Origin: Nitrosopumilaceae archaeon
GTDB lineage: Archaea > Thermoproteota > Nitrososphaeria > Nitrososphaerales > Nitrosopumilaceae
DNA: 64,000 bases
Assembly (NCBI GenBank): GCA_052389415.1
Contig: JBQTHX010000055.1
Location: 1-64,000, forward strand
Direction of reading: 5' to 3'
A program made the position numbers and the translations under genes. This document shows, piece by piece, positions 1-64,000 of the stretch (the stretch's first letter is position 1; each line of letters starts with the position of its first letter). The notes below the pieces were generated by a model. It worked only from the letters and a program-made list of their open reading frames with translations, ran no database searches and was not told the origin of the DNA.

Positions 1-53
1 GAGCACCTACAAAGCATTAATATTCTAACATAAGTTAAGCTCTACAGTTCAAG

Positions 54-911
54 TTGGTGGATAGAAAAAATTTCGAAATAAATCCGCTATTAAAAGACTA
101 TAAGCAATATCTTGAAAAGATAAATGACGCATTAAAACGTGAACTTGATCTCTATTCTGCATCAGAATTTTTGGAACCTTTACAATACGCCCTCGATGGA
201 GGAAAACGGATACGACCACTCATCTTGTTACTTTCGGCAGAAAGTGTGGGAAATTGTGATGAAAATGCATATGCTGCTGCTTGTGCAGTCGAATTACTTC
301 ACACAGAATCAGTCATTCATGATGACATTATTGATAATGAGACATTAAGGAGGAGAAAGGATCCATTCCATATCAAATATGGATATAACACAAGCATCCT
401 CACAGGAGACTTTGTCCTTGGGTTAATCCTAAACATAGCATCAAGAATTAACAATCCACGAATAGCTAGTGAACTTGCAACAACTGCAATGATGATGAGT
501 GATGGCGAGATGATAGAAACGAGATTAGAATCAAGCGAGGACGTTACATTTGATGACTATATCAAAGTGATGGAATACAAAACAGCCACCGCTTTTGAAG
601 CGGCGTCAAAAATTGGAGCCATACTTGGAGGTGGAACAGAAGATCAGATATTGGCATTAGCAGAATATGGAAAAAATGTAGGAATTGCATATCAAATTCA
701 TGATGATTTGCAAGACTGGAATAATGAAGACAAATTATTCAACGTATTAATAAAGAAAAGCTCTGATCCGCGAGATGTTTTCAATCACATGGATTATTTG
801 CTAAAAGATTATTCTTTAAAATCAAAAACTGGCCTGAGAAAAATAAAGGAAGGACAGGCCAAATCTCATTTAGAGAATCTCTTAGATTTAACTATGTTTA
901 AGGTACAGTAG
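54..911 (+). CDS. Polyprenyl diphosphate synthase (trans-prenyltransferase)
   Basis: GGKRIRP, HDDIID...RRR, KTA and YQIHDD motifs; C-terminal region after the second Asp motif is short. Confidence 0.92.
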   Translation: MVDRKNFEINPLLKDYKQYLEKINDALKRELDLYSASEFLEPLQYALDGGKRIRPLILLLSAESVGNCDENAYAAACAVELLHTESVIHDDIIDNETLRRRKDPFHIKYGYNTSILTGDFVLGLILNIASRINNPRIASELATTAMMMSDGEMIETRLESSEDVTFDDYIKVMEYKTATAFEAASKIGAILGGGTEDQILALAEYGKNVGIAYQIHDDLQDWNNEDKLFNVLIKKSSDPRDVFNHMDYLLKDYSLKSKTGLRKIKEGQAKSHLENLLDLTMFKVQ

Positions 912-2388
912 AAATCGTTGTTATGCTTGGCACTGCAGTTTGCGTGAATTGAATAATTGGATCTGGATAGACACCTATTGCTACCATAAAGATAATTGAA
1001 AATATCATAACACCTATTATTGATTTTGGTTCTTTTACTCTCTTATCTGATTCGCCTTCTTCAAAATACATCTTTCTAATAATCCAACCATAGTATGCTA
1101 GTGAAAGTGCACTATTTAGTACTCCAGATATGGCAAGATATGGAGCCCATGAGACAATTGAACCTGCATCGATAGCAGAACCAAATAACATTAGTTTACT
1201 CCAAAATCCATTCAAGGGGGGAACACCAGCTAGTGCAAGAAGTGAAACGACTAATCCAATTGATGTTATCGGCATTCTTTTTCCAAGGCCACGTATTTTA
1301 TCCAGATGTGAAACAGCTAGAGTTGTGATTATTCCAGCCGCGGCAATAAAGGCTGCACCTTTCATAACTGAGTGATTTAGTATATGGAAAAGTGATGATT
1401 GGATTCCTATTTGTGAAAAGGGTGCAATGCTCAAACCTATCAGAATGTATCCTGCTTGTGCTATGCTTGAGTATGCTAGCATCCTGGTGAGGTTCTTTTG
1501 CATAATTGCTGCAATGTTACCTATTGTCATTGTCATTATGGCAATAATTCCAAGCGCAAATGTCCATTCCAAATTAAGTGCGACTGTTCCCATAACAATA
1601 ACACGCAACGCAGCAGCAAATCCAGCTTTCTTTGTTCCCGCAGCAAGAAGTGCAGATATTGTTGTCGGTGATCCCTCGTATGTATCTGGCAACCACATGT
1701 GAAACGGTACTAGTCCCATCTTGAATCCAAATCCTGCAATGAACATTGCAACTGATAGTAGTGCAAGAGGCATCATATCGGATTCAAGCTGAGAGAATCC
1801 GGAAATTACTTCGGCAATGTTTGTTGAACCTGTAAGACCGTATGCAATGGAGATACCATAAATTATTATGGCAGACGATAAAGCACCAAACAAAAAGTAT
1901 TTGAGAGCAGCTTCATTTGAAGTTGGATCCTTTTTCATAAATCCTGCAAGAACGTATGTTGGAATGCTCATGAGTTCCCAAGCAACAAATAACATTACCA
2001 AGTCTGTGGAATATGCAATAAGCACCATTCCAACTGACGCAAGTAAGATCAGAGAGTAGTATACAGCTGGATGTGATTTTCCTCTCATGTAATTAAACGA
2101 GCCAACTGTTGTCATGATTGATACTATAAGCATAGCAATTGCAAAAAACGCCCCAAACATGTCATCGACTAAAACATTTTCTGAAAATATTGCTGCGGGA
2201 ATTACCTTATTCATTATTATTTGATATACAACAAAACCTATTGCAGAAATTAATGCACCAAATGTTATTGCACCATAAAATGAAGAAGACCCTTTGTCCT
2301 TTCGTATAACGCTAATTACTGGAAGAATTACACCAATAGTTCCCAGTATTATAGTTAGAATGATTGGTGTTGAAGTAAAGTCTATCAT
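898..2388 (-). CDS. nuoN: NADH-quinone oxidoreductase subunit N
   Basis: Antiporter-like subunit (EAALKYF, FKMGLVPFHMWLPDTYEG); last gene of the nuo operon. Confidence 0.95.
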   Translation of the reverse strand: MIDFTSTPIILTIILGTIGVILPVISVIRKDKGSSSFYGAITFGALISAIGFVVYQIIMNKVIPAAIFSENVLVDDMFGAFFAIAMLIVSIMTTVGSFNYMRGKSHPAVYYSLILLASVGMVLIAYSTDLVMLFVAWELMSIPTYVLAGFMKKDPTSNEAALKYFLFGALSSAIIIYGISIAYGLTGSTNIAEVISGFSQLESDMMPLALLSVAMFIAGFGFKMGLVPFHMWLPDTYEGSPTTISALLAAGTKKAGFAAALRVIVMGTVALNLEWTFALGIIAIMTMTIGNIAAIMQKNLTRMLAYSSIAQAGYILIGLSIAPFSQIGIQSSLFHILNHSVMKGAAFIAAAGIITTLAVSHLDKIRGLGKRMPITSIGLVVSLLALAGVPPLNGFWSKLMLFGSAIDAGSIVSWAPYLAISGVLNSALSLAYYGWIIRKMYFEEGESDKRVKEPKSIIGVMIFSIIFMVAIGVYPDPIIQFTQTAVPSITTISTVP

Positions 2389-2397
2389 TTTTTTCTC

Positions 2398-4479
2398 CTA
2401 AATTAATAGCAATAACACTACAAAGAGTATTCCTGCTCCAAATACATACAAATATGATTGCGAAATTCCAGTTTGAGTCCCTTGAATAACTTTAGCGCTC
2501 CATCCTATCGCTTTTTCTGAACCCTTGTTCATACCATCTATTACAGTGCTTTCCAGATATCTCCAGATCCCTCTTGCAAAAAACAATGGCGCAGTTACAA
2601 ATGACCAGTAAATTAAGGAATTAAGATACCATCTATTTAGGAAAAATTTGTGTATTGCATAGAAAAACAAATTTGAGTTTACAAATTTTACTGGATCTAC
2701 AAATCGCCCTATATAGAAAATATATCCAAGACCAAAACCAACTGCAAATGCAATAAGCGATGCCATCAAAGCAATTGGGTTTATGCCCGACAAGAATCCT
2801 CCAAGAGCTAACTCTGATTCAATAGCAACTTCATGTTCTGTGGTTATTCCAAATGTGTGATCTAGATATTCAGTGAAGAGATGATGTATTCCCTCTTCTG
2901 CAGCCAGACCGATTATACCAATTCCTATTGTTAGTACTGCGAGTATGCCATAAGGTACCCACATTGATGCACTTGCCTCATGAATATGATGTCCTTCTTT
3001 TTCCATTTTTTCTATGTGTTTGCTCTTGTTTCCAAAAAATACCATCCCTATCATTCTTGTAGTATAAAATGCAGTTATGATTGCGGTAACAAGTGCAATT
3101 GCAAATATTGGCATTGCCCAAGTATTTCCAGATTCATAAACAGCTGCAAATATCGCATCCTTGCTCCAAAATCCTGTTGTAATAAATGGGGCACCCATTA
3201 GAGCGAGGCCAGCTGCCCACATAAACGCGTAAGTCTTTCTCATATGTTTTCTTAATCCTCCCATATCGGTCATGAATCTGGAACCTACAATATGTAACAG
3301 CGAACCAGCTGCCATAAACAAAGAGGCTTTGAACATAGCATGAGATATCAAATGGAAAAATCCAGCAGTATACCCATCAACAAATTGTTGTGAAAGTCCA
3401 GCTATTCCTAGTGCCATCATCATATATCCAATCTGAGAACCTGTAGAATATGCAAGAACTTTCTTGATCTCAGGAGAAACCATTCCTTGAGTTGCAAGCA
3501 AGAGTGCAGTGATGGCACCTACCCAGGCTATTATTTCAAAGAATTGGTCCATTGCAATTCCAACTGCTGCCAGTGCAAAGAATAGTGGTCCTAGTCTTGC
3601 TACTAAAAAGACACCCGCTTTTACCATCGTAGCTGCATGGATCAAAGCAGATACTGCAGTGGGACCAGTCATGGCTTCAAGTAACCATTCGTTTAACGGA
3701 AATTGTGCAGACTTGCCAATAGCACCACCAAAAAGTAAAACGGCTGCTGGCACCAAAAGGCCTTGGGCAGACATTGAAGTAGCCCATGTAGTGTCATTAA
3801 TTAATTCTCTAAAGCCAAATGTTCCAGCAAACGCGAAAATTAAAAACATTCCAGCAAGCATCATGATGTCTCCGACTTTGGTCATGATGAAGGCCTTCAT
3901 TCCTGCATGAGTTGGAGAGTAGTACTGCAATACACCAAGTGCAGAATATCCTTCGGTTCCAACATGATCTTTCTTTTTGTCTTGATACCAAAAGCTTATC
4001 AGAGCATATGAGGCAAGACCCACCCCCTCCCATCCAAAGAATAATTGTAAAAAGTTATCAGACAAGACAATAAGTTGCATTGAACCTATAAAGAACATCA
4101 TCCAGAACCAGAATCTTGTGATGTTCTTGTCTCCTTTCATATAGCCAGTACTGTAAACCATAATCAAAAATGAAATCCAGCCAACAACGTTAGCCATTAA
4201 AACAGCAAGTGGATCAGCTAAGATTCCTGCTTTCAGTCCTATTGATGATATCCAAGGTATCTGATCATGTACTTCATTTCCTTCAAGTGCGGATGGTAAT
4301 AGAGTTGCAGCTGAAATTGCACTCATCAGTGCGAATGCTACTGCGACTGCACTAGTTCCTCTCCTAGAAAACTTTGCAACACCTGGAATAATAAGAGCCG
4401 CAACAAATGGCAAAATCCAGATTGCCCAGCCATTAACAGCCCCCTCTCCTAATTCGTATCCTGCAATTTCAAAGGCCAT
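2398..4479 (-). CDS. nuoL: NADH-quinone oxidoreductase subunit L
   Basis: GWEGVGLASY, GKSAQFPL, AMTGPTAVSALIHAATMV motifs. Confidence 0.95.
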   Translation of the reverse strand: MAFEIAGYELGEGAVNGWAIWILPFVAALIIPGVAKFSRRGTSAVAVAFALMSAISAATLLPSALEGNEVHDQIPWISSIGLKAGILADPLAVLMANVVGWISFLIMVYSTGYMKGDKNITRFWFWMMFFIGSMQLIVLSDNFLQLFFGWEGVGLASYALISFWYQDKKKDHVGTEGYSALGVLQYYSPTHAGMKAFIMTKVGDIMMLAGMFLIFAFAGTFGFRELINDTTWATSMSAQGLLVPAAVLLFGGAIGKSAQFPLNEWLLEAMTGPTAVSALIHAATMVKAGVFLVARLGPLFFALAAVGIAMDQFFEIIAWVGAITALLLATQGMVSPEIKKVLAYSTGSQIGYMMMALGIAGLSQQFVDGYTAGFFHLISHAMFKASLFMAAGSLLHIVGSRFMTDMGGLRKHMRKTYAFMWAAGLALMGAPFITTGFWSKDAIFAAVYESGNTWAMPIFAIALVTAIITAFYTTRMIGMVFFGNKSKHIEKMEKEGHHIHEASASMWVPYGILAVLTIGIGIIGLAAEEGIHHLFTEYLDHTFGITTEHEVAIESELALGGFLSGINPIALMASLIAFAVGFGLGYIFYIGRFVDPVKFVNSNLFFYAIHKFFLNRWYLNSLIYWSFVTAPLFFARGIWRYLESTVIDGMNKGSEKAIGWSAKVIQGTQTGISQSYLYVFGAGILFVVLLLLI

Positions 4480-4482
4480 AAT

Positions 4483-6045
4483 CTAAACTCCTACCACTCC
4501 TTTCATGAAAGGAATAATTTGATCAAAGAAAATATCGGGATAGATTCCTACTACAATAGTGAATCCTGCCAATACCATCATTGGGGCAGTAATGTACCAG
4601 TTTGCTTCTTTTGTGTTTGAAAGGTTTTCTGGGAGTTTTCCAAAAAATACACGTTTCATCATCCACAAGATGTAAGCCATGGTGATCACGGTAGAAACCA
4701 AGCCCAAGCCAAATGTAACCATTCTAATTGTAGAGCCTTCTCCGATGGCTGTTTGTAATGCACCGTAAAATAGAGTCCATTCTCCCATAAATCCACTAGT
4801 TGGTGGAACTCCCATAATTGTAAGAGCCCCAATCATTGCACAAACTGCTGTGATAGGCATCTTTCCAGCCAATCCCCCTAGTTTAGCCATACTTCTGGTA
4901 CCAACTTGTAATATTACAGCACCTGCCATCATGAAGAGCAAACCCTTACCCAAACCGTGTGACACATACATCATTTCTGAGCCTGCAAGTCCTAACGCAG
5001 ATGCAGAACCAATTCCAAATAGCAGATAACCCATCTGACTAATGCTAGAATATGCAAATAATCTTTTGATATCGTCCTGCATCAACGCCATGGCACCGCC
5101 ATAAAGCATTGTTGCCAATCCCCAGAGATTTAGAAATAATGAAAATTGTTCGTATTGTCCCGGTAAGAGCTGAACTACCAATCTGAAAATTCCGTATGCA
5201 CCAATGCCGATCATTGCTGGTGATAATAATGCGCTTATTGGTGTTGGAGCTTCGGCATGGGCGTATGGTAACCATATATGAAATATAAACGCAGCAAGTT
5301 TTACACCAAGTCCAATTATTATTGCAACAGTTGCAAATGCAAGAACATCTGGAGGGACTCCCTCCTCCCTAATGTCAACAAAATCAAAGCTTCCAATGCT
5401 TAGTCCAATTGCTAAAAATCCTAACAGTAGAACAACCGCACCGACATGTGTCCAGAAAAAGAATAGTAATGCGATTCTTCTTCTAGCCCCATATCCATAG
5501 AATGCGATTAAAAAGAAACCAGGAATCAACATCACCTCAAAAAATACATAAAATTCTATTAGATTTGTAGCAAGTACAGTACCAAGCATTCCCATCGCAA
5601 AGACAAGATAAAGTGCAAAGTAGATTCCTATCTGATTGTTCAGATATTTTTTGAGAGCCGAGGATTCAAGGATTGCCGTGGATTGGCCATCACCTATCAG
5701 TTGTTTTTGATGGTGAAGCTTTTCTTCATATTGTTCTTTAATTTTTGCAACCATGTAAGGTTTTGAATAAATGGCTAGAACTGTGGAAAGAACATATATT
5801 ATTATTGCAAAAGGCGATGCGAGTCCATCTAGTAAAAATCCAAATTCGCCAAACATTTTAGTCCAGGGATAATGTTCTTCGTAAGTTCCAGACAATACTG
5901 GAGCAATCATTATTGTTGTACAATAAAGCAGCAATCCAAAAGTAAACCAAGTTGCTGCATTTGGTCCTGATTTTCTCCCAAGATAATATGCTACTGGTGA
6001 CAGTAACAGCGGTAAAAAGACCGCCTGCAACAATACATATTCCAT
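4483..6045 (-). CDS. nuoM: NADH-quinone oxidoreductase subunit M
   Basis: FYVFFEVMLIP and HIWLPYAHAEAPT motifs; operon position. Confidence 0.95.
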   Translation of the reverse strand: MEYVLLQAVFLPLLLSPVAYYLGRKSGPNAATWFTFGLLLYCTTIMIAPVLSGTYEEHYPWTKMFGEFGFLLDGLASPFAIIIYVLSTVLAIYSKPYMVAKIKEQYEEKLHHQKQLIGDGQSTAILESSALKKYLNNQIGIYFALYLVFAMGMLGTVLATNLIEFYVFFEVMLIPGFFLIAFYGYGARRRIALLFFFWTHVGAVVLLLGFLAIGLSIGSFDFVDIREEGVPPDVLAFATVAIIIGLGVKLAAFIFHIWLPYAHAEAPTPISALLSPAMIGIGAYGIFRLVVQLLPGQYEQFSLFLNLWGLATMLYGGAMALMQDDIKRLFAYSSISQMGYLLFGIGSASALGLAGSEMMYVSHGLGKGLLFMMAGAVILQVGTRSMAKLGGLAGKMPITAVCAMIGALTIMGVPPTSGFMGEWTLFYGALQTAIGEGSTIRMVTFGLGLVSTVITMAYILWMMKRVFFGKLPENLSNTKEANWYITAPMMVLAGFTIVVGIYPDIFFDQIIPFMKGVVGV

Positions 6046-6350
6046 TATCCTTTCAAACTCCTGAAATCTGCAATATCGATATTCTTGTACATTCTATAAG
6101 CAACTATGACTAGAGCAAGTCCTACAGCTACCTCAGCTGCTGCAATAGCAATAGAAAATAATGCAAACGTTTGTCCTTGGCTATTTGGAATAAATCTTGA
6201 AAATGCAACTACATTTAGGTTTGCTGCATTAATGATCAGTTCTATTGCGAAAAGCATCCTAATCGCGTTTCTCTTTACAGCTAATCCGTATATGCCGATG
6301 GCTAAAAGTGCCACCGAGACTAGGACAAATTCAATTAGTTCGTTGCTCAT
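6045..6350 (-). CDS. nuoK: NADH-quinone oxidoreductase subunit K
   Basis: IELIINA and AAAEVAVGLA motifs; start placed at ATG 6350. Confidence 0.95.
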   Translation of the reverse strand: MSNELIEFVLVSVALLAIGIYGLAVKRNAIRMLFAIELIINAANLNVVAFSRFIPNSQGQTFALFSIAIAAAEVAVGLALVIVAYRMYKNIDIADFRSLKG

Positions 6351-6843
6351 TTGTAACATCCTCTCTTCTAGCCAAAGTTAAAGCACCAATTACGGCAGTT
6401 GTCAAAATTAATGCCATTACAACAAGCGCAGGTGAATAATATGTAAGAAAGTCTTTTCCTATTTCTTTAAAGTCAATAGTAGGAGCATCGACTTCCATTG
6501 ATTTTAGCCCTGAACCAATAATTATAGTGCCTATTCCAAGCATAATTACTATCATTAAGCCAATACCTGCGTATCTTCTGCGAGGATCTTCAATTTTGTT
6601 AAAGATAAGTTCTCGTCGCACAAGCATTACAGTAAATAGAATAAGAACGGCAATCGATCCAACATAAACTGAAATTTGAAACATCGCTACAAATGGTGCA
6701 TCCAAAAGCAAAAAGAATCCAGCAACGCCAGATAGTGTTACCATTAATGCGATAGAACCATAAATCATTGAACGGATCTCAAGCGCGGCTATTGCAGAAC
6801 CTATTGTTAAGACAGAGATTGCAAGAAACACAGCATCAGCCAT
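6331..6843 (-). CDS. nuoJ: NADH-quinone oxidoreductase subunit J
   Basis: QISVYVGSIAVLILF motif; start placed at ATG 6843. Confidence 0.93.
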   Translation of the reverse strand: MADAVFLAISVLTIGSAIAALEIRSMIYGSIALMVTLSGVAGFFLLLDAPFVAMFQISVYVGSIAVLILFTVMLVRRELIFNKIEDPRRRYAGIGLMIVIMLGIGTIIIGSGLKSMEVDAPTIDFKEIGKDFLTYYSPALVVMALILTTAVIGALTLARREDVTNEQRTN

Positions 6844-7333
6844 GTGATGCACCTCGGTCGTCAATTTTTATTTCTACATCTTGATCTACTTTTGGCTTGA
6901 CTGCAAGTTGAGACGGAGTATAGATTAATGCCTCTTTGCTAAATGAAGAAAGTTCATAGTCGTTTGTCATGTATAGTGCATAAAATGGACATGCGTCTAC
7001 GCATAATCCACAAAAAACACATTTCCCATAATCTATCTGTGGCATGATTGATTTTTTATTATGTTTCCAAGTTTCATTTACCTTCACCATAGCTATTGCC
7101 TCAGCGATTCCTTCACATGCAATAGCACAGAGTTGACAACCAGTACATTTGTCATGAAATAATATGTGTCTCCCCTTCAACCCTGCAATTCCCACCCCTG
7201 TTTGAGGATCGAATTGAAAGCCATCTCCTATGAACTTTAATTTTTCTTCAGGATAACGTAATGTGAATCGTTTAACTGCTAGATGCTTTACACCAGAGTT
7301 AAGAGCTCTAATTATTCCTCCTGCACTTGTCAT
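6836..7333 (-). CDS. nuoI: NADH-quinone oxidoreductase subunit I
   Basis: Two CxxCxxCxxxC 4Fe-4S motifs; TLRYPEE. Confidence 0.95.
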   Translation of the reverse strand: MTSAGGIIRALNSGVKHLAVKRFTLRYPEEKLKFIGDGFQFDPQTGVGIAGLKGRHILFHDKCTGCQLCAIACEGIAEAIAMVKVNETWKHNKKSIMPQIDYGKCVFCGLCVDACPFYALYMTNDYELSSFSKEALIYTPSQLAVKPKVDQDVEIKIDDRGASHG

Positions 7334-8631
7334 TGAATTACTCCTCCAGGACCCAAGATACCTGCATAAACCAATGCTAGAGCTATAAAGATGTTAACGA
7401 ATGCTAATCCAATTAGCTTGTACCAGCCTGTGTGTAGGAGCAGATCTATTCTAATTCTTGGAAAGACACCTCTTGGTAACAAGATAACAAGAATAACTCC
7501 AATAGTTTTAATTGTAAACCACAATGTTCCGTTTAACATTTCTTGATCCAATAGAGGTAGTCCTGGTACAACCGTTGTGATAGGACCGACTTTGATTCCT
7601 TCCATGATAATTTCTTGCGGAAATGGCGGCCATACCATTGGACCATTCCATCCTCCCAAAAACAATATCGTAAACAATGCAGCAAAGGCGTATAGCTTTA
7701 GGTACGAGCCAAGTTGAACCAAACCATACATCATTCCAGAGAATTCAGTCAACCATCCAGCAACGATTTCGCTTTCTGCTTCTGGAAGATCAAATGGAAT
7801 TCTTTCTAGCTCTGCAAGTATGGTGATAAAAAACACAATAGCACCAATTGGCATGAAGATAATCCACCAATAGTGTTGTTGTGACTCAACAATTTCTGTA
7901 AGATTTAATGTTCCTGTCAAGATAACAATTCCAAGTAATGATAAAATTAATGGAATCTCAAACGAGATCATTTGGTGAAGTGCTCGTATTCCACCAATGA
8001 ATGGAAATTTGCTGTTTGCTGACCAAGATGAAAGTATCGTAATTATCGGGAAGAACCCAATTACTGCAAAAACCGCCAACAGTCCTACGTCTAGATCTGC
8101 CACTACCCATCCAGGGGCGACTGGAATTAATGAAATAAAGGCTGCTGCAGTTCCAACAAATAATAGAGGCGCAATCCAGAAGATAGGCTTGTCTGCTTTG
8201 GCTGGAATGATTATCTCTTTTGATATTAATTTTAGTCCGTCTCCCATAAGTTGTAGTATTCCCTCGATTTTTCCACAATAAAGTGGGCCTACACGAAGTT
8301 GCATCTTTGCAAGAAACTTTCTTTCTATGAAAATTGTTCCTGCTGCAAGAAGTGCTGCAAAACCAAACCCAGGAAATGCAGCTATTCTGAAAAAGTCAGT
8401 TTGCATAAGTGCTTTTATTATAGGCAGTGTACGTGACGGATCTGCTAGCCAAGTTAATGCAAGATATGGTGTAAGTAGTTTGCCGTCTATTACTGGAAGT
8501 TCAATGTAGAAAAGTACAATCAATACGATTGGCAAACCGATTAATGTAAAAATTACTACTACCCAAAAGATAAGATCCGTCAGAGAAGCTATAAATCTAC
8601 TTAATCTAAATTCTGGTGCGATGGTTGACAT
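7330..8631 (-). CDS. nuoH: NADH-quinone oxidoreductase subunit H
   Basis: ERKFLAKMQLRVGP and RIPFDLPEAESE motifs. Confidence 0.96.
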   Translation of the reverse strand: MSTIAPEFRLSRFIASLTDLIFWVVVIFTLIGLPIVLIVLFYIELPVIDGKLLTPYLALTWLADPSRTLPIIKALMQTDFFRIAAFPGFGFAALLAAGTIFIERKFLAKMQLRVGPLYCGKIEGILQLMGDGLKLISKEIIIPAKADKPIFWIAPLLFVGTAAAFISLIPVAPGWVVADLDVGLLAVFAVIGFFPIITILSSWSANSKFPFIGGIRALHQMISFEIPLILSLLGIVILTGTLNLTEIVESQQHYWWIIFMPIGAIVFFITILAELERIPFDLPEAESEIVAGWLTEFSGMMYGLVQLGSYLKLYAFAALFTILFLGGWNGPMVWPPFPQEIIMEGIKVGPITTVVPGLPLLDQEMLNGTLWFTIKTIGVILVILLPRGVFPRIRIDLLLHTGWYKLIGLAFVNIFIALALVYAGILGPGGVIQ

Positions 8632-9765
8632 TTACCTATCAGCCTCCACTGGCCAGTAGTTCAGACTCCAATAGACAGCTGGCATATTTCCAAGTTTTTC
8701 TCCTTTAAGCAAATATGGTATGCATATCAGGTTTCTAAATGAACCAACACTTATCTTGACTCGATATGGTTCTGGTTTACCATCAGATACAACATACATA
8801 CCAAGAGAACCCCTTCCGGATTCGACTCTGCGGTAGGCCTCATCATTACCACCTTTTGGATTTGGTTTCAATTTTGTTCTTACTGAACCTGATTTTGGCA
8901 TCTTTTTCAAGGCATCTTTTATTATTCTACAGCTCTCAAGCATGTCAAGATAAGGAACTCGTGATCGCGCGTATGAATCGCCTTCCTTGAGTACTTGGGT
9001 TTGGAAATCCAAATTGTCATAGACATCATAAGGTTCTTTTTTTCTTATATCAAAGTCAACACCAGCAGAACGAAGAACAGAACCAGTAGTTCCAAGTCTT
9101 ATTGCATCCATTCGTGATAAAACACCAGTACCCTCAGTTCTTTGCTTTAAAACAGGATTCTGGTAGAAAATGTCTTCGTATTCTTTTAGTCTTTTTTCAA
9201 AATAATTTATTTGCCTTAGGCATCTTTCCTCAAAGTTTGCTGGCACATCGTTTCTTACACCGCCTGGAACAAAGTAAGCATGTGTTACTCTAGCTCCAGA
9301 CATGGCTTCTAAAAGATCTATGCAGAATTCTCTATCGCCAGCAGGCCACATGAACATAGTAGAATGTCCCAAGAAAATTCCATAAATTGCAAGCCAGTAA
9401 AGAGTGTAAACACTTCGGTTCAGCTCTGATGCAATTACACGAATATACTTTGCTCGTTCTGGAACTTCAATTCCCAAAAGATCTTCTACTGCAAGACAAT
9501 ATGGATACAAAATGTTACAAGAATCATGAATAACCGGTCTTTCCAAATGGGGAATATTTTGAATATAGTTTCTATATTCTGCCATTTTTTCTTCCCCCCT
9601 ATGTACATATCCTGGATCAGGATCGCATGAAACGATATAATCACCATCAACTTTAATGATAAGTCGCATGTGACCAGAACCAGGATGTTGTGGTCCAACA
9701 TTTAACGTCATTATCCTGTCATCAGCTTTTTCAAGTTGAATTCCTGGAGGTAGTGATGTCGTCAT
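8632..9765 (-). CDS. nuoD: NADH-quinone oxidoreductase subunit D
   Basis: NVGPQHP and GYVHRGEEK motifs. Confidence 0.96.
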   Translation of the reverse strand: MTTSLPPGIQLEKADDRIMTLNVGPQHPGSGHMRLIIKVDGDYIVSCDPDPGYVHRGEEKMAEYRNYIQNIPHLERPVIHDSCNILYPYCLAVEDLLGIEVPERAKYIRVIASELNRSVYTLYWLAIYGIFLGHSTMFMWPAGDREFCIDLLEAMSGARVTHAYFVPGGVRNDVPANFEERCLRQINYFEKRLKEYEDIFYQNPVLKQRTEGTGVLSRMDAIRLGTTGSVLRSAGVDFDIRKKEPYDVYDNLDFQTQVLKEGDSYARSRVPYLDMLESCRIIKDALKKMPKSGSVRTKLKPNPKGGNDEAYRRVESGRGSLGMYVVSDGKPEPYRVKISVGSFRNLICIPYLLKGEKLGNMPAVYWSLNYWPVEADR

Positions 9766-9766
9766 A

Positions 9767-10348
9767 TTATCTTCCCTTTATACTAAAGTCCTTTCGAAAC
9801 GGAGGAATATCTGCCCAATCTTCTGGTAAGAGCAACCTTCTATTGTCTGGATGTCCTTCGAAATATACTCCAAGCATCTCAAAACATTCCCTTTCATGAA
9901 ACTCTACACTGTAGAATACATCTCTTAAGGAAGGCATTCTTGTGTTATCATTTCCAGGGTTAGGAACATCCTCTCGCTGTATCCGTGTTGCTAATGTAAG
10001 TATCTGTTTTGCCAATAGTGGTTCAGTATAAGAACCAAGATGATAAACAACCTCAATTTCTTTGGTCTTTGGATAATCAACACCTGTAACTGATTCAGCG
10101 TGATCAAAATTCAATTCATCTCGAATGAATGTTGCAACATCAACAATGTTTTCCTTTTTTGCGTTTATTCTGATTCTGTTTGGTTTTAAAAAACCAATCG
10201 TTACTACTGTTCCAAATTTAGAAACTACCCTTTCTGCAATAGATTTTTCAAATTGTGGCTCTAGAGCAGATGCATCTTTTTTGACGACATCGGGTTTATT
10301 TGTTACAGTTTCACTTGATTTTTCGTCAATTGTTTGTTCAGAACTCAT
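9767..10348 (-). CDS. nuoC: NADH-quinone oxidoreductase subunit C
   Basis: ERECFEMLGVYFEGHP...PFRKDF. Confidence 0.95.
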   Translation of the reverse strand: MSSEQTIDEKSSETVTNKPDVVKKDASALEPQFEKSIAERVVSKFGTVVTIGFLKPNRIRINAKKENIVDVATFIRDELNFDHAESVTGVDYPKTKEIEVVYHLGSYTEPLLAKQILTLATRIQREDVPNPGNDNTRMPSLRDVFYSVEFHERECFEMLGVYFEGHPDNRRLLLPEDWADIPPFRKDFSIKGR

Positions 10349-10350
10349 TA

Positions 10351-10866
10351 TTACTTGACCTTCATTCTCTTAATTTTTTCTTGAAGCAACATGCATCCTT
10401 GAATAAGAGTTTCGGGTCTAGGTGGACAACCTGGTACATACACATCCACTGGAATCACTCCGTCAATTCCCGGTAGAACGTTATACGAATCGAAGTACAA
10501 GCCCCCAGTGATTGCACATGCACCCATAGCAATGACGTATTTTGGATCAGGCATTTGATCGTACACCATTCTGAGTCGCGGAGCCATTTTTCTTGTAATA
10601 GTTCCTTGTACTACAACCAGATCACATTGTCTCAAAGAACCAAAGGCCTCAATGATTCCAAATCTTTCTACATCGAATCTTGGACCTGATGCGGCTCCAA
10701 ACTCAACACTGCAACATGCTGTTTCTATGTGCACAGGCCAAAGTGACCAGAGTCTACCCCAATTTAGGGCGTAACCTAATGGCTTGTCAATTGCTTTGAT
10801 AAGAACGTCACCCAACTTTCCAACAAATACATTTGTTGCATGGGATGAGATTAGTTCCTTTTGCAA
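10351..10866 (-). CDS. nuoB: NADH-quinone oxidoreductase subunit B
   Basis: ACCSVE, GACAITGG and PGCPPRPE motifs. Confidence 0.96.
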   Translation of the reverse strand: MQKELISSHATNVFVGKLGDVLIKAIDKPLGYALNWGRLWSLWPVHIETACCSVEFGAASGPRFDVERFGIIEAFGSLRQCDLVVVQGTITRKMAPRLRMVYDQMPDPKYVIAMGACAITGGLYFDSYNVLPGIDGVIPVDVYVPGCPPRPETLIQGCMLLQEKIKRMKVK

Positions 10867-10912
10867 TTCTTGTCCCTCCTGATTTTCTTAATCCTATTAT
10901 CTGATTTAAGAA

Positions 10913-11329
10913 TTACCAAATGTTTTTTCTCCCTGATTGATGTAATGCAAACGCAAATGATGCAAACATGATTCCTAAAAATGCAATAATTGGAAGTGTT
11001 GCAGACTTGGGAAGATTTAACAACGTGCTTCCCCATGCATACAGAAAAATAGACATCACATCAAAAACAACAAACATCAAAACATAAGCATAATACTGCA
11101 TCATGAAATGAGTTCTTCCTTCACCACTAGGAACTTGACCACACTCCATGGGCAAAAACTTGACAGGATTACTTCTTTTTCTTGGAGCAATCATTCTAGA
11201 AAGGATCAGGGCAGGGCCTGTTGCCACGATAGCAAATCCAAACATTAGCAATACGGGGCTAAAGCTACTAGCTACCTCTCCTACCAAAGTAGCTAAAAAG
11301 CCGGTCGGAGAGTATAAAAATCTATGCAC
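10913..11329 (-). CDS. nuoA: NADH-quinone oxidoreductase subunit A (true start probably slightly downstream)
   Basis: ECGQVP and FVVFDV motifs, 3 TM segments. Confidence 0.93.
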   Translation of the reverse strand: MHRFLYSPTGFLATLVGEVASSFSPVLLMFGFAIVATGPALILSRMIAPRKRSNPVKFLPMECGQVPSGEGRTHFMMQYYAYVLMFVVFDVMSIFLYAWGSTLLNLPKSATLPIIAFLGIMFASFAFALHQSGRKNIW

Positions 11330-11417
11330 AATTGTCGATCGTCTTTAACTAAAAATTCTATTCTTCTAATTTCAGAGTATCAACAATTCAGTTGTGATAT
11401 AAACCTGAAAAATACGT

Positions 11418-11558
11418 CTAATGGGAATGCCCACAACCACAGGAATCATGACCATGATCCATTTTTTGTGGATCTTTTTCCATACACCGAGAGCATTTGT
11501 CAGAACCAGTGGGCGAGAAGAATCCTATTCCACATGATATACATTTCATACTTGGCAT
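11418..11558 (-). CDS. Small Cys/His-rich metal-binding protein (46 aa; not in ORF track)
   Basis: Manual translation MPSMKCISCGIGFFSPTGSDKCSRCMEKDPQKMDHGHDSCGCGHSH: two CxxC plus a His/Cys tail. Confidence 0.8.
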   Translation of the reverse strand: MPSMKCISCGIGFFSPTGSDKCSRCMEKDPQKMDHGHDSCGCGHSH

Positions 11559-11638
11559 ATAATTACTCTATAAGACCAGTATTTATTCCATATACCAAGA
11601 AATAATGATTGATATACACCATATTCAAATTCAAAATC

Positions 11639-12106
11639 ATGACAATAAATGTTGGAGACATTGCTCCAAATTTCACTTTGGTTGATACAGATTTGAAGAT
11701 GAGAAGCCTTGATGAGTTTAGAGGGAAAAAAGTCGTATTATCCTTTTTTGTTGCTGCAAGCTCTTCTGTATGCACAAAAGAAATGTGTACTTTTCGGGAT
11801 TCTTGGGATCAGATCTCTAAATTAGGGGCGCAGGTTATTGGAATAAGTAAAGACGGACCATTTGCAAACAAGGCCTTTGCAGAAGCACATCATCTTAATT
11901 TTCCAATTCTTGGAGATTATAAGAGCCAGACAATACGTGATTATGACATACTTATGCCAGATCTTTTACATGTCAAGGGATATGATGCAGCAAAGCGTTC
12001 AGTATTTATCGTTGATGAGAATGGTAAAGTAGTTTACAAATGGGTTTCTGATAATCCTTTAATTGAACCAGACTATCAAGAGATAATGAATTTTCTACAG
12101 AGATAG
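11639..12106 (+). CDS. Peroxiredoxin (Bcp/PrxQ-like)
   Basis: GDIAPNFTL, VCTKEMC and KRSVFIVD; start placed at ATG 11639. Confidence 0.9.
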   Translation: MTINVGDIAPNFTLVDTDLKMRSLDEFRGKKVVLSFFVAASSSVCTKEMCTFRDSWDQISKLGAQVIGISKDGPFANKAFAEAHHLNFPILGDYKSQTIRDYDILMPDLLHVKGYDAAKRSVFIVDENGKVVYKWVSDNPLIEPDYQEIMNFLQR

Positions 12107-12118
12107 ACGAAATAATTT

Positions 12119-12631
12119 CTATTCTATTTCCAGTAGAATATCGTTTTTTGCAACCGATGCACCTTGTTTTATTTTTATAGATTTTATTGAACCATCTTTA
12201 TGCGATTTAATTGATACCTGCATCTTCATAGATTCCAAGACACATAATACATCTCCTTTCTTGACTTTATCACCTAAATTTGTGTTGATAGATACAACCC
12301 TTCCAGGAATCTGACTTCGTAAGCTTATTTGAGAATCACCTCCGCTCTCAACACCAGAATTCTTGTATACTATTTTATCTAGTTCAGAGTGTTTATCAAA
12401 TGTGATCTGTAAACCATCTACTACAACTGTCATTTTGGCTGTATTGTTATCAAGATATTTTGCTACATGATATTGGTTATCCAGCATGAATTCTATTTTG
12501 TTAGAAGTCACATTTAGAATCTTGAGATTTCGCTCCCTTTCTTGTATTTTTATTATATATTCTGAATTCCCAAGACTCTGCAAAATTTCAGCATTCAATT
12601 TGCTTCCTATATTTTCTATTTTAAATTCCAT
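12119..12631 (-). CDS. accB: Biotin carboxyl carrier protein of acetyl/propionyl-CoA carboxylase
   Basis: ESMKM biotinylation motif; in operon with accC and pccB. Confidence 0.93.
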   Translation of the reverse strand: MEFKIENIGSKLNAEILQSLGNSEYIIKIQERERNLKILNVTSNKIEFMLDNQYHVAKYLDNNTAKMTVVVDGLQITFDKHSELDKIVYKNSGVESGGDSQISLRSQIPGRVVSINTNLGDKVKKGDVLCVLESMKMQVSIKSHKDGSIKSIKIKQGASVAKNDILLEIE

Positions 12632-12633
12632 TT

Positions 12634-14127
12634 CTATGCCTTGTCCAGTTGGGTTTTCCAACGAACTGTATTTTCTGTATGTGGTTTAACTCTGCTTTTT
12701 AGAAACTCAGAATGCATTATTGCAGCTGCAAGCGCAACATCAGTTTTTGCCAAGATTTCTTTTTTAATGTCCTCGCTAAGTCGATCTAAAATTCCGTATC
12801 GCTTCAAAAAGTCAGTAGACAGCTGTCCTTTTTTATATTCTTCAGTCTTTAGAATCGTTTTGTAAAGGGGAATTGATGTTTCTACTCCTTGGATGTAAAA
12901 ATCCTCTAATGCATTTAGCATTCGTAATCTTGATTCATCAAAGGTTTGTCCCCATGTACAGAGTTTTGCCATTAATGAATCGTAAAATGGTGAAACTGAA
13001 CATCCAGGATAAAGGTAAGAATCACAACGAACTCCCGGGCCTGAGGGTATTGTTACATCTGGAATGTATCCTGTTGAGGGTGCAAAGTCCAAAAATGTGT
13101 CTTCAGCATTAATTCTACACTCAATTGCATATCCATTCATTTTTAGATCTTTTTGTTTGAACGGCAATGGCTCACCATTTGCAATATCAATTTGTAATTT
13201 GACAAGATCTAAACCAGTTACAAGTTCTGTAATTGGGTGTTCTACTTGTAATCTAGCATTTATTTCTATAAAATAGAAATCACCATCTTTAGTTCTGAGG
13301 AATTCGGCAGTGCCAAGATTAGTATAATCAACTGCCTCAGCGGCCTTGACTACCAATTCTCCAATCCTATCTCTAGTTTTTTGATCTACAACTGGCGAAG
13401 GAGTTTGCTCAATAAGTTTTTGGTTTCTTCTTTGGATCGAACATTCTCGTTCAAAGGTATGAACTCCATTACCATGTTTATCTCGTGCTAATTGATATTC
13501 AATATGTCTAATTTGTTCAAGAAACTTTTCAACCAAAATTGCAGATTTCCCAAAAGCAGCCATTGATTCTCCTGTAGCAGATTCATAATTTTCTTTTAAT
13601 TCAGCATCATTGTGAACAAGTCTAATTCCTCTTCCGCCGCCTCCGTAAACTGATTTTAAAAGAACTGGGTATTTTATCTCGTTTGCAATTTTCAATGCCT
13701 CATCAGCGTCCTTAACAACATCTGGACTCCCTGGAACAATTGGAACTTTAGCTTTTAACATTGCTTCCTTGCAACGCATCTTGTCTCCACAAAGCTCCAT
13801 TGAATCTGCAGAAGTGCCAATGAAATTAATTTTATTATTCTCACATAGTCTTGCAAAATCGGGATTTTCAGAAAGAAATCCATATCCTGGATGAACCGCA
13901 TCAGCCCCTGAAGCTAAAATTGTATCTAAAATTTTTTCTTGATTTAGATAACTTTTTTTTGGAGCACCTTCTCCAATATGATAAGCTTCAGTTGCCTGTT
14001 TTACATGAAGTGAGTTTACATCTTCATCAGAATAAACTGCGACGGTTTTGATTCCTAATGATTTACATGTTCTAATTACTCGAAGAGCGATTTCTCCCCG
14101 GTTTGCTATTAGAATCTTTTCAATCAT
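12634..14127 (-). CDS. accC: Biotin carboxylase subunit
   Basis: ANRGEIA, HPGYGFLSEN, GGGGRG and EINARLQVEH motifs. Confidence 0.97.
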   Translation of the reverse strand: MIEKILIANRGEIALRVIRTCKSLGIKTVAVYSDEDVNSLHVKQATEAYHIGEGAPKKSYLNQEKILDTILASGADAVHPGYGFLSENPDFARLCENNKINFIGTSADSMELCGDKMRCKEAMLKAKVPIVPGSPDVVKDADEALKIANEIKYPVLLKSVYGGGGRGIRLVHNDAELKENYESATGESMAAFGKSAILVEKFLEQIRHIEYQLARDKHGNGVHTFERECSIQRRNQKLIEQTPSPVVDQKTRDRIGELVVKAAEAVDYTNLGTAEFLRTKDGDFYFIEINARLQVEHPITELVTGLDLVKLQIDIANGEPLPFKQKDLKMNGYAIECRINAEDTFLDFAPSTGYIPDVTIPSGPGVRCDSYLYPGCSVSPFYDSLMAKLCTWGQTFDESRLRMLNALEDFYIQGVETSIPLYKTILKTEEYKKGQLSTDFLKRYGILDRLSEDIKKEILAKTDVALAAAIMHSEFLKSRVKPHTENTVRWKTQLDKA

Positions 14128-14133
14128 AGAAAA

Positions 14134-15681
14134 TCACAGGTTGATGTTTCCATGTTTTCGTGGGAGTCTTTTTTCTCGTTTGTTTGCAAGAGATTCTAGC
14201 GCTTTGATTATCATTGGTCTTGTTTCAGCAGGATCCAAAACTACATCAACAGTACCATACGATGCAGCAACATAAGGATTAGCAAACTTCTCAGTAAAGT
14301 TATCAACAAGTTGTTTTTTCAAAGCATCTGGATCCTTTGCAGCCGCAATTTCTTTTCTGTTCATTATTTTGACTGCTGCCTCAGAACCAAGCACAGCTAT
14401 CTGAGCTGTAGGCCAAGCATAATTCATGTCAGTTCCTAGGTTTTTGCTTGCCATTGCAATGTAGGCTCCACCATAAGCTTTTCCAATTATCACAGTTATC
14501 TTTGGCACCGTTGCTTCGCAGTATGCATACAAAAGCTTGCTTCCATGCCTAATTATTCCACTATGCTCCTGTTGTGTCCCAGGCATGTATCCTGGAGTAT
14601 CAACAAAAGTAACAATTGGTATGTTATAACAATCACAGAATCTGATGAATCTTGCTGCTTTATTTGACGAATCGATATCCAATGCACCAGCAAGTACCAT
14701 TGGTTGATTTGCTACAATTCCTACTGTTCTGCCATTCATCCTTCCAAATCCTACAATAATATTTGATGCAAATAATTCATGGATCTCAAAAAATACATGA
14801 TTGTCCAAAATTGAATGAATTATCTCTTTCATATCATATGGTTGAAGTGAATTTTCTGGTATGATGTTTATTAGATTATTATCCAATCTGTTTGGATCAT
14901 CATTTGTTTGAACAATAGGTGGTTCCTCAGTATTATTTTGTGGAATATATGATAACAAAGTTCTTACATAATCCATACATTGATACTCGTTTTTTGAAAC
15001 AAAATGTGCAACGCCGCTATTTTTTCCATGTGACATTGCACCACCAAGCTCATCAAATGATACTTCTTCTCCTAGAACAGTTTTTACAACCTCTGGTCCA
15101 GTAACAAACATTGTAGCCAATTTATCAACCATAATAACAAAATCTGTCATTGCCGGAGAGTAAACAGCCCCTCCAGCGGATGGACCAATACTGGCAGTGA
15201 TTTGTGGAATAACTCCTGATGCAAGTTGATTATGATAAAAAATATTTGCAAATCCGTCTAGGCTAAGAATTCCTTCTTGAATTCTTGCACCACCAGAATC
15301 AATTATACCAATTACTGGACATCCAACTTTCATTGCGTGTTCCATTACCTTAGTAATTTTTTTAGAACCCATTTCACTAAGAGTCCCTCCTAGAACGGTA
15401 AAATCGTAAGCAAATAGGAAAACTTGTCTTCCTGCTATCGTTCCATAACCCGTGATAACTCCATCACCAAAGAATTTTTTATCTTGCATCTCAAATTCGT
15501 GATAGTGGTGCGTTGTAAGAGCATCGATTTCTGTAAAACTACCTTCGTCAAGTAAGAGATCTATTCTCTCTCTTGCAGTTAACTTACCTTTGTCGTGTTG
15601 TGAGAGAATTCTATCCTCTCCACCACTCTGATTTGCTTCCCTCCTTTTTTGTAAAAAATTTTTTATTTTATCGGAGTGCAT
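14134..15681 (-). CDS. pccB: Acyl-CoA carboxylase carboxyltransferase subunit
   Basis: GKLTARERI, DSGGARIQEG, KAYGGAY, RKHGNINL. Confidence 0.95.
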   Translation of the reverse strand: MHSDKIKNFLQKRREANQSGGEDRILSQHDKGKLTARERIDLLLDEGSFTEIDALTTHHYHEFEMQDKKFFGDGVITGYGTIAGRQVFLFAYDFTVLGGTLSEMGSKKITKVMEHAMKVGCPVIGIIDSGGARIQEGILSLDGFANIFYHNQLASGVIPQITASIGPSAGGAVYSPAMTDFVIMVDKLATMFVTGPEVVKTVLGEEVSFDELGGAMSHGKNSGVAHFVSKNEYQCMDYVRTLLSYIPQNNTEEPPIVQTNDDPNRLDNNLINIIPENSLQPYDMKEIIHSILDNHVFFEIHELFASNIIVGFGRMNGRTVGIVANQPMVLAGALDIDSSNKAARFIRFCDCYNIPIVTFVDTPGYMPGTQQEHSGIIRHGSKLLYAYCEATVPKITVIIGKAYGGAYIAMASKNLGTDMNYAWPTAQIAVLGSEAAVKIMNRKEIAAAKDPDALKKQLVDNFTEKFANPYVAASYGTVDVVLDPAETRPMIIKALESLANKREKRLPRKHGNINL

Positions 15682-15826
15682 TGGTTTCAATTAAAAACAA
15701 ATTGTAGCCTATATTAATTTAATTAGATTTTTCCTAGGATTTCATTAGTCTGCCCTTGCTTGCATATCTTTTGTTTTGGGAGCTGGAGGGTAGAATCATC
15801 AAAAACATCAAATATTTTGGTACAGG

Positions 15827-16144
15827 TTAAATTTTGAGATTAAGAATAGGAAAATTTTTACTGACAGCTTTTTGATAGATTGTGAATGGATCATCCAAAT
15901 TACCGCATTTTTTGCATATACACAGTTGTGACACTCTTGCTGGATCACAATCATCCCTAAATTCACATTTAGAACAACCGGCAGATCCTCCACAGACAAG
16001 ACATCTAAGATCTACCACTTCTGCGCATGTAAGATGTTTTACTCCTATTCCCTTGGACCAAAATCCTATTTCGTTTATTTCAATTTTCTTTTTACATACT
16101 ACACATGTACCTGAAAATTTTAATGGTATTTTCTGCCAACTCAT
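15827..16144 (-). CDS. Multi-zinc-finger hypothetical protein
   Basis: 11 Cys plus His; ATGA overlap with the rfcL stop. Confidence 0.8.
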   Translation of the reverse strand: MSWQKIPLKFSGTCVVCKKKIEINEIGFWSKGIGVKHLTCAEVVDLRCLVCGGSAGCSKCEFRDDCDPARVSQLCICKKCGNLDDPFTIYQKAVSKNFPILNLKI

Positions 16145-17307
16145 TTTAATGCAGATATCTCCTTTTGCAGAATTTCATCATAAGTCTTATCAAGATTCAA
16201 GTCAAGAGTTTTGTTTTTCATACAAAATAAAAGATATGGAAAAAAGATTGTAGCAAAAGTGGATGTTGATACATGCGACTTTTTTGCGAGTATTGAGGTT
16301 ATACTCTTTATTGCTCTTCCATCCCATCTTATCCTGTTAAGAATTGGCCATGATAGATTAAACTTTGAATATCGTACAGCTGTGCCTCCATTGTATAAAC
16401 CAAGCAACACAGAATCCAGATATCGTAATAGTCTCCACTCCTGAGTTTTCATTATTTTTCCATAAATCAAATCTGCTTCAGAAATCACTTGAAGCATTCT
16501 TTGTTGATCATCTTTTGACAAATCACTTGTTATTATGCTAGCGTAAAAGGCCTGAATTTTTTCTCGCGGATCTATTCTTAACGAATAAAGAATAGCTCTT
16601 GCTTCATCGATAGATTTGGCCTTGAAGAAGGCGTTTATTGATTCCTCCACATCTACTAGTTGAAATGATTTTTCAGTTTGTGGTTCAAATCCAGTAACAA
16701 GAGATTGTGCAGAATTTATCATTGATCTAATGTCTCCTTTTGACGTTACTACTAGTCGAAGAAGAATCCCTGGACTTAGAGACGTTCCTTCTTTTTTTAG
16801 AATTGATTCTAAATACAATCTCATTAACCTTGGAGGTATAGGTTTAAGCAGAATTGTTTTTGTTGCTTTTTTTATGCTTTTCATTTTATCGGATTTGTCA
16901 GAATTTGCTGCAAGAACTATTGGTACCGTCGGTTCTTTAAGAATATCAAGAAGTGCTTCTACACCGCCAAAGTCAGATTTTCCATGAATACCATCTACCT
17001 CATCTACAAAAATCATGGGTTTCCCAAGAAGATTTGAATTTCCAAGTACTGGAGTAAGTAATTCTTGAATTCTTTGTTTGTTCCGAATGTCACTTGCATT
17101 AACTCCAATCATATCATATCCAAATTGTTTCGCGCAGAGAGTTGCAAGTGTAGTTTTTCCAGTGCCAGGCGGTCCCACTAATAAAATTGGTTTTATTCCT
17201 TTTATCCACTTGCCAAACCATTCCACAATCGAAACCTTTGCATCTTCATTTCCGATTAGTTCAAGAAAATTTTTTGGTTTATATTTTTCCGACCACATAT
17301 TAATCAC
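16141..17307 (-). CDS. rfcL: Replication factor C large subunit
   Basis: WSEKYKP, GPPGTGKT, NASD and DEVD motifs. Confidence 0.93.
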   Translation of the reverse strand: MINMWSEKYKPKNFLELIGNEDAKVSIVEWFGKWIKGIKPILLVGPPGTGKTTLATLCAKQFGYDMIGVNASDIRNKQRIQELLTPVLGNSNLLGKPMIFVDEVDGIHGKSDFGGVEALLDILKEPTVPIVLAANSDKSDKMKSIKKATKTILLKPIPPRLMRLYLESILKKEGTSLSPGILLRLVVTSKGDIRSMINSAQSLVTGFEPQTEKSFQLVDVEESINAFFKAKSIDEARAILYSLRIDPREKIQAFYASIITSDLSKDDQQRMLQVISEADLIYGKIMKTQEWRLLRYLDSVLLGLYNGGTAVRYSKFNLSWPILNRIRWDGRAIKSITSILAKKSHVSTSTFATIFFPYLLFCMKNKTLDLNLDKTYDEILQKEISALK

Positions 17308-18422
17308 TTTGGCAGCTTAGCAGCAAATTCTGACCAAAGATTTTCTTTTTGGAGTTGATTGAACCAGAAGAGATTGTAATGTTCAACTGTGAGAAATAAG
17401 AATTCCAGAAAGTTTTTGTGTGAAAAGTTTTCTGGCAATAATTCAAGTGCAAGCTTTGCTTCATTGAGATATAGATTGCTTTTCGCTATTGTAAGCTCAA
17501 AGCCTTTTTTTATATCACCAGTCAGAAGACTGTAGTAAAGTGGCCAAGATGGAATTTTGATGAATTTATATTTGATAGAATCTTCAATCTCATTTCCACA
17601 TCCAACTGATTCGGCTGCTTTTGCCATGCCAAGATGAAATATCTCTCCGAGTGGTGTTCTGTTCAAGGCCATGTTTCTTCCTGCAGTACCCATAACTGCT
17701 CTGTATTTTTTATAACATTGCATCATTTCTTCTTCAGATATGTTAGTAGGTTTTGTCTTTAATTTGAAATCAAGATATTGACCAATTCTCGCATCTTTGA
17801 ATCCATGTTCAAATGTTTCAAGAACTTGGTTGCCCCCCTTTGCTATTTTGGTTCTTGCTAGATTTAGCAAATATGGATTCATGAGTTTATAGTCATTCAG
17901 ATATTCTAAATCTTCATCTTTGTCCATGATTCTGTCCATTGGTTCACTCAAATCTATTGCTATGATATGGCCATCTATCACATTAGTTCTCAATTCCGAA
18001 TCTTGTTTATCACCAAAGTATTCTGAAGATGCATCATATAATGCACTAAATACAGGTAATGTCATCTTAACAAAATTTGAGTTTAAGATTCTTGAAACCC
18101 TATCCTTTAGTATATCATGAATTTCAAGCCTAGTTTTTACTGTGGTTATTTGCTGTCGATCTAACATTATTTCACTAGAGCCAATTTCTTGTGCAAATTT
18201 TTCTTGTGTTGTAATGGGTGATGTGTCAGATTTAATTTCTTTTAATAAATCACTGGTGAATCGGTTTACAAAGTTTGAAAATTCTTCTTCTGATTCTTTT
18301 TTGTATTTGTCGAATTGCCTATAACCCTTGCTTTTGAATAGAGCCTGCTTTACGATTTCCTTACCAGGTTTTGTGCCCAAAAGTGCATCTTTGCTAAAGA
18401 CTGATTCATCTTTACTACTCAC
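17304..18422 (-). CDS. Hypothetical protein, probable degenerate class-I isoprenoid synthase fold
   Basis: 372-aa ORF; DRIMD, GQYLD and GNEIED spaced like prenyltransferase regions (alignment by eye). Confidence 0.6.
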   Translation of the reverse strand: MSSKDESVFSKDALLGTKPGKEIVKQALFKSKGYRQFDKYKKESEEEFSNFVNRFTSDLLKEIKSDTSPITTQEKFAQEIGSSEIMLDRQQITTVKTRLEIHDILKDRVSRILNSNFVKMTLPVFSALYDASSEYFGDKQDSELRTNVIDGHIIAIDLSEPMDRIMDKDEDLEYLNDYKLMNPYLLNLARTKIAKGGNQVLETFEHGFKDARIGQYLDFKLKTKPTNISEEEMMQCYKKYRAVMGTAGRNMALNRTPLGEIFHLGMAKAAESVGCGNEIEDSIKYKFIKIPSWPLYYSLLTGDIKKGFELTIAKSNLYLNEAKLALELLPENFSHKNFLEFLFLTVEHYNLFWFNQLQKENLWSEFAAKLPK

Positions 18423-18507
18423 ATAATGGCAAATCTTGTTTTATTATTTATGCATTGAGTTACTGTGAAATTATTTGGAATAAATTAGGACGCAAGATAA
18501 GACCATT

Positions 18508-19314
18508 ATGGAAGTTATTGACGTTTTGCTGGAAGCATCTAAACGAGTCTATGACAATGTGAAACATCTTGCGGGCACAAAAGAGTCTGGAGGAGACTAT
18601 GGTCTTGGAGCAGGGGGAGACATTTCAAGAAAAATAGACATCGTTGCAGAAAAGACAGTTCTTGATTATCTAAAAGAAATAAATTTTGATTGCATAGTGC
18701 TTGGCGAAGAATGTGGTAAAATTGAGCTTTCAAAAAACCCACAGGGCTTCATAATAATGGATGCTGTAGATGGTTCCACTAATGCTGTAAGAGGGTTACC
18801 GTTTTTTTGTTGTTCGCTTGCATTTGCCAGAAACAATAAACTTAGTTCTGTTACAGATGGAGTAGTAAGAGATCTTTCAAGAGGGGATGCATATCACGCA
18901 ACTAAAGGAAAGGGTGCATTTCTAAATGGAGAAAAAATTTCCGTATGTGATAATAAAAATCAAATTTATTTTGTTTTAGGTCTTGACATATCTGGGATTT
19001 CACCTAAAGTACTTCAGGCACTATCACCAATAATTGCATCCTCAAACCATATCAGACACTTTGGTGCAAACGCATTAGAATTTGGAATGTTGGCTAGAGG
19101 CCTTATTGATGTGTTTGTTGATTTGCGAGATAAAATAAGAGTTACTGACATCGCCGCTGGTCTTTTGATTGCGTTGGAAGCTGGAGGAATGGTTGTCGAT
19201 AAGAATGGAACGCCTCTTGATTCTGATCTAGGTTATGATAACAAGCTTTCATTTATTGCATCTTCAAATAAAAAAACTCTAGATGACATAATAAACAGAA
19301 TACAACATATTTAG
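18508..19314 (+). CDS. suhB: Inositol monophosphatase / fructose-1,6-bisphosphatase
   Basis: GEE, DAVDGSTN and DIAAG motifs. Confidence 0.9.
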   Translation: MEVIDVLLEASKRVYDNVKHLAGTKESGGDYGLGAGGDISRKIDIVAEKTVLDYLKEINFDCIVLGEECGKIELSKNPQGFIIMDAVDGSTNAVRGLPFFCCSLAFARNNKLSSVTDGVVRDLSRGDAYHATKGKGAFLNGEKISVCDNKNQIYFVLGLDISGISPKVLQALSPIIASSNHIRHFGANALEFGMLARGLIDVFVDLRDKIRVTDIAAGLLIALEAGGMVVDKNGTPLDSDLGYDNKLSFIASSNKKTLDDIINRIQHI

Positions 19315-19355
19315 TTAAGATAATGGTGTTGTTTCTAATTTTTAAATAAAGATAA

Positions 19356-19464
19356 TGGCGCCCTTGGCGGGATTTGAACACGCGTCGAGGCCGTGACAGG
19401 GCCCCATTCTAGACCGGGTTATACGAGAGATGGATTTCTCCATACCCCACTATACTACAAGGGC
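19356..19464 (-). tRNA. tRNA-Asp(GTC) with 31-nt intron at position 15/16 (19419-19449); CCA encoded
   Basis: Acceptor GCCCTTG/CAAGGGC, anticodon loop CTGTCAC; removing the intron restores D-arm GTATAGCCCGG; BHB-like fold. Confidence 0.92.
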
Positions 19465-19563
19465 GTCGAAGTAAGCTGGACAAAAATCTGAGTTTAAAGG
19501 TTTCTATTAAATCAAAAAATTTTGTAAAAGACTAAATTATACACAACTATCAGACTTCGCATT

Positions 19564-19637
19564 GGGTTCGTAGCTCAGCCAGGTAGAGTACCGGACTTTT
19601 AATCCGGCTGTCCGGGGTCCGAATCCCCGCGAACCCG
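19564..19637 (+). tRNA. tRNA-Lys(TTT)
   Basis: GGGTTCG/CGAACCC acceptor, CCGGA-CTTTTAA-TCCGG anticodon arm. Confidence 0.93.
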
Positions 19638-19843
19638 CTAATTTTTTATCACGTACAATAAATGAATATCGACTATCTAATTTCTAACTGATTTTACGAA
19701 AAAACATAGAATTGACATTATAAAATACCTATACGCTCAAAAAATAATTAAATGGCTCTACCCACGTTCTAGTTGATCCCTACTGAATCCATAGGCATGA
19801 ATTACATCTGAATCAGTAATACAAAAATAAAAAAGAGGACTAA

Positions 19844-20053
19844 CTAACTTAGGTTCAGTTCTGGGAATTCTGCTTGTTTTACTCCCAAATCATGTTCGAG
19901 CGTTCTAATCTTTTTAGCGTATTCAGTCATTTTTGCGGTATCAGACTGCACTTTAGCAATCTTGTAGCCTCGCCACGCTTTCTTTAGTGCTCCCCATGTT
20001 TGACCCGTTGTGTAGTTAGTTTTTTCGGTTTGCGGGTGTACGAATTGAAACAT
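19844..20053 (-). CDS. Small hypothetical protein
   Basis: 69-aa ORF with ATG start and natural-looking helical composition, in a gap between genes. Confidence 0.75.
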   Translation of the reverse strand: MFQFVHPQTEKTNYTTGQTWGALKKAWRGYKIAKVQSDTAKMTEYAKKIRTLEHDLGVKQAEFPELNLS

Positions 20054-20193
20054 ACTGCATACCTCATTACGAGAATTTTTTATCTAGAGGTATGTGAATC
20101 AAAATCAATGGAAAAGTCAAGATTACTACATCAAAATCTAACTTTTATAGAGTGATTTTGGTAGAAATTGTCAACTAATCCTATATTCATAAA

Positions 20194-21654
20194 TTATTTC
20201 GTTATTGTTCTAATCTTCGTAGTAAGATTTTCAAAAGTGGTTTTTATTCCGGTTGCTCTTTTAGTAGTTCCGTTCCTATATGCTTGAATTCTTTTTTTCC
20301 TGTCCAAAATCATACGTTCTTGTTCTGACCTGCCTGAAGAACCCTGAGACGTCCTTTGTTCAAGTGATGAATATGCATTCATTGATTGTATTATCCCATG
20401 TAGTTCTTTTAGGTTTATCTTATGCTTGGCAAGCGATTTACTGATTTCATGATGAGAGAGCGATGATAGTGGTTTTTTCAAATTAGAAGCCGTTTGTACT
20501 AGCTGACCTACAATCATATGAGCTGTCCTAAAGGGAATTCCTTTTTTTACCAGCAGTTCTGCAATGTCTATAGAAATAGAATAACCAGAGTCTATTGCTT
20601 TTTTCATTTTGTGTTTGTTAACCTGTATCGTTTTCAACATTGCATTATTCACTATGAGTGCAGATATCGCAATTTTTGAAGAAGGCCAAATCAGTGTTTT
20701 TATTTGTTGTAAATCTCGACTATATCCAGAGGGCAACCCTTTGATATTTGAAAGAATAGCTACAAGATATCCAATTATTTGTGCTGTTTTCCCTCGTGTA
20801 AGCTCCAAGATGTCTGGGTTCCTTTTTTGTGGCATTACACTTGAGGTCGAAGCAAATTTATCGGAAAGATCTATGAATGAAAATTCAGATGTAGACCAAA
20901 TGATAAAGTCTTCTGAAAGCCGACTCAGGTTTGTCATGAGAATTGCAATCTGTCCTACATATTCAACCACAAAGTCACGAGTACTGGTTGCATCAATAGA
21001 GTTTTCAACAAGACCATTAAATCCAAGCATCCTTGCTGTGCTCTTTCTATCAATTGGTAGACTTGTTCCCCCTATTGGACCAGCACCAAGCGGAGATTCG
21101 TTTACTCTACCATAAGTAGCATAAAATCTGTCTAAATCTCTAAACAAGGCATCAGCAAATGCAAGAAGATAATGTGAAAAATACCCTACTTGAGCTTGTT
21201 GAAGATGAGTGTAAAGCGGCATTATTGTATCTTTATTTTTTTCAGCTAAGACAACAAGTGTTTCTATCATATCTAAAAGACACGAGCAAATTGTGTTAAT
21301 GTCGTCCCTAATTTTCATCCTGATATCAAGAGAGACCTGATCATTTCGTGAACGTGCAGTATGCATTTTGCCACCAATATGTTTTCCTGTTCGTTTTATG
21401 ATTATAGATTCTATTAACTCGTGAATGTCTTCAGAATCAGATTTGATTGATAGATTTTCTTTTTTTAGTTTTTCAAGAGATAACAAAATTTTTGCAGCTT
21501 CTCTTTTTGTAATTATTTTATTTTCATAAAGCATTATAGTGTGAGCTTGGCTTCCCCAAATGTCATATAGTGCAATTTCTTTATCATCTGAAATTGATGA
21601 AAGATAATCTAGAGTGTACTCATCCAAATTTTCTGTAAATCTAGACCGATACAT
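20194..21654 (-). CDS. argH: Argininosuccinate lyase
   Basis: HTARSRNDQ and TSSVMPQKRNPD; start placed at ATG 21654. Confidence 0.95.
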   Translation of the reverse strand: MYRSRFTENLDEYTLDYLSSISDDKEIALYDIWGSQAHTIMLYENKIITKREAAKILLSLEKLKKENLSIKSDSEDIHELIESIIIKRTGKHIGGKMHTARSRNDQVSLDIRMKIRDDINTICSCLLDMIETLVVLAEKNKDTIMPLYTHLQQAQVGYFSHYLLAFADALFRDLDRFYATYGRVNESPLGAGPIGGTSLPIDRKSTARMLGFNGLVENSIDATSTRDFVVEYVGQIAILMTNLSRLSEDFIIWSTSEFSFIDLSDKFASTSSVMPQKRNPDILELTRGKTAQIIGYLVAILSNIKGLPSGYSRDLQQIKTLIWPSSKIAISALIVNNAMLKTIQVNKHKMKKAIDSGYSISIDIAELLVKKGIPFRTAHMIVGQLVQTASNLKKPLSSLSHHEISKSLAKHKINLKELHGIIQSMNAYSSLEQRTSQGSSGRSEQERMILDRKKRIQAYRNGTTKRATGIKTTFENLTTKIRTITK

Positions 21655-21702
21655 CAATTTAGAAATTAGAATGGTTATATATAGCATAGACGGTTTTTTG
21701 TT

Positions 21703-22023
21703 GTGGCACAAGAAAGTCAGCAATTAAGAAGAATGATTTTTGATGAATTGACAAAAATTGTAGATCCTGAAATCAACGTATCCATAATGGAACTTGAACT
21801 TGTAGACAACATAGATATTAATGGTTCAGCTGTGAAGATAGATCTACACTTAACAAGTCCATTTTGTCCAGCCATATTTGGTTTTAAGATAGCACAGGAT
21901 GTTCATGATAATTTGTTAAAGATCGATGGCATTGATGATGTAAAGTTAAATGTGTCTAATCATTTTATGGCTGAAGCCATAAATAACCAAGTCAATGCAA
22001 GCAAGAATCCAAAAAAACCGTAG
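21703..22023 (+). CDS. Iron-sulfur cluster assembly protein (DUF59/SufT-like)
   Basis: VDPEINVSI and LTSPFCP motifs. Confidence 0.88.
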   Translation: MAQESQQLRRMIFDELTKIVDPEINVSIMELELVDNIDINGSAVKIDLHLTSPFCPAIFGFKIAQDVHDNLLKIDGIDDVKLNVSNHFMAEAINNQVNASKNPKKP

Positions 22024-22797
22024 TTATTTTCTAAATCCTAATAGATATCCTCGTAACAACTGTATTCCCATGGCAGGATCGACTCCCTTTGGACAAACTT
22101 GGCTACAAGAACCAGCAAAATGGCATCGCCAGATTCCGTGTGAATCATCTACTATCTTGAGTCGTTCATTCTTTCCTGTATCCCTGTTATCTGAAACGTA
22201 CCGATAAGCTTGAGCCAGCGCTTGTGGCCCAATAAATGATGAATCTGTTGCCATAGTTGGACAAGCAGAATTACACAATCCACATTTTATACAGTATGAA
22301 AATTGAAGATATTCTTCAACTTCTTTTGGAGTTTGTAAAAACTCCTTACTGTCATCAGTGACTTCAGAATCATCTCTAATTATGTAGGGTTTTAATTTTT
22401 TATGTGTTGAAAAGAACTGTGTAAAGTCTACCGCCAAATCCCTAAGAATTGGATAGTTATTCATCGGTTCTACTGTGACTATATTTGAATTCAGTTCCGA
22501 AATTTTTGTATAACATGCAAGGGCTGGTTTTCCATTTATTTTCATCCCGCAGGAGCCACATGATGCTTGCCGGCATGAGTACCTGACTGCAATAGAGGAA
22601 TCGAGGTGTTGTTTGACAGACAAAATTGCGTCTAACACAGTAGTCCATTTTTGAACAGGAACGTTAAACTCTTGAAACGTCATAACACTATCAGTTTTAG
22701 GATTAAATTTCGAGATCCTCAGAGTTATTGAGTTAGTGTGTGGATCAACGGTAGAAGAAGGTAGTTCACTAGAAAGCTGTGGATTTATGGCTGCCAT
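22024..22797 (-). CDS. sdhB: Succinate dehydrogenase iron-sulfur subunit
   Basis: SCRQASCGSC, CIKCGLCNSACP, CHFAGSCSQVCP. Confidence 0.96.
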   Translation of the reverse strand: MAAINPQLSSELPSSTVDPHTNSITLRISKFNPKTDSVMTFQEFNVPVQKWTTVLDAILSVKQHLDSSIAVRYSCRQASCGSCGMKINGKPALACYTKISELNSNIVTVEPMNNYPILRDLAVDFTQFFSTHKKLKPYIIRDDSEVTDDSKEFLQTPKEVEEYLQFSYCIKCGLCNSACPTMATDSSFIGPQALAQAYRYVSDNRDTGKNERLKIVDDSHGIWRCHFAGSCSQVCPKGVDPAMGIQLLRGYLLGFRK

Positions 22798-22798
22798 A

Positions 22799-23140
22799 TC
22801 ACATTCCAAATCCTGCCATCAATATGGTCCTAGATCCATAAGCAACAAGTATAGCTATTGCAGCAATACAGCCATAGTTAACTGTCTTTTCATATCCGAC
22901 ACCTTGTTTTAGTTCTAGTAGAATTACTCTTAATCCATTAAACCCATGTACTGAAAGCAAAATGAGTATTAGCTCTAGCATAATTGCATATGGTAGAAAT
23001 TGGTAATTTGCTATCACACTTTCATATTGTAATGATTCGGAGAAATTCTGTGTCATTCTAAAAAGAATATGAACAGATACAAGAACTACAGCACCAAGTG
23101 CCGTTCCATAATGTATTTTCATGATTACGCTTTCTTTCAT
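22799..23140 (-). CDS. sdhD: Succinate dehydrogenase membrane anchor
   Basis: Three TM helices, HGFNGLR; operon context. Confidence 0.88.
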   Translation of the reverse strand: MKESVIMKIHYGTALGAVVLVSVHILFRMTQNFSESLQYESVIANYQFLPYAIMLELILILLSVHGFNGLRVILLELKQGVGYEKTVNYGCIAAIAILVAYGSRTILMAGFGM

Positions 23141-23142
23141 TT

Positions 23143-23574
23143 TTATTCACCAAACAAAACTGCCAGACCATACATCATTGCTAAAGCTGCGAGTCCTATT
23201 GAGGCCAAGATACAAAGTTTGTGTCTTGAGTTTAACGATGCTGGTTTGTATGGATAATCTGGTCTGCCTGGTTTACCCACGCCCACACCACCATGTCCAA
23301 GCATTATTCTTATTCCGTTTGCAGTATGGAAGACACACATTCCAATAACTATAACAAGTATTATGTGACCCTCGGTTGTTTGAGTAAGGTCCAACATTTT
23401 TTGCCATGCTTCTTTTCCGTTAACTATTGAACTTGTTTCAAAAACATGCGCGATAAAGTATACTAGTAATCCTAGTCCGGTAAGACGCATAAGCCAATAG
23501 GCTAAACGTTCTAATCCATATCTGCCAGGGTTTAACCAACCTTTTATTCCCTCACGGTTTGTCTGTCTTTCCAT
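23143..23574 (-). CDS. sdhC: Succinate dehydrogenase cytochrome b subunit
   Basis: RLTG and HTANGIR motifs; operon context. Confidence 0.9.
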   Translation of the reverse strand: MERQTNREGIKGWLNPGRYGLERLAYWLMRLTGLGLLVYFIAHVFETSSIVNGKEAWQKMLDLTQTTEGHIILVIVIGMCVFHTANGIRIMLGHGGVGVGKPGRPDYPYKPASLNSRHKLCILASIGLAALAMMYGLAVLFGE

Positions 23575-25283
23575 TAGTATTTTCTCTCCACTGGCTTGTA
23601 TTTAGTAATAGTGACAGGGTGTTCTTTCAGCAAAGGTTCCCTTGTATCGTAATAAGCAAGTGTGTGATGTAAAAAGTTCTTATCATCTCTGGCAGGATAA
23701 TCTATTCTTGCATGAGCACCTCGAGATTCCTTTCTTTTGATTGCTCCAACTAATATAACCTCAGCAATTCTAAATATAGAATCAAGCTCCATGACATTTG
23801 TGAAGTTGGTATTGTATTCGCGTGCTTTATCGTCTACGTGTCTCCATGTTTTTTCTTTCAAGTCACGAATCTTCCTTAATCCATCAACCAGATCTTTTTC
23901 GTTTCTAAACACGTAAGCTTTTTCATTCATAATATCAGTAACTTGTTGTTTTATTTCATACGGATTCACATCACCATGTCCATGGAATAACCCATCATAG
24001 ATTCTTTTTTCTTCTAGAGATACAAGATGTAATGGAAATGGTGATGTTTTAGCATCTAGTACATATCTTGCGGCAAGTTCCCCTGTAATTTTTCCCCAAA
24101 CGATACATTCACTGGTAGAGTTGGCACCAAGTCTATTAGCGCCATGTGTGCTATTACATGCAGCTTCTCCGGCAGCCCATATTCCTTGTATTTCGGTAGC
24201 ACCGTCAATATCAGTATGAATTCCACCCATCATATAATGACAGACAGGTCTAACATCAATTGGTTCGTTTCCAGGATCAACTCCTGAAAATTTCATCGAA
24301 ATTTCTCTGATGGCAGCAAGTTTTTCTTTTATCACATTATCACCCAAGTGTCGAAGATCTAGTTTAAGACAGTCAACTCCTGTTTCATTTTTAAATCCAC
24401 GCCCATCAAGCATCTCGGTCATCATGGAACGAGAGACGATGTCTCTAGGAGCTAGTTCCATCAAATTTGGAGCGTATTTTCTCATGAATCTTTCTCCATC
24501 CTTGTTGATAAGATACCCACCCTCTCCTCGTGCTCCTTCCGTGATCAGTATTCCTGAAGGTAGAATTCCAGTAGGATGAAATTGGACAAATTCCATGTCC
24601 TTTAGTGCGAGACCTGCCCTGAATGCCATGTCAAGACCATCAGGTGTTGAAGAAAGTGCGTATGTAGAATAGCTATAAACTCTCCCTGCACCCCCAGTTG
24701 CGATTATTAGTGCTCTAGCTTTAATAGTGTAAAAAGTTCCTGATGAAATTTCAATCGCAGTGATTCCACAAAACCTTTGACCATCATGTATAATTGAGGT
24801 TACAAACCATTCGTTAAAAAATTCAATATTATCGAACTTTTGACAAGTGTCGTACAATGTCTGCATTTCATAAAATCCAACTTTATCTTGAGCATATGTG
24901 GCTCGTGGAAAACTGTAACCACCAAAATTTCTTTGACCTATCCTTCCATCATCCCTGCGTGACCAAGGCATTCCCCAATGTTCAAGTTGATAAATTTCTG
25001 ATGGCATTTCATGGACTAATCTTTCAACGACATCTTGATCTGCAAGAAAATCACTTCCCTTTACTGTATCATAGATGTGGGATTCAAGAGAATCTCCATC
25101 CTCAGGAAAGAGAACAGCCGCTGTTCCACCTTCTGCAGAAACAGAATGTGAACGCATAACTTGAAGTTTTGAAATTACTGTAACCTTGATGTTTGAGCTT
25201 ATCTTCGCGGCTTGAATTGCAGCTCTTAAACCCGCAAGACCAGAGCCGACAATTAACAGATCCCTTTCTATGGTGTCGGTCAT
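23574..25283 (-). CDS. sdhA: Succinate dehydrogenase flavoprotein subunit
   Basis: GSGLAG, RSHSVSAEGG, QFHPT, HGANRLG. Confidence 0.97.
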   Translation of the reverse strand: MTDTIERDLLIVGSGLAGLRAAIQAAKISSNIKVTVISKLQVMRSHSVSAEGGTAAVLFPEDGDSLESHIYDTVKGSDFLADQDVVERLVHEMPSEIYQLEHWGMPWSRRDDGRIGQRNFGGYSFPRATYAQDKVGFYEMQTLYDTCQKFDNIEFFNEWFVTSIIHDGQRFCGITAIEISSGTFYTIKARALIIATGGAGRVYSYSTYALSSTPDGLDMAFRAGLALKDMEFVQFHPTGILPSGILITEGARGEGGYLINKDGERFMRKYAPNLMELAPRDIVSRSMMTEMLDGRGFKNETGVDCLKLDLRHLGDNVIKEKLAAIREISMKFSGVDPGNEPIDVRPVCHYMMGGIHTDIDGATEIQGIWAAGEAACNSTHGANRLGANSTSECIVWGKITGELAARYVLDAKTSPFPLHLVSLEEKRIYDGLFHGHGDVNPYEIKQQVTDIMNEKAYVFRNEKDLVDGLRKIRDLKEKTWRHVDDKAREYNTNFTNVMELDSIFRIAEVILVGAIKRKESRGAHARIDYPARDDKNFLHHTLAYYDTREPLLKEHPVTITKYKPVERKY

Positions 25284-25424
25284 ATGTTTAGACCTCTACC
25301 TTTTCAAATTAGATAAATATGTCTTATGAAGTCTACGTGCAAGTAATAATCGAGAATATTTTTGTGACGAGTTCTGGGACAATGACTGATTTTCATAGAA
25401 CTTGTAATCGAATTATTAATATAT

Positions 25425-25455
25425 ATCGCTAGTGATATCACTAGTGATGATATCA
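25425..25455. promoter_or_regulatory. Palindromic operator at the start of the PadR-family gene
   Basis: Perfect 16-bp palindrome CTAGTGATATCACTAG (25429-25444) just downstream of a TATA-like TTATTAATAT; second TGATATCA core at 25448-25455. Confidence 0.7.
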
Positions 25456-25956
25456 CAGTGGATACAACGGGTTGGAAGCGTAGTTCCAAGAGGTTTTTCA
25501 AGATATTTCATACTAGATACTTTAAAAAAACGGACTTGTACCGGAAAAGAAATAATTGATTTTGCAATAAAACAGAGCGAGGGAAAATGGAAACCTTCTC
25601 CTGGATTAATTTATCCATTACTTGGAAGACTCTTAGATGATGGCCTTATTGAAGAAGCGAAGGATGGTAAGTATCAGATAACACGGAAAGGTAGAATCAT
25701 GACAGATGACCTTGAAACGCTAAACAATATTGTAAAAAATCAATTCGATGTGATGCTTAGGATAGGAAATATAGGAAAATTTGTATCCATGGATCTTCTT
25801 GAACGTATTACAAGTATAGGTAATTCGCTTAGCTCTAACCTATCAAATATGACAAAAGAAGAAACTACTAGATACAAAAGGTTCCTAGAATCTGAGCTTC
25901 ATAAGTTACAAACCTCAGAAAAAAAATCGCGCGGTAAAGAAATTAGAATCAATTAA
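25447..25956 (+). CDS. PadR-family transcriptional regulator
   Basis: WKPSPGLIYPLLGRL...KYQITRKG winged HTH. Confidence 0.9.
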   Translation: MISQWIQRVGSVVPRGFSRYFILDTLKKRTCTGKEIIDFAIKQSEGKWKPSPGLIYPLLGRLLDDGLIEEAKDGKYQITRKGRIMTDDLETLNNIVKNQFDVMLRIGNIGKFVSMDLLERITSIGNSLSSNLSNMTKEETTRYKRFLESELHKLQTSEKKSRGKEIRIN

Positions 25957-25989
25957 ACCATAAATAATTCTCAATAACATTACCAGTGG

Positions 25990-26853
25990 TTGTCAAAACT
26001 TAGGAAATTACTGTATAATAATTCTGAGCCGCTGGTTGTCCCTGGAGTATATGATGCGATTGGTGCAAAAATTGCACAAAAAGTAGGTTTCAAAGCAATG
26101 TTTCAGACTGGTTATGGTACTTCAGCAACGCTTCTTGGGATGCCAGACTATGGATTTATTGGATCCACTGAAACGGTAGAAAATGCTCGTAGGATCTGCT
26201 CAGCAGTATCCATTCCCGTAATAGTGGATGCAGATACTGGGTATGGTAATCCTCTGAGTGTTTGGAAGATTGTAAAGGAATTAGAATCTGCAGGTGCGTG
26301 TGGAATTTTTCTTGAGGATCAAAAATGGCCAAAAAGATGTGGACACATGCAAGGGAAAGAGGTGATCCCAAAAGAAGAATATGCTGAAAAATTACAGGCC
26401 GCATTAGATGCAAGAAAAAATAGAGATTTCATTATTGTTGCCAGAACTGATGCCAGAGCACTAGAGGGATTGGATGCAGCAATAGACCGTGCTCTTTTAT
26501 ACAAAAAGATAGGAGCTGATGCAATTTTTGTTGAAGCCCCAAAATCTGTTGCAGAGATGAAAAAAATTGGAATGTCAATCGAGGCTCCATTAGTTGCCAA
26601 TATGATCGAAGGAGGTGCCACTCCTCTTCTTTCGGCTAAGAGACTTTATGACATGGGATTTAAGTTAATTTTGTATCCACTTTCAATTCTATATGCTAAT
26701 ACATTCGCAACTATGCAGATTCTCCGCGAGCTTAGAAAAGCAGGTACGACCTCTAGATTCAAAAAGAATCTCGTTGCATTTGATCAATTCAACGATATTG
26801 TAGATTTAGCGAAGTACAGAAAAATGGAAAATAAATATAGTGATAAAATTTAA
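25990..26853 (+). CDS. Isocitrate lyase/PEP mutase family enzyme (PrpB-like)
   Basis: DADTGYG, EDQKWPKRCGH, ARTDA. Confidence 0.9.
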   Translation: MSKLRKLLYNNSEPLVVPGVYDAIGAKIAQKVGFKAMFQTGYGTSATLLGMPDYGFIGSTETVENARRICSAVSIPVIVDADTGYGNPLSVWKIVKELESAGACGIFLEDQKWPKRCGHMQGKEVIPKEEYAEKLQAALDARKNRDFIIVARTDARALEGLDAAIDRALLYKKIGADAIFVEAPKSVAEMKKIGMSIEAPLVANMIEGGATPLLSAKRLYDMGFKLILYPLSILYANTFATMQILRELRKAGTTSRFKKNLVAFDQFNDIVDLAKYRKMENKYSDKI

Positions 26854-26891
26854 GAGAACAAAAAGAAAGGAAAAATCCTCTCAAGGTTTTC

Positions 26892-27176
26892 CTATGAAGT
26901 GTTTCTTCTCACTTCTATTTCTATGGTGGAAACGTTTCTTGGTCGTCCATCTTGTGATTGAAGTTGTTCTGAGCCGATCTTGATGTCTCCGATAGAATAG
27001 CCTGCATTTTCTGTTTTTCGCGCAACTATCTGTGCTACATCGACCGCACGTCCAATGCTAAGCCCTCTTGCCTTGATAGATATTTTCTGTTGGTTTGCCA
27101 GCTGTATTAGCGTAGAAGTAACATACGCCATCAGTGGTTTTTTTCCGATGAATATAGTCTCTCTTGATTCGGACAT
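26892..27176 (-). CDS. albA: Alba DNA/RNA-binding protein
   Basis: IGKKPLMAY, KARGLSIGRAVDVA, NVSTIEI. Confidence 0.95.
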   Translation of the reverse strand: MSESRETIFIGKKPLMAYVTSTLIQLANQQKISIKARGLSIGRAVDVAQIVARKTENAGYSIGDIKIGSEQLQSQDGRPRNVSTIEIEVRRNTS

Positions 27177-27231
27177 GTTAACTTCTAATATTAGAGGATA
27201 ATTTAAATCTAAGAATAGGAATTTTGTTTAG

Positions 27232-27636
27232 ATGAGGTTTTTTATTTGTTTTCTGGTTTTTTTTGGCTTAATTTTTGGCAATGCTTTTGGATATGAAGAA
27301 ATAATCACGTCTAATTTCAAAGTAGTAAATACATTGGGTGAAGAGATAAAATCACCACTAGTAGAGCAACAGCTTAACCTACAAACTTCACTTACAAATG
27401 TAAGCGAAAAGGAAATAGATTGGGCATATATCGTACAAGTGATTGATTCGGAAGGAGCCATAGTAGATCTTAATTTCTCTACTGGTTCACTTGTAAGAAA
27501 TCAAACCCTAACACCAGCTCTCTTTTGGACTCCACATGATAATGGAAATTATAAAATCGAAGTTTTTGTATGGGATAGTCTACGAAACATGAATGCGTTA
27601 ACTCCAAAATCTATCTTTACTATAACAGTAACATAA
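27232..27636 (+). CDS. Exported Ig-like hypothetical protein
   Basis: Signal peptide; beta-rich domain with WTP..G.Y.IEVFVW. Confidence 0.75.
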   Translation: MRFFICFLVFFGLIFGNAFGYEEIITSNFKVVNTLGEEIKSPLVEQQLNLQTSLTNVSEKEIDWAYIVQVIDSEGAIVDLNFSTGSLVRNQTLTPALFWTPHDNGNYKIEVFVWDSLRNMNALTPKSIFTITVT

Positions 27637-27690
27637 ACAGTTTAAGTTGATCATATTACTTTAATGTTAAAAATTTTCAATAAATCAGAA

Positions 27691-27704
27691 AGTGGACCGG
27701 GTGG
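27691..27704 (-). repeat. Distal att site (duplicated tRNA-Ala 3' end)
   Basis: AGTGGACCGGGTGG identical to 34435-34448; followed on the minus strand by a T-rich tract. Confidence 0.85.
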
Positions 27705-27919
27705 TTTCTTCAGCCTCAGAGGATTTGGATTTGCGGTTTTGTCAGAAAAAATTTACACAAAATGGGCAGTAAGCTAATCGGAGTAGCTACAAAACTCCTT
27801 CACTATTTTTTATCAAGTTATGATTTATTGCAGATTGCTCCAGACTAATGCTGATGAATCAAATTCCCAAATCTAGTAAATAGAATCATTTTTTTCTTGG
27901 TTTTCTTTAGCAAGGATAA

Positions 27920-28231
27920 ATGAAAGCTGTCGTTGCTGGAATTGTCACAGGCGTTCTTGTTTTTCTTGGAATACAAACTGTAACACCTTTTCCTTACGGC
28001 TTAATTTTTGGTGGTGGATTATCGGGTTTTATCATTTGGTATACACTAAAAAAAACCTCGGCAAATGAAGACTCACTAATCAGTTATAGACGATCAGATC
28101 CACAGACTGAAGAAGAAAAACGTCAGAATCTAGAAGCATATAGAATACTAAAAAAGAAGTTTTTAGAGGAAAGAATTTCAAAAGAGGAATTTGAAAGACA
28201 AAAAAAACTCTTCGATGTTGAGGGTGAATAA
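27920..28231 (+). CDS. Membrane protein with C-terminal SHOCT-like domain
   Basis: Two TM helices then ILKKKFLEERISKEEFERQKK. Confidence 0.75.
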   Translation: MKAVVAGIVTGVLVFLGIQTVTPFPYGLIFGGGLSGFIIWYTLKKTSANEDSLISYRRSDPQTEEEKRQNLEAYRILKKKFLEERISKEEFERQKKLFDVEGE

Positions 28232-28254
28232 AAGTAAAAATTAGAAAATCTTTC

Positions 28255-28533
28255 ATGATTGGAATAATCATACTGGTGTTCGGATTTGGCTCATTTGCCT
28301 TGCTCTCATACCTTTTAGATTATGGTTATTTGAATAATTTTTTGCCGACTGATAATGCGTTTATGTATGCTCGTGTTGATTTACCAAAGATTGTGTTTGA
28401 AGTAAATCAGTGGGGTTGGTTTGCTTATTTACGACTTGGATTTTTGATTACAGGATTTGCCGGTATTGGATACATTACAGTAAATGGACTTATTATTTTA
28501 TTCAAAAGGAAAAAAGATTCCAGATTTGATTAG
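28255..28533 (+). CDS. Small membrane protein
   Basis: Two hydrophobic segments; tandem with the upstream ORF. Confidence 0.65.
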   Translation: MIGIIILVFGFGSFALLSYLLDYGYLNNFLPTDNAFMYARVDLPKIVFEVNQWGWFAYLRLGFLITGFAGIGYITVNGLIILFKRKKDSRFD

Positions 28534-29376
28534 TCAGTGCCATCCTCTTTCTTTTAATTTTAATGCTGTATCCATCTTAACACATGCTCCTGTAGAAAAA
28601 TCAGGCTTTACAACTAGAGTATATTCAGGAAATGGTTTCTTGCATTGGCCATTAAATGCCATTGCCTTACTAAATTTCTCTACAACAATTATGGATTGGC
28701 TTTCTTCTCCATGGGAATTGTCTGAATTAAACTTAATACCTTTTGTAAAAACAAAAATCCCTGTATTTTGAGGAGTGAAAGCAAAGGTAAAAGTTTTTGG
28801 CAATTCATTTGCTGTGAAATTTTCTGAATCCGTAATTAGTTTATTGTTGCCATGTATAGCATAACCTGCATTTCCACCTTCACTCTGACTGTTTGAAAAA
28901 TTGTATGTAAAAATAATATTCACTTCTTCATGAGCTTTTAGTACTACCAGTCCAGTCCCGTTTTTCGAGTTAAAAACACTCTCTAATTTTCCACCATATC
29001 GAAAAGGATCAGTTTCAGCCCATGTTTTTTGAACAGTTTCAAAATAACAATTTGAGCTGCCAAACAGAGTTGGTGTAACACATGTTGTAGTATCATTTAG
29101 TGTTACAGTGTACGGCTTTCCGTTTACTTCAACTGTGGCATTAAATGATTGGTTATCTAGCTTTGTGGCATGAAATGTTGGATTAGTAGGACATGGCAGA
29201 TTAAGTGCATTACAGATTCTATGTGCATATTCTCCTGTCAATGTAACTTGATTATCATCAGGTATGATTGTTTGATTTGGTAGCGTATCCCTTGCATCAA
29301 GAATTAATACAAATGATACTGCCCCAATTATTGCTATACCAATCACAGCAATTATGGATAGGTGAAGAGTTTTCAC
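28534..29376 (-). CDS. Exported modular protein (MKxLHLS-type leader, C-terminal C..K..ACV..KL..RGW module)
   Basis: N-terminal anchor MKTLHLSIIAVIG; module shared with the neighbouring gene. Confidence 0.8.
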   Translation of the reverse strand: MKTLHLSIIAVIGIAIIGAVSFVLILDARDTLPNQTIIPDDNQVTLTGEYAHRICNALNLPCPTNPTFHATKLDNQSFNATVEVNGKPYTVTLNDTTTCVTPTLFGSSNCYFETVQKTWAETDPFRYGGKLESVFNSKNGTGLVVLKAHEEVNIIFTYNFSNSQSEGGNAGYAIHGNNKLITDSENFTANELPKTFTFAFTPQNTGIFVFTKGIKFNSDNSHGEESQSIIVVEKFSKAMAFNGQCKKPFPEYTLVVKPDFSTGACVKMDTALKLKERGWH

Positions 29377-29399
29377 AATAATATACGTGTGATATTTTG

Positions 29400-29426
29400 T
29401 TTTTAGGGATTGCTTACAAATCGTAG
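29400..29426 (-). promoter_or_regulatory. Shared promoter repeat, copy 1
   Basis: 25/27 identical to 30887-30913; ends 24 bp before the start codon. Confidence 0.7.
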
Positions 29427-29475
29427 GTATTAATCATGGGATTATTTTGAACCCAGTTCATACCTACATACCAAA

Positions 29476-30864
29476 TTATTGCAACGATTTTGCTATTTTT
29501 ACTAGATCATCAGGCGGTATGTTGCTGGTTCCTGTCAACCAAATGAAAAGGTTTCCGTCATGCATTCTTAGTGTTGGGCCATCTATCCAATCGTTTACAA
29601 CAGCCAAATTTCCATTTATATCAACAAGGCTGAGTTGTATCTTTAACTCAGGTCTATCTTTTAGAATTGAATTGTATTCTTCAATAGCAGCTGATGTTCC
29701 GTTTACTTTTATTCCATTTTCTTTGTTAATCACGCTATTGTCTATAATGTGCAAAAGAATACTGCCTTTTCTTTTCCATAATTCATGTTCGCTTGGATAG
29801 AAATTATTCTTATCTACAGGTTGATTCCAAAAAAAGACGTATACTTCATTAGGGGAAAAAGGAGTACCACATTTGAACTCGTAACCAGGCGGTAAATATG
29901 ACGGAATTTTTAGGAATAGCATTCTTTCTTTTGTTTCCTTGATAGACAAACAGTAGCGATTTTCATCAGCATCTGTCATTGGATCCAAAGTAATTGTGGC
30001 AAAGTTGCGTACCCTTGCCCATCCTCTCTGAATTAATTTACTTTCGGTCTCGTCACTTACACACGCTGGAGTACCCTCCCTTGCTTTGGATATCAATTGA
30101 AAACCATGTCTACACTCTATGTTACCAAAGTTCACGCCTTTCTTATGCTGCTGCAAAGGTGGAAATTCCTTTGTGACGTCACTCAGCTTTCCTGTGTCTG
30201 ATAGAAGTGGACCTGAAGTGATTCTCCCTGATTCGTCTACCAAGAACTGCCAATCTATTCTAGTAGCACATGTATCATGATTTATCCAGTTTGAAACATC
30301 GGAATTGAATACCAAAGCATGAAAACGATATTGACCTTTTGCTATCGTATAAGGTATGTAGCTAATATCATAATCTGGAATGTATAGAAATTGTTTGTAG
30401 TTTACCGATTCATCAATTCGAAAAGTCTTTCCTGACTGTAAAATCCACGCAATTGATTGGTAGCCTTGATACAGACCAGCTGATGTTAGGTTATTCCCAT
30501 TGTAAAGTTTGACCAAATAGGAAGAGTTGTTATTATTTGGTAATTCGGCGTGAAGATAACTGCCATGATTTGGACCAGCCACTACTACGAAGAGGTGACT
30601 CGAAGTTTTATTAATAATCCATTCTATGTTTCGTAAATCCAATTCTCCTGAACCAATTTTTGTATTCATATTACAAAAATCACTTGGGTTTATGTTATAC
30701 TCTAGAATACCTTGGCCAAAACTGTGTAATTCCACAACTGCTCTGTCATTTGGAGGTGGCTGAGGTGGCAAAGTTCGTATTGATTCAAAAATCACAATAA
30801 AGGATAAAGTTCCAATAATTGCAATAGCTGCTAAAGCAATTAGAGAAAGATGTAAAGCTTTCAT
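29476..30864 (-). CDS. Exported modular protein (MKxLHLS-type leader, internal ACV..RGW module)
   Basis: MKALHLSLIALAA leader; CRHGFQLISKAREGTPACVSDETESKLIQRGW; distinct C-terminal domain (PSYLPPGY, VDING). Confidence 0.8.
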   Translation of the reverse strand: MKALHLSLIALAAIAIIGTLSFIVIFESIRTLPPQPPPNDRAVVELHSFGQGILEYNINPSDFCNMNTKIGSGELDLRNIEWIINKTSSHLFVVVAGPNHGSYLHAELPNNNNSSYLVKLYNGNNLTSAGLYQGYQSIAWILQSGKTFRIDESVNYKQFLYIPDYDISYIPYTIAKGQYRFHALVFNSDVSNWINHDTCATRIDWQFLVDESGRITSGPLLSDTGKLSDVTKEFPPLQQHKKGVNFGNIECRHGFQLISKAREGTPACVSDETESKLIQRGWARVRNFATITLDPMTDADENRYCLSIKETKERMLFLKIPSYLPPGYEFKCGTPFSPNEVYVFFWNQPVDKNNFYPSEHELWKRKGSILLHIIDNSVINKENGIKVNGTSAAIEEYNSILKDRPELKIQLSLVDINGNLAVVNDWIDGPTLRMHDGNLFIWLTGTSNIPPDDLVKIAKSLQ

Positions 30865-30886
30865 ATAGAATCAAGGCAAATTTTCA

Positions 30887-30913
30887 TTTTTAGAGATTGC
30901 TTACAAATTGTAG
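30887..30913 (-). promoter_or_regulatory. Shared promoter repeat, copy 2
   Basis: CTACAATTTGTAAGCAATCTCTAAAAA ending 23 bp before the start codon. Confidence 0.7.
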
Positions 30914-32083
30914 TTAAATCTTATTCATTTTGGTTCTTGAAATTATCAAAATAATTACCATGCTTGCAACCAAGGCTAAGATAACTATTGGAAATTCTGG
31001 AATTATTGTTGTGCCAGTAATCTCTATGACAAGTGGAGAATCTTTATGGGAATAATCAAGATTGATTATTGAATGGGTAGTATTTTTTTGCAATGAATAA
31101 TTGAATTGAGTATTAATGTATGCTTTAAGATCACCATCTAGCATAGAATGCGGTATCAGTAACTCCATCTGTCCAGTTGTACCATCCTTTCCATTTACTA
31201 ACAATGCTAAGGTCTTTGATTTTTTCATGAAAAATGGTTCATATGAACTAGAATTTGATGAAATGCTAAAATTTGAATCCTTATCCTCAGCTATCAGTTT
31301 GTAGTTTGAAGGTCCCCGAACATAGAAAAATTCGTTTCCTATAGGCTGCCCTGATGCACTAGTACCACCAGCTTGTAATGATGCACTTGCTTTGTATACG
31401 CCGCCATTAACCATAGATGGGATCTTCGTAGCTAAGAAGAACCTCCCATTTTCATCTGTCAATTTAGAATTACTAACTACAAGATTGTTTTGTGGATCGT
31501 GTATTTCTACTAGAATTGTTGCGTTACGCTGAATGAAACCTCCAACGGTATATTTTCCTTTTATCACTATGTCACTTCCTGGGTCATACCATTCTGTGGG
31601 AGTGTCTATGATTAATTCGTGAACACCAGCAGCCATTGACGTACCTAATAATTCAACTTCTTCAGACTGTGGACGCAAATCAAAACTATAAGTTCCCTTG
31701 GAACCAATTGCGAAAATCTCGTTTTTCATTTCCTCTCCGTCTTCAAGAACAAAGAGTTGCTCAAATTTGGGGCTTGAAATAGCAAAATTACCCGTGAATT
31801 TATACAGCCCAAAAGGGATAGCTAATTCTGCAAAACCAGGTTTGTCATTTGTATCGAGATTTAGAAGTAAACCGCCATAATCGTTTACAGTGATTTTTGT
31901 TATATTTCCATTTGTCATAACATAAGGAATAGTGTATTCTTTACCATCATGGATCAACTTGAAAATCTTAACATGTGGGTTTTCTTCAGGAGTTTGTCCA
32001 TAAATTGTGTTCAGACTAAAAGCAAGTATGTAGAGCGAAAACGCGACAATGATGTGCGTTCCATCAATTGTATTCAGATTCAT
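30914..32083 (-). CDS. PEFG/PEF-CTERM sorting-signal surface protein
   Basis: Signal peptide; C-terminal IPEFP + TM + basic tail; internal repeated beta domain. Confidence 0.85.
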   Translation of the reverse strand: MNLNTIDGTHIIVAFSLYILAFSLNTIYGQTPEENPHVKIFKLIHDGKEYTIPYVMTNGNITKITVNDYGGLLLNLDTNDKPGFAELAIPFGLYKFTGNFAISSPKFEQLFVLEDGEEMKNEIFAIGSKGTYSFDLRPQSEEVELLGTSMAAGVHELIIDTPTEWYDPGSDIVIKGKYTVGGFIQRNATILVEIHDPQNNLVVSNSKLTDENGRFFLATKIPSMVNGGVYKASASLQAGGTSASGQPIGNEFFYVRGPSNYKLIAEDKDSNFSISSNSSSYEPFFMKKSKTLALLVNGKDGTTGQMELLIPHSMLDGDLKAYINTQFNYSLQKNTTHSIINLDYSHKDSPLVIEITGTTIIPEFPIVILALVASMVIILIISRTKMNKI

Positions 32084-32342
32084 TTAGATTGATTGAAAAT
32101 GCTTGACTTATTTCAGTTTGTATCATCAACCATATAACAAGTAATAAGAATTCAATTATTTTCATTTTAGATACGAATTGTTCCAAAAATTTACACATGG
32201 TAGTTGTGTATGCGTAACTAAAATATTCTGAAATGAATTCAGTATGGTTTGAATCCTGTAGGACCCAGCCACAAGTCATCTGATTATATTTCGTACCTTC
32301 CCTTCTTTATGACATATAGAAGTATCCTAGTAGTATCCACAA

Positions 32343-32609
32343 ATGATAGTAATTTCAGTATCAAAACGATGGTATCATCCACGATCAGAGATAAGAGAAC
32401 ATGGAAAAAATGGTGCAAAGAAACGATGGTTTGTATTTTATTTCAATGAAGAAGAAAAATTGAGAACAAAAAGGATACAATGGTATCAGGTATGGTGGTA
32501 CAAACTACAAACGACCCACAAAAAAAGAATGATCTGCATTCGATGCGGTAACAAATTTTTAGTCTATGTTCGTAATCTCAAGCAGGTTATAGAATGTCCT
32601 TACTGTTGA
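32343..32609 (+). CDS. Small basic zinc-ribbon protein (element-encoded)
   Basis: CIRCGNKF...ECPYC. Confidence 0.65.
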   Translation: MIVISVSKRWYHPRSEIREHGKNGAKKRWFVFYFNEEEKLRTKRIQWYQVWWYKLQTTHKKRMICIRCGNKFLVYVRNLKQVIECPYC

Positions 32610-33034
32610 ATCAGAGTTTTTCTCTTCAAGTTTCCTATGACTTGAGGAAAAAGGTATTTTGTAATATCAATATCATTTTCCTTGTAAGCAGGGTAAGGAG
32701 TGTTGACGTACTGACGAATTCTGCATTTTTTTGATCTAGAATGAGTAAAAGTTAACCAAAATTCTGGCATTCTTGGTATTCTTGTAGATTCTTTTACTTT
32801 GATAACTTTGAACCCTGTCGGATCATTCTCGATTTGTTTGACTATTGTTTCAAGTTCAGCAGATGATCTAGCATAACATTCCCATGTAGTTTGTGCCTTT
32901 ACTAAATTCGGATTATTAATTTCAACGGTAATGGAATAGACAAATGGAATCTTGACATCATACAGTCTGAATTCTGTTTCTTTTTCAAATGCAATTGTAG
33001 CTTCGGTGAAAGTGTTTTTTGGTTTTCTTCCCAC
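32600..33034 (-). CDS. Hypothetical protein (element-encoded)
   Basis: 144-aa ORF, GTG start, divergent from the integrase. Confidence 0.65.
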   Translation of the reverse strand: MGRKPKNTFTEATIAFEKETEFRLYDVKIPFVYSITVEINNPNLVKAQTTWECYARSSAELETIVKQIENDPTGFKVIKVKESTRIPRMPEFWLTFTHSRSKKCRIRQYVNTPYPAYKENDIDITKYLFPQVIGNLKRKTLIQQ

Positions 33035-33160
33035 TGGTATAGTGTACCTTCACTTGTATAAAATCCCTAAATTCCATAGTTAAGGAAATGGTAACTAAAA
33101 CCGAAGACAATTCAGAAATGATGAAAAGGGTAAATACTATAAATTCACACTGTAAATTCG

Positions 33161-33185
33161 ATGAGGACTGCATAGTGCAGTCTGA
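33161..33185 (+). promoter_or_regulatory. Box C/D-like (k-turn-type) hairpin in the putative integrase 5' leader
   Basis: ATGAGGA-CTGCA-TAG-TGCAG-T-CTGA, about 25 bp after a TATA-like element and 13 nt before ATG 33199. Confidence 0.5.
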
Positions 33186-33198
33186 TGTGGGAAACAAA

Positions 33199-34377
33199 AT
33201 GGCAAATATGAAACGTAATCAACCTGCCAAAACACTACTTTCAACAGACCCAGATCTTAGAAGATGGTATGACAACCTTGCGCGCGGTAGCCAGCTTACA
33301 GCAGACGTACGACTAAGACGATTGGTCCACTTTTGCAAAAAACATGATACCACTCCCTTAGATCTTGCCAAGCTTGCACAAAGTAACATTCGAGATGTTA
33401 CTGATCTTATAGAAGACCATGTAACATGGATGGAAGAGCAGCAATTTTCACCAGGCTATGTAGAGGACACGATAAAATCTGTCAAGTCATGGCTGCGACA
33501 CTTTGAGGTCGAGATAAAAAGAAGAATCAAGATTTCAAACATTGACAGCACACCGACACTACAAAACGAGCGAGTACCTAATGAAGAAGAGATCTCTGAG
33601 ATGTTAAACAGAACATCGTTAAGAGAATCTGTTATCATTTCTCTGATTGCAAAATCAGGACTACGACCACAAGTGATAGGAAATTACAACGGCACAGATG
33701 GATTGAAGATAGGAGATCTGCCTGACCTTGTAATAGAAGAAAAAGAAGCTAGATTTCTCCAAGAACCTCCAAGAGTTGTAGTTAGAAGAACTATCTCAAA
33801 AGCAAGACACCAATACTTCACCTTCCTTACGTCTAGTGCAACAAGAAAAGTTCTAGCATATCTCAACGACAGAATCTCACGTGGTGAGAAATTGTCAAGA
33901 GACTCGTCCCTTGTATCTCCCGAAACAAGATATCGATACGGACGAGGAAAGAATGCAGACAAAAAGTATCTTCCAACCCAACGAATTTCACACCTTGTCA
34001 GAAAAGTGTTCAGACCAAGATTCAGCTGGAGGCCTTATGTGCTTAGAGCATACTTTGATACACAGCTATTGATGGCAGAATCCAGAGGAAAGATCGCCCA
34101 TGATTTTAGAACATTTTTCATGGGTCACAAGGGAACAATAGAAGCAAGATACACAACAAACAAGGGAATAATTCCTGAAACTTTGTTACGTGAAATGCAA
34201 AACGCATTCAAACGAAGCGAGGAATTCCTAGACCTTGATCTTGTGATCACAGAAAGAGAGAAAGTAAAAACAGATGACATCATAAACAATGTTATTCAAA
34301 ATGCAACTGCAGCTGATCTTGCAAACATGCAAAAACTTCTTCAGAGCTGGGCAAACGAAATACTATCAAGAAGATGA
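33199..34377 (+). CDS. Tyrosine recombinase / integrase (ORF open from 33088; start at 33199 or 33208 preferred)
   Basis: SGLRP, YVLRAYF, MGH, EARY catalytic pattern; adjacent to the tRNA att. Confidence 0.92.
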   Translation: MANMKRNQPAKTLLSTDPDLRRWYDNLARGSQLTADVRLRRLVHFCKKHDTTPLDLAKLAQSNIRDVTDLIEDHVTWMEEQQFSPGYVEDTIKSVKSWLRHFEVEIKRRIKISNIDSTPTLQNERVPNEEEISEMLNRTSLRESVIISLIAKSGLRPQVIGNYNGTDGLKIGDLPDLVIEEKEARFLQEPPRVVVRRTISKARHQYFTFLTSSATRKVLAYLNDRISRGEKLSRDSSLVSPETRYRYGRGKNADKKYLPTQRISHLVRKVFRPRFSWRPYVLRAYFDTQLLMAESRGKIAHDFRTFFMGHKGTIEARYTTNKGIIPETLLREMQNAFKRSEEFLDLDLVITEREKVKTDDIINNVIQNATAADLANMQKLLQSWANEILSRR

Positions 34378-34436
34378 TTCTGATCAAAACTAGAAAATTC
34401 TGAATTTTTGACTGGGTTCCAAACGGTATGTAGGAG

Positions 34437-34510
34437 TGGACCGGGTGGGATTTGAACCCACGATCTCACCCATGCCAAGGGCGTATCCTACCAGACTAGA
34501 CGACCGGCCC
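34437..34510 (-). tRNA. tRNA-Ala(GGC)
   Basis: GGGCCGG/CCGGTCC acceptor with G3:U70, CGCCC-TTGGCAT-GGGTG anticodon arm. Confidence 0.95.
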
Positions 34511-34645
34511 AAATTTTTTATCAGAACATCTCTCTGATTTGCATTAACTTTTTTTGAGCTGTTATTAACGTTTAGCTGCATTTAGAAAATTTTTCTTGAT
34601 TAAAATAGCATAAGATATTTAACTATCAATCATGACACATTTCGC

Positions 34646-35485
34646 GTGGTCGTCGATAATAAAGCGACTTTAACATATATTCAAGTACAAAAAGAAGATC
34701 TTGCAATTTTCAGAATAAAACCAGTGGAAGGACCAATTCCAGAATACAAAGCAGGTCAATTCATTACAATAGGTATGCATGTACCAAGTGAAAACAAGAT
34801 TATTCGTAGAGCATACTCTATTGCTTCAAATCCGGAAAACAGAAAATATATCGAATTATACATAAGATGGGTACGAAAACCTTTACCTGGTCGTCTTACT
34901 ACGCAACTTTTTAGTGCAAAAGAGGGAGATGAGATAGTTTGGATAAAACCGACTGGTGCTTTTACACTTGATGATAAAAAGGCCGATGGTTCAGATGACG
35001 ATAGAAGAATAGTCTGCTTGGGAGGAGGTACTGGTTTAGCTCCTTTCGTCAGTCTTGCTCAATCTTTACATGCTGCTGGAAGCAAACGTGAATTAGTAAT
35101 ATTACACGGAGCAAGCTATGTCGATGAACTTGGTTACAAAGACCTTTTGACTGATTTAGAAAATGAGAGTCTAGATAGAGGCAAGGACAAATGGAATTTC
35201 AGATATAGGGCCACAATTAGTAGACCTCAAGAATGGTTTAACAGATCATGGAGTGGACAAGTAGGCAGGGTGGAAACTTTTCTTAGATCAAAAGATGGTG
35301 ATCAGTCGCCTCTTGAAAAATTGGTAGGTGAGAAAATCACGAATGAAAACACAGTATTTCTAATTTGCGGCTGGCAAGGAACTATCGATGGTTGTATGGA
35401 TTATCTTGGACCAAAAGGTTTTGTTACAGAAAGAAATAAACGACCAGACAAGAGTTTTGAAATAAAATACGAATCATACGGATAA
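34646..35485 (+). CDS. fpr: Ferredoxin-NADP+ reductase
   Basis: GQF, RRAYSIAS, GGTGLAPF, ICG motifs. Confidence 0.92.
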   Translation: MVVDNKATLTYIQVQKEDLAIFRIKPVEGPIPEYKAGQFITIGMHVPSENKIIRRAYSIASNPENRKYIELYIRWVRKPLPGRLTTQLFSAKEGDEIVWIKPTGAFTLDDKKADGSDDDRRIVCLGGGTGLAPFVSLAQSLHAAGSKRELVILHGASYVDELGYKDLLTDLENESLDRGKDKWNFRYRATISRPQEWFNRSWSGQVGRVETFLRSKDGDQSPLEKLVGEKITNENTVFLICGWQGTIDGCMDYLGPKGFVTERNKRPDKSFEIKYESYG

Positions 35486-35532
35486 GAATCTCTTTTGAAA
35501 AGATAATATTGTATAGATAGAGGCTGATCTAC

Positions 35533-35606
35533 GGGGACGTAGGTCAGCTTGGCAGACTGCCAGCCTCGGGCGCTGGATGTCGTGGGTTCAAGTCCCATCG
35601 TCCCCA
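35533..35606 (+). tRNA. tRNA-Pro(CGG)
   Basis: GGGGACG/CGTCCCC acceptor, CCAGC-CTCGGGC-GCTGG anticodon arm. Confidence 0.95.
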
Positions 35607-35619
35607 GTTGATAAAAAAC

Positions 35620-36228
35620 TTACTTTGTTATTGAAATCGTTTCAGTTTCTATACATGCATTTCTTGGACTAGGAGTACCCATGTATCTGCCATAAACACA
35701 TAGTTTTCCTTCTTCCGCGTCAGCTGAAATCCAAATCTGATGAGACCCCCTCATTGGAGATTCTCGTTTTGCGTTATTACCGGTATATTTGGGATCTTTA
35801 AGACTGAGTGTCTTTCCGATAAAATGCACATGCGATTCATCAGAGTCTCCAGCAAATGGATTTCCTTTGCCGCTTACTAGATTGACTGCTTTCCAACTTC
35901 CAGTTATTTCTCGGCTACCAACAGAAATAGAATATTTTCCCCACCCAGAAATCTTTCCTTCTTCTGGGTCGTATACACCATGACCGGATATCGTGATAGT
36001 TCCTCTTTTTACCTTGATTGCAGTATTATCAATTTGGAAATAGTGTGGATTTGAGATTTCTATTTGCTCCATATGTCTCATTTTTTCAATGCTCTTATTA
36101 GAGGACATACTTTTCATCGATGTTTTATCTTTCATTGACATCTGCTCGCCAGGCATTGCAAAACTAGAGGCAACTGGAATTAGTAGTACCGGTATAATTG
36201 ATAATGCGAGAAGCATTTTGTGATTCAA
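35620..36228 (-). CDS. Exported protein with Met-rich N-terminus
   Basis: Signal peptide then MPGEQMSMKDKTSMKSMSS; beta-rich body with a Cys pair. Confidence 0.75.
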   Translation of the reverse strand: MNHKMLLALSIIPVLLIPVASSFAMPGEQMSMKDKTSMKSMSSNKSIEKMRHMEQIEISNPHYFQIDNTAIKVKRGTITISGHGVYDPEEGKISGWGKYSISVGSREITGSWKAVNLVSGKGNPFAGDSDESHVHFIGKTLSLKDPKYTGNNAKRESPMRGSHQIWISADAEEGKLCVYGRYMGTPSPRNACIETETISITK

Positions 36229-36397
36229 TTTCTGTACACAATCCAGACGTTGTAATTTATTAGTCTTGTGTACAAATTATCTGCTGTTACAATCATTCAT
36301 CAAAACAGGGTTTTTACGAATCACCACATAAATCCAATATTTTTAAAATAATTGTGTTAAGCATTGAAATATACGGGATTTTTAATATGAAATACGA

Positions 36398-37003
36398 TTG
36401 GCAGTTGCTATATATCTGGCACATCTGAATCCTGTGACAAAGGCCCATGTTGAAATTATCGAACATCTAAAAAGAACCAATTCAGTCAGAGTTTATCCTG
36501 TAATATTTAGTTTTAAAGGAAAGGAAATAAACAGTAAAAGTTTTCCTTTCACTTTCGAATTGCGTAAAAATATGCTTCATTCTGTTTTTGGGGATTCGAT
36601 CTCAATTCAATCAAGCTATTCATTCTCTGCACCTTTCATTAAATACATGCCACCGCTATTTTCTCCTTTTTCATGGAGAATAAAAAAACAGATTCTGGAA
36701 GGTGTTTCTGATGATTATTTTACATATACTGGTGATAAAGCCGAAGGTATAGTACTAAAACTATATGGATTAAAGCCAAGGATAGGAATAAGAAGAACAA
36801 TCTCAGCCTCGCTTGTAAAAGAGAAAATGTTCGATGCTGCTCTGGGTAAAGAATCAGATTGGGAAAAGTATGTTCCATCTGAGGTTGTAAAAATAATTCA
36901 CGAGCATTGGGATGTTGTTAAACAATATGCGTCCTCAGATGACTTTACGTATAGATTACTTGGAATGAAATTTCCAAAAAATGGTTTTTGGTTAGAGAAA
37001 TAG
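36398..37003 (+). CDS. HIGH-type nucleotidyltransferase-like protein
   Basis: HLNPVTKAH, ISASLVK, WEKYVPSEV resemble NMNAT/cytidyltransferase. Confidence 0.75.
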   Translation: MAVAIYLAHLNPVTKAHVEIIEHLKRTNSVRVYPVIFSFKGKEINSKSFPFTFELRKNMLHSVFGDSISIQSSYSFSAPFIKYMPPLFSPFSWRIKKQILEGVSDDYFTYTGDKAEGIVLKLYGLKPRIGIRRTISASLVKEKMFDAALGKESDWEKYVPSEVVKIIHEHWDVVKQYASSDDFTYRLLGMKFPKNGFWLEK

Positions 37004-37032
37004 ATTAATTATCGACTATTTCGTTGTTTAAT

Positions 37033-37950
37033 ATGAAATCTTTTCGTCCAAAATTTGCTTGGTTTGATGGTAAGTTTGTAAGATTGGAAGAAGCAAAGGT
37101 ACCAGTTATGACACATGCTATTCATTATGGAACTTCAGTTTTCGAAGGATTACGTGCGTACTGGAATTCAAAAAACTTGAACATATTCAGATTAGATGAT
37201 CACATCAAAAGATTCAGAAATTCAGGCAAGATATACTCTATTAATTTAAAATTTACAAATAAAGAAATTTCGAATGCCATAATTGATTTATGCAAAAAAA
37301 ATAATGCAAGCCAATCATGCTACATTAGACCGTTTTACTTTGTTGGTGAATATGGAATAAACTTGAATGTGACAATGAAAACCCCAACACACACAGCAAT
37401 TGTAATGTTTGGATTTGGTGATTTATTTAACAAAAATGGAATAAACGTTGGAATTTCATCATGGAGGAGAATTCACGATGTTTCAACACCACCTCTTGCC
37501 AAGATGGGAGGCAATTATCTTAATTCAATTTTAGCAACTCAAGAAGCAAAAAGAAACGGATATGACGAATCTATTTTGCTTGATCATCTAGGAAATGTAA
37601 GCGAGGCTCCTGGTGAGAACATCTTTATCCTAAGAAGGGGAAATCTCATAACTCCACCATCTAGTTCCTCGGCTTTAGAAGGTATAACAAAAGAATCTGT
37701 AATAGAGATCGCTCGAAAGCAGGGATACGAAGTTATTGAAAGAGAAATGCCGCGCACTGAACTTTATCTTGCAGATGAGGTTTTCCTTACAGGAACTGCT
37801 GCAGAAATAACCCCTGTGATTTCTGTCGACGGGAAAAAGATAGGCGGCGGGATAGTTGGAAATGTGACAAAACAAATCAGTTCAACATATTCAGACATAA
37901 CAATGGGCAAGAATAAGAAATTCTCTCATTGGATGACGGCAGTGTATTAG
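37033..37950 (+). CDS. ilvE: Branched-chain amino acid aminotransferase
   Basis: HYGTSVFEG, AKMGGNY, EAPGENIF, LEGIT, GTAAE. Confidence 0.95.
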   Translation: MKSFRPKFAWFDGKFVRLEEAKVPVMTHAIHYGTSVFEGLRAYWNSKNLNIFRLDDHIKRFRNSGKIYSINLKFTNKEISNAIIDLCKKNNASQSCYIRPFYFVGEYGINLNVTMKTPTHTAIVMFGFGDLFNKNGINVGISSWRRIHDVSTPPLAKMGGNYLNSILATQEAKRNGYDESILLDHLGNVSEAPGENIFILRRGNLITPPSSSSALEGITKESVIEIARKQGYEVIEREMPRTELYLADEVFLTGTAAEITPVISVDGKKIGGGIVGNVTKQISSTYSDITMGKNKKFSHWMTAVY

Positions 37951-37952
37951 GT

Positions 37953-38888
37953 TTGAAAGTTGTTCAGATAGGAATTGGAGGATGGGGTAAAAACCACGCA
38001 CGAGTTCTTTCACAGTTAGGTGTCTTAACTGCCATTTGTGATAAAGACTACGATAGAGCAAAAGAATTCGGAGCAAAATACTCTGTGAACCACTTTACTT
38101 CTTTAGACTTACTTTTAAAATCAGAAAAATTTGACAGTGCTTTTGTTTGCACACCAACATCTACTCATTTCTCAATAGCATTAACTCTTTTACAACAAAG
38201 AAAGAATGTCTTTGTAGAAAAACCAATGACTTATCTTTCGAATGAGGGCTGTGAACTACATGATCTTGCAATTAGAAACAAAATGATACTCACATGTGGC
38301 TATATTGAAAGATTCAATCCGGCTGTCTCTCTTGTAAAAGAATATGTAAAATCAAAAAAATATGGCGAGCTTATTATGTTAGAATTCCACAGAGAAAATA
38401 GAATGCCGTTACATATGAAGGATGTAGGAATAATTCATGATACTTCAGTTCATGATATCGATACTGCAATGTGGCTTTTTGATGATACCCCAGAGGTTGT
38501 TTTCGCAAGATCTGGAAAAATAAAACACGAACATGAAGATTTTGCCAACATAGTACTTGGTTTCAAGAATAACAGAGTTGCAGTTATTTCCTCCAATTGG
38601 ATAACTCCCACTCGAGTAAGAAAATTTAAGGCAGTATGTGGAGATGCAATAATATCTTCGGATTTTATTTCACAAGAAGTCAAGATTGAAACAGACGCAG
38701 GCATAGAAATTCCTCAAAAAGATTTTGAAGAACCACTAGTTTTAGAGATAAAGAATTTTCTTATGGCCTGTGAGGGAAAAGAGGATTCGTTGGTGAAACC
38801 CAATCAAGCAATAAACACAACAAAAATTGCTGAAGCGGCACTCTTATCTAGTCATAAAGGGATTCCGATTTATCTAGATCTAAAATGA
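37953..38888 (+). CDS. Gfo/Idh/MocA oxidoreductase (sugar-nucleotide dehydrogenase-like)
   Basis: GIGGWG, EKP, ERFNPAV, DTSVHDID. Confidence 0.9.
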   Translation: MKVVQIGIGGWGKNHARVLSQLGVLTAICDKDYDRAKEFGAKYSVNHFTSLDLLLKSEKFDSAFVCTPTSTHFSIALTLLQQRKNVFVEKPMTYLSNEGCELHDLAIRNKMILTCGYIERFNPAVSLVKEYVKSKKYGELIMLEFHRENRMPLHMKDVGIIHDTSVHDIDTAMWLFDDTPEVVFARSGKIKHEHEDFANIVLGFKNNRVAVISSNWITPTRVRKFKAVCGDAIISSDFISQEVKIETDAGIEIPQKDFEEPLVLEIKNFLMACEGKEDSLVKPNQAINTTKIAEAALLSSHKGIPIYLDLK

Positions 38889-39154
38889 ATAGGAAAATGC
38901 TTGAGATACTTGCTTGTCCAATTGATAAGCATTTCCCGTTAGAGATTTTTGAATCAGATTCCAAAGACCAAATAATTTTAGAAGGAGCTATGTATTGCGC
39001 AAAGTGTTCCAGATTCTATCCCATTATTGAAGAGATTCCAATAATGTTGCCTGATGAGCTAAGAGATAAGTATCACGATATAGAATTTTTAAAGAAAAAT
39101 CAGTCTTCTTTTCCAGAAAAAATAACTAAACAGGCAGCTCCTTGGCATTTGTGA
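38885..39154 (+). CDS. trm112: Trm112-family methyltransferase activator
   Basis: ILACP, CAKC, YPIIEEIPIMLP. Confidence 0.88.
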   Translation: MNRKMLEILACPIDKHFPLEIFESDSKDQIILEGAMYCAKCSRFYPIIEEIPIMLPDELRDKYHDIEFLKKNQSSFPEKITKQAAPWHL

Positions 39155-39636
39155 ATGATTTGGTAACAAATTTTATTTCAGAAAAAGCAAAGATTGGAAA
39201 AAATGTTCGTATATGGCACTTTGCTTATGTTGGGGATAACACGGAGATAGGAGATAATGTAAAAATAGGCTCACTTTCACACATTGACTATAACGTGAAG
39301 ATAGGAGAAAATACGATGATTGAAGGTTTAGTTTACATCCCACCACTGTGTCGAATAGGAAAGAATGTTTTCATTGGACCATCTGCAGCATTGACAAATG
39401 ATCCCTATCCAGCCAGCAGAAAGCTTGCTGGTATAACAGTAGAAGATAATGTCATCATAGGCTCACGTGCAGTTCTCAAAGCAGGTATAACAGTAGGTAA
39501 AAACAGTGTAATAGCAATGGGAGCAGTTGTCATAAAGGATGTACCTCCAGATGTAGTAGTGATAGGTGTTCCAGCAACAATTAGATACTCACGCCAAGAG
39601 TATGATGAAAAGAAGAAAAATTGGGAACTTAGTTAG
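39151..39636 (+). CDS. Hexapeptide-repeat N-acetyltransferase (WbpD-like)
   Basis: IWHF, hexapeptide repeats, TNDPYP. Confidence 0.85.
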   Translation: MNDLVTNFISEKAKIGKNVRIWHFAYVGDNTEIGDNVKIGSLSHIDYNVKIGENTMIEGLVYIPPLCRIGKNVFIGPSAALTNDPYPASRKLAGITVEDNVIIGSRAVLKAGITVGKNSVIAMGAVVIKDVPPDVVVIGVPATIRYSRQEYDEKKKNWELS

Positions 39637-39871
39637 TTATTTTTCTATGAAAGATCCAGTTTTTTATCTTTGTAAGCACGTAAATCCAGATAATTACTAA
39701 AATTATTGCAATTGCAGCTTTACCAAGAGAGGCATGATTTACTTCCAATGTGCCAATTGTAACAAATCCTTGAATTGATATCATTGATGATAGTACAACC
39801 AATAATCCGCCTCCAACAATAATTAAGATCCACATTATAAAGATAAAAGAGAATATTTCATAGTTTTTCAT
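39629..39871 (-). CDS. Small membrane protein
   Basis: Two TM helices; ATGA overlap with the upstream gene. Confidence 0.75.
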   Translation of the reverse strand: MKNYEIFSFIFIMWILIIVGGGLLVVLSSMISIQGFVTIGTLEVNHASLGKAAIAIILVIIWIYVLTKIKNWIFHRKITN

Positions 39872-40857
39872 ATTCTAATTTCCATCATTATTGCAGTGAT
39901 AATTGCAAGTACTCCAGAAAATAATGCAAGTTTAAAAATAACTTTTGTAATTTGTTGTTCAGTCATCGGACCAGCTGAAAGAATTAAACGAAGAAGTGTA
40001 ACCGGTGCGTCTTTTTCCTGTGTAGCCACAAGTTTAAAATCAGATGTAACGGCCGTTGGGTTTTTTATTTGCCTGTGTTCTACTATACGTTTTACACTTG
40101 ATAAGAACAAAAATGAATTTACAACAGCGGGTAAAAGTGCTATTGCAGCAACAATTTCTACATGACCAAGAATTGCTATTACACCATACATTGCACCAAG
40201 AGTCAAGGAACCTGAATCACCTGGAAATATTTTGCTAGGAAATTTGTGATATTTGTAAAAAGCTAGTGAAACACATCCAAGTGAAAGACTAGCAATTGCA
40301 ATTTCGTAGTTTTGCGTTATGAATAGAGATATGCTCAGAGAGAAACTTGCAATGGTCATGAAACCACTTGCAACTCCATTTAAAACATCGATTGAGTTGA
40401 TAGTGTTTCCGGTTATTGGAATGATTAACAAAATTAATGCTAAATAAAGAACGGGGATTTTAAATGTGCCAAAAAGTGGGAATATCAAGTCCGTATCATA
40501 AGCCCCCAACAAGATAATTGGGATAGCCGAAAAAGCCAAACCTAGTGGTTTGAACCAGCCACCTAGAGACTTTTTATCGTCTATTATTCCTACTACAAAA
40601 GCAAGAATAGTAGTAACCATAATTGTAATTATTGCAGTCGTAGGAAAAAATGAATATAAGACTAATTCTGATGCAATAATTCCAATTAATATAGATGGAC
40701 CGCCAGGTCTTGGTACCATTGTTCCATCTTTTCTATGATAATCTTTTACCACGAGGTTTCTTTTTTGTAGAACCTGTATTAGGAATGGAGTAATAAAATA
40801 AACTGAAAAAAATGATACGATTGAAGTTATTATTGCTGGGATTATCTGTTCAAGCAT
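39868..40857 (-). CDS. UDP-GlcNAc:polyprenyl-phosphate GlcNAc-1-P transferase (GT4/MraY family, AglH-like)
   Basis: PRPGG, GIIDD, NTINSIDVLNG, FPGDSG. Confidence 0.9.
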   Translation of the reverse strand: MLEQIIPAIITSIVSFFSVYFITPFLIQVLQKRNLVVKDYHRKDGTMVPRPGGPSILIGIIASELVLYSFFPTTAIITIMVTTILAFVVGIIDDKKSLGGWFKPLGLAFSAIPIILLGAYDTDLIFPLFGTFKIPVLYLALILLIIPITGNTINSIDVLNGVASGFMTIASFSLSISLFITQNYEIAIASLSLGCVSLAFYKYHKFPSKIFPGDSGSLTLGAMYGVIAILGHVEIVAAIALLPAVVNSFLFLSSVKRIVEHRQIKNPTAVTSDFKLVATQEKDAPVTLLRLILSAGPMTEQQITKVIFKLALFSGVLAIITAIMMEIRI

Positions 40858-42983
40858 TATGACACACTTTGGAGTTGTGCTTTGATATTTTCCGCCAGAG
40901 TTGAACCTATCTTGTCTATTTTTGCCAGGTCTTTAATTGATATTTTTGACAGATCATGAAGATTTTTGATTCCATTCTTGTATAATATACGCGAACGTAT
41001 CCTACCTACCCCGCGTATCCTAATCAGATCAAGAAGTTCCTCCTTGATTCCATAAGAAATTCTTTGTCTGAGAATATTCAATTCGTCAAGAAGATCGTCT
41101 CGTGATTCCAGTTTAGCAAGCTCATATAATGAATAAACAAGCCAATCCGAAGTTTCTACCATTCTATGCATATCACCTGATTCTACTCCAAAATTATCTG
41201 AAAGAAAGATCTCGTTTGATTCATTTATCCATGCATGCATTGCCAAAAGACTTCGTGAACATTCGTACTCTGAGATAGGCTCGATTAATTCCGATACATG
41301 ATTTTCAATTAATGTACTAATAATTTCATAATCTTTGTTACGTAAGGAAAATTTAGGAAAGAAATCTTCACAGTTTGTTATGACATGAAGAAATCCAAAA
41401 GTATGATTTTTACGCTTTGAAGTTTTTTGTAAAGATTTTCTGAAAGAAACCGCGGTTAGTGGATCAATGTAAAGCATTGAGGTTTTTTTACCAAATTCAG
41501 TTGCTACAAACCTTTCCCCCTTTTCTTTTATCAGATCTTCTAGTGCAAGATAATCTAATGTAATTTGAATTTTGAATTTTATGGTTGGTTTTCTTATTTG
41601 AGAACCAGCAAGAGTTTCTATAAAAAAATCTATCAGTTCGTCCTTTTTTATTCCTGGATTTGAAGAGACTAAACTCAAAACATGCGTTCTAAGTGCCTTG
41701 TCATCAGTGAGTTTTGATGATATTGGTTCTGGAGTTCCATTTACATAAAAATCAAAGAGATCGTCACTGTTTGAGTTTCCAACAATTATTGCTTCACCAA
41801 AGTTGTCATATTGCGGCCTTCCTGCTCTGCCACAAAGCTGTTTGTATTCAAGAACGCTGATAGGCTTGTTTAATCCACTTTTTGTGTCATATCTATTAAT
41901 GTTTGAGATAATCACACGTCTTGCTGGTAGATTTACTCCTGCAGCAAGAGTTGGAGTCGAGGCAAGTAACTTGATTTTCCTATTTCTGAATTCTGATTCT
42001 ATTGTTTCACGACATTTCTGATTAAGACCAGCATGATGAAATGCTACCCCTTTTTTTATTAGCGTAGCGAGATTTTTTACAATTTCCGTATGTTCGTTAG
42101 ATTCAAGAATTTTTTGTGATATCTTGTCAAGTTCGTTTTTTTCATCTTTGTTTAGATTTTTATTAATGACATCAGCTGCTTTGGCCGCAAGTATAGCGGA
42201 GCGAGCCCTAGTCTCTGCAAATAGAATTGTTTGCCCACCGTTTTTTATAGAATCTATGCCAAGATCTACTGAAGGCCCCCTTATGGTATTCTCAACTTCA
42301 AATTTCTTTCCGTTCTGCATGATTACAGTACCATCATCATAAACACCTTCCCATAATGGAATTGGTCGCCAATTATTTTCTACCAAATCACATCCCAGCC
42401 ATACTGCAATTTCTGTAGCGTTTGTAACTGTTGCACTTAATGCAAGAATTTGTGGCTTTTGTGTCATTAATTTTAGTTTTGTTAAAATGATTTCAAGAGT
42501 GGGACCTCGATCCTGATCTCCAAGAAGATGTACTTCATCTACAATAACAAGACTTATGTTGTTGATCCATTCTGCCCCGTGTCGTATTAGCGAATCCATT
42601 TTTTCATTTGTAAGTACAATTACATCGTTTTGACCTAGATTTTTGTCGGCCTCATCAAATTCTCCGGTGGATATCTGGATCTTAATTTTTCTACCAAAAT
42701 CTATCAAATTCAAATTTTGAAATTCAGAAAACTTTTCTGCAGATAAAGCACGAAGCGGGTTAAGATACACTACTTTACCATTTTTCTTAAAGAGATGATT
42801 CATGATGGCAAAGATTGCTATTAGCGTTTTTCCGCTAGCAGTAGGTGAAGATACAAGGACACTTTTTCCATCCAGAATACCTGCCTTTACACTATCTTCT
42901 TGAGGAGGATAAAGTTCTCCATATCCCATCTTTTCTAAAAATTCAATTGCTGGTTTTGGTAATTTGAGTTCCGATATTTTCAT
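40857..42983 (-). CDS. hel308: Hel308/Hjm Ski2-like DNA helicase
   Basis: PTASGKT, DEVH, HHAGL, GVNLPA, QLCGRAGRP, HhH tail. Confidence 0.93.
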   Translation of the reverse strand: MKISELKLPKPAIEFLEKMGYGELYPPQEDSVKAGILDGKSVLVSSPTASGKTLIAIFAIMNHLFKKNGKVVYLNPLRALSAEKFSEFQNLNLIDFGRKIKIQISTGEFDEADKNLGQNDVIVLTNEKMDSLIRHGAEWINNISLVIVDEVHLLGDQDRGPTLEIILTKLKLMTQKPQILALSATVTNATEIAVWLGCDLVENNWRPIPLWEGVYDDGTVIMQNGKKFEVENTIRGPSVDLGIDSIKNGGQTILFAETRARSAILAAKAADVINKNLNKDEKNELDKISQKILESNEHTEIVKNLATLIKKGVAFHHAGLNQKCRETIESEFRNRKIKLLASTPTLAAGVNLPARRVIISNINRYDTKSGLNKPISVLEYKQLCGRAGRPQYDNFGEAIIVGNSNSDDLFDFYVNGTPEPISSKLTDDKALRTHVLSLVSSNPGIKKDELIDFFIETLAGSQIRKPTIKFKIQITLDYLALEDLIKEKGERFVATEFGKKTSMLYIDPLTAVSFRKSLQKTSKRKNHTFGFLHVITNCEDFFPKFSLRNKDYEIISTLIENHVSELIEPISEYECSRSLLAMHAWINESNEIFLSDNFGVESGDMHRMVETSDWLVYSLYELAKLESRDDLLDELNILRQRISYGIKEELLDLIRIRGVGRIRSRILYKNGIKNLHDLSKISIKDLAKIDKIGSTLAENIKAQLQSVS

Positions 42984-45064
42984 ACACGGTTATAATGACC
43001 GGGTTTTGATTCATAAATAGCTGACTCACGTTGAAGTTTTTTAATATATTTGCGTGCTTCTTCTTCTGTAAATTTACCTGTTTTTATTAGCTCTTTAACA
43101 AATGTTTTTTCTTCAACGGGTCGTTTTTCATCTCCTTCAAGAGACTTCATAACGTCCATGAATAGTTGCATTTTTGATACCTCACTATGAGGTTTTCCTT
43201 GCAGTACACCCAAATCAACCTGACCAGTATTGACATCTACTCCAGCATCCTGTAACATGCTTTCAATTAAGAAAATAGCACGTTCCGCATCTTCTGCATC
43301 CACTTGATCTTTCATCAGCAACCTTGCCCTAGCAGTGGATAGTCTTATCAATCCCTCAAGTTGTCTGGGAGTCACAGTTATCATACCTTCAGATTCTACA
43401 TTTCTCATTTTCATGTAATATTCAAGAATTTTGTCTTCAGCTTCTTTTGTTAAAACAGGGTCTATTTTTTTGACATATGATAGATATTTTGTAAGTATGT
43501 CTACGTCAATGAGTGATTTAGTATCCGCTGGTGAGCTTCTATGAAGATTTAGTATGTGTCTTGCTATTCTAGTATCCTTCTCTTTTGATGGAACATCTCT
43601 AACTACAAAAATAAGATCAAATCTTGTAAGCAATGGAATTGGCAAATTTACATTTTCTGTAATGTTCTTGAAGGGATCATATTTTCCATACATCGGGTTG
43701 GCAGCTGCCAAAATCGATGTTCTTGCATTCAGTGTAGCTACGATACCACCCTTTGCAATACTTGCAGATTGTTGTTCCATTACTTCGTGTAATGCACTTC
43801 GATCTTCTGGTTTCATCTTATCAAATTCATCAATACAAACTAAACCTTGGTCCCCAAGGACAACCGCTCCTGCTTCTAACATCATTATTCCAATTTTATC
43901 TCGAACAACTGCAGCGGTAAGTCCAGCAGCAGTTGAACCTCTACCAGAGGTGTATAATCCTCTAGGAGCAATTCTTGCACAGAATTTTAACATTTCACTT
44001 TTTGCGGTACCGGGATCTCCAACAAGAAAAATGTTGATGTCACCACGAATTTTTGTACCGTCTGTTAGAATTCTCTGTGTCGAACCTACAATCAAGAGTA
44101 AAATTGCTTCTTTGATGATGTCTTGACCGCTAATGTGTGGAGCAAATGATGCAACTAGTCTTTCATAATTGTCAGCGTTCTTTGCAAGTGATTTGATAAT
44201 TTTTTCTTCATCAATGGATATTTCTTCACGTTCTATACTTCTGGAAGTTTTTGTTCCTCGACCACCAAGGAATTCAATATTATTACCTTGAATTCTTAAT
44301 CTATAGATCCCACTTTTGCCTCGCATGGAGGGTATATGTTCTTGTTCAATTCGTACTATTCCAGTTAGAATGATACGATCACCTGGTCTTGCATTGTCAA
44401 CAAGATCCTGTAATACTGTAACATCAACATAATGAGGCAATTGACCTGGCGGTAAATCTTCTGGCAATTCCTGCAATCTAACCATTTGAAAATCGATAAA
44501 TCTACTTTCTTCTGGATTAAGCTCTAGATCTTTATGAGTACACTTTCCATCATCACATTTTAGCGGTTCATTAAATTCGAGTCCCTTCTCTTGAACTCTC
44601 TTAGTTCTATGACCTTCTGGACAAACATATACCAATTCTTTTGCAAGTGGTTTTATTTCCGATGATCTAACTACCATGCCAGATACGCTAGTCATCTTCC
44701 CAATTACTTCAGCGTTTATCTCACGCAAACTGCGTTGAGCAGGATAATTTGCAATTCTTACTCTAACATCATGTTGAATTTTTTCAGCGTACTGTGGAAA
44801 TCTTTCTTTTAGAATATCTTTGATTGCAGTTGCAAATACAAGTAGCATTTCATCGGGTTTTGTATTAAAAACAGATTCTATTTCAGGATGAGATACTAGA
44901 TCATTATAATCAACTACGAGATATTGTACTTTCTTTGCCATCATCTGGTCTATTTCTTCTACATACTTGTAAGCCCCTGACTTGTCTTTGAATTGAACCA
45001 AGAAGTCTTTTACTTGATCAAGACGTTTTCCTTCAGATGATACCGATTCTGAAACTAGCGTCAT
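42980..45064 (-). CDS. mcm: MCM replicative helicase
   Basis: GDPGTAKS, IDEFDKM, LTRFD, Zn finger; no intein. Confidence 0.97.
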   Translation of the reverse strand: MTLVSESVSSEGKRLDQVKDFLVQFKDKSGAYKYVEEIDQMMAKKVQYLVVDYNDLVSHPEIESVFNTKPDEMLLVFATAIKDILKERFPQYAEKIQHDVRVRIANYPAQRSLREINAEVIGKMTSVSGMVVRSSEIKPLAKELVYVCPEGHRTKRVQEKGLEFNEPLKCDDGKCTHKDLELNPEESRFIDFQMVRLQELPEDLPPGQLPHYVDVTVLQDLVDNARPGDRIILTGIVRIEQEHIPSMRGKSGIYRLRIQGNNIEFLGGRGTKTSRSIEREEISIDEEKIIKSLAKNADNYERLVASFAPHISGQDIIKEAILLLIVGSTQRILTDGTKIRGDINIFLVGDPGTAKSEMLKFCARIAPRGLYTSGRGSTAAGLTAAVVRDKIGIMMLEAGAVVLGDQGLVCIDEFDKMKPEDRSALHEVMEQQSASIAKGGIVATLNARTSILAAANPMYGKYDPFKNITENVNLPIPLLTRFDLIFVVRDVPSKEKDTRIARHILNLHRSSPADTKSLIDVDILTKYLSYVKKIDPVLTKEAEDKILEYYMKMRNVESEGMITVTPRQLEGLIRLSTARARLLMKDQVDAEDAERAIFLIESMLQDAGVDVNTGQVDLGVLQGKPHSEVSKMQLFMDVMKSLEGDEKRPVEEKTFVKELIKTGKFTEEEARKYIKKLQRESAIYESKPGHYNRV

Positions 45065-45576
45065 CTTTTATCACCTAAGATCTGTTTTTGAAATTCTAAA
45101 CTTTGTGTATGTATAGCGTCAAATAAAACACGTTCTTCTATCGATAATTTTTTTGCAAGATCTGTTGTCATTTTTGATGAATTTGCCAATCCAATTATTT
45201 TTCCTTGTCTTTTTCTAACAAGAGTGTTTAACATACTTTCTACTTTATCCTTATCCTGTTGTGGAAGTCTTTTCATGTAAGAACGCACCTTAATGTAAAA
45301 ATCGATTTCTAGAGTGGATAGATCAAAATCACCTTGGACATTTTCCTTGACTAGAGCTTGTTTTAGGGCCACTATCATATCCATGTCCTGCACGTCTACA
45401 AGTTTATCATAAGCAAGAATGTCTGCTACCCATCTTGGTATGCTAACAATTTCTCCATGTTTTGCGTCGATGGAAACATCTGATGCCTCGACTTTGATAT
45501 CATGATTAAATGTAACTTTAACATCTTGTAATCCATATCCTAAAGTGTGCACTTGGATAAGTTCTGAAATCTCCAT
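45061..45576 (-). CDS. GINS complex subunit (Gins23)
   Basis: IPRWVA N-terminal B domain; overlaps the mcm start. Confidence 0.85.
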   Translation of the reverse strand: MEISELIQVHTLGYGLQDVKVTFNHDIKVEASDVSIDAKHGEIVSIPRWVADILAYDKLVDVQDMDMIVALKQALVKENVQGDFDLSTLEIDFYIKVRSYMKRLPQQDKDKVESMLNTLVRKRQGKIIGLANSSKMTTDLAKKLSIEERVLFDAIHTQSLEFQKQILGDKR

Positions 45577-45695
45577 TGTGCATGAAACTCCATCCTAGGA
45601 TTTAATGGGATCGATCGATCAATTCCTTTAACAACTAGCTTTGATCATTTGATCTTAGCCGTAATTTTATTAGTGAGAGAGAAAGGTAACAGCGT

Positions 45696-46649
45696 ATGAC
45701 TGGAAATATAATGTGGGTGGAAAAATATCGACCCCTAAAGCTTTCTTCTATAATAAATCAAAAAGAGGTGATTGGCAGCTTAAAAGCGCTTTTAAAAAAT
45801 ACGCCTGAAATACCCCATCTTATGTTTTCCGGTTCAGCAGGAGTTGGCAAAACCACTGCTGCCATGTGTCTAGCATATGAAATACTTGGGGAATATTGGA
45901 AAGACCACACTCTTGAACTTAATGCGTCTGATGAGCGAGGGATAAACATGGTAAGGGACAGAGTAAAAAAATTTGCCAGGTTTTCAGGGCTGAATACAAA
46001 AATTCCATTTAAAATAATCATTTTAGACGAAGCCGATGAAATGACATCCGATGCACAAACAGCATTGCGTAGAATTATTGAAGACACAGCAAAATATTGT
46101 AGGTTTATTTTAATCGCTAATAACATATCAAAGATTATAGAACCACTCCAAAGTAGATGTGCAGTATTCAAGTTCACAAGAATTTCGCAAGAGGAAGTGG
46201 TCTCACACCTAGAAGAAATTTGTAAAAAAGAAAAAGTAAAGTTTGACCAAAAAGGACTAGAAATGATAAATAGTTATTCGGAAGGTGATATGCGTCACGC
46301 CATAAATATTTTGCAGGCAGTAGCGAGTCTTGGAATTGTAAACGAATCTAATGTAAAGATGTCAGCTGGTCTTTCAAAAATAAATGATGTGGGCGAAATT
46401 CTTAAACTAGCAATTTCGGGAAGGCTATCTGATGCCAGAAATAAAATGATCGAATTGATCAAGGTATATGGGATGTCGGAATCAGATTTTCTAAAATATC
46501 TAAACGACGAGTCTTACAAGATAAAGACTGGAAAACTGGATGAAATTATAGAAGTAATTGCAAAATATGATTATAGATTAATTATAGGTGCAAATCCAGA
46601 AATTCAGCTTTCTGCACTTTTAGCAGAACTTGGTAGAATAGGAAAATAA
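45696..46649 (+). CDS. rfcS: Replication factor C small subunit
   Basis: WVEKYRP, GVGKT, LNASDERG, DEAD, SRC. Confidence 0.96.
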   Translation: MTGNIMWVEKYRPLKLSSIINQKEVIGSLKALLKNTPEIPHLMFSGSAGVGKTTAAMCLAYEILGEYWKDHTLELNASDERGINMVRDRVKKFARFSGLNTKIPFKIIILDEADEMTSDAQTALRRIIEDTAKYCRFILIANNISKIIEPLQSRCAVFKFTRISQEEVVSHLEEICKKEKVKFDQKGLEMINSYSEGDMRHAINILQAVASLGIVNESNVKMSAGLSKINDVGEILKLAISGRLSDARNKMIELIKVYGMSESDFLKYLNDESYKIKTGKLDEIIEVIAKYDYRLIIGANPEIQLSALLAELGRIGK

Positions 46650-46733
46650 CGCAGAGAGAGGGATTTGAACCCCCGAGTGCTTGCGCACATAGGCTCTCAA
46701 GGCCCACGCCATGCCGGGCTAGGCGACCTCTGC
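46650..46733 (-). tRNA. tRNA-Ser(TGA)
   Basis: GCAGAGG acceptor, TGGGC-CTTGAGA-GCCTA, long variable arm. Confidence 0.95.
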
Positions 46734-46815
46734 GAATTTGCTTCATAAAGACTAGTTAAAATTTGTTTAAGATCATCATTAGGATGATAAAACTAGTTCA
46801 TAGAGGGTCTGAAGG

Positions 46816-47643
46816 TCATGCACTAATTATGCCAGTTTTAACCAGATATTGGATTCCATTAGCAAAGGTTTTGTCATCGATTTCGCCGATGGACCACCAT
46901 TTGGCGTTGTTTCTTATCCAGTCAGGAATTTTAACTTCTTTACTTGGTTCGTTATTTTCTGCTAGAGGAATTCTGATAATTCCTTCTTTTATCATAAATT
47001 GAATTCCGCCTGCGAATGTTTTGTCATCGATTTCGCCGTTGGACCACCATTTGGCGTTGTTTTTAACCCAAATAGGAATGACTATTTCTTCAGGAATTTC
47101 TTGCATCAGCTCACCTATCTGAATTTCTTTATGGAAGACAATCTCTTTATCAATAAATTGTGCCGGAGAATCTATGGATATAACAGTAGCTTCTATATTA
47201 TAGGATCCATCAGTTAGAACATTCTGTCTTGCAATAATTTTGCTACCAAATTCACTCATATAGCCTCCCAAATACGTTTCCTGAGGGGCCTGAACAACAA
47301 TCCTAGGCTTATCAAATAATTGATGTTTGAAATCGATTTCGATCTGTCCATTTTTATCATAAAAGAGAGCATTGATAAGCGGTGCTTCTAAGCCTTTTTG
47401 GATAGCCAGCTTTATTGTCACATGTTGAAAATTTTTCTTATTGGTCTCATCATAAAGAATAATTTTTAAACTAAAATCTTGTTTTGGATCAATTTTTTCC
47501 GGAACTACAAAATTCATTGTCGGTTTCCTATCTCCAAGTGTAGCCGGATGAACGTGAGGATCTTTGTTCTCCATTTGTGCAAATGTCGTTATCCATGTTT
47601 CAGAAATTAAAATTATTGACAACACCAATACAATTTTTTTCAA
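46816..47643 (-). CDS. Exported protein with two C-terminal IPxW-x-KNNAKWW repeats
   Basis: Signal peptide; duplicated IP.W.(K/R)NNAKWWS.GEIDD..F..GIQ module. Confidence 0.85.
   Translation of the reverse strand: MKKIVLVLSIILISETWITTFAQMENKDPHVHPATLGDRKPTMNFVVPEKIDPKQDFSLKIILYDETNKKNFQHVTIKLAIQKGLEAPLINALFYDKNGQIEIDFKHQLFDKPRIVVQAPQETYLGGYMSEFGSKIIARQNVLTDGSYNIEATVISIDSPAQFIDKEIVFHKEIQIGELMQEIPEEIVIPIWVKNNAKWWSNGEIDDKTFAGGIQFMIKEGIIRIPLAENNEPSKEVKIPDWIRNNAKWWSIGEIDDKTFANGIQYLVKTGIISA
46868..47062. repeat. 45-bp intragenic direct repeat (46868-46912, 47018-47062)
   Basis: 44/45 identical, 150-bp period. Confidence 0.9.
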
Positions 47644-47724
47644 TGCGAGATTTGAGATATCATGAACATTTATTAGTTTTTAGGTATCGCCAATGTTTAT
47701 ATCTTTAAAATGAAAATTTAATTC

Positions 47725-47997
47725 GTGCCTGAAAACAGATTGAAATCAATTTCCATATTTATACCTGAGAATATAGTTTGCACAACTTTAGAAAAAATTG
47801 GGTTTCTACAAACAGATAGTGTAACTACATCAAGTGACGGAAAGTTTTGGAAAAAGATACTATATGTAAAAGGAGAGGAAGTGATTTCTGTATCAGAAGA
47901 GCTTGGGGATTATTGGCCCAAAGACCCTGTTATATCAATATGTGGTTTACCCGACACAATTAAGACTATCCTAGGAGATTTGGATGCCGTCATTTGA
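47725..47997 (+). CDS. Hypothetical protein
   Basis: 90-aa ORF overlapping the next ORF. Confidence 0.65.
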   Translation: MPENRLKSISIFIPENIVCTTLEKIGFLQTDSVTTSSDGKFWKKILYVKGEEVISVSEELGDYWPKDPVISICGLPDTIKTILGDLDAVI

Positions 47998-48541
47998 ATG
48001 CAATGAAACCCAGTTTATTGAAAATATTAGCCGTATTCTGGATTCTGAAAATAAATTCGTTGTAAACAGGCGAGTCCAGGTTTATGATGATAAACGATAT
48101 GGACCAGCTGGAATGCCTGATGAAGTATTTAATCAATTTTCATCAATCCTTTCGAGAAAAGGTCAGAGAACGTCAGTATACGCAAAAACACACTTTCTAG
48201 ATGATTATCATCACAAGATCTATTTTTTGCAAGACATGGTTCATTCTTCCTCTAAGATGAAGTACCCAGTTTTGCACATTCCTTATTACAAAGTAGAGTA
48301 TTCCTTTAGAATTTTTGGCAGCTCATATCATCACAGCTTTGATGTGTTGTTCAAACCAAAAATTTCAATTGAACAGAAAAAGATTGTGAAAAAAATGAAT
48401 CCAAAAATAGAGGAAGAATCAGTAATGCTAATTTATGTTCTGCAATTTGAACCTCCAAGTGAAAAAATGCTTGTAATTAATCTTCCAAAGAAAGTATTAA
48501 TATTAGATTTTAAGAAATCAAATAATCCTCTAGAGAATTGA
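47984..48541 (+). CDS. Hypothetical protein
   Basis: 185-aa ORF. Confidence 0.7.
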   Translation: MPSFECNETQFIENISRILDSENKFVVNRRVQVYDDKRYGPAGMPDEVFNQFSSILSRKGQRTSVYAKTHFLDDYHHKIYFLQDMVHSSSKMKYPVLHIPYYKVEYSFRIFGSSYHHSFDVLFKPKISIEQKKIVKKMNPKIEEESVMLIYVLQFEPPSEKMLVINLPKKVLILDFKKSNNPLEN

Positions 48542-48566
48542 ATTAAAAATAAAGGAAGAGAGTAGT

Positions 48567-49100
48567 TTAGTGATGTGCGTGTGGATTTGCAGAGCCAACA
48601 TCCATCTTTGTATATGTTCCTGCTGCTTTTTCATGATATTCCAGATTTGACTGGTCTACTTTGATTGCTAGTGGCGGACAAACAGAAACACATGCCATGC
48701 ACCAAATGCAGTCATGTTCTCTAATTGGATCTGCCTTGTCTGAGCGATCTAATTTTTCTTCTTTTACAGTTTTACCAGTTCCAGCAAATGTTTCGTTAAT
48801 TGCTTGTATTGCTGGAATATCCTTTTCTGTTCTATACCATTGAAAAACTTGTACCGGACAAGCTTCAATGCATGCACCATCTCCGACACAAGAATCCCAG
48901 TCTACTGCGACCATTGTGCCACTAACACCAATTGGAACTAACTCTTCACCATGTGCTTTGTATGCTTCTATGCATGCAGGGTCTTCTGCTGCTTCAGCTT
49001 TTCTACCCGGACCCCATACAAAGTGAAAGTGTTCCCCATCAGTGTGTTTTATTTTTCCAATTACCTCATACCCTTTTGGAAAAGTCTCTACGATTGGCAT
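48567..49100 (-). CDS. Dicluster (7Fe/Zfx-type) ferredoxin
   Basis: CVGDGACIEACP and CIWCMACVSVCP. Confidence 0.92.
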   Translation of the reverse strand: MPIVETFPKGYEVIGKIKHTDGEHFHFVWGPGRKAEAAEDPACIEAYKAHGEELVPIGVSGTMVAVDWDSCVGDGACIEACPVQVFQWYRTEKDIPAIQAINETFAGTGKTVKEEKLDRSDKADPIREHDCIWCMACVSVCPPLAIKVDQSNLEYHEKAAGTYTKMDVGSANPHAHH

Positions 49101-49151
49101 GAAAATTTGAGACACAATATGTTATTTAAACCTAAACAAAATTAGTTCAAA

Positions 49152-49598
49152 CTAATTAAGACGTGTAATCTCTTTTTGATGAATCTCTACGTTTGCCTGA
49201 TCAACCTTTATTGCTTTTGTAGGACAAACTTCAACGCACGCCATGCACCATATGCAATCACCCTCTTTGACAGGATTTGCTTTATCAGTGTAGTCACACC
49301 GATCTCTTCTTAATATTTTTCCAGGATTTTTATACCACTCAAATACTTTTACTGGGCAACTCATAAGGCAGATTCCATCTGCTATACACGAGTCCCAATC
49401 TACTGCCACAAAAGTTCCATGAATTCCTATTGGTTTAATTTCTTCATTTATTTTGGCATAGTCTGCTTTCACATTTTCGTCAGAAGAAGCTTCTGCTAAT
49501 CGGCCTGGACCCCATACGAGATGGTAATTTTCGCTTAGTGGATCCTTGAATTTACCTAAAACTGTATGGTTTTTTGGAAAGTCTGAATCAATTGGCAA
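49152..49598 (-). CDS. Dicluster (7Fe/Zfx-type) ferredoxin paralog
   Basis: GIHGT, CIADGICLMSCP and CIWCMACVEVCP. Confidence 0.9.
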   Translation of the reverse strand: MPIDSDFPKNHTVLGKFKDPLSENYHLVWGPGRLAEASSDENVKADYAKINEEIKPIGIHGTFVAVDWDSCIADGICLMSCPVKVFEWYKNPGKILRRDRCDYTDKANPVKEGDCIWCMACVEVCPTKAIKVDQANVEIHQKEITRLN

Positions 49599-49674
49599 TT
49601 GTAGTTCAACTTTTGTTGAGCAATTAAAATGTATTTAAGATAAATTCATATCTTCACCGTCTTGTTTTTATTTA

Positions 49675-50346
49675 ATGGGTATTTTCAAATACGACATTTA
49701 TCGGAGTCCAAACATAGGAATTTTCAGCAAAGCTAATGATAGTTTTGTTTTTATTCCAAATGGATTTGCAACAACAAAAGCAAAAAACCTAGCAGAGTTC
49801 CTAAAAACAGATTATATCTTCACTTCTGTTGCAAACACAAGACTACTTGGACCTCTTATGGTAATTAACAATAATGGAATAATGTTGCCTCGTACTGCAT
49901 TAGATGAAGAAGTTTCCTATTTGAAAAAATCGACAGGGCTTAACGTTGAAATATTAGATACAAAACATAATGCACTTGGAAATCTGATTTGTGTCAATGA
50001 CAAAGGGGGAATAATGTCACCTATGATTCCATCTGAATTTGTGAAAAAAGTTGAAGACGTTCTAGGAATAGAAATTGTTCAGAGGAGAATAGCTAGATAT
50101 CATCAGGCAGGTGCCATGGCTGTTGCTACCTCAAATGGCGGGATAGTTCATCCAGATACTGAAGAAAGTGACATTAAATTGATATCAGAAGTATTAGGAG
50201 TAGAACTAGAAGCCGCAACGATAAATGGAGGAATACCATTTGTTGCCTCGGGAATTTTGGCAAACAACAAATCCCTTGTAGTAGGCACGTTAACAAACGG
50301 GCCGGAGCTTGTCATGTTAACGAGGGCATTTAAAGTCAAAGATTAG
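49675..50346 (+). CDS. eif6: Translation initiation factor aIF6
   Basis: PNIGIF, ALGNLI, TINGG..ASG..AN, TNGPEL. Confidence 0.93.
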   Translation: MGIFKYDIYRSPNIGIFSKANDSFVFIPNGFATTKAKNLAEFLKTDYIFTSVANTRLLGPLMVINNNGIMLPRTALDEEVSYLKKSTGLNVEILDTKHNALGNLICVNDKGGIMSPMIPSEFVKKVEDVLGIEIVQRRIARYHQAGAMAVATSNGGIVHPDTEESDIKLISEVLGVELEAATINGGIPFVASGILANNKSLVVGTLTNGPELVMLTRAFKVKD

Positions 50347-51610
50347 AACGTGGATCATTTAATAACGATTCGAGAGGAATCTGTTTTTCGCTTCCGTCTT
50401 TCATGTTTCTAACCACTATTAAATTTGAAGAAAATTCCTTTGGAGCAATGATGATAGTAAACTGTGAGCTTGAGGCCATTTCCATCTGTTTTTTTAAGGG
50501 TTTTCCACTAAGATCAGCTTCAGCGCGAATTCCTTTTTGTCTAAGTTTAGATACAATGTTTAATGCAATTTTTTGCATTTCATCGCTAACAAATGCAACC
50601 CATACTTGCAAGGTTTTTGTGTTAATGTCTATTCTTTGTTTTTCTAAAGAAAAAGCAATTCGTTCAACTCCGCCAGCCACACCAGTAGCACCAAGATCTG
50701 AACGACCAAAAGCATTTGTAAGAGTATCATATCTCCCGCCACCTGCTAGAGCACCAAGATCTGAACTGCTATCAAAGACCTCAAAAACAATTCCCGAGTA
50801 ATAATCGAGTCCTCTGACAATTCCAAAATTTATTCTAATATTATCAATTTGTCTATTTTTTAAAGAGGTAAATAGTTGACATAATTTATCCCAGTTTTTT
50901 AGTTGTTTACACTCAAATTTTCTTTCAATTTCTTCAGGCGTACCCTTAATTTGAGAAAATTCTAGTATTTTTTCCAGATTTGAAGAAGAATACCCCTTTC
51001 CTTCATATTCCTTGATGATCTCTTCTCTTTTCTTTTTTTGTATCTTATCTACTGCTCTGAGCATATCGTTTAAGACATCATGTGAGTCAGAGTTGAAAAC
51101 TTGTTGTATGTACGATTCTACAAGCTCACGATCGCAAAAATCAATTACAATGTTTTGGAGACGAAGGTTAAAGAAAAATTTCGACGTGAATTCAATTATT
51201 TCTGCATCAAACTCAAGATTCGTTTGACCATAAATTTCCAGATCCCATTGATGAAAGAATCTATATCTTCCTTTTTGTGGTTCGTCATATCTCCAAACAC
51301 CTCCAAATGAAGCAAGTTTTGCTGGAAGTCTCATTGATTTTTGTGATACAGCATACCTTGTTAACCCTATTGTGAAATCAAATCTGAGGGCCACATCACG
51401 ATCTCCCTTGTCTTTAAAATGATAAATCTCGTTTTTAATGGACGGACCACTTTTTGTTTCAATTACAGAAATCAATTCTATTGGAGATGGTTCCATTAGT
51501 TGAAATCCAAAGAGATTCGCTGTTTCAATAAATTTCTGCCTAATGTATTCTATCTTCGAGGTCTCATCAAATCCAATATCCCTCATCCCACGCGGAAGTT
51601 CCAAATTCAA
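50336..51610 (-). CDS. hisS: Histidyl-tRNA synthetase
   Basis: PRGMRD, RYDEPQKGRYR, RGLDYY, GGGRYD. Confidence 0.96.
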   Translation of the reverse strand: MNLELPRGMRDIGFDETSKIEYIRQKFIETANLFGFQLMEPSPIELISVIETKSGPSIKNEIYHFKDKGDRDVALRFDFTIGLTRYAVSQKSMRLPAKLASFGGVWRYDEPQKGRYRFFHQWDLEIYGQTNLEFDAEIIEFTSKFFFNLRLQNIVIDFCDRELVESYIQQVFNSDSHDVLNDMLRAVDKIQKKKREEIIKEYEGKGYSSSNLEKILEFSQIKGTPEEIERKFECKQLKNWDKLCQLFTSLKNRQIDNIRINFGIVRGLDYYSGIVFEVFDSSSDLGALAGGGRYDTLTNAFGRSDLGATGVAGGVERIAFSLEKQRIDINTKTLQVWVAFVSDEMQKIALNIVSKLRQKGIRAEADLSGKPLKKQMEMASSSQFTIIIAPKEFSSNLIVVRNMKDGSEKQIPLESLLNDPRSNL

Positions 51611-51711
51611 AAATCACTCTTGTTCCAATGCATTTAGACCTTACTATCATCAGAATGATGGAATAAGTTTCATTTACAATGAATTAATAAAAGTTGTTTT
51701 TACAGCAAATT

Positions 51712-52128
51712 ATGGGATACAAATATCTCGAGCATGCTACAGATGCCTTTATTGAAGTTACAGCAAATACACTTGAAGAAGCTTTTGAACAGGCTGGCAT
51801 TTCTGTGGTAGATACAATCGTGGATATCAAATCAATTGAGGAAAAAATGGAAAAGGAAATCCAAGTCACAGGAAAAGATATGAATAATTTACTTTACAAC
51901 TGGCTTGAAGAAATTATTATAATTACCATCACAGAAGGATTTGTTGCAAACCGCTTTTTAGTTAGATTGCAAGAAAGCAACGGTTACAAACTAGTGGCAA
52001 AACTAAGGGGTGAAGAACTCGATATGGAAAAGCATCATTTTAAGGTGGAGATAAAAGCACCCACATTTCATCTCATGGAAATAAAAAAAAATAATCAAAT
52101 ATTGATGAGATTTCTGCTCGATTTATAA
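51712..52128 (+). CDS. Archease
   Basis: YKYLEHATD and EIKAPTFH; C-terminal DL. Confidence 0.92.
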   Translation: MGYKYLEHATDAFIEVTANTLEEAFEQAGISVVDTIVDIKSIEEKMEKEIQVTGKDMNNLLYNWLEEIIIITITEGFVANRFLVRLQESNGYKLVAKLRGEELDMEKHHFKVEIKAPTFHLMEIKKNNQILMRFLLDL

Positions 52129-52170
52129 GTAAATTATTAAATATGAAACCCGTTTACATCTGATCTCCGC

Positions 52171-52551
52171 ATGACAGACAAAGAAATTGATGACATTATG
52201 AAAAGGAAACTCGCTGAAATGTCAAGTCACAAGGAGCAAGAGATAAGAGAGTTGACTGATGTAGATTTTGACGATGTAGTTTCTAGCGACACACCAGTGT
52301 TGGTGGATTTTTGGGCTACGTGGTGCGGTCCTTGTCAATTTATGCTTCCCATTTTTAGTAGACTAGCAAAAAAGTATACAGCAATAATATTTGCCCGTGT
52401 GAATGTAGACGATGCACAAAGTGTTGCAGCAAGATATGGAGTTTATGCCATACCTACATTTCTAATGTTCAGAAATGGTCAAGTAGTAGATAAGGCAGTA
52501 GGAGCAGTTGGAGAACCAGGTCTTAACATGCTTCTACAGAAATATTCCTAG
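52171..52551 (+). CDS. trxA: Thioredoxin
   Basis: WCGPC. Confidence 0.95.
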   Translation: MTDKEIDDIMKRKLAEMSSHKEQEIRELTDVDFDDVVSSDTPVLVDFWATWCGPCQFMLPIFSRLAKKYTAIIFARVNVDDAQSVAARYGVYAIPTFLMFRNGQVVDKAVGAVGEPGLNMLLQKYS

Positions 52552-54329
52552 TAACCATACATTGGATTTAGTTTTCTCTGTATTGTTGTAATTTCTTGCA
52601 ATACTTGAAATTCTTCAGGATTTAATTTGTGTGAAAATCTTTTGAGAAGAAGTTTTGCCTCAGGCGAAGGGGGAAAGGAATAAAAGATTTCTTCTTCTGA
52701 AATTTGTCTTCCTACAGTAATATTTTGAATTGAGACAGCTACCTCCTGATCTTTTTTTGCCAGATTAACACTTTTGCCATTGTCTTGAATCTGGTGCAAG
52801 GTTCCAATCTTTTTTCCTTCCGCATTCATTATAGCAACTTTTTGTCTTAAATTACCAACGTTAATTTTGACTCCAAAAACAGCTGGATTACTCTTTCTAA
52901 ATACATATCCTTTAAGAAAAGTAAATTTACAAACTGGTGTAAGTTCATCAAGAATTGCATTCTCCTCATTTGCAGTATCCTCTTCTACCCAATGAGTGTA
53001 ATTATCCACCAAACTGTAAATGACTTGATCTTGGAAGATCCTGACATGATTTGCCTCAGATTCTTCTTGTGCGTCATCTAAAACTTTTACATTAAAAGAG
53101 ATTACAACGCCAAGATGTCTGTCGTTTTCTTTCACAGCCAAGGCTTCAACTACGTCACGTCTTGTAACAGGACCTATATCCGCTAGGGCTACAGGTATAT
53201 TCTGACGTTTTAGCATGTCAGTTAATGCTTCTAGCGAACCTATTGTATCACACTTTAGAATGACTCCTTTAGTATCAGTTTTAATGAATACTGATTTCAT
53301 CTCAGATTCAATCATCTTTTTTAAATCTTCAATCTCATTTTCTTTGGTTGTTGCATATACTGGGCTTCCTGGTAAAACACCATCAAGATCAGGTGAAACA
53401 ATTTTGATACCTGCAGCAGCAATTACATCGTTAACAGGCATGAACTTGTCTCTAGGATCTCGCATTTCATCCAGCGGTTTAGGTAAAAGTAGTGCCTTGG
53501 CTTTGGTATTGATTACAGAATCGCGTTTGGCAACCACGATATTATCACCCTTTTTTAGCATCCCGTCAATTAAGATGATATTTGCAGTCACTCCCAATCC
53601 GACTTCGTCCTTGACCTCAAGAACTATACCTCTGGTTGATTTTTCCTGCTGTTCGAGTTTTTTTTGCATATATTGTTGAGTCAAGCCAACTAACACAGCA
53701 AGTAATTCTGGAATTCCTTCCCCACTCCTAGCACTAACTGGGACTATAGATATTTCTTTTGTAAAATCCTTAATTCTATAAAATGCTTCAGAGTTGTAAC
53801 CAAGAATAGAAAGAGTTCCTACAACATTGTATAGGAGTTCATCAAGTGCAGTCTGCACAAATTGATCTTGTTCTTTTATTGACTGTGAAACAAACATTGT
53901 TTTTGGATTTTTCCAACCCTTGATCATATCTATCTTATTTAATGCGATCACAAATGGAACCTTTCTATTTTGTAATATTTTCAAACTTTCATTTGTCTGT
54001 GGTTGGAATCCTCGATTTACATCTACTACTAAAATGGCAATATCAGCTGCCGAACCACCACGTGCCCTTAGGTTTGTAAATATTTCATGGCCAGGGGTAT
54101 CAATTACCAGTAGGCCAGGAATTTCATCTTTTCCTCCACTTAGTTTTGCAAAGAGAGATCCACAAACTTTTTTGATTGTTTCAGAGGGAAGAAAGCTAGC
54201 ACCAATATGTTGTGTTATACCACCAGCTTCTCTTCCTTGGACTCCTGTTCCACGTATTTTGTCAAGTAGTGAGGTTTTACCAGAATCCACATGTCCCAGA
54301 ACTGCTACAATTGGTTGTCTTATTTGCAA
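52548..54329 (-). CDS. infB: Translation initiation factor aIF5B
   Basis: GHVDSGKT, GGITQHIGA, DTPGH, NKID. Confidence 0.96.
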   Translation of the reverse strand: MQIRQPIVAVLGHVDSGKTSLLDKIRGTGVQGREAGGITQHIGASFLPSETIKKVCGSLFAKLSGGKDEIPGLLVIDTPGHEIFTNLRARGGSAADIAILVVDVNRGFQPQTNESLKILQNRKVPFVIALNKIDMIKGWKNPKTMFVSQSIKEQDQFVQTALDELLYNVVGTLSILGYNSEAFYRIKDFTKEISIVPVSARSGEGIPELLAVLVGLTQQYMQKKLEQQEKSTRGIVLEVKDEVGLGVTANIILIDGMLKKGDNIVVAKRDSVINTKAKALLLPKPLDEMRDPRDKFMPVNDVIAAAGIKIVSPDLDGVLPGSPVYATTKENEIEDLKKMIESEMKSVFIKTDTKGVILKCDTIGSLEALTDMLKRQNIPVALADIGPVTRRDVVEALAVKENDRHLGVVISFNVKVLDDAQEESEANHVRIFQDQVIYSLVDNYTHWVEEDTANEENAILDELTPVCKFTFLKGYVFRKSNPAVFGVKINVGNLRQKVAIMNAEGKKIGTLHQIQDNGKSVNLAKKDQEVAVSIQNITVGRQISEEEIFYSFPPSPEAKLLLKRFSHKLNPEEFQVLQEITTIQRKLNPMYGY

Positions 54330-54335
54330 CCTTTT

Positions 54336-54737
54336 TCACTTGAATACTATGGTTAATTCCTTTTCAAAACTTTCCTTAGAATCAGATGCATGAATTATGT
54401 TATCAGTAAATCCAAGTCCAAAATCTCCTCGTATTGATCCAGGAATTGCTTCAGAAGATTTGGTAGAACCAATCATCAATCTAGTGGTCGTGATAGCATC
54501 ATTACCCTCTATAACAGCCGCTACTACTCTACCTGATGTAATAAAAGACACAAGTTCTTTGAAAAAAGGCTTTGAATTGTGAACAGAATAAAACTCCTCA
54601 GCCATCTCTTTTGTAAATGTAAACATCTTCAATTTCACCAACTTGAATCCTTTATCTTCAAACCTAGTTAGGATTTGGCCAACTATTCTTCTCTCTACTC
54701 CATCTGGCTTTACTATGAAAAGCGACTGCTCCGTCAT
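54336..54737 (-). CDS. ndk: Nucleoside diphosphate kinase
   Basis: KPDG, GSIRGDF, NIIHASD. Confidence 0.96.
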   Translation of the reverse strand: MTEQSLFIVKPDGVERRIVGQILTRFEDKGFKLVKLKMFTFTKEMAEEFYSVHNSKPFFKELVSFITSGRVVAAVIEGNDAITTTRLMIGSTKSSEAIPGSIRGDFGLGFTDNIIHASDSKESFEKELTIVFK

Positions 54738-54738
54738 T

Positions 54739-54942
54739 TTACTTTTTTACCTTTATTCCGCCTTTAACATATTTGTTAGTCCACTTGAGTCTTCTTGGAT
54801 CTCTTTTGAGTACGAGCATGTTTTTTTTGCATTTAGAGGAACAAAACCAGAAAACGGTTCCATCATTTTTAATCATCATCGTGCCAGACCCTTTTGCTAC
54901 TGGACGATTACAAAAACTACATGGTTTTACTAATACACTCAA
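54739..54942 (-). CDS. rpl24e: Ribosomal protein eL24
   Basis: CSFC...FCSSKC, PRRLKWT. Confidence 0.95.
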   Translation of the reverse strand: MSVLVKPCSFCNRPVAKGSGTMMIKNDGTVFWFCSSKCKKNMLVLKRDPRRLKWTNKYVKGGIKVKK

Positions 54943-54949
54943 CTTACAA

Positions 54950-55159
54950 TCACTTTATTTTTCGTGCTTCTCGTTCTGTTTCCCTTAACATCAAAATGTC
55001 AGACATTCTTACTGACCCTTTAACGTTTCTAGTAAGAATCCTCCCTTTGTCTTTTCCATCCATTATTTTCACTCTTACTTGAATTACTTCTCCAGCAATT
55101 CCTGTCCTACCGACAATTTGTATAATTTCTGCTGGAATTACTGTTTCAGTGGTGCTCAT
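54950..55159 (-). CDS. rps28e: Ribosomal protein eS28
   Basis: GRTG, RNVKG, ETEREAR. Confidence 0.95.
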
Positions 55160-55542
55160 TTACTAGCTTGACCGCCTTTAAGGTCTGAAAGTGATGCTAT
55201 TATTTGATCAACAATATGTTGTGCATCTCCTGCGTCCAGTATTGCAGCTGCTGCTGAAGTAACGTCTATTCCAAGGGCCTTTCCAAGCTCTTGTCTGCTT
55301 GGTACAAATGCATATGCTGCTCCATGTTCTTCACACAATATTGGAAGATGGGCAACCACCTCTGGCGGTTCTACATCTTCAGCAATTATCACTAGTTTGC
55401 TTATTCCTCGTTCTATCGCTTTTGTGACTTCGTTTGTGCCTTTCTTTACTTTACCACTCTGATGAGACACTCTAAGTGCTTCATAGATTGGACTTACCAG
55501 GTCCTCAGGTACTTGAAATTTTACATAATAGGCTTTAGCCAC
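55156..55542 (-). CDS. rpl7ae: Ribosomal protein L7Ae (GTG start after GGGTGA SD)
   Basis: [24 protein letters not shown]. Confidence 0.96.
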
Positions 55543-55570
55543 ATGTATCACCCAAAGGGATCATTTCCAT
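55543..55570 (-). promoter_or_regulatory. K-turn in the rpl7ae 5' UTR (autoregulation)
   Basis: ATGGA-AAT-GA-T-CCC-TTT-GGG-T-GA-TACAT: 3-nt bulge, tandem G.A pairs, U.U, contains the SD. Confidence 0.8.
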
Positions 55571-55602
55571 TCCTAAAGTGTTTCCAATTGGTTTTAAAAG
55601 TG

Positions 55603-56949
55603 TTATCTGCCAAGACTTGATTTTATTTTTTCCATGTATTTTACAAACAAAACGTCGAGATTTTGCTGCGAGTCAGATTCTGCATAGATTCTGATTATTG
55701 GCTCTGTTCCGCTTGGTCGTATCATCACCCAATTTAATCTGTCAAACAAGATTTTGATACCATCGGTCGTAATTTTTTTATGATTTTCTTTCTTGAGGAT
55801 CTGAATTATTTTTGCAGCTTCCTTTTTTGAACACTCCAGCTTACCTTTTGTTGTAAACGAAGGTGGCAAAAGTGATAGTTCGTCAGATATTGATTTTGTA
55901 GAGGCCGCAAGTAAGTCTAACGCAATTGCCATTGTCATGGCTCCATCGCGGACTTGATTATGCTTGCCATACATGAATCCGCCGTTTTCTTCAAATCCTA
56001 TAATAGCTTTAGAAGTAACCATTTCGCGTGAAACCTCAACACTTCCTACCTTTGTTCTGATCACTTTGGATTTTGTTCTTGATGCAATATCCTCAATTCG
56101 CGATGTCGAATTTATTGTCGTTACAATTTTAGATCTTGGATTTTTTTCTAATAGAAACTTTGATAGTAGTAGGGCTGATCTGTCCCCAGTCAAGATTTTT
56201 CCTGTGTCATCACAAAAGATACTTCTATCTCCGTCACCGTCAAAAGCAACTCCAAGATCTGCCTGTGATTTGATAACTTTTTTTGAAAGAACCTGTAGAT
56301 TTTGTGGCGTTGGTTCAGAACCCCTACCTGGAAAGGAACCATCAATTTTTTCGTTAATTGTAATGACTTCACAGCCAAGTTCCTTGCACAGTCTTGGAGC
56401 GGTGGCTGCCTGAGCACCATTGCCTAGGTCTAAAACTATTCTAAATTTTCTTGATCTTATTTTCTGCGTATTGATCTGGGATTTTATGCCTTTGAGGTAT
56501 GTTTCTATTGCTGTTTCTATCTTCCTTGTTATTCCCAATTTTTTAGCTTGTTTCCATTTTTTTTTAAAATAAATTCCCTCTACTTTAATCTCATCACCTC
56601 TTGAAATTTCCACTCCATCCTTTGCTGTGGGTTTTAATCCATTGTATGTTGGCGGATTATGAGATGCCGTAATCATTATTCCCCCTTGATATCCAAGCTT
56701 TTTTGTAGAAAATTGTAAGCAAGGAGTAGGAACCAATCCCGCAATTGCACAATCAAGGCCAGCTGAATTTAACGAAGAATAGACGATTTTTGAGACAATA
56801 ATACTTGATTCTCGTCCATCATATCCTATCAGTATCGGTCCATTTCTAAAATAGGTTGCAAGTGATAAGGTGATTTCATACACAAAATCTAGCGTGAGCG
56901 TTTCACCAAAAACCCCCCTAATTCCATTGGTTCCAAATAATTTTGCCAA
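55603..56949 (-). CDS. Phosphohexomutase (GlmM/PMM-PGM)
   Basis: LFGTNGIRG, TASHNP, DGDGDR, RPSGTEP. Confidence 0.93.
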   Translation of the reverse strand: MAKLFGTNGIRGVFGETLTLDFVYEITLSLATYFRNGPILIGYDGRESSIIVSKIVYSSLNSAGLDCAIAGLVPTPCLQFSTKKLGYQGGIMITASHNPPTYNGLKPTAKDGVEISRGDEIKVEGIYFKKKWKQAKKLGITRKIETAIETYLKGIKSQINTQKIRSRKFRIVLDLGNGAQAATAPRLCKELGCEVITINEKIDGSFPGRGSEPTPQNLQVLSKKVIKSQADLGVAFDGDGDRSIFCDDTGKILTGDRSALLLSKFLLEKNPRSKIVTTINSTSRIEDIASRTKSKVIRTKVGSVEVSREMVTSKAIIGFEENGGFMYGKHNQVRDGAMTMAIALDLLAASTKSISDELSLLPPSFTTKGKLECSKKEAAKIIQILKKENHKKITTDGIKILFDRLNWVMIRPSGTEPIIRIYAESDSQQNLDVLFVKYMEKIKSSLGR

Positions 56950-56999
56950 TTTTCAATCTATCAATAATAGATAAATTTGTCTTAAAAGTCATGGTGCAT

Positions 57000-57084
57000 G
57001 CGGGAGTTGCCAAGCCTGGTCAAAGGCGCAGGGCTTAGGACCCTGTCTTTTAGGAGTTCGTGGGTTCAAATCCCACCTCCCGCA
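57000..57084 (+). tRNA. tRNA-Leu(TAG)
   Basis: GCGGGAG/CTCCCGC, CAGGG-CTTAGGA-CCCTG, variable arm. Confidence 0.95.
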
Positions 57085-57085
57085 C

Positions 57086-57271
57086 TTATTTTATAATACA
57101 GAGTTGTTGCTCTTTGTGATTAGCAAAGTGAATATTGCAAAAGTCCTTTGAACATTCATAACAATGCCAATCTCCAATTGTAGAACATACTGAGCAGATT
57201 CTTACAGGATTGTTGTGATCATAACTATTACCTCGGTTACGATTTTTGCTTGAGCCTTTGTTTCTATCCAT
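57086..57271 (-). CDS. Small zinc-finger protein (B-box/AN1-like)
   Basis: CxxC-x7-CxxC-x4-CxxH-x3-H. Confidence 0.65.
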   Translation of the reverse strand: MDRNKGSSKNRNRGNSYDHNNPVRICSVCSTIGDWHCYECSKDFCNIHFANHKEQQLCIIK

Positions 57272-57432
57272 AATTTTCCCTCAAGAAGTATAAATTTGAA
57301 AAATTCAGGTTCTCCATTCACTCACGCATTATAAAATTTGATTGTATATTGCATATACACATTATCTAATTACGAGATATTCTAAGTGGTTATTTAAGCA
57401 TTAATAAAGTACGATCTTCAAACAAAATTAGA

Positions 57433-58290
57433 ATGAACAAAACAACAGTGGAAATCACTGTAATAGGAAGGGATCATGAGGGAGTAGTTGCGGGTTTTAC
57501 TAATTTCATATTTCAAAGAGGTGGAAATATTGAGAAAATAAATCAAAATGTCATCAAGGGATTATTTGGAATGTATCTTGAAGCATCTTTTGTGAAAAAA
57601 CTTGATATAAAAAAATTTGATCATGATGTAGAAGAGCTAGCAAAACGCTTGAAGATGGAAGTCAATACGCATCATGAAGCTGTTCTTAGGAAGAAAGTTG
57701 CATTACTTGTAACAAGAGAACCACATTGTCTTGAAGCGATTTTAGACGCAAGATCTAAAAATCAACTAAGAGGAGAGATCAGTGTAATTATAGGAACAGA
57801 GAATACTCTCGCTACATATGCTAGGAAAGCAAAAATTCCATTTGTGTTAGTAAATGAAATTGATCAATCAAAAGCTGAAGAAAAAATCCTTGCTACATTA
57901 AAACGACATAACATAGATTTGATAGTTCTTGCAAGATACATGCGCATTTTGTCTCCTAATTTTGTTTGGAGATATCCAAATAGAATTATTAACATTCATC
58001 CTTCGTTACTACCTGCATTTCCAGGTGCCTTTGCTTACATGCAGGCGTATGAACGTGGTGCTAAGATAGTTGGGTGCACAGCTCATTATGTTGTTGAAGA
58101 TCTGGATCAAGGCCCAATAATTTTTCAAGATGCTTTTGCAATTGATTCAAATGAAACTGTTGAATCATTAAAAAAGAAAGGTCAGAAAATAGAGGCAAAA
58201 ACTTTGTTGGAAGCAGTGCAAATGCATCTTGAGGGAAGACTTGAGGTCTACTGGGGCAAAGTCCACATCAAATCCAAGCGATCTAGATGA
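57433..58290 (+). CDS. purU: Formyltetrahydrofolate deformylase
   Basis: N-terminal ACT, LARYM, NIHPSLLP, DQGPII. Confidence 0.93.
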   Translation: MNKTTVEITVIGRDHEGVVAGFTNFIFQRGGNIEKINQNVIKGLFGMYLEASFVKKLDIKKFDHDVEELAKRLKMEVNTHHEAVLRKKVALLVTREPHCLEAILDARSKNQLRGEISVIIGTENTLATYARKAKIPFVLVNEIDQSKAEEKILATLKRHNIDLIVLARYMRILSPNFVWRYPNRIINIHPSLLPAFPGAFAYMQAYERGAKIVGCTAHYVVEDLDQGPIIFQDAFAIDSNETVESLKKKGQKIEAKTLLEAVQMHLEGRLEVYWGKVHIKSKRSR

Positions 58291-58994
58291 CAGAAATAAA
58301 TCATCTACAAGATCCTCATCTTAGGAATCTAATAAAAACTAGAAAACAAACTGCTCTCATACCAGTAGGCTCTATAGAACAACATGGACCGCATTTGCCA
58401 ATATCAACCGATTCAGATATCATATCTGAGATTGCACGTAGAATTTCGAAAAAAGCCGATTTTTTGGTGCTTCCTACCATAAACTATGGAGTTTCGTTTG
58501 AACATTTTCCTTTTTTTAATCTAAGTGTTAGAGAAACCACTTTACAAAGAAATCTTGTAGATTTGTGCATTTCATTATGGAAAAATAAAATAAAAACCAT
58601 CATAATTCTTAACGGACATCATGGGAATCAATCTGCACTCAATAATATTCCAAAAAAAATTCATGATTTCACAAATGGAAGGGTAAAAGTTTTTGTGTTT
58701 TCGTATTGGCACTTTATGAATATAGAGTTTGATCACGCGGGTTTTGTTGAAACTTCCCTTATGCTAGCTATATCAAAAAAAGTGAACATAAAAAAAGCTG
58801 TGAAAGGTTTTACAACTAGTGGACTCTCTGTAAAAGAAAAATTGCGCGTAAATAAACTTGCTTCAAAATCGTTCATTTCCGTTACGGGGAATGGAGTATG
58901 GGGAGATCCTAGAAATGCGTCAGCAAAAGAAGGAAAGAAAATCTTGTCAGAGGTTGTTCAAACTTTTTTAAAAGAGTCAAACTTGCCTTACTGA
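58287..58994 (+). CDS. Creatininase-family amidohydrolase (possibly ArfB)
   Basis: GSIEQHGPHLP, NGHHGN, DHAG..ET. Confidence 0.88.
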   Translation: MTEINHLQDPHLRNLIKTRKQTALIPVGSIEQHGPHLPISTDSDIISEIARRISKKADFLVLPTINYGVSFEHFPFFNLSVRETTLQRNLVDLCISLWKNKIKTIIILNGHHGNQSALNNIPKKIHDFTNGRVKVFVFSYWHFMNIEFDHAGFVETSLMLAISKKVNIKKAVKGFTTSGLSVKEKLRVNKLASKSFISVTGNGVWGDPRNASAKEGKKILSEVVQTFLKESNLPY

Positions 58995-59064
58995 CAAAAC
59001 CCGAAAATTACACCAATGAAATTTTAATATATACCCTCAATACAGGTGGTAATAAGTGAAATAA

Positions 59065-59295
59065 TTGTCCGTTGATATGGCAGTAAAAGTACTGGATGAG
59101 AGTCTCAACAAAGTCGTCCTTATCAAACTGAAGGGCGGCAAAGTAATAAGAGGCAACTTGCATGGTTTTGACCAACACATGAATCTGCTACTCGACTCAT
59201 CAGAAGAGATCCCTTCTGAGGGCGAAACAAAGAGTCTTGGAACCATAGTTGTCCGTGGAGACAATGTGGTGATAATTTCTCCACCCCCAAAGTGA
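59065..59295 (+). CDS. Sm-like (Lsm) protein
   Basis: [14 protein letters not shown]. Confidence 0.95.
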
Positions 59296-59301
59296 TGATA
59301 T

Positions 59302-59469
59302 ATGACTAAAGGCACAACATCAATGGGGGGCTATACCAAAAAGCATCCGCATATTAGGTGTAGGAGATGTGGAAAAAATTCTTTCCATGCACGACACAAG
59401 CGATGTGCTAGTTGTGGGTATCCTGATTCAAGAATTAGAAAATATACATGGATCAAATGGTATACATAA
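59302..59469 (+). CDS. rpl37e: Ribosomal protein eL37 (not in ORF track)
   Basis: Manual translation [10 protein letters not shown]...CRRCG...CASCGYP; conserved lsm-rpl37e linkage. Confidence 0.95.
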
Positions 59470-60381
59470 ATGCAAGAATTAGTACTTGTCCTTGGTTCCG
59501 TTGCTGGGGCCTGTACGGCGGTTGCAATAGATAAGATCCCAAGACGAAAACAAGAAAAATTTGTTGTTAGAGCAAATCCAGTAATAAAAAATCAAATTCA
59601 ATCATTGGAAATAGAAAAAGATATTCTTACTAAGACCATCTCTAGATTATATCAAAATGAATCGGAGCTTTCTAAAATTCAACGCGACAAGCTCTTACTT
59701 CGATATCAAAATCAACTTGGTCTTGTAATAGCAAGAATAGAAAAACTTGAAGCTGCAAGCAAGCATCCTGACATTGGACCATTAGGAGATGGCCTAGTTA
59801 CACTAATGGATCAAAAACTTTCTCAGCTAGATACAAGATTACATGAGATTTCCTCCAAGATATCAGCGGCCACAATTGTTACTCAAATGAAACAGCCAGA
59901 AGCAATCAAAGCCGTTGCAGAAAAACCCGAAATAAGAAAAATCATACCAAAGATTGAGCTACAAAAAGAAAAAATCTATTCTCCAATACCAGAATCTGAA
60001 ATTCCCAACACTGAGCATCGCAGGTCAGTAGAACTGATTACACTCACCGAAATTCCAAGCAAAGTACCAGAATTTCCTCTAAAACTTACACCGCTGAAAC
60101 CTGCAGAAGCAAATTCTGCTGTCTTGCAGAAGCAAATCAAAGATGAGATAATAACAAAGGATCACATAGAAATAGAAAAACCAAAAATTAGAGAAGTTGA
60201 ACAGATAGAAATACCAAAATCTGAACTCATCCAACCAACGGTAGAAAGGAAGATACAGATTCCACCAGTGGTAAAGATTCCAGAGGAAGAGAAGCTAGAA
60301 GACGATGACAAAGATATTGATAAGATAAAAAATGAAATAATGAAGGCCCTTTCTAAACTTGAGCAAGTAGAGGTAGAATAG
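59470..60381 (+). CDS. Membrane-anchored coiled-coil hypothetical protein
   Basis: N-terminal hydrophobic segment, coiled coil, Pro/Glu/Lys-rich linker, C-terminal helix. Confidence 0.75.
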   Translation: MQELVLVLGSVAGACTAVAIDKIPRRKQEKFVVRANPVIKNQIQSLEIEKDILTKTISRLYQNESELSKIQRDKLLLRYQNQLGLVIARIEKLEAASKHPDIGPLGDGLVTLMDQKLSQLDTRLHEISSKISAATIVTQMKQPEAIKAVAEKPEIRKIIPKIELQKEKIYSPIPESEIPNTEHRRSVELITLTEIPSKVPEFPLKLTPLKPAEANSAVLQKQIKDEIITKDHIEIEKPKIREVEQIEIPKSELIQPTVERKIQIPPVVKIPEEEKLEDDDKDIDKIKNEIMKALSKLEQVEVE

Positions 60382-61059
60382 TTGACTGTAGATGATGCCA
60401 TAAAGGCATTGTCAAATGAAGTATTAAACCTTGTAAACGATAATTATGTTCTAGGATTAGGAAGTGGAAGAGCAGCAACTGCACTAGTAAGATCACTTTC
60501 CATACATTTACACGAAAGAAATCTCAAAGTAAAAGCTGTACCAACATCATTACAAATCAAATTAGAAGCTGAAAAATGCGGTATCCCAATAATAGAAGCA
60601 GATCAAATTGAGCATGTTGATATTGTTTTTGATGGTGCAGATCAGATAGATGAAAAAAGAAACATGATAAAAGGTGGAGGTGGTGCACTCTTGCGGGAAA
60701 AAATTCTCATTAATATAGCAAAAAAAGTGATCATAATAGCAGACGAATCAAAATTTATGAAAAAACTAAATCGCAGTGTACCAATTGAGGTTCATCCTTT
60801 TGCTAGAAATATAGCGGCAAAGCAGATCCAAAAGTACGGAGGCAAATCCATTCTTCGTACAATAGAGCGTGGTTATCCATTTGTTACTGAGAATGGAAAT
60901 ATTATTTTAGACACTGATTTTGGCGAGATTATAGATCCGGAAGATTTGGCTGAAAAAATAATCCAGATTCCTGGAGTCATTGAAGTAGGCATCTTTACAA
61001 GAAAACCAGATATAATTTATAAAGTGAAAGAGAATGGGCAATTCGATGCTCTAAGCTAA
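60382..61059 (+). CDS. rpiA: Ribose-5-phosphate isomerase A
   Basis: GLGSG, DGAD, KGGGGALLREK. Confidence 0.95.
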   Translation: MTVDDAIKALSNEVLNLVNDNYVLGLGSGRAATALVRSLSIHLHERNLKVKAVPTSLQIKLEAEKCGIPIIEADQIEHVDIVFDGADQIDEKRNMIKGGGGALLREKILINIAKKVIIIADESKFMKKLNRSVPIEVHPFARNIAAKQIQKYGGKSILRTIERGYPFVTENGNIILDTDFGEIIDPEDLAEKIIQIPGVIEVGIFTRKPDIIYKVKENGQFDALS

Positions 61060-62445
61060 AACTGGTCTTGAAACAAATTTTCCGTATCCTTGTTTGCCAA
61101 TAACTTTGAAGTCTTCTGCAATGATTTGACCTCTTACAAGTGTCTTTACAGGCCATCCTTTTAGATTCCATCCATCAAAAACAGAATAATCAGAAAATCC
61201 ATCAAAAATGTGGTTTGAAACCTTTTTCTCTTTTTTTAGATCTACTAGGACAATGTCAGCATCGGATTGTTTTTGTATGACACCTTTCCTTGGAAACATT
61301 CCAAATATCTTTGAGGTTTTTAGACTAGTTAATTCTGCTAGCTGAGGTAACGAAATTTTGTTTCTGTTTATTCCTTCACTAATCAATATTGGCAACATGG
61401 TTCCCATGCCTGGGAAACCTGCCAATGCACCCCACACATTATCTCCCCCAATCTTCAATTTTAGTTGATTCGCAACATGATCTGTTCCTATTGAATCAAC
61501 AGAACCTGATATCACCTCTTTCCATATTGCATCAATGTCTTTCGAACTTCTAATAGGGGGCATTACTTTTGCAAGATATCCTTTCTGAGAATCAAATGAA
61601 AGTGTGAGATAGTGTGGACATGTCTCAACATGAATTTTTGTACCCTTCATTTTTTCATCATGTATGGCATTCATTGCTCCCTGTGAACCAATATGAGCAA
61701 AATATAATGTACAGCCGAATTTTTTTGCAATTCTTGAAACAGTTCTAATGGCCTTTATTTCAGAATCGACAGATCTACTTTCGGACCACGCACCTAAACC
61801 ATCCTTGTTTTTTTCTTTTGCCTCCCTTATTCCACATGAGCACATTTGGTAATCCTCGGCATGAACTAAAACAGGACAACCTAGAGTTGCAGCAGTTGAT
61901 ACTATTTTTTCGATCATTTCAGAATTTATTTCAATTTTTTCTTCATGTAGTGAGTTGGTTCCCGGCACCATATCCATGTAAACATGTCCTATGTCATCGC
62001 CAAGATTCATGTAAAGTTTGAATGAAGTAATTCCTTTTGTAGTACAATATTGCATTTCATTTATTTGATCTTTTTGTAAAATTGACGCATGTATTGTATA
62101 ATCAACAAAATGACTTTTTGCACTTTCATCAAGATGTAAATCAAGAAATTTTTTGTAAGAACCACCTAGTCTTAGCATTCTCATCATTGTTGTGATGCCA
62201 CCAACGGCAGCAACTCTTGATTCAGTGACTGCGGCTTTTTCGATGGGAGAATAAACTCCATAATGCACATGAGGATCTATTAATCCAGGAAGAGAGACCA
62301 GTCCTCTTGCGTTAATTTTTTCATCGCATTGGGGGAGTTCATTTGTCAGATTTACAATTTTGCCTTCGTCAATTACAATATTTTTTTCTATCACACCAGT
62401 TGGCAAAACTACATGTGAATCAATAATCACAGTGTCAAAAGTCAC
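61051..62445 (-). CDS. Cyclic amidohydrolase (dihydroorotase/allantoinase family)
   Basis: PGLIDPHVH, FKLYM, HAED, ETCPHYL, TDH. Confidence 0.85.
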   Translation of the reverse strand: MTFDTVIIDSHVVLPTGVIEKNIVIDEGKIVNLTNELPQCDEKINARGLVSLPGLIDPHVHYGVYSPIEKAAVTESRVAAVGGITTMMRMLRLGGSYKKFLDLHLDESAKSHFVDYTIHASILQKDQINEMQYCTTKGITSFKLYMNLGDDIGHVYMDMVPGTNSLHEEKIEINSEMIEKIVSTAATLGCPVLVHAEDYQMCSCGIREAKEKNKDGLGAWSESRSVDSEIKAIRTVSRIAKKFGCTLYFAHIGSQGAMNAIHDEKMKGTKIHVETCPHYLTLSFDSQKGYLAKVMPPIRSSKDIDAIWKEVISGSVDSIGTDHVANQLKLKIGGDNVWGALAGFPGMGTMLPILISEGINRNKISLPQLAELTSLKTSKIFGMFPRKGVIQKQSDADIVLVDLKKEKKVSNHIFDGFSDYSVFDGWNLKGWPVKTLVRGQIIAEDFKVIGKQGYGKFVSRPVLA

Positions 62446-62520
62446 TAGTAATTTTCTTTGAAAGCCAGTATTATTCTTTAGGTAAATGAATAAAACAGAG
62501 AAAGGTTCTCGGTATCAAAA

Positions 62521-62596
62521 GGGCCAGTAGTCTAGTGGTAGTGATGCCGCGTTCGCAACGCGGATGTCGGGGGTTCAAATCCCCCCTGGTCCACCA
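62521..62596 (+). tRNA. tRNA-Ala(CGC), CCA encoded
   Basis: GGGCCAG/CTGGTCC with G3:U70, CCGCG-TTCGCAA-CGCGG. Confidence 0.95.
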
Positions 62597-62636
62597 TTAT
62601 GGCGTTCATTTTATAGTTCCACAACTATAGTAATGC

Positions 62637-63917
62637 GTGAAAATACGCATCGAAGATCTTGATGAAGTAACCAGCGAACCAATCAAGCTCTTCTATGACG
62701 GGATAAAATCTAATGAGACCAGGGAAAAGTATACCAGAACTCTACGCAGAATCTTGTGTGATATTTTAGAGGATCTTTTACATGGCAGTTTTGAACAGCG
62801 TGCAGCAGAGCTTGTAAGAAAGGCAAAAGAAAATCCTGAATATGCTCTGAGTATTCTTCTTGCCATTTCAAGGAAGTTAAAACAAAGAACAGAATTACCA
62901 GAAACCAATCAAAATTATCTTAATCCTATATCTATTCCATCATATTTCAAACCAATCAAAAAGATCTTTGACATGAATGGTGTTGCTGTGGTCTGGAAAC
63001 GTGTTTATGCAACATTTCCGCAATACACCAACAAGACAAAGGGGAGAGGTTATTCTAGAGAAGAAATTGCAAAAGCATTGAATTTTACAAATGGATCCAT
63101 TGACAAGGCAATCATCTTGGTTGCTTGCAGCTCTGGGATCAGGGAAGGTGGATTCAAACTGAAATGGGAGGATCTGAAACCAGTTTACAAACTTGATGGA
63201 AAGCTCGTGTTTGATTTTACCGAATCAGAGAAGGAAAGAGCAGAAATTGTTTGTGCAATGATTTCGATTTATTCAGGAGATGAAGAAGAGTATCCTGCAT
63301 TCATCACACCTGAAGCATACAAGGCAATTGAAGATTACCGATCTAGTTGGATTAAGGATGTTGGAAGAGAACCAAAACCAACTGAGCCAATCTTCAAACA
63401 AGCTGGTGATTTACCATTGATGCTAAAGCCTACTGCTATTAAGGCAAGAGTAGAGCGTGTTCTAAAGGAAGCTGGAATAAGGATTCCACTCCAAAAGGGA
63501 AAACGTAGACATGATATTCCAGCCATGAATGGATTCAGACGATTCTTCAATAAGGCAAACAAGGAAACACTATCGAAGGATTCTCCTCTTGCAGCTTTGA
63601 TAAAGAAGGAATATCAGATGGGGCATGTTGGGTTGATCAAGCTTGATAGAAGCTATTTCCAATCCCACGTCTTCGAACTTGTTGAGGAATATGTCAATGC
63701 TGTTCCTAATCTTACAATATCTGATGAAGAGCGAATAAAGGCAGAAAATGTAAGGTTAAAGAAGGAAAAATCTGAACTTGAAAAGAAAAATCTTGAAATC
63801 GAACAACTAAAACTTGAACAAACGAAGATTCTAGAGGATCTCAGGAAAGTAAAGAAAAGACAGGAAAGATCTGAGAAATATCTTTTAAAACATGAACCGC
63901 TAGAATTTCATGATTAA
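62637..63917 (+). CDS. Tyrosine recombinase / integrase
   Basis: SGIRE, NGFRRFF, MGH, DRSY; C-terminal coiled coil; 40 bp from the tRNA 3' end. Confidence 0.9.
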   Translation: MKIRIEDLDEVTSEPIKLFYDGIKSNETREKYTRTLRRILCDILEDLLHGSFEQRAAELVRKAKENPEYALSILLAISRKLKQRTELPETNQNYLNPISIPSYFKPIKKIFDMNGVAVVWKRVYATFPQYTNKTKGRGYSREEIAKALNFTNGSIDKAIILVACSSGIREGGFKLKWEDLKPVYKLDGKLVFDFTESEKERAEIVCAMISIYSGDEEEYPAFITPEAYKAIEDYRSSWIKDVGREPKPTEPIFKQAGDLPLMLKPTAIKARVERVLKEAGIRIPLQKGKRRHDIPAMNGFRRFFNKANKETLSKDSPLAALIKKEYQMGHVGLIKLDRSYFQSHVFELVEEYVNAVPNLTISDEERIKAENVRLKKEKSELEKKNLEIEQLKLEQTKILEDLRKVKKRQERSEKYLLKHEPLEFHD

Positions 63918-64000
63918 TACTCTGCCTTTACAACTCTTCTCGAGTTTGGTTTTCCTGGAAGGTTCAGGAACCATTTGGCGTTTGATAGTAGTTCTAAAGT
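63914..64000 (-). CDS. 3' end of a convergent ORF (partial, runs off the window)
   Basis: Open frame ...TLELLSNAKWFLNLPGKPNSRRVVKAEY* overlapping the integrase stop. Confidence 0.3.
   Translation of the reverse strand, partial: TLELLSNAKWFLNLPGKPNSRRVVKAEY

Follow-up and report, generated by a model that had tools for sequence, protein, structure and literature searches.

A divergent trans-isoprenyl diphosphate synthase-fold protein of ammonia-oxidizing archaea with a putatively remodeled active site

Ammonia-oxidizing archaea (AOA) rank among the most abundant microbes in soils and oceans. Widely used paleotemperature proxies are based on their isoprenoid lipids (crenarchaeol, GDGTs), whose biosynthesis is only partly resolved. 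One gene for a hypothetical protein in the window analyzed here (the whole 64,000-nucleotide stretch of AOA DNA) raises the question of whether these archaea possess a further protein of isoprenoid metabolism. The original prediction took the product for a degenerate class-I prenyltransferase, either a non-catalytic chain-length subunit or a neofunctionalized isoprenoid enzyme. Here, we ask whether the protein belongs to that superfamily, what has become of its active site, and which role its residues and gene context would fit.

17304..18422, minus strand: target gene, encoding a divergent trans-isoprenyl diphosphate synthase-fold protein (ORF list, AF2 model, profile homology)

The target ORF is a real gene. 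It starts with GTG and encodes a soluble protein of 372 amino acids with a computed pI of 6.2 and, according to its hydropathy, no hydrophobic segment; the N terminus MSSKDES/VSSKDES is common to the target and its relatives. No Pfam or NCBIfam model matched the protein at cut-off, and PF00348, the family of the canonical trans-isoprenyl diphosphate synthases (IPPS; gathering cut-off, 27 bits), gave no match at E ≤ 1. A match to Pfam DLP_helical below its cut-off (E 0.0074) was set aside as chance. The only database names met for the family were "hypothetical protein" and "protein of unknown function," and the accessible parts of the literature on crenarchaeol/cyclohexane-ring genes, AOA-specific polyprenyl proteins, and isoprenoid synthases of Thaumarchaeota contained no description of it. 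No fusions of the family were found among proteins of 672–2000 amino acids, which is weak evidence.

The AF2 model of the target protein reached a pLDDT of 85.6 and a pTM of 0.87. In VIA-align, it superposed on solanesyl diphosphate synthase with Z 22.6 and an rmsd of 2.9 Å over 275 residues, which clearly excludes the outcome named in the original prediction as speaking against it, a structure with no match to the isoprenoid synthase fold. All 50 proteins among the matches listed for the model were trans-prenyl diphosphate synthases. A wide structure search, independent of Foldseek, placed IPPS-type prenyltransferases at ranks 1–40 (Z 22.4–12.8); UbiA proteins scored Z 12.6–11.4, and class I terpene synthases/cyclases scored Z 11.1–10.3, compared with 22.4 for IPPS. 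Class I terpene cyclases carry an NSE/DTE metal triad, and the N277-E278-x-x-D281-S282 stretch of the target is, by eye, unlike the cyclase pattern (N/D)Dxx(S/T)xxxE. Squalene and phytoene synthases were absent among the 50 matches that the wide search listed for the target model, and the SQS/PSY families were absent among the Pfam families matched by the 18 family members described below; human SQS reached Z 12.3 against the model of an Aenigmarchaeota relative.

The original prediction had rested on a by-eye resemblance to a second gene of the window.

54..911, plus strand: canonical short-type polyprenyl diphosphate synthase (PF00348 E 5.5e-50), 17 kb from the target gene

As a pairwise comparison, this resemblance did not hold: the best BLASTP segment between the two products (E 0.027) was not collinear and not above chance. 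Homology to IPPS as such is nevertheless supported by family profiles and by structure. A shallow profile was too weak when compared with the PDB (E 0.51 at best), and an early hhalign run against six canonical sequences returned probabilities of ≤5%. A deep profile was built from 18 sequences that fall into three subfamilies and are 18–64% identical to the target protein. Searched against the PDB with hmmsearch, it found just four matches at E ≤ 1, each of them a trans-IPPS: 1wy0 (E 2.7e-5), 3ipi (4.3e-5), 2ftz (4.7e-4), and 4wk5 (2.6e-3). Aligned by hhalign with 31 canonical IPPS of Thermoproteota, the same profile gave P 6.2e-8 in local and 1.9e-10 in global mode, compared with 0.085 and 0.44 for the reversed template and 0.13 for the best of 10 column shuffles. 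PF00348 was also the sole Pfam family matched by more than one member (2/18, sub-threshold, best E 0.0035). These data indicate that the target, though very distant, is almost certainly truly homologous to trans-prenyl diphosphate synthases and shares the class-I all-alpha isoprenoid synthase fold. With the same confidence, we assign it to the superfamily of these enzymes (class I isoprenoid synthases), within which it would be the founding type of a small family of very divergent sequences.

We then compared the active-site motifs. In canonical IPPS, the Asp-rich motifs, GQxxD, and the Lys of KT hold Mg2+ ions and the allylic substrate's diphosphate, and the basic residues of GGKRxR and RRG hold the second substrate, IPP. 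Mutagenesis of such motif Asp residues in canonical enzymes reportedly lowers catalysis. Four of these elements were located in the target.

17910..17936, minus strand: first Asp-rich motif, residues 163-171 (DRIMDKDED), from hhalign and hmmsearch alignments
17769..17783, minus strand: GQYLD, residues 214-218, the canonical GQxxD, from profile alignments
17706..17708, minus strand: K239, the Lys of the canonical KT diphosphate-binding motif, from profile alignments
17580..17594, minus strand: second Asp-rich motif, residues 277-281 (NEIED), the canonical DDxxD, from deep profiles to 1wy0 and 3ipi

The strings quoted in the original prediction are all present in the product: MDRIMDKDED (162-171), GQYLD (214-218), ISEEEMMQCYKKYRA (228-242), AKAAESVGCGNEIEDSI (267-283), KIPSWPLYYSL (289-299), and YLNEAKLALELLP (318-330). 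Profile alignments reproduced its register for the first motif (D163-R164-x-x-D167 as DDxxD, with RR lost), for GQxxD, and for K239 as the KT Lys. Its second motif exists but had been read four residues out of register; the deep profiles align N277-E278-x-x-D281 with DDxxD, whereas D281-S282 as the DD pair appears only in that prediction and in a shallow profile. The likening of KIPSW to K-T-P is tentative only.

Conservation across the 18 sequences divides the canonical motifs into two groups. D163 and D167, which correspond to the first and the last Asp of DDxxD, are invariant (18/18), and the second Asp is replaced by R164 in the target and by Arg, Ser, or Cys in all 18; residues 161-170, which cover this motif, have the lowest confidence of the model (pLDDT 55). 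Q215 and K239 are likewise present in 18/18, and position 218 is Asp in 17 and Glu in one; the Thr of KT is Tyr in the target and Tyr, Ile, or Val across the family. The second motif reads [N/D][E/D]xx[D/E] in every sequence, with Asn as its first residue in AOA; relatives outside AOA have a plain DDxxD or DDxxE. Only seven columns are invariant across the 18 sequences; D163, D167, Q215, and K239 account for four of them, and variation is slight at D218 and in the [DN][DE]xx[DE] motif. Within the family, conservation is highest at the acidic motifs, Q215/D218, and K239 and persists down to 18–20% identity. The second group comprises the basic residues. At the canonical RRG position, the target has L172-E173-Y174, and the columns aligned with RR contain Leu-Glu in AOA and [KR]-His in the most distant subfamily. 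The GGKRxRP region aligns with N116-F-V-K-M-T-L, in which K119 varies (Arg, Ile, Ser, Tyr, or Thr in other members).

Judged by these residues, the basic IPP-binding residues (GGKRxR and RRG) are gone from the target, whereas its Mg2+/diphosphate site is predicted, with good likelihood, to be retained. The putative active site is remodeled rather than decayed. The term "degenerate" in the original prediction is misleading: the acidic motifs, Q215/D218, and K239 are the most conserved, and the loss concerns the basic IPP-binding residues. Since the residues for diphosphate and metal are kept and those for the second substrate are lost, the protein probably serves an isoprenoid reaction of another kind, and we lean slightly toward a non-elongating chemistry. 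The loss of the second Asp (Arg, Ser, or Cys) and the Asn that starts the second motif in AOA were counted against this reading, as was the low model confidence at the first motif.

Next, we determined the distribution of the family. It is present in 313/315 genomes of the four amoA-bearing families (f1, 222/223; f2, 10/10; f3, 77/78; f5, 4/4) and in 0/85 genomes of the other 16 families of the class; amoA itself was found in 214/223, 10/10, 74/78, and 4/4 genomes of these four families and in 0/85 of the others. Among the other, non-AOA Thermoproteota sampled, the family was detected in 0/257 genomes, and its range comprises AOA and a few DPANN genomes. The gene is single-copy in AOA; second matches in some genomes came from genes that are split or interrupted (G193, G355) or were weak and spurious, and are not paralogues. 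It is also present in 3/3 genomes of 0.8–0.9 Mb from one genus. Compared with a genome of the same genus, the target gene has a dN/dS of 0.075 versus 0.113 for the neighboring replication gene described below (RFC-L), and its identity to an f3 genome is 53% (RFC-L, 34%; carboxyltransferase, 68%). The target is a strongly constrained core gene of AOA and evolves more slowly than RFC-L. A single gain at the stem of AOA may explain why it is distributed like amoA, and this match is not evidence for a link to any particular AOA trait.

The gene neighborhood in AOA is also conserved. Two genes follow the target on the same strand.

16141..17307, minus strand: replication factor C large-subunit-like AAA+ gene (RFC-L), with Pfam AAA, RFC1 lid, and Rad17 matches
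15827..16144, minus strand: small Cys-rich (zinc-ribbon-like) protein, third gene of the cluster (ORF list; no Pfam family)

RFC-L starts either with a GTG that overlaps the TGA of the target by 4 nt or with an ATG 5 nt past the stop codon, and the Cys-rich gene overlaps RFC-L by 4 nt. RFC-L lies directly downstream of the target on the same strand at 25/25 loci from all four amoA-bearing families, the two often overlapping by 4 nt or lying ≤5 nt apart, and the target is evidently co-transcribed with it. A homologue of the Cys-rich gene, 30–50% identical, follows RFC-L at all four other diverse loci aligned (L029–L032). RFC-L is the sole AOA-wide context of the target and carries no information on lipids. 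The order of target, RFC-L, and Cys-rich gene, kept across four families, would suit a non-isoprenoid function, in which an IPPS-fold scaffold, along with RFC-L and the Cys-rich protein, was co-opted for DNA replication or the cell cycle and the scaffold's acidic patches serve protein or metal binding. We regard this as very unlikely, as the conserved residues are precisely those of the prenyl diphosphate site, overlapping genes may remain linked for mechanical reasons alone, and relatives outside AOA adjoin lipid genes and not RFC genes. We know of no precedent for the IPPS fold in replication.

The latter relatives are found in Aenigmarchaeota. P0131, the relative in the metagenome-assembled genome (MAG) G436, and a G1P-dehydrogenase-like gene are arranged head-to-head, and two GGGPS-family genes come next. 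Two more Aenigmarchaeota genomes encode a relative of 394–397 amino acids at a distance of one to two genes from G1P dehydrogenase (364–367 bits), and the model of this relative has the IPPS fold (pLDDT 91.1, Z 25.8). No PF01884 gene was detectable in these two genomes. HMG-CoA reductase is present in 3/3 of the Aenigmarchaeota genomes with relatives. This lipid-gene context comes from three incomplete DPANN MAGs and amounts to about two independent observations, because two of the three are closely related. Metagenome scans found nothing on the wider gene context of P0134 and P0130.

P0131 is the only IPPS-fold gene found in G436, where no PF00348 gene was detectable, and something in this genome must make GGPP, given its GGGPS-family genes and HMG-CoA reductase. 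Together with the retention of both acidic motifs and the elongating synthases among which the nearest structures fall, this would be consistent with an ordinary elongating synthase that binds IPP via other residues and that, in AOA, provides prenyl diphosphates of a particular length as a third pool. We consider such a role unlikely. The canonical IPP-holding basic residues are all absent with no conserved replacement (K119 varies), the AOA genome already carries two canonical synthases, and the missing PF00348 gene of G436 is weak evidence because this MAG is only 0.6 Mb and of unestablished completeness.

The canonical isoprenoid pathway of the AOA genome was also inspected. It comprises two PF00348 loci (54-911 and one on contig C45), GGGPS, G1P dehydrogenase, and three UbiA-family genes. 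A role of the target as a replacement for GGGP synthase was rejected, since a canonical PcrB/GGGPS gene (174.5 bits) is present alongside the G1P dehydrogenase and the UbiA-family genes. The canonical ether-lipid core pathway is complete without the target, suggesting that the protein would serve a branch of isoprenoid lipid or quinone metabolism peculiar to AOA. We propose that it would bind a prenyl diphosphate via Mg2+, with GGPP or a shorter allylic diphosphate as the simplest candidates, and that its chemistry may differ from chain elongation, for instance prenyl transfer to an acceptor other than IPP, ionization, or hydrolysis; alternatively, it may provide controlled hand-over of a prenyl diphosphate to the lipid pathway. 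These functional statements rest on residue conservation and gene context. An action in isoprenoid lipid metabolism appears fairly probable, and the chances are evenly balanced for the fuller reading of the target as a neofunctionalized protein of that metabolism, either a non-elongating enzyme acting on prenyl diphosphates or a binder of them. We offer the target as a concrete candidate for a new reaction of archaeal lipid metabolism in which prenyl groups are transferred or handled.

A more specific version would make the target a class-I-type isoprenoid enzyme, confined to AOA, that carries out a lipid step unique to ammonia oxidizers, such as part of the route to the crenarchaeol cyclohexane ring. 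The isoprenoid fold, the apparent ligand site, and the presence in exactly the four amoA-bearing families are in line with this idea, and two reports describe the pathway to the cyclohexyl ring as elusive and AOA as the only organisms with demonstrated crenarchaeol production (bioRxiv 10.1101/2024.07.09.602736; PMC9385802). One of them expects a radical SAM enzyme for the ring (PMC9385802). Ionization of an allylic diphosphate is not obviously a route to a mid-chain cyclohexane ring, and distant relatives occur in Aenigmarchaeota; we rate this version as a long shot. Another AOA-only isoprenoid is a possible alternative product. If the crenarchaeol reading were true, the gene would be a direct genetic marker of the producers of the TEX86/crenarchaeol biomarkers.

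The closest known systems are the PF00348 trans-IPPS, such as the GGPP synthase of P. horikoshii (1wy0), the M. mazei protein (3ipi), and rice solanesyl diphosphate synthase (9jr6/9jqs). The target shares their whole-chain fold (Z 20–22.6, rmsd about 3 Å, 250–276 residues) and, in collinear order, the first Asp-rich motif, GQxxD, the KT Lys, and the second Asp-rich motif. It differs from them in being just 9–16% identical in structural alignments, in reading D-R-x-x-D and N-E-x-x-D in place of the two DDxxD motifs, and in lacking GGKRxR and RRG. The GKxxGxDxxxGK stretch after the second motif is also shortened (11-residue gap), and about 50 extra residues precede the first motif.

Heteromeric synthases offer a second comparison. 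HepS/HepT, HexA/HexB, the plant GPPS small subunit, the GGPPS-recruiting protein, and PDSS2/Dlp1 exemplify systems in which a same-fold partner accompanies the catalytic subunit, and the target could analogously be an inactive subunit of a canonical synthase that sets chain length, stability, or localization. It has the fold of the catalytic subunits and, like the non-catalytic ones, has lost some catalytic residues (RRG, KRxR, and the second Asp of the first motif). The wide structure search lists the GPPS small subunit (3qkc_A, Z 16.7) and entries of two heterodimers, OsGGPPS1/GRP (OsGRP; 5xn6_C, Z 17.1) and the heptaprenyl synthase of B. subtilis (HepS; 9kp1_A, Z 13.8). Among named Atlas clusters, with PF00348 excluded, those of heptaprenyl diphosphate synthase component 1 come nearest, at a language-model resemblance of 0.85 that is weak and a lead only. 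Unlike such subunits, the target family conserves both acidic motifs, Q215/D218, and the diphosphate Lys as its best positions; in the inactive prenyl synthase partners known to us, the Asp-rich motifs are absent. PF07307, the HepS family, matched 0/18 members at E ≤ 1. The target gene adjoins neither canonical synthase, one being 17 kb away and the other on another contig, and canonical synthases occur in 41/41 Thermoproteota genomes sampled, every non-AOA one of which lacks the target family (0/257 in the wider non-AOA set). The relative in G436 moreover stands without a detectable PF00348 partner, with the reservation on that MAG given above. A non-catalytic partner thus seems rather unlikely, and of the two roles named in the original prediction, a neofunctionalized isoprenoid enzyme fits the predicted residue pattern better than a chain-length subunit. 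If the target were only a regulatory subunit, it would be, to our knowledge, the first archaeal heteromeric trans-prenyl diphosphate synthase described.

A precedent for the proposed prenyl-diphosphate role is found in MoeN5 (5b00/5b02) and Ord1 (9v4g), IPPS-fold proteins titled prenyltransferases that score Z 16.4 and 17.3 against the target model and Z 21.1 and 20.8 against that of the Aenigmarchaeota relative. Neither has a detected sequence relationship to the target, and both belong to bacterial or fungal natural-product pathways, whereas the target is a core archaeal gene. MoeN5 uses an acceptor other than IPP, and by analogy the target may follow the same logic, in which the allylic diphosphate site is kept and the acceptor is changed.

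The gene at 17304..18422, hereafter the target, lies among the following features of the window.

17304..18422, minus strand: target, a 372-codon open reading frame, start codon GTG
16141-17307, minus strand: replication factor C large-subunit-like AAA+ gene (RFC-L), next after the target on the same strand, with a 4-nt overlap
15827-16144, minus strand: small protein (105 aa), Cys-rich and zinc-ribbon-like, after RFC-L, with a 4-nt overlap
18508-19314, plus strand: inositol monophosphatase/FBPase-family gene, divergent from the target across an 85-bp A+T-rich spacer

Relatives of the target share its MSSKDES/VSSKDES N-terminus, and the ATG two bases upstream of the GTG is out of frame and hits a stop codon at once; we therefore judged the GTG start to be right. 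The product is soluble (pI 6.2) and contains no hydrophobic segments. Compared with the orthologues in a same-genus genome, dN/dS was 0.075 for the target versus 0.113 for its RFC neighbor, demonstrating that this is a real gene under strong constraint.

No family was assigned to the target by Pfam or NCBIfam, the sole Pfam row being a sub-threshold DLP_helical match. The original prediction had noticed a resemblance to prenyltransferases by comparison with the canonical short-type synthase encoded at 54-911, and all the strings it quoted were found in the target (residues 162-171, 214-218, 228-242, 267-283, 289-299, and 318-330). As pairwise similarity, this resemblance did not hold, BLASTP aligning one 31-residue segment only (E 0.027, non-collinear), but it was borne out by structure and deep profiles. 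The comparison it had proposed, Foldseek with an AlphaFold model, gave clear matches to the fold of isoprenyl diphosphate synthases (IPPS). The AlphaFold2 model, built from 26 orthologues (mean pLDDT 85.6, pTM 0.87), had eight PDB matches at E ≤ 0.001, and 32 of the 33 Foldseek rows listed were prenyl diphosphate synthases, the lone exception being tolypothrichol synthase. With VIA-align, the model matched rice solanesyl diphosphate synthase with a Z of 22.6 and an rmsd of 2.9 Å over 275 residues, and all 50 entries listed were trans-prenyl diphosphate synthases (Z at least 18.9). A Foldseek-independent search of 48,161 representatives ranked IPPS-type prenyltransferases 1-40 (Z 22.4-12.8), followed by UbiA proteins (Z 12.6-11.4) and then class I terpene synthases (Z 11.1-10.3). 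The predicted structure settles the fold as that of prenyl diphosphate synthases.

Profile searches of the PDB depended on depth. The shallow profile A1 reached a single chain, a geranyltranstransferase (E 0.51), whereas A4 (8 sequences) reached the GGPP synthase 1wy0 at 2.5e-5, and A6 (18 sequences) hit nothing but trans-IPPS at E ≤ 1 (four chains), the best alignment (2.7e-5) covering both Asp-rich motifs. Aligned with 31 canonical IPPS from Thermoproteota genomes, A6 gave 94.7% probability (P 6.2e-8) in local hhalign mode and 97.0% (P 1.9e-10, 269 columns) in global mode; with the template reversed, P was 0.085 and 0.44, and among ten column-shuffled versions the best reached 0.13. At the profile level, homology of the target family to IPPS is significant once distant relatives are included.

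In the profile alignments, D163-R164-I-M-D167 occupies the first DDxxD motif, in the register first proposed, and L172-E173 the RR of RRG; G214-Q215-x-x-D218 is aligned with GQxxD and K239 with the Lys of KT. The deep profiles place N277-E278-x-x-D281 on the second DDxxD, four residues from where the original prediction and A1 had put it; the deep-profile register is supported by relatives outside the ammonia-oxidizing archaea (AOA), which show plain DDxxD or DDxxE in the same columns. Model confidence is at its lowest around the first motif (residues 161-170, pLDDT 55). Region I (GGKRxRP), which holds the IPP diphosphate in canonical enzymes, is aligned with N116-F-V-K119-M-T-L, and K119 is not conserved across the family alignment.

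Site conservation was taken from the 18-sequence alignment, whose members belong to three subfamilies and share 18-64% identity with the window protein. It has just seven invariant columns (D163, D167, Q215, K239, G265, Y318, and L329); D218, G207, Y237, P291, and S292 are nearly so. The core of the family is thus made up of the residues whose canonical equivalents serve the Mg2+-bound allylic diphosphate. Read from these alignments, the target site is one from which the canonical IPP residues are gone, a pattern that indicates remodeling under selection rather than decay. We conclude that the target belongs to a lineage-specific family of its own in the trans-IPPS superfamily and that this family probably does something other than chain elongation.

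The original prediction first guessed that the target pairs with a canonical synthase without being catalytic itself. The fold and the lost basic residues would suit such a subunit, as would the weak similarity that a language model gave to heptaprenyl synthase component 1 (0.85, no more than a lead), but the acidic site is conserved in the family, none of its 18 members matches PF07307, the gene is unlinked to either canonical synthase gene, and canonical synthases work without the target in 41/41 Thermoproteota genomes sampled. We regard a partner role as unlikely.

Two canonical IPPS are encoded in the window genome, one of a long type on contig C45 and the short-type one at 54-911, next to the nuo operon. 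Together with its GGGP synthase, G1P dehydrogenase, and three UbiA-family genes, they supply the textbook route to archaeol without any further enzyme. Replacement of GGGP synthase by the target in AOA was ruled out, the genome already having GGGP synthase, G1P dehydrogenase, and UbiA-family genes. The 54-911 (+) product (285 aa), possibly a quinone side-chain synthase, has a Pfam match spanning only 4-195 of 251 model positions; about a dozen similar second synthase matches among 41 Thermoproteota genomes also stop near position 195. Its gene is convergent with the last nuo gene, 898-2388 (-), encoding a 496-aa membrane protein, with a 14-nt overlap, and in G004 and G020, as in the window, the short-type gene lies 17-19 kb from the target. 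In the long-type synthases of four loci (L001 on C45, L033, L050, and L055), the second Asp-rich motif is DDxxG, not DDxxD, examples in Thermoproteota being DDLIG and DDILG.

Searching 5.8 billion clustered proteins yielded 2269 relatives; the 120 matches listed share at least 71% identity, are named only "hypothetical protein" or "protein of unknown function," and, where a source is named, come from Nitrosopumilaceae, Nitrosotalea, and Thaumarchaeota MAGs. Among 1.84 billion representatives clustered at 50% identity, the profile found only 118 proteins, mostly fragments, with seven of 340 aa or longer. One Atlas cluster bears the automatic name "Class 1 isoprenoid biosynthesis enzyme," so automatic annotation had partly caught the fold. 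Our full-text literature search found no paper describing the family; supplements on the AOA core genome may list it as a conserved hypothetical.

The family is present in 314 of 401 genomes of the class. By family, it occurs in 222/223 genomes of f1 (which includes the window genome), 10/10 of f2, 77/78 of f3, and 4/4 of f5, and in 0/85 genomes of the other 16 families. Archaeal amoA (PF12942) was found in 214/223, 10/10, 74/78, 4/4, and 0/85 of the same genomes; thus, at family level, the target is found exactly where ammonia oxidation is, and within AOA its detection is the more consistent of the two. These tallies include five genomes flagged unpublished (G132, G231, G327, G283, and G365), all with both genes; without them the target counts become 218/219 in f1 and 76/77 in f3, altering nothing of substance. 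Three genomes of 0.8-0.9 Mb (genus g20) retain the target. It is single-copy, apparent second matches being noise or interrupted genes. The latter, G193:C1:1023205-1024313 and G355:C1:65792-66905, are orthologues broken by a split match or internal stop codons in two single-contig genomes of the same family, and reflect either pseudogenes or assembly error.

A phylum-wide Thermoproteota sample (E ≤ 1e-5) had the family in 43/43 f1 genomes and 0/257 others. Outside the phylum, 4/201 Aenigmarchaeota genomes gave a match: one near the relative P0131, two of a distant 394-397-aa form, and one weak. For the distant form, 58 relatives were found, none of them named; they come from Aenigmarchaeota and a single Bathyarchaeia MAG. 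This form was likewise modeled with an IPPS fold (pLDDT 91.1, Z 25.8). In a maximum-likelihood tree, midpoint-rooted for drawing only, AOA sequences form a clade (99/96) that excludes P0130 and P0131+P0134. The distant form makes up a clade of its own (97/96), and a long branch leads to the canonical IPPS. Recent transfer out of crown AOA therefore does not account for the non-AOA copies. P0135, from a Nitrosocaldaceae MAG within AOA, has a very long branch (1.66), unusual composition, and insertions relative to other AOA orthologues, unlike the normal copy in another f2 genome (L031). The AOA distribution may represent one gain at the AOA stem, and these patterns show lineage specificity rather than a functional tie to ammonia oxidation. 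An AOA-only lipid step, such as a route to the cyclohexane ring of crenarchaeol, seems highly improbable for the target: a passage of 10.1101/2024.07.09.602736 calls the ring pathway "elusive" and one of PMC9385802 the enzyme "not identified," but class I chemistry is not obviously ring-making, and the latter passage expects a radical SAM enzyme.

RFC-L is immediately downstream of the target in 25/25 loci, comprising the 20 best-scoring f1 loci (window included) and five chosen across f1, f2, f3, and f5. The gap is at most 5 nt in 21 of these and wider in L029 (12 nt), L030 (33 nt), L031 (58 nt), and L028 (560 nt); an alternative RFC-L start is an ATG 5 nt past the target stop. A homologue of the Cys-rich protein, which has no Pfam family, could be aligned after RFC-L in four other diverse AOA loci (L029-L032; 30-50% identity). 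The three genes thus form a conserved cluster, and as their junctions in the window leave no promoter space, the sequence there implies co-transcription. The gene upstream varies (IMPase-family in f1, ribosomal S12/S7 in f3, HAD hydrolase in f2, and aldehyde dehydrogenase in f5); the IMPase/FBPase neighbor also occurs in G020 but does not neighbor the target in f2, f3, and f5. Conservation of the target exceeds that of RFC-L everywhere compared; against an f3 genome, identity was 53% for the target, 34% for RFC-L, and 68% for acetyl/propionyl-CoA carboxyltransferase. This cluster is the one hint of a role outside isoprenoids, tied to RFC, which we consider very unlikely.

Outside AOA the gene neighborhood differs, informatively: relatives in three Aenigmarchaeota genomes lie near lipid genes. 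In G436, P0131 and a G1P-dehydrogenase-like gene (170 bits to NF002022) are arranged head-to-head, after which come two genes of the GGGP-synthase family. In both G479 and G521, a sugar-phosphate nucleotidyltransferase separates the distant form from a G1P dehydrogenase (364 and 367 bits) one or two genes away. HMG-CoA reductase is present in each of the three genomes. PF00348 and UbiA genes were not found in G436, whereas G479 and G521 have one PF00348 gene plus UbiA genes and gave no PcrB/GGGPS at E ≤ 0.001 (loci L071 and L072, respectively); these absences are weak evidence because all three are small MAGs of unknown completeness. The distant form could stand in for a missing lipid step in G479 and G521. 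A 291-aa ORF abutting the distant form, L072:239-1114 (+), has a faint cis-prenyltransferase UppS match (E 9e-4, far below cut-off), and an ORF of comparable length lies close by in L071. In G436, P0131, next to the GGGPS genes, is the sole IPPS-fold gene that was seen; this would fit a synthase that elongates chains through an unorthodox IPP site, which we think quite unlikely for the target.

We favor, at roughly even chances, a target that binds a prenyl diphosphate without elongating it, as an enzyme or handling component of the lipid pathway. This reading draws on retention of the allylic diphosphate/Mg2+ residues together with loss of those for IPP, on the very strong constraint, and on the lipid-gene neighbors of relatives. 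The conserved residues would allow the target still to bind a prenyl diphosphate, and such binding could serve non-elongating chemistry in lipid metabolism. The protein might transfer the prenyl group to some acceptor besides IPP, ionize or hydrolyze the diphosphate, or act as a GGPP-handling component of the pathway. Precedents are MoeN5 (Z 16.4), which uses an acceptor other than IPP, and Ord1 (Z 17.3); both resemble the target model in fold and are prenyltransferases according to their entry titles.
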